A DNA stretch of 12,427 bases. Source: Atribacterota bacterium (GTDB lineage Bacteria > Atribacterota > Phoenicimicrobiia > Phoenicimicrobiales > Phoenicimicrobiaceae). Location: NCBI GenBank assembly GCA_038203565.1, contig JBBRDV010000038.1, positions 1 through 12,427 of the forward strand, given 5' to 3'. Of the stretch, positions 1-12,427 are shown piece after piece. Numbering within the stretch: the first letter of the stretch is position 1; every line of letters starts with the position of its first letter. Below the pieces are notes generated by a model. That model did not search any database. It saw nothing but the letters and a program-made list of their open reading frames with translations, and was not told the DNA's origin. The translations under genes and the position numbers were made by a program.

Positions 1-570
1 AAAATAATCGGTTTTCTTGGTAGCAAAATGAAACCTGATAGGTTTCAAAATGATACCTGTATTGGTAGCAATTTGAAACTTTCTTTGGTATCAAATTGCT
101 ACCCTAACAATAACAATCTTAACAATACCAATACAACAACAACAACAAATAGTAAAAAAGATGCTGTTGCTGCTGTGATTAATTTTAAAAAACTAAAAGA
201 GAAGGCAGAAGAAAAGATGGGAGCAATAAGAGAGCGGATGGTTGAATTAGATTTCAAGGAGGCATTTATTGAGAAGATATTAAAAGAATATTCGGTGAAG
301 AAGATTGAAGAGAACTTAGATCTGCTGTTGGAGAGGAAAAATATCCAGCACCCGGCCGGCTGGCTGATATCTGCCCTGAAGAACGATTATCAAGACCCTG
401 AACAAGAAAAATATGATAAAGAAGCTGTGGGACAGTTATCAGAAAACCAAAAAACTCCCCCCAGAGAAGAAAAAGCCTCATCCCGGGAATTCGCCCTGGA
501 GATGATCAGAAAGACCAGGGAAATGCTGGCTAATCTGAAAAAGAAGGAGGAAAGGTGTAATGGAACTTAA
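1..570 (+). CDS. Phage/ICE-type replication initiator-like protein, C-terminal part (5' end outside window)
   Basis: Frame is open from base 1 (KIIGFLGSKM...). It has an N/T-rich linker (NNNNLNNTNTTTTT), a C-terminal helical domain with IQHPAGWLISALKNDY resembling mobile-element Rep/replisome-organizer proteins, and internal iteron-like repeats. Confidence 0.6.
   Translation, partial: KIIGFLGSKMKPDRFQNDTCIGSNLKLSLVSNCYPNNNNLNNTNTTTTTNSKKDAVAAVINFKKLKEKAEEKMGAIRERMVELDFKEAFIEKILKEYSVKKIEENLDLLLERKNIQHPAGWLISALKNDYQDPEQEKYDKEAVGQLSENQKTPPREEKASSREFALEMIRKTREMLANLKKKEERCNGT
19..103. repeat. Four 17-bp pseudo-palindromic direct repeats (putative iterons/origin)
   Basis: GGTAGCAAAATGAAACC (19-35), GGTTTCAAAATGATACC (41-57), GGTAGCAATTTGAAACT (64-80), GGTATCAAATTGCTACC (87-103). 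Start-to-start spacing is 22/23/23 bp, followed by an A/C-rich tract. Confidence 0.75.
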
Positions 571-874
571 AGAATTAATTGCCAAGGCTAAAGAAAAAGA
601 AGTAGAGGCCATGGAAGAACTGTTTACCCAATTTAAACCCTTATTAAAATCCAGGGCCAAGAGATATTCCCGAATGGGATTAGAGTATGAGGATGTCTTT
701 CAACAGGCGGCTCTAATCTTTATCCTGGCGGCCTATGAGTATAAAGAAAAGCCCCCGACTACCTTTGCCGGTTATATGAAAAAGAGAATCGATTGGGGTT
801 TATGGATCTATTATCGGAAATATCTTAAACAACAGATAGAAATCGCATCTGGTCTAAAACCGAAAGAAATGTAG
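560..874 (+). CDS. Sigma-70 region-2-only protein (N-terminal half of an ECF/SigH-like sigma)
   Basis: LIAKAKEKEVEAMEELFTQFKPLL...EYEDVFQQAALIFILAAYEY...TFAGYMKKRI follows the sigma region 1.2/2 pattern. SD AGGAGG at 545-550; overlaps the end of the upstream gene. Confidence 0.8.
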   Translation: MELKELIAKAKEKEVEAMEELFTQFKPLLKSRAKRYSRMGLEYEDVFQQAALIFILAAYEYKEKPPTTFAGYMKKRIDWGLWIYYRKYLKQQIEIASGLKPKEM

Positions 875-913
875 GATAGAGTCTTTTCGGGGCGGATGAA
901 TCCGCCCCCTACA
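870..913 (-). repeat. GTAG-type REP-like hairpin
   Basis: Minus strand 912-889 reads GTAG-GGGGCGGA-TTCA-TCCGCCCC (8-bp perfect stem). The segment is bracketed by inverted TGTAGG (870-875) and CCTACA (908-913). Confidence 0.6.
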
Positions 914-941
914 AAAACTGAACATGGAAGGGAGAATAGGA

Positions 942-1142
942 GTGGATAAATTAGAAAATATCTTACGGGAAGTAGATTTAGAAAAAGGTTATGAGTGCTT
1001 AACTAAAAGAGAAAAGAATGTTATCAACCTTTATTATCTGGAAGGATATAAAGATGAAGAGATCGCAAAATTATATACCCTTACCCAACAAGCTATCAAT
1101 TATATTAGAAAGAAAGGAATGAATAAATTAAAAATATTTTGA
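942..1142 (+). CDS. Sigma-70 region-4-only HTH protein
   Basis: LTKREKNVINLYYLEGYKDEEIAKLYTLTQQAINYIRKKGMNKLK is a typical sigma region 4. The ORF track starts at ATG 924, but GTG 942 has an SD (AAGGGAG 928-934) and 924 has none. Confidence 0.8.
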   Translation: MDKLENILREVDLEKGYECLTKREKNVINLYYLEGYKDEEIAKLYTLTQQAINYIRKKGMNKLKIF

Positions 1143-1310
1143 AATATTTTTTCTTTTCTTTTGTAAAATCACCTCTTTTTTGCTCTTACTAAGTAGAGGG
1201 TGTAATTAGTCGTTAGTGAATAGCCTGCCTGTGCGTTTTGCAGAGGTGCAGAAAGAATTGGCAGGGGTGAAGGTGGAGTTGGGGAAAACTGAATAGAAAT
1301 AAAAACACAA

Positions 1311-1355
1311 TAAAAAGGGTAAGCTATAGAACAATCCAGTTTTTATTAGCTTGCC
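1311..1355 (-). terminator. Putative intrinsic terminator of the XRE-ImmA-PIN operon
   Basis: Stem GGTAAGCTA (1318-1326) / TAGCTTGCC (1347-1355) with additional inner pairing, followed on the minus strand by CTTTTTA. Lies between convergent genes. Confidence 0.45.
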
Positions 1356-1416
1356 TATCTCATTTTGCGATCTAAATAATCAACACAAAAAAATGAATCA
1401 ATAAGAGATAAATGTA

Positions 1417-1974
1417 CTAAAATAATTTATTACTATTTATTTTAAAGCTTCTTACAATTTCTTTAAAATCATAATTTGGTAATTTTCTCTTTTTTCTTTT
1501 CATATCGTCCCATATTTGGCATCCTTCTTCTAAAGAAATATAGTTTTTTTCATAACTCAAATACAATATATCTTTAGTACAAACATATGGTAGTCTATCT
1601 TTTTCAACATATGGCAAAATATCTCTTAGATTATTACTTGCAAGAGTTCCACTAAGCGCTCTAGTTAGCACAATAGCGGCTGCTTCCCCTTTACCTATTC
1701 TTTTAGGATTTTTCATAGATATTAAATTAAAATATTCGGTAAACTCCTGACTGGGGATGGCGATATCCCTTAACTTAAAATTTCCTTTTAATATTTGAGA
1801 TTTCAGATCATTAAAGACAAACCTATATTGGGAACTTTTTATTTTATCGAGTTCATCATAAACCGACTGCGGAATAATAATTTGATTAGGGAAAAGAGCA
1901 TTTACAATATCTAATCTTTTTATCCATAAGAAAGATGAGATACAATCATTATCGAATACGATCGGCAATTCCAA
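1417..1974 (-). CDS. PIN-domain protein (putative ribonuclease toxin)
   Basis: N-terminal IVFDNDCISSF, IIIPQSVYDEL, GKGEAAAI and LASNN match the PIN fold pattern. TTG start with SD GAGGAGG (1984-1990); overlaps the upstream gene by 26 nt. Confidence 0.85.
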   Translation of the reverse strand: MELPIVFDNDCISSFLWIKRLDIVNALFPNQIIIPQSVYDELDKIKSSQYRFVFNDLKSQILKGNFKLRDIAIPSQEFTEYFNLISMKNPKRIGKGEAAAIVLTRALSGTLASNNLRDILPYVEKDRLPYVCTKDILYLSYEKNYISLEEGCQIWDDMKRKKRKLPNYDFKEIVRSFKINSNKLF

Positions 1975-2743
1975 GCCCTATTTCCTCCTCGTTTTCATTT
2001 CCCTTTTCCCCGAAGAGGATTTTTTCAAACTTTCCATCTATTAATAATTCTTCATATTTTCCATAAGAAATACTCCCTTTTTCTAACAACTCTTCTGCCA
2101 ATTCAGCATAGTCAGAATAAATAATCGTTCCATTTTTTTTCGTGTCTTTATAAAGTGCTGTATTATATCCTAATTTATTTGCTTCATAAATAATCCCATT
2201 TTTCATAAGTCCTATTTCTTTTTCTGAGATAATATTTATTAACTTCAATCTAATGAGCATCAAAGCATGGCTAACCATAAAATAATTTTCTAAATAGATT
2301 AAATCTCTTATATTTAATTTATTTCCTTTTATTCTTTTATCAACGTAATATTTTAATGATTCATCAGGCATTAAAAAATGAGAAGCAAAATAATTTGCTT
2401 CCATTTCATTTTCGTAATCATCATTATACTTATTTATGGGACATATCTTACCATTCATTCCTTTGTCGTACTTAAAATGATAATATTCATGAGCAGCTGT
2501 AAATCTTTGATGACCAAAAGAGCGGGAGGAATTTATTACAATTAAACAAATATCTTCTTTTCTTAAAAAAAATCCTGAAATATTTCCCTTTAATTCTGTA
2601 ACTATTATTGATATCTTTTCTTTTTTTCTTAAAACTTTTAAAATGTCTACATCTATAGGCTCACTTAAATTAATACCTAATTCATTCCTTGTATCTATCG
2701 CTCTATTCCTTGCCCTACTTTCTATAAATTTATAATTGTTCAT
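1949..2743 (-). CDS. ImmA/IrrE family Zn metallopeptidase
   Basis: RFTAAHEYYH (HExxH), E-x-EANYFASHFLMP, ISGF motif. Start is either GTG 2752 (GTGA overlap with the XRE stop) or ATG 2743, which has AAGGAG 8 nt upstream. Confidence 0.92.
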   Translation of the reverse strand: MNNYKFIESRARNRAIDTRNELGINLSEPIDVDILKVLRKKEKISIIVTELKGNISGFFLRKEDICLIVINSSRSFGHQRFTAAHEYYHFKYDKGMNGKICPINKYNDDYENEMEANYFASHFLMPDESLKYYVDKRIKGNKLNIRDLIYLENYFMVSHALMLIRLKLINIISEKEIGLMKNGIIYEANKLGYNTALYKDTKKNGTIIYSDYAELAEELLEKGSISYGKYEELLIDGKFEKILFGEKGNENEEEIGLGIADRIR

Positions 2744-2748
2744 CAAAA

Positions 2749-3093
2749 TCACTCCTTGATCAAATCATTCATTTCGCATAAATTATTTAAAAAAGTTTTC
2801 GTCCATGAAATTGTTTTTAAGTCTTCATTAGATAAATTTTCTCCCCGAAAAGCTATTTGTATTTCTGGCTCTTTTATCTCACTATCAGTGACAAAATAAT
2901 TAATTTTATATCCATAAAGATTTGCAAGTTTTTCAAGTATATTTAAATTAATTTCTCTTGCTGCTGTTTCATAGTAAGATAATTGGGCTTTATTTATACC
3001 TATTAACTTAGTTACCTGTACTTGAGTTAAGCCTGACTTTTTTCGAGCTTCTTGGAGTTTTATTCCTATCGATTTAAGCATAGAATTATCCAT
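2749..3093 (-). CDS. XRE-family HTH transcriptional regulator
   Basis: IGIKLQEARKKSGLTQVQVTKLIGINKAQLSYYETAAREINLNILEKLA is an HTH_3 pattern; C-terminal IAFRG. ATG 3093 is preceded by AAAGGAGGA (the ORF track start at 3114 is less likely). Confidence 0.92.
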   Translation of the reverse strand: MDNSMLKSIGIKLQEARKKSGLTQVQVTKLIGINKAQLSYYETAAREINLNILEKLANLYGYKINYFVTDSEIKEPEIQIAFRGENLSNEDLKTISWTKTFLNNLCEMNDLIKE

Positions 3094-3107
3094 TATTAAT
3101 TCCTCCT

Positions 3108-3167
3108 TTAACATATAAGTTAATTTTATATGTCTTTTCTTATGAATTATAACATATATGTTGTAAT
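3108..3167 (-). promoter_or_regulatory. Extended -10 promoter and two palindromic operators upstream of the XRE gene
   Basis: Minus strand TGtTATAAT at 3154-3146. Palindromes TAACATATATGTTG (3150-3163, inside a 22-bp near-perfect palindrome 3146-3167) and TAACATATAAGTTA (3109-3122), 41 bp apart. Confidence 0.7.
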
Positions 3168-3430
3168 ATTGCTACTATTTTAATAAATTTTATTACATTT
3201 ACACTAATAAATAGAAAAATAATCAAAAATATACCAAAGAGATACATAATGGTTACAACCCAAAAAGTACTCCAAAGTACCTATATTTCAAAAATATTAC
3301 AAATAACATTCAGTGTTTAACTAAAGGGCTGGTGATTATCTGACTCCCCAGACTATGCCATAGATAGAACTTTTACTTCTACATTTTATTTTCCATGTAA
3401 AGCAACGAAAATCAATCAAATAAAACACAT

Positions 3431-3921
3431 CTAATGTGGAGACCCCATTTTTTCATTTTTTCTTATTAACACTTTTAAATTTCTTTGAAGTAAATTATAC
3501 TCATCTAACAGGCCAAGTTTTTTTAACTTTTCAATTGTTTTAGGAGAAAGCTTATCTTTTGAAACCCCTTTAAGTATCATCATAGTTTCTTCTTCTGAAA
3601 ATTCTCTTCCTGGAGCAATATAGGCGGAATAATGACAGAATATACTCTGTCAGATAATTGGAATTTTACACTGACCTTAGGTTGTAATGCGGCAGTAATA
3701 ATTATCGATTTCGCCACGGAAAAATCGGCAGGGGGTTCAAAATTAAAATGTAAATTATAACGTGATATTATTTCATCATAAAAATCCCTGTTTAAGATCC
3801 CTTGTTCGAGAAGGTTTTTTAAGTCCCGCTGTAAATCAGGCAAATGTTGAATAGAAACAATAGAACTCTTAAAATCATTATTTGTTAAGTGTTTATTCAA
3901 TTCTTTAATTACTTTGTCCAT
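3431..3921 (-). pseudogene. 4Fe-4S (QueG-related) protein pseudogene with large internal deletion
   Basis: The N-terminal ORF (SD AGGAGG; ...AKSIIITAALQP...VIIPP) is joined out of frame near 3620 to a C-terminal segment FSEEETMMILKGVSKDKLSPKTIEKLKKLGLLDEYNLLQRNLKVL ending at TAG 3433-3431. No Fe-S cysteine motifs remain. Family assignment is from memory of the termini. Confidence 0.6.
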
Positions 3922-4165
3922 ATTTATAACCTCCTAATATCTAATTTTTTAACCAATTCAAAAAAACATCGCACACATAACGTAAGCCTCTTTCCATAAG
4001 ATCGGTGCACTCCCTAAAACGGAAATCAGTCGAATAATACTCGCCAGGAATATCTGATTAAGGTCCCGAATCATAATACATAACCATACATCTTCGCCTT
4101 ACCTGTATCGAGATAAGCCCTCAGTCTCTTAAAAACAAGATTCAACCCCAATCTCCTTCATCCGA

Positions 4166-4345
4166 TTATTCGTTTGTATTCCTTATCAGTATTTTCCCTA
4201 GATTATTTAACAGAAAATGAAAACCATTAAATGATCTTTTAGATTTAGGTCGATTTTTTCTTATTAAGCGCTCCATTTCTGCCTCTTTAAGGAATTCCCC
4301 ATGTCTTTCTTTAGCCCACTCATACAATAACCAAGAATTATACAT
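4166..4345 (-). CDS. Small hypothetical protein (59 aa), absent from the ORF track
   Basis: MYNSWLLYEWAKERHGEFLKEAEMERLIRKNRPKSKRSFNGFHFLLNNLGKILIRNTNE*. SD GGAGG at 4357-4353 and a consensus promoter upstream. Confidence 0.7.
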   Translation of the reverse strand: MYNSWLLYEWAKERHGEFLKEAEMERLIRKNRPKSKRSFNGFHFLLNNLGKILIRNTNE

Positions 4346-4369
4346 ATCCCAACCTCCATCAAGAAATAT

Positions 4370-4399
4370 TTGACAAAACCTATAACCAGCATTTATAAT
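4370..4399 (+). promoter_or_regulatory. Sigma-70 promoter of the CGNR gene
   Basis: TTGACA (4370-4375) - 18 bp - TATAAT (4394-4399). Confidence 0.75.
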
Positions 4400-4467
4400 T
4401 ATATTGGTTATATTATATATTTAATATTATAACCTGTCAATAGCTATTTACTGGTTATAATATTAAA
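4381..4467. promoter_or_regulatory. Two TATAACC-N18-GGTTATA operators (putative CGNR/ABATE binding sites)
   Basis: Site 1: 4381-4412. Site 2: 4420-4467 with perfect 15-bp arms TTTAATATTATAACC / GGTTATAATATTAAA. Both have an 18-bp spacer. Confidence 0.75.
4412..4440 (-). promoter_or_regulatory. Sigma-70 promoter of the divergent small-ORF operon
   Basis: Minus strand TTGACA (4440-4435) - 17 bp - TATAAT (4417-4412), perfect consensus. Confidence 0.8.
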
Positions 4468-4481
4468 AGAGGTAAAATTTT

Positions 4482-5114
4482 ATGGTAGGGGTTAAAACAA
4501 ATGCCGGTAATCTCTCTTTAGAGAGCGGAGAGCTGTGTCTTGACTTTACTAATACTGTTGATTGGCGAAACGATAATAAAAGACAAAAAGAATGGCTCAA
4601 TGATTTTTCTGATTTAATTTTATGGAGTAGACATGCAGGTATAATAGAAGAAAAAACTGCCCAAGCACTATCGCTAAAAGCCTTGCAGCAGCCAGATAAG
4701 GCAAAACAGGTCTATAAAAAAGCAATGGAATTAAGAGAAATACTTTTTCACCTATTCTCATTCCTTGCCATAGAAAGAAAGCCCGAAGATTACAATCTTT
4801 CCATCTTTAATCACTTCCTTGTAGAGACTATGGGTAAATCACGCCTAGTATCTTGCCAAGATGGCTTCACCTGGTCCTTTTACCAAGATCCAGATGCTAT
4901 GGATTTTATGCTAAATCCGATTATAAAATCAGCAGCCGATTTCTTAGTTTCTCCTAATTTAAAACGTTTAAAAATATGTGCGGAAAAAAGTTGTGGTTGG
5001 TTATTTATTGATATGAGTCGTAATTATAGCAGACGCTGGTGTAATATGAAAGATTGTGGTAACAGAGCTAAAGCCCATCGGTATTATCAGCGCAAGCGTC
5101 AGGAGAAAAAATAA
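4482..5114 (+). CDS. ABATE/CGNR zinc-finger domain transcriptional regulator
   Basis: N-terminal LCLDFTNT; C-terminal CAEKSCGWLFIDMSRNYSRRWCNMKDCGNRAKAHRYYQR; SD AAGAGG. Confidence 0.95.
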   Translation: MVGVKTNAGNLSLESGELCLDFTNTVDWRNDNKRQKEWLNDFSDLILWSRHAGIIEEKTAQALSLKALQQPDKAKQVYKKAMELREILFHLFSFLAIERKPEDYNLSIFNHFLVETMGKSRLVSCQDGFTWSFYQDPDAMDFMLNPIIKSAADFLVSPNLKRLKICAEKSCGWLFIDMSRNYSRRWCNMKDCGNRAKAHRYYQRKRQEKK

Positions 5115-5402
5115 TAGATTATTTAAAAAGACTAGGAATATTAGATTATTAGGCCTCTTATAAAAAGTAAAAAAGTTACCGAATTTTTTAGCTAGTACCA
5201 GCGTCCCTGGTCAGGTATAAAATGTCTCTCTGGCCATATGTTTTATTCTTGCATAAAGAAAGTTATTTGACTATCCCAATATTTCAGATTATTCTATAGT
5301 CACAGAATATAATTATAAAATACTTTTTTAATTATAGACCCTATATCTTCTCTCTAACAAATAATAACCTTAATAACCGTTAGTATCAAAAATATTTTTC
5401 AA

Positions 5403-6566
5403 TTAAATCTTTTTTTCCAAAACAACAAACAAAAAGGCGGAAATCACCGCCATGATACTTCCAAAGATAAATGGCGCGCTAACCCCGATATAAGTCCAAA
5501 GCAATCCGGCAAAAAGAGAAGCAAAAAAAGTGGTGATTCCGATTATGGTATGATAAACACCAAAGGCCGTGCCGGTCTTTTCTGGGGGAACTAAATTAGA
5601 AATGTAGGCCTTTCCCACCCCTTCGGTGAGAGCCATATACAATCCATAAACCGGGAAAAGGAGCCAAAGGAAAAGACTAGAATGGATTAGGGCGAAAAAA
5701 AGATACACCGCGGAAAAAAGTAAAAAACCAGTCAAGAGCACTTTCTTGGGTCCGATTTTATCAGAAATAATTCCGGCAGGTATTGAAAAGATGGCATAGG
5801 TGAAATTGAAAAGAACATAGGCCAGTACAACTAAACTCAATGACAAACCCAAATTTTGCGCTCGCAAAATTAAAAAGGTGTCAGAACTATTACCCAGGGC
5901 AAAAATAAAACTAATTAATAAAAATATCTTAAAAGAGGGATCAAGGTTATGCCAACTAAAATGAAAGGTAGAGGAAGAATTTACTTCTTTCTTCTTTTCT
6001 TTTACAAAAAAGAGCAACAAGAGAATTCCGATAAAAGCAGGGATAAAGGCAAGAAAGAAGATTAAGCGATAATTATTATCTAAAAAATGAATCGCCAAAA
6101 GAGCAATCATTGGCCCGACTACTGCTCCCAGGGTATCAAGTGCCCGATGAAAGCCGAAGGCTCTTCCTCGAACCGAGTTTTCCGAGCTTTCGGCAATCAA
6201 AGCATCTCTGGCTGAAGTTCGCATTCCTTTCCCAAACCGGTCAATAAATCGAGCCATCAAAACAAACGGCCAACTAAAAGCCAGACTTAAAATTGTTTTA
6301 GAAATAGCTGAAAATGAGTAACCGGCAACAACAAAAGGTTTTCTCCTTTGAAATTTATCAGAGAGCCAGCCAGAGACAACTTTTAAGATACTGGCGGTTG
6401 ATTCCGCAATGCCTTCTATTAAACCGACAATAGCGACCGGCGCACCCAAGACGCTGGTTAAAAAAATAGGTACGATTGGATAAATCATTTCCGAAGCAAC
6501 ATCATTAAAAAAACTGACCAGTCCCAGAACAAAAACATTTTTAGAAATACCAAATTTATTTTTCAT
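5403..6566 (-). CDS. MFS transporter
   Basis: About 12 hydrophobic segments, MFS motif A GWLSDKFQRRK and its repeat GIISDKIGPKK, DRFGKGMRT motif. Confidence 0.95.
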   Translation of the reverse strand: MKNKFGISKNVFVLGLVSFFNDVASEMIYPIVPIFLTSVLGAPVAIVGLIEGIAESTASILKVVSGWLSDKFQRRKPFVVAGYSFSAISKTILSLAFSWPFVLMARFIDRFGKGMRTSARDALIAESSENSVRGRAFGFHRALDTLGAVVGPMIALLAIHFLDNNYRLIFFLAFIPAFIGILLLLFFVKEKKKEVNSSSTFHFSWHNLDPSFKIFLLISFIFALGNSSDTFLILRAQNLGLSLSLVVLAYVLFNFTYAIFSIPAGIISDKIGPKKVLLTGFLLFSAVYLFFALIHSSLFLWLLFPVYGLYMALTEGVGKAYISNLVPPEKTGTAFGVYHTIIGITTFFASLFAGLLWTYIGVSAPFIFGSIMAVISAFLFVVLEKKI

Positions 6567-6603
6567 AAAGTTTATTTCCTTTTGGTTTTACCGATGAAAT
6601 TAC

Positions 6604-6663
6604 TGGGGTCAAATCTTTATTCTTAACAGTTAATTAAACTATTTGTCAAGAATAAAGACCCCA
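6604..6663. repeat. 60-bp inverted-repeat element (MITE/REP-like)
   Basis: Left arm TGGGGTC[AAATC]TTTATTCTTAACA; reverse complement of right arm TGGGGTCTTTATTCTTGACA; AT-rich centre. Confidence 0.6.
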
Positions 6664-6687
6664 TGCCTTTTAGAATAAAGGATAGCA

Positions 6688-7476
6688 TCATTTGCACAAT
6701 CTTTGACGAACTGCATCATATAGAATTATTCCAGCAGCTACTGATGCATTTAGGGATTCAGTAGTTCCTAAGATAGGAATTTTTATCTGTTTATAAGCTG
6801 CCTTCCTCCATATATCATTTGGTCCCCTATTTTCGTTTCCAATGACCAAAGCGAAAGGTTCTTTGAGGTTAACGGAATAGTAATATTCTTCACCATCTAA
6901 ATCTGCTACTATAATATTTATAGAGTTATGGCTTAACCATCTGACAACTTCCTCATCGTCAAGACCATTTACAATAGGCAGCTGAAACAGTGAGCCCATG
7001 GTAGATCTGATAACTTTTGGGTTGAATAAATCTACAGTTCCTTTAGTTAATAATACGCAAGCAGCACCTGCTGCAGCGCTGGTTCTTATGATTGTTCCAA
7101 GATTTCCGGGATCCTGTAGGCCATTTAAAACAACTACTAAAGGATTTGCACCAAGAATTATATCTGCCAATGATATTTCTATTTGCTCAGCTACCGCTAT
7201 TATTCCTTGAGGGCTAACCGTATCTGAAACTTCCTTAAATAGATTATTGGGCAGCCTTAAAACCTGGCAACCTTGATTAATTTTTGGTAAATTTTCTACG
7301 GTTTCATTAATAATAAGGTATTTTATTTTTACTCCCCTGCTATTCGCTTCCTCAAGAAGTCTGGTGCCTTCTATGAGAAATAATCCATTGCTTTCACGAA
7401 CTTTTTTTTGACTTAAGGATTTTATTAACTTATATATTGAATTTTCCTTGGAAGTAATATCTTTATACTGCTTCAT
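6688..7476 (-). CDS. TrmH/SpoU family RNA methyltransferase
   Basis: SPOUT motifs LQDPGNLGTIIRT, IGNENRG, ESLNASVAAGIILY; N-terminal FLIEG substrate-binding domain; SD GAGGAG. Confidence 0.95.
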   Translation of the reverse strand: MKQYKDITSKENSIYKLIKSLSQKKVRESNGLFLIEGTRLLEEANSRGVKIKYLIINETVENLPKINQGCQVLRLPNNLFKEVSDTVSPQGIIAVAEQIEISLADIILGANPLVVVLNGLQDPGNLGTIIRTSAAAGAACVLLTKGTVDLFNPKVIRSTMGSLFQLPIVNGLDDEEVVRWLSHNSINIIVADLDGEEYYYSVNLKEPFALVIGNENRGPNDIWRKAAYKQIKIPILGTTESLNASVAAGIILYDAVRQRLCK

Positions 7477-7585
7477 CTATAATACTCCTCTATAGATCCT
7501 CCCTCATTCGAGATAAATTACCTTATTCACTCATTACAGGGTTTATGTTTTATTCTACAAAAACTATCACATTTCAAACACCGAA

Positions 7586-8527
7586 TTATAAGCTATTTTG
7601 CTTCTGTAACCTATCTTTTATTCTTACTACATAATAGCTAATCCAACCAGAAGGTTCTTTCTTCTGGTTAAAATCCCATTCTCTCCAACTCCTATAAATT
7701 GATTCAGCCTTGTATTTTCCATCTTTATCAATAACTTTCTTTTCTATTTCTTTCATCATATCGATAAATCTATTATCTTTAACTATTTTACTATTCCTGG
7801 ATAGCACGTCTACCACATTTAATATATCATACCAAAATAATGGTGCTTTTAATTTCCTAAAATCATTACCCATATAAAACAAATAAGGATGCTCTTCTTT
7901 GCTTCTTTCCCATAATTGCAATAAACATTTACTACATATATCCTTTTCTTTTTCATATCCATCAAGTTCATTAAGTAACCGTAGCATTATTAAAGTAGCA
8001 TACGGACAGGGATCGTTTTTCTTACCGGGTCCACGAAAGGAACCAAGTTTTTTTGATACTTTACAATGGTAACCATTCTCGTCAATTAGATCTGCCAGGT
8101 ATTTTGTCGACTTTATTACTAAATTATTATCCTTTAAATCCATTTTAATTAGGGAATATACTATGGTCGGTGCATCACATAATGCCCATGCCCAGGTATC
8201 TTCTCCATTTCCACCATATCTAGTTGAAACATTCATGGGTAAGGTAAATGGTCCTTCCTCAGAAACATGGGTAAGTACTTTTTGAATAATTTCGGGAATA
8301 TCATCTACTGAAATTCCGAGATCAGTTAAGAAGAATAATTTATGAAATGGTTGATTTGCACTCTTGTGACTACTAAGTACTGTTCCAGGCCAATCCATTA
8401 ATTCATCCAATATAGTTTTAATCCTATTATCGGCTATCATTACTTTATTCTTTCCAGGTGAATTAGAGGTAATTAATCTTAACAGCGGGTCTTTGGAAGA
8501 AATCCAATCAACAAGTTTTGAATTCAT
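7586..8527 (-). CDS. Conserved hypothetical protein (possibly helical prenyltransferase/squalene-cyclase-like fold)
   Basis: Long ORF with motifs WALCDAP, FRGPGKKNDPCPYATL, GNDFRKLKAPLFWYDIL and KKEPSGWIS. ATG 8527 is preceded by AGGAGG (ORF track start 8545). Fold assignment is inference. Confidence 0.75.
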   Translation of the reverse strand: MNSKLVDWISSKDPLLRLITSNSPGKNKVMIADNRIKTILDELMDWPGTVLSSHKSANQPFHKLFFLTDLGISVDDIPEIIQKVLTHVSEEGPFTLPMNVSTRYGGNGEDTWAWALCDAPTIVYSLIKMDLKDNNLVIKSTKYLADLIDENGYHCKVSKKLGSFRGPGKKNDPCPYATLIMLRLLNELDGYEKEKDICSKCLLQLWERSKEEHPYLFYMGNDFRKLKAPLFWYDILNVVDVLSRNSKIVKDNRFIDMMKEIEKKVIDKDGKYKAESIYRSWREWDFNQKKEPSGWISYYVVRIKDRLQKQNSL

Positions 8528-8690
8528 AATAAACCTCCTATACAAAATGGTATAATATTCTTAGTGTTATGGATATTTCCTAATCTAGTTTCTTTTTTCT
8601 TAAAGCTAAATTTTCTGTGTCATTCGTATCTTCTTTAGGTTCAAGAAGGTCAATCAAGATCGTTCCTAGTATTTAACATCCTACCTGTGG

Positions 8691-8714
8691 CGTTTAACCG
8701 CTGTTGTACACAGT
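8691..8714 (-). other. attC-like left half-site (inverse core)
   Basis: 12 nt after the QueG-like stop, minus strand reads ACTGTGTACAAC-A-GCGGTTAAACG; complementary to the half-site at 9844-9877. Confidence 0.45.
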
Positions 8715-8726
8715 ATTTTCGGCAAT

Positions 8727-9425
8727 CTACTTTTTTCCTTTCGGACAAACAGATACGCATATTCCACATATGCTTATTTCCTTTTTGATTCTTTCTGCTG
8801 ATATTTTTCGGCAATATTCTCTGCATTTAAAAGGATCAAAAAATACATCTCTATCAATTGAAGTTGTCCATAATTGTCCGGTGGCCGCTTTAGCAGGACA
8901 ATGATTAACGCAAATATTACAACTTCCACATTGACTTTCATCTATTGGAATCCCGTTGTCAGAAATATTTACTGTCGTTAATACGCTGGCAAGTCTAACT
9001 CTTGGACCGAATCTTGATGTTACCAGTAAATCTGTTTTCCCAATCCATCCTATTCCTGATCTGGTTGCCGCCAATTTATGAGAAAAAGAATATCGTAATG
9101 TTTTTTCATAGGTATCATCAAGCTCACTGTCTTCTACAGTTGCTTTGATTGGATATGCTTCGATATGATAGGTTTTTAATAAGTTGGATATTACTTCGGT
9201 TTTCATGTTTAGCTCATTATTGATGTTACAATAAAGATCATAGTATAAATCAGTAGGGCCATTGGAAATTTGATTAATAATTTGATCATCTAATTTTCTT
9301 GCTAATGATATTCCATACTTATATTTTGAGTATTCTGGTTTTAATAATCCCGAGAGTTCAGCATACCCAATCTCATAATATTCTTGTGGACATATCTGTT
9401 TGATTTCATTTATTATTTTATTCAT
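8727..9425 (-). CDS. Epoxyqueuosine reductase (QueG)-like 4Fe-4S protein
   Basis: FSHKLAATRSGIGWIGK, FGPRVRLASVLT, CGSCNICVNHCP, C-x3-C and CGICVSVCP motifs. Short form, so true QueG activity is uncertain. Confidence 0.85.
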   Translation of the reverse strand: MNKIINEIKQICPQEYYEIGYAELSGLLKPEYSKYKYGISLARKLDDQIINQISNGPTDLYYDLYCNINNELNMKTEVISNLLKTYHIEAYPIKATVEDSELDDTYEKTLRYSFSHKLAATRSGIGWIGKTDLLVTSRFGPRVRLASVLTTVNISDNGIPIDESQCGSCNICVNHCPAKAATGQLWTTSIDRDVFFDPFKCREYCRKISAERIKKEISICGICVSVCPKGKK

Positions 9426-9555
9426 TTAATTCTCTTTTCTTTGGCTGAAAATAAGGATCCGTGAGAATGAACATAATATAACTCCTATGTAATCTTCTCC
9501 TCATAACTAATGAATAGACTGCGAATTTGCTATCTATTATGTTATAATACTTCTT

Positions 9556-9801
9556 TTATAATATATCAATTTTATTTTCTAATCCTTTTTTCTTGGTTAA
9601 ATATTTTGCATCTTCTATTAATTTTTCATCAATATCAATTACTTTTGAATTAGATGTAATGTTCAAAGATTTAAGAAGTTTATTCGTAGCTTCAAATCCA
9701 CCTGGACGAATTACTGTCATACCCACATGTTTGGCCATAAAATCAAAAATATCACATTTTGCCACAGAATTACATTCATTATTACAACTGAAATCTTCCA
9801 T
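9556..9801 (-). pseudogene. Class I SAM-dependent methyltransferase remnant
   Basis: RPGGFEATNKLL...SKVIDIDEKLIEDAK: the GxG motif I expected after VIDI is missing and the ORF stops after about 81 aa. ATG 9801 has SD GGAGGAGGA. Confidence 0.75.
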
Positions 9802-9843
9802 TTCAAATCCTCCTCCACACATAAAAACCAATTTATTTAACGC

Positions 9844-9877
9844 ACTTTTCATATAACGTGTGCGGATAAAAGAAGTT
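9844..9877 (-). other. attC-like right half-site (core GTT)
   Basis: Minus strand AACTTCTTTTATCCGC-ACAC-GTTATATGAAAAGT. TTATATGAAA also occurs in the site at 10249-10277. Confidence 0.5.
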
Positions 9878-10202
9878 ATAGTTCTACTCTATCCAAAAGT
9901 CCAGCTTTTTCAAATCTCTTCTTGCTAACTTCAAGCATCCCGGAGGAAATGTCGATACCATAAACCTTGCCATTCTCACCTACTGACTCAGCCATTTGTT
10001 TTAAGCAATGTCCAGTTCCAAAACCGATCTCCAAAACGATTTCCCCTCTCTTAAGGTTTAACCGCTCCAAGGCCATATTTCTATATTTTTTCTCGAAGAC
10101 TCCAGCGAAATAATCGTAAAATCGACTCATTTTATCATAACTCTCTTTTGCCTGAGCCTTGGTTCTATATACTCGTAATACTTGGTAATTTTTTGAGTTC
10201 AT
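9876..10202 (-). pseudogene. Class I SAM-dependent methyltransferase (UbiE-like), C-terminally truncated
   Basis: VLEIGFGTG motif I and GIDISSGML are present; the ORF stops at DRVEL (108 aa), before the remaining Rossmann strands. Confidence 0.8.
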
Positions 10203-10248
10203 TTCGTCAATATCTATCCAGTAGTTAATTTTTGGTGCATCGAGTGCA

Positions 10249-10277
10249 ATTTCATATAATTCGCTATTATGCGAATT
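10249..10277. other. Tyrosine-recombinase core site (dif/attI-like)
   Basis: ATTTCATATAA-TTCGCTA-TTATGCGAATT: 11-bp inverted arms (8/11 symmetric) with a 7-bp spacer, about 100 bp upstream of a tyrosine recombinase fragment. Confidence 0.6.
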
Positions 10278-10297
10278 ATTTTCATAATGTCATACTA

Positions 10298-10329
10298 ATA
10301 TTGTACAATATACGAAATCATGCTACTTT
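10298..10329 (+). promoter_or_regulatory. Putative integrase promoter with palindrome over -35
   Basis: TTGTAC (10301-10306) - 17 bp - TACTTT (10324-10329), preceded by TG at 10321-10322; perfect palindrome ATATTGTACAATAT at 10298-10311. Confidence 0.45.
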
Positions 10330-10374
10330 TTATTTAGTTTGAAAATAATTATATTTTATCAGAAACTAACGAAT

Positions 10375-10536
10375 ATGCAAAATCAAATTGAACCAACAGA
10401 ACGAGAACTGAAAATTAGAAACTATAGCCCCAATACTATAAAAAGCTACATATACGGGCTCAAAGAATATTTTGTTTTCAAGAAACAGGATTTCGAGAAC
10501 CTAAATGAAGAAATTCGGGTGAATGCTGGCGAGTGA
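10375..10536 (+). pseudogene. Tyrosine recombinase (integron-integrase/Xer-like) N-terminal SAM-like domain fragment
   Basis: MQNQIEPTERELKIRNYSPNTIKSYIYGLKEYF matches the L-x-x-R-N-Y-S-x-x-T-x-x-x-Y N-terminus of these integrases. Resemblance ends near 10515; no catalytic domain. Confidence 0.8.
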
Positions 10537-10769
10537 TGGTGTAAAATACCGCATTTTCCAACTGGCAGTGTGAGTTCAAAAATATTCGAATAGACTTCAC
10601 CCAAAATTTGTAGGGTGGGCGGAATTCCTCCTAGACCCTCCTTTTCACCCACCTGCGGAAGCGACCCTTTCGAACCTGCCTGCCGGCCAGGCAGGTTGGA
10701 CGATTTCAAGTTTTTCGATCCGCTTTTAGCGGAACTCCGACCTTCACTCGATTTGGCGGCAAATTCTTT
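10511..10769. other. GC-rich structured non-coding element
   Basis: Hairpins AACCTGCCTG-CCGGC-CAGGCAGGTT (10673-10697), TCCGCT-TTT-AGCGGA (10719-10733), imperfect GGGTGGGCGGAATTCCTCCTAGACCC (10613-10638) and TATTCGAATA (10583-10592). GGGTGAA (10517-10523) can pair with TTCACCC (10596-10602 or 10644-10650). Confidence 0.55.
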
Positions 10770-12232
10770 TTATGGGTTTTTCAAAATTTTAATCAATTCC
10801 TCTGTTGATGTCTTTAATTCTTGCGGTGTGCAACTTCCATTATTCGTGTTTTCTGGATGATGAATCGAATTTCTAACAAATGTCATTAGCGTTGTATCTT
10901 CTGACTGTTGCACTTGTCCATTTTGGATTTTAGCCATTTTTTTGATTTTGTAATCCCTTTGCCTACAAAATATGATTCAGCTTTATCAATTGTATATTTT
11001 TTCTGATTTTCTTGTATGTAACCATAAAGTTCATTATGAAATTCAATTGTCGGTAAACCGTATGCAGAATAGTTTATCTCTCCCCAAGATGGACTCCAAG
11101 GAAACAATCCAAACTGATTGTCTGTATTTTCAATTATTATTCCATCTGCCCCGTTCTTTGTTATAAGCAATTCAATTTTCGGATTGCATAGGCAGTTTTT
11201 GAAAAAATATGGTGAGTGGGTAGAAATATAAACTTGATTGGTCTTCGAAAATCCAATGAGATATTGGATAAATTTTTCCTGTAGATAGGGGTGCAAATGA
11301 AGTTCTGGCTCGTCAATCAAAACTATTATTTTTTCTTTTGAAAGTGAGGCCAACGTTTCCAAAAACAAAAGAGAGATAATCATTTCAACGCCTGATCCAA
11401 GATTGGTAACGGGTAAATCAAAATTGTCTAACTTTTGTGCTAAAAAGGCACTATCAAAAGGGGCATTCCCGTCAATAAAAGAAAGGTCAATATTTTGAAG
11501 CTCAAAATCTTTTAGCTTTTTATTCAACGCTTCAAAACACTTTTTTACAGAAGCCTCATCAACCTTGTTGACTATTTCTTTTTCAAAATTAATTTTCTTT
11601 GTGAAAAAGCTCTCTTGGCCTTCGACTAATTCTTCTCCCCTAACGCCTTTTGAAAAACGCCAATTAAAGTCTTCAAGAACAGAAGAGATTGAGGAATTAA
11701 AACCTTTTTGCAATTGTCTTTCTCTATTTTTATTGAAATAGAAGCTTTTTGGAAATTCCTCTAGTTTAACTTTAGATAGAGAAAGTAATCTCTCATCAAA
11801 CTGAAATTTCGTTCCGGTTTTTCTCTGTATCTCCCAGCCACTGTCGTTATCCTTAGGTCTATTGGGAATTACGTAATGAGTTAAAACAACAATGTCAGAA
11901 AATGCCTTGCCTGCTGCTGCTTTATCTCTTTTCTTTATTTCCAAAGAGACACTCTTACATTCAACTTTTTGTGTTGTGTATCCGTCCGGTAAAATAGCAG
12001 TAAATATAGAATCAAATTCTATCTGAATAATAATCGGTTCATTATTGCCGTTAAAAAAATCCGTATGTTTTAGTCTTCCCGACAAAAAATAAGGTGAAAG
12101 AGCGTAGTTGATTGCCTCAATAATCGATGTTTTACCAGTCCCATTATTGCCAATAAAAATTGACAGCTCTTTAGAGTTAAAGCTCTGTTCTTTGATTGCA
12201 CGAAAATTTTTTATTGTAATTTTGGTGATCAT
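10770..12232 (-). pseudogene. ABC-type (AAA_15/AAA_21-like) ATPase with C-terminal HEPN-like nuclease motif; 1-nt frameshift near 10930
   Basis: Walker A GNNGTGKT, signature LGSG, Walker B LIDEPELHLHP, H-loop STHSP. The ORF stops at 10886, but the -1 frame continues IQNGQVQQSEDTTLMTFVRNSIHHPENTNNGSCTPQELKTSTEELIKILKNP* to 10770, giving 487 aa if one base is restored. Confidence 0.8.
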
Positions 12233-12427
12233 AATGTTACTTCATTTAATGTCGTTTTTTCTTCAAGACTATAAACAAATTTATCTATATCTAAAATCCT
12301 TACCTCAAAGCCGTCTGTTTTAATAAATTTGAAATATCGGTGGGTGTCAATAAATGCTCTTGGCGAAATAAATACAGAATATGCTTTTGTACCTTTTTTG
12401 ATATATTCTTCTAAATGTATTCGTACC
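12229..12427 (-). CDS. C-terminal end of a probable AlwI-family type IIS restriction endonuclease (partial)
   Basis: Open frame from the window edge: VRIHLEEYIKKGTKAYSVFISPRAFIDTHRYFKFIKTDGFEVRILDIDKFVYSLEEKTTLNEVTL*. Resembles the V-x-x-HL...FI(A/S)P-x4-DT tail of AlwI-like enzymes. Its TGA overlaps the ATPase ATG (ATGA). Confidence 0.5.
   Translation of the reverse strand, partial: VRIHLEEYIKKGTKAYSVFISPRAFIDTHRYFKFIKTDGFEVRILDIDKFVYSLEEKTTLNEVTL

Follow-up and report, generated by a model that had tools for sequence, protein, structure and literature searches.

An eroded integron-like cassette platform in an Atribacterota genome, with a recombinase of a family lacking the IntI insertion

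In the 12,427-nt stretch of Atribacterota DNA analysed here (the window), we find what is left of a system for capturing gene cassettes. Its layout is that of an integron, and its recombinase lacks a segment thought essential for integrons. We read the locus, with a probability of roughly 0.78, as the dead head of a Patescibacteria-type, integron-like platform, which was acquired by an ancestor within the Atribacterota at tRNA-Ser(CGA). At this locus, the recombinase gene and a set of co-oriented genes point away from a shared site on either side, and three cassettes are supported in the window, all of them eroded: two methyltransferase pseudogenes and a QueG-like gene. Deletions have broken the recombinase, both methyltransferases and every hairpin in the window. 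The original prediction of an eroded, non-canonical integron-like capture system holds, because intact homologues carry a conserved site, repeated hairpins and variable first genes; intact homologues with neither repeated sites nor variable genes had been named as the finding that would speak against it, and both are present in the intact kin. No description of the system was found in the literature searched.

The recombinase remnant (10375–10515, plus strand) consists of codons 1–44 of a 270-aa tyrosine recombinase and three codons from about residue 85. The internal deletion that joins codon 44 to this point recurs identically in P0002, and the ORF continues to a stop at 10536, within foreign DNA, the catalytic domain being absent. 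The predicted tyrosine-recombinase N-terminus at 10375 is recognizable, as the ORF at 10375–10536 matches Phage_int_SAM_4 weakly (E = 5e-4), and residues 1–44 are 93% identical to a 271-aa recombinase. The adjoining positions 10516–10566 (plus strand) are a copy of 51 bp that abut the 3' end of tRNA-Ser(CGA) on contig C12, and in one related sediment contig (X5, contig 29) the sequence past 10566 is tRNA-like and matches C12. We infer that this copy marks where a restriction-modification island separated the tRNA from the remnant. The peptide at the right end of the window was found in none of 40 relatives searched. In X2, a joint runs from 10452 to 8653.

Next to the remnant lies an attI-like site, and the recombinase-type core predicted at 10249–10277 is present. 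Its platform side (10260–10316) comprises a 7-nt centre (10260–10266), an L arm (10267–10277) and two further conserved boxes at about 10279–10288 and 10301–10316, which are probably accessory binding sites. Positions 10249–10259 (minus strand) are the cassette-derived R' arm of cassette 1, with the crossover between 10260 and 10259, and 10249 is where identity to five related platforms begins. The centre of dif is 6 nt, between two 11-bp arms, whereas that of attI is 7 nt; a dif site was rejected on this spacing, as 7 nt lie between TAA and TTA. Of the extended Xer/dif-like arms that had been proposed, the conservation over about 10–11 nt beyond the crossover was confirmed, while the likeness to dif was not, the centre being that of attI. 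Across the family, the attI-like core is present in 52 of 74 loci with the crossover fixed at G/TT, where family conservation stops, and six contigs among these 52 loci end at most 5 nt from AAC. The window copy is mutated to A/TT; position 10260 departs from the family's AAC, and AAT is found in 6 of 16 near-identical platforms. The distance between the site and the 270-aa gene is near-fixed across many phyla (mode 117–118 nt, range 61–161 nt). The motif TTATATGAAA, reported ahead of the first two genes, is indeed found at 10259–10250 and 9856–9847, with about 0.03 copies expected on one strand of 3.8 kb; it has 35 copies genome-wide and, taken alone, is modest evidence. A search for a Pc promoter gave a 10/12 sigma-70-like match (10293–10266, minus strand) that points into the array, in a region with 10 such matches compared to 10.4 in shuffles.

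Beyond the crossover, the gene of cassette 1 (9876–10202, minus strand) encodes a UbiE-like class I SAM methyltransferase cut after 108 aa, and the deletion also took the left half of the cassette's attC-like site. Both X2 and X5 contigs continue at 9878 into the intact gene, and at another locus (L153) the same cassette stands behind another hairpin half, with its frame continuing; a DNA search of 85 other genomes of the phylum found no intact copy of cassette 1 or 2. A hairpin right half with the R' arm of cassette 2 follows (9846–9877, minus strand), comprising the L' stem, the 4-nt loop side and G/TT at 9857/9856. An attC-like half had been predicted at 9844–9877, and the right half at 9877–9846 ranks first genome-wide with a half-site matrix (33.0 bits) and, over 32 nt, is 97% identical to the corresponding half of complete sites in genome G014. 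The cassette 2 gene (9556–9801, minus strand) is a pseudogene of a 266-aa class I SAM methyltransferase with a 24-aa internal deletion and an end near residue 102; a start at 9852 was rejected, as homology begins at 9801. The genes on this strand are co-oriented, as had been described, but the first two are both class I SAM methyltransferase pseudogenes and not functionally unrelated.

Cassette 3 (8703–9453, minus strand) carries a QueG-like 4Fe-4S gene (9425–8727) with an intact frame of 232 aa; its terminal inverted arms lie at 9453–9441 and 8725–8714, and its R' box is lost. An X2 contig leaves the window at 9453, entering a hairpin right half. At the other end, an attC-like hairpin left half (8688–8713, minus strand) retains R'', with AAC at 8705–8703, and the start of the stem, the partner half being lost. 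As an attC-like half, the stretch predicted at 8691–8714 is weak by score (16.0 bits, fourth genome-wide and in the background tail), with support coming from its position and from relatives, which diverge just past the R'' box of the left half (8713–8689); an X5 contig matches 8689–8832. There is no complete attC-like site in the window, where the best covariance-model match (E = 0.12) is the attI itself. An Rfam scan of the window returned three chance-level matches only, and a generic repeat finder no informative family.

The left boundary, originally placed at 6688 with uncertainty, is revised: the array ends near 8690, and nothing marks 6688–8545 as cassettes. A 313-aa gene and TrmH in this interval were rejected as cassettes: of 40 relatives, 5 have a homologue of the former and 15 of the latter, with varied neighbours. 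Pfam and NCBIfam give no match for the 313-aa protein, whose only lead is weak and squalene-hopene-cyclase-like (12% of one cluster). In 29 cargo-gene loci searched, QueG-like ones included, there was no model match within 1.5 kb. Gene order varies readily across this genus, including among genes that have no sites.

Intact kin of the recombinase are found mostly in the ultra-small Patescibacteria. Within the host's own order, one genome (G028) has an intact enzyme of 272 aa adjoining tRNA-Ser, with 10 attC-like hairpins. That gene content after the site is variable, as predicted, is seen in 17 near-identical platforms, several of them near-duplicate loci, which have 8 different first genes and no intact recombinase (0/17). 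In intact arrays, a hairpin follows each gene, with compensatory changes. Using a hairpin pattern defined after 10 of the loci had been viewed, we count 34 hairpins on the cassette strand and none on the other across 152,889 nt upstream at 60 loci, compared to 2 and 0 in 263,338 nt downstream and 1 in 446,598 nt of shuffled sequence; this strict scan gave no site at 13 of the 34 loci that have long upstream DNA. The 69 covariance-model matches come mostly from loci that were not used for training. In them, 94.9% of cells are paired (30–43% in slid controls) and both partners vary at 10 of the 15 pairs, figures that lean towards structure because scan and model both reward pairing. The 11-bp stem is free of indels in 60 of the 69 matches and has one extra right-arm base in 6, a count biased by training on ungapped stems. 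The predicted geometry, AAC-N-stem...stem-N4-GTT, is modal, with a 1 × 3–5 loop in 67 of 69. Complete sites are 62–206 nt long, and R'' and R' are about 40–180 nt apart in linear form. The R'' of a cassette pairs better with the cassette's own 5' end than with that of the next (13 versus 2 of 16 single-ORF first cassettes, Wilcoxon p = 0.002, a value overstated because related loci are not independent; 14 versus 3 among all 20 first cassettes).

In the host's class, hairpins occur in 30 of 52 genomes and an intact enzyme of the 270-aa type in only one of 52. G000 has one complete site, and its folding does not exceed that of shuffled sequence (z about 0.4–0.5). In three genomes (G010, G019 and G050), a longer insertion-less recombinase lies among hairpins of the same type, and that of G050 is inside an array that starts with the attI of the 270-aa family. 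The model found no sites in the 10 XerC/D and 14 IntI loci searched, which are short.

The original prediction proposed looking for the IntI-specific insertion in full-length homologues, where it proves to be absent, with about 43 aa missing. Full-length kin align with VchIntI4 (PDB 2A3V) in two pieces, query residues 179–197 standing against IntI4 183–244, and the same span measures 265–278 aa in the 270-aa family versus 313–322 aa in IntI. All three full-length kin match TIGR02249 in two stretches and below its cut-off (222–230 vs. 265 bits); they just pass NF040815 (XerA; 221–231 vs. a cut-off of 220 bits), a model that does not discriminate, since the host's own Xer genes also pass it. The best PDB match of the full-length enzyme is IntI4 (161 bits vs. 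145 for XerA). With a recombinase lacking the IntI insertion, the locus is not an integron by the current definition. A quick 53-row tree suggested that IntI is nested in, or sister to, insertion-less enzymes; a careful 37-row tree (16 long-branch or redundant rows dropped) does not resolve this branching (83/62 and 81/56), and we thus claim no order of events. Relatives of the enzyme were absent from 252 candidate stretches in viral contigs, and phage and plasmid records held none above about 43% identity.

As we picture the mechanism, the 270-aa enzyme would have bound two substrates, attI as a duplex and the cassette site as a folded bottom strand. Cleavage at AAC would then have let circular cassettes enter at attI, probably through one strand exchange resolved by replication, by analogy with IntI. 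Asymmetry would be provided by the 1 × 3–5 nt loop next to the R box, the L-box stem usually having no extrahelical base, and this loop may do the strand- and box-selection job of the extrahelical bases and I2 helix in integrons. In the available sections of one study, bottom-strand recombination was not notably affected at 2 of 3 attC sites when the extrahelical bases were deleted (PMC5027507); the need for I2 in cassette capture, as stated in part of another (PMC7790495), counts against an insertion-less proposal. The platform would then have lost its enzyme, frozen with three cassettes and been eroded by short-homology deletions. We consider it improbable that the same cassettes moved instead as double-stranded DNA by a classical two-exchange, Xer-like route, with the hairpin as a by-product, cruciform, accessory or RNA element, such that no I2 equivalent is needed. 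An enzyme without I2 and long conserved arms like those of sequence-recognised sites would suit such a route, as would the resemblance of each hairpin's right half to the linear attI core and the description of double-strand recombination as the ancestral activity (PMC7790495, in the sections available), but only folding unites the distant R'' and R' boxes in one core, the spacing of the right half varies (3–5 nt loop side), stem positions covary and each cassette's ends complement each other.

Whether the 270-aa gene is merely a linked passenger, with cassettes moved by the longer insertion-less type or the host XerCD, is a question raised by the many genomes of the class that have hairpins but no intact 270-aa enzyme and by the longer recombinases among the same hairpins. 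This is less probable again, given the near-fixed distance between attI-like site and 270-aa gene in many phyla, the 7-nt centre, which does not fit dif, the lack of model sites in the (short) XerC/D and IntI loci, and the position of the long G050 enzyme inside an array headed by the 270-aa family's attI. An ordinary decayed tRNA island with chance AT-rich motif matches could account for the genome-wide recurrence of TTATATGAAA, for a left half in the background tail and for gene order that is fluid even without sites; it is hardly credible when no other half-site in the genome outscores the right half, which also matches complete sites in relatives, when platforms stop being identical at the crossover arm, and when the same methyltransferase and QueG-like units stand behind hairpin halves elsewhere.

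A more far-reaching reading, to which we give somewhat less than even odds, is that integrons have a second lineage, able to recombine folded single-stranded cassette sites with no I2, an R-box-side loop replacing the extrahelical bases. Such a lineage would have kept pre-I2 chemistry, moved from Patescibacteria to Atribacterota and shared its cassette pool with a longer insertion-less recombinase that itself travels inside arrays. In the parts of the literature available to us, the I2 insertion is treated as necessary for cassette capture and as defining integron integrases, and evolutionary intermediates are reported to be lacking (PMC7790495, PMC4889954). With a natural family that has attI, folded sites and variable arrays and no I2, the origin of integrons becomes testable by existing conjugation assays, and surveys with IntI profiles would miss the cassette pool of the host's class. 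The window itself is a dead copy; its value lies in documenting a transfer into a non-CPR host and a stepwise decay, and it also points to an intact enzyme and array (G028, contig C11).

Among known systems, CALINs and eroded integrons likewise consist of cassette remains without a working recombinase, whereas the sites here are of a non-canonical type, none of them complete in the window. Xer/dif and archaeal XerA share the enzyme size without insertion and the 11-bp inverted arms, but the present sites have a 7-nt rather than a 6-nt centre and one arm is replaced at each insertion; the host's two full-length Xer-like genes lie elsewhere in the genome and on a separate branch (100/100). Simple tyrosine recombinases include an "integron-like" subgroup in which conservation of the insertion is incomplete and IS91/IS3-linked members lack it, and the available sections of these sources assign no cassette arrays or attI/attC-like sites to insertion-less members (PMC8138268; 10.1101/542381). 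In our 37-row tree, the ingroup also takes in IS91-linked and long relatives, and no hairpins were found near three plasmid-borne relatives (L219–L221). With sedentary chromosomal integrons (IntI/attI/attC), the system shares a divergent recombinase gene, a G/TT insertion site and co-oriented cassettes that end in a folded AAC...GTT site and show complementarity of their own ends. Unlike in integrons, the 270-aa enzymes lack the residues of the IntI insertion and stay below the TIGR02249 cut-off, and, compared to canonical attC, sites of the present family have a stem mostly without extrahelical bases, a 1 × 3–5 loop beside the R box, conserved arms of 10–11 nt and often two inner hairpins.

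The ORF at 10375–10536 has a weak SAM-like integrase match, and the tyrosine-recombinase N-terminus predicted at 10375 on the plus strand is borne out by its residues 1–44, which are 93% identical to a recombinase relative (P0004). Our search for longer relatives yielded 18 proteins out of 25 candidates, 11 of them 270–291 aa long. The three residues that follow residue 44 align with the full enzyme near its residue 85, and a second relative (P0002) has the same join with more sequence beyond it, indicating that the recombinase gene first suffered an internal deletion and was later truncated. A scan of species genomes resolves 74 family loci, titled mostly as Patescibacteria lineages, with some Omnitrophota, Actinomycetota, archaea, and Atribacterota. 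Three full-length members match TIGR02249 in two stretches, below its cut-off, and the NF040815 cut-off is narrowly passed by three full-length members. The best solved structure, VchIntI4 (2A3V), aligns in two pieces separated by 17 residues in the query versus 60 in IntI4. The check for the IntI-specific insertion, run on these full-length homologues as the original prediction had proposed, thus finds the insertion absent from the family.

A 37-row tree with the host's Xer proteins as its narrow outgroup (16 rows of an earlier 53-row set were dropped) recovers IntI as a single clade (100/100) and gives no resolution to the branching order of IntI and the insertion-less groups. The enzyme of G028, a genome of the host's order, groups with eight others, mostly titled Patescibacteria (99/97), a placement that points to transfer from Patescibacteria. 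G028 is the one genome among 52 of the host's class with an intact family enzyme, which adjoins tRNA-Ser(CGA) and 10 sites, 8 of them members of the covariance-model training set described below. Many Acinetobacter plasmids (plasmid matches H18–H40) carry a TnpF-type recombinase that is a 43% identical relative of the family.

A conserved core lies upstream of the recombinase gene in 52/74 loci, most commonly at a distance of 117–118 nt. Its information peaks from AAC towards the recombinase and extends ~10 nt into the cassette side before it is lost; the ends of six contigs lie ≤5 nt from the AAC. The window's core has 7 nt between TAA and TTA, the spacing of attI and not that of dif; the original prediction had the cores extended into 11-bp Xer/dif-like arms. 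It carries AAT instead of AAC, as do 5 others of the 16 near-identical platforms (recombinase gene plus adjacent attI-like site) that have a core. The predicted decamer TTATATGAAA is present at both 10259–10250 and 9856–9847, ahead of genes 1 and 2, and has 35 copies genome-wide; the number expected for a single strand of this stretch is ~0.03. Thirteen metagenome loci were recovered with a degenerate platform pattern, and the same platform remnant is present in 3/40 related genomes; an intact recombinase frame occurs in none of these 13 loci or 3 genomes. With the window, these make 17 near-identical platforms with 8 different first genes, several loci being near-duplicates: a methyltransferase, a flavin oxidoreductase, a molybdate transporter, RadC before a restriction-modification operon, a lipoate ligase, SelR, a PIN-like protein, and an unknown 187-aa protein. 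The first gene after the site thus varies between platforms, in line with the variation that the proposed gene-order test looks for. Loci L065 and L071, titled as Atribacterota, bear remnants of this platform too.

In intact loci, a site follows each early gene and consists of AAC, one base, an 11–12 bp stem, an inner region, the stem partner, 3–5 bases, and GTT. A strict scan of 60 loci for this hairpin, whose pattern was drawn up after 10 of those loci had been viewed, gives 34 sites in 152,889 nt of the upstream cassette strand and none on the opposite strand. The corresponding downstream counts are 2 and 0 in 263,338 nt, and shuffled sequence (446,598 nt) has 1. A site was found in 21/34 loci with at least 1.5 kb upstream. 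The first 8 nt of a cassette past GTT pair with that cassette's own R″ better than the next cassette's 8 nt do (among 16 single-gene cases, 13 versus 2), which would be expected of cassettes that are excised as circles closing the hairpin. A covariance model built from 31 sites has 69 matches in 68 further sources; these sources include 14 IntI and 10 Xer loci, all of them without a match. Across the matches, which are fitted to the model, pairing holds in 94.9% of cells and two-sided changes are numerous, 60/69 stems have no indel, and 67/69 have a 1 × 3–5 loop beside the R box. Model sites are present in 30/52 genomes of the host's class.

Short hairpin variants at three loci (L037, with several 62–72 nt sites, L033, and L034) have an additional G in the right arm of the stem, resembling an extrahelical base on the arm opposite to that described for attC. 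In the window's own genome (G000), one complete hairpin site follows a small membrane-protein gene (C67, 277–358, minus strand), and solo halves occur at C77 ~1037 (minus) and C45 ~9209 (plus), the former after the same molybdate transporter gene that is the first cassette in the related genome G002. A longer insertion-less recombinase of ~350 aa, whose N-terminal extension has no Pfam match, is found among the same hairpins in L192 (G050:C55, ~8000–16600), L191 (G010:C36), and L193 (G019:C10). In G050 it sits between two hairpins in an array headed by the 270-aa family's attI, as if carried like a cassette.

Within the window, the covariance-model search detects no complete hairpin site. Of the two attC-like halves claimed, the right (9877–9846) stands, ranking first genome-wide, while the left (8713–8688) is weak, ranking fourth genome-wide and inside the background. 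Gene 1 (10202–9876) encodes a class I methyltransferase truncated at 108 aa, and gene 2 (start at 9801) corresponds to a class I methyltransferase of 266 aa, from which it has lost 24 aa by deletion and in which it ends near residue 102; the two are not functionally unrelated, as had been thought. Locus L153 carries the same first cassette behind the right half of a hairpin, and the reading frame there runs beyond the window's stop. A contig from sequencing run X5 covers 9878–10566 and leads at one end to the intact methyltransferase and at the other to a tRNA-like sequence matching contig C12, from which we infer that the enzyme's death, and its position beside the tRNA, predate both the cassette-1 deletion and the arrival of the restriction island. 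At 9453 a run X2 contig departs from the window and continues into the right half of a hairpin, and 9453–9441 is complementary to 8725–8714, which together make the QueG-like gene 3 (9425–8727) the third cassette. The six other close homologues of this gene in relatives have differing surroundings, in which the R″ box is the most that remains. The short stretch 9453–9576, with junctions at both ends and a high contig depth in run X3, stands apart and is probably another repeated leader, outside both cassettes.

The evidenced extent of the array is 10259 to ~8690 and not the predicted 6688, with no cassette marks seen in the window or relatives' loci for the 313-aa gene without a family match (7586–8527) or the TrmH-family methylase gene (6688–7476). 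An MFS gene (6566–5403) also follows platform cargo in G002 and G009, and the variable zone may reach 6600 through other rearrangements. A REP- or MITE-like palindromic repeat (6606–6658) recurs on contigs C70, C4, C69, and C160 and in relatives. Further left, a 48-bp near-perfect palindrome (4420–4467), a possible operator, lies directly upstream of a CGNR zinc-finger regulator (4482–5114). Consecutive HTH regulator, IrrE/ImmA-like peptidase, and PIN-like genes (1417–3114, minus strand), adjacent to sigma-like genes at 560–1142, form a possible toxin–antitoxin or defence module (PADLOC candidate matches PDC-M69B, CapP, and PDC-S70).

The window is the entire contig C38 of a 1.97 Mb genome (34.8% GC). 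Its right end overlaps the end of C12 by 25 nt with one mismatch, within an AlwI-family endonuclease gene, and the locus thus extends on C12 past two Dam-type methylases as far as tRNA-Ser(CGA). An island (10516–12427 plus C12 25890–30473) bounded by a 51-bp repeat (92% identical) separates this tRNA from the remnant; it contains a RadC-Dam fusion, a second Dam methylase, the endonuclease split across the contig join, and an AAA ATPase (10886–12232) closest to PARIS AriA/Old. A GC-rich palindromic repeat (10567–10770) is also found beside related platforms and elsewhere in relatives.

The loci establish the layout, the crossover (G|TT), the variable content, the covarying hairpin, and the absent insertion. 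By analogy with integrons, the folded bottom strand of the cassette site would recombine with double-stranded attI, and the exchange would be resolved by replication. Passages of PMC7790495 describe I2, a helix of the IntI insertion, as docking extrahelical bases and as required for capture, and passages of PMC5027507 report bottom-strand recombination without extrahelical bases at two of three attC sites. An enzyme without I2 paired with a site without extrahelical bases is coherent on this analogy, and the asymmetric loop would be the obvious substitute signal. Recombination between double strands is a less likely alternative, as is the reading that the 270-aa gene is a passenger and not the mover of the cassettes.

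We found no published description of this cassette system in full-text literature that includes few subscription journals, and passages of PMC9024848 do not mention Patescibacteria or Atribacter. In passages of PMC8138268 and 10.1101/542381, enzymes that lack the insertion belong to an integron-like subgroup described without cassettes. The window contains a dead, three-cassette remnant of the cassette system. By its enzyme, which lacks the IntI insertion, the system falls outside the integrons, although by analogy it would work likewise.
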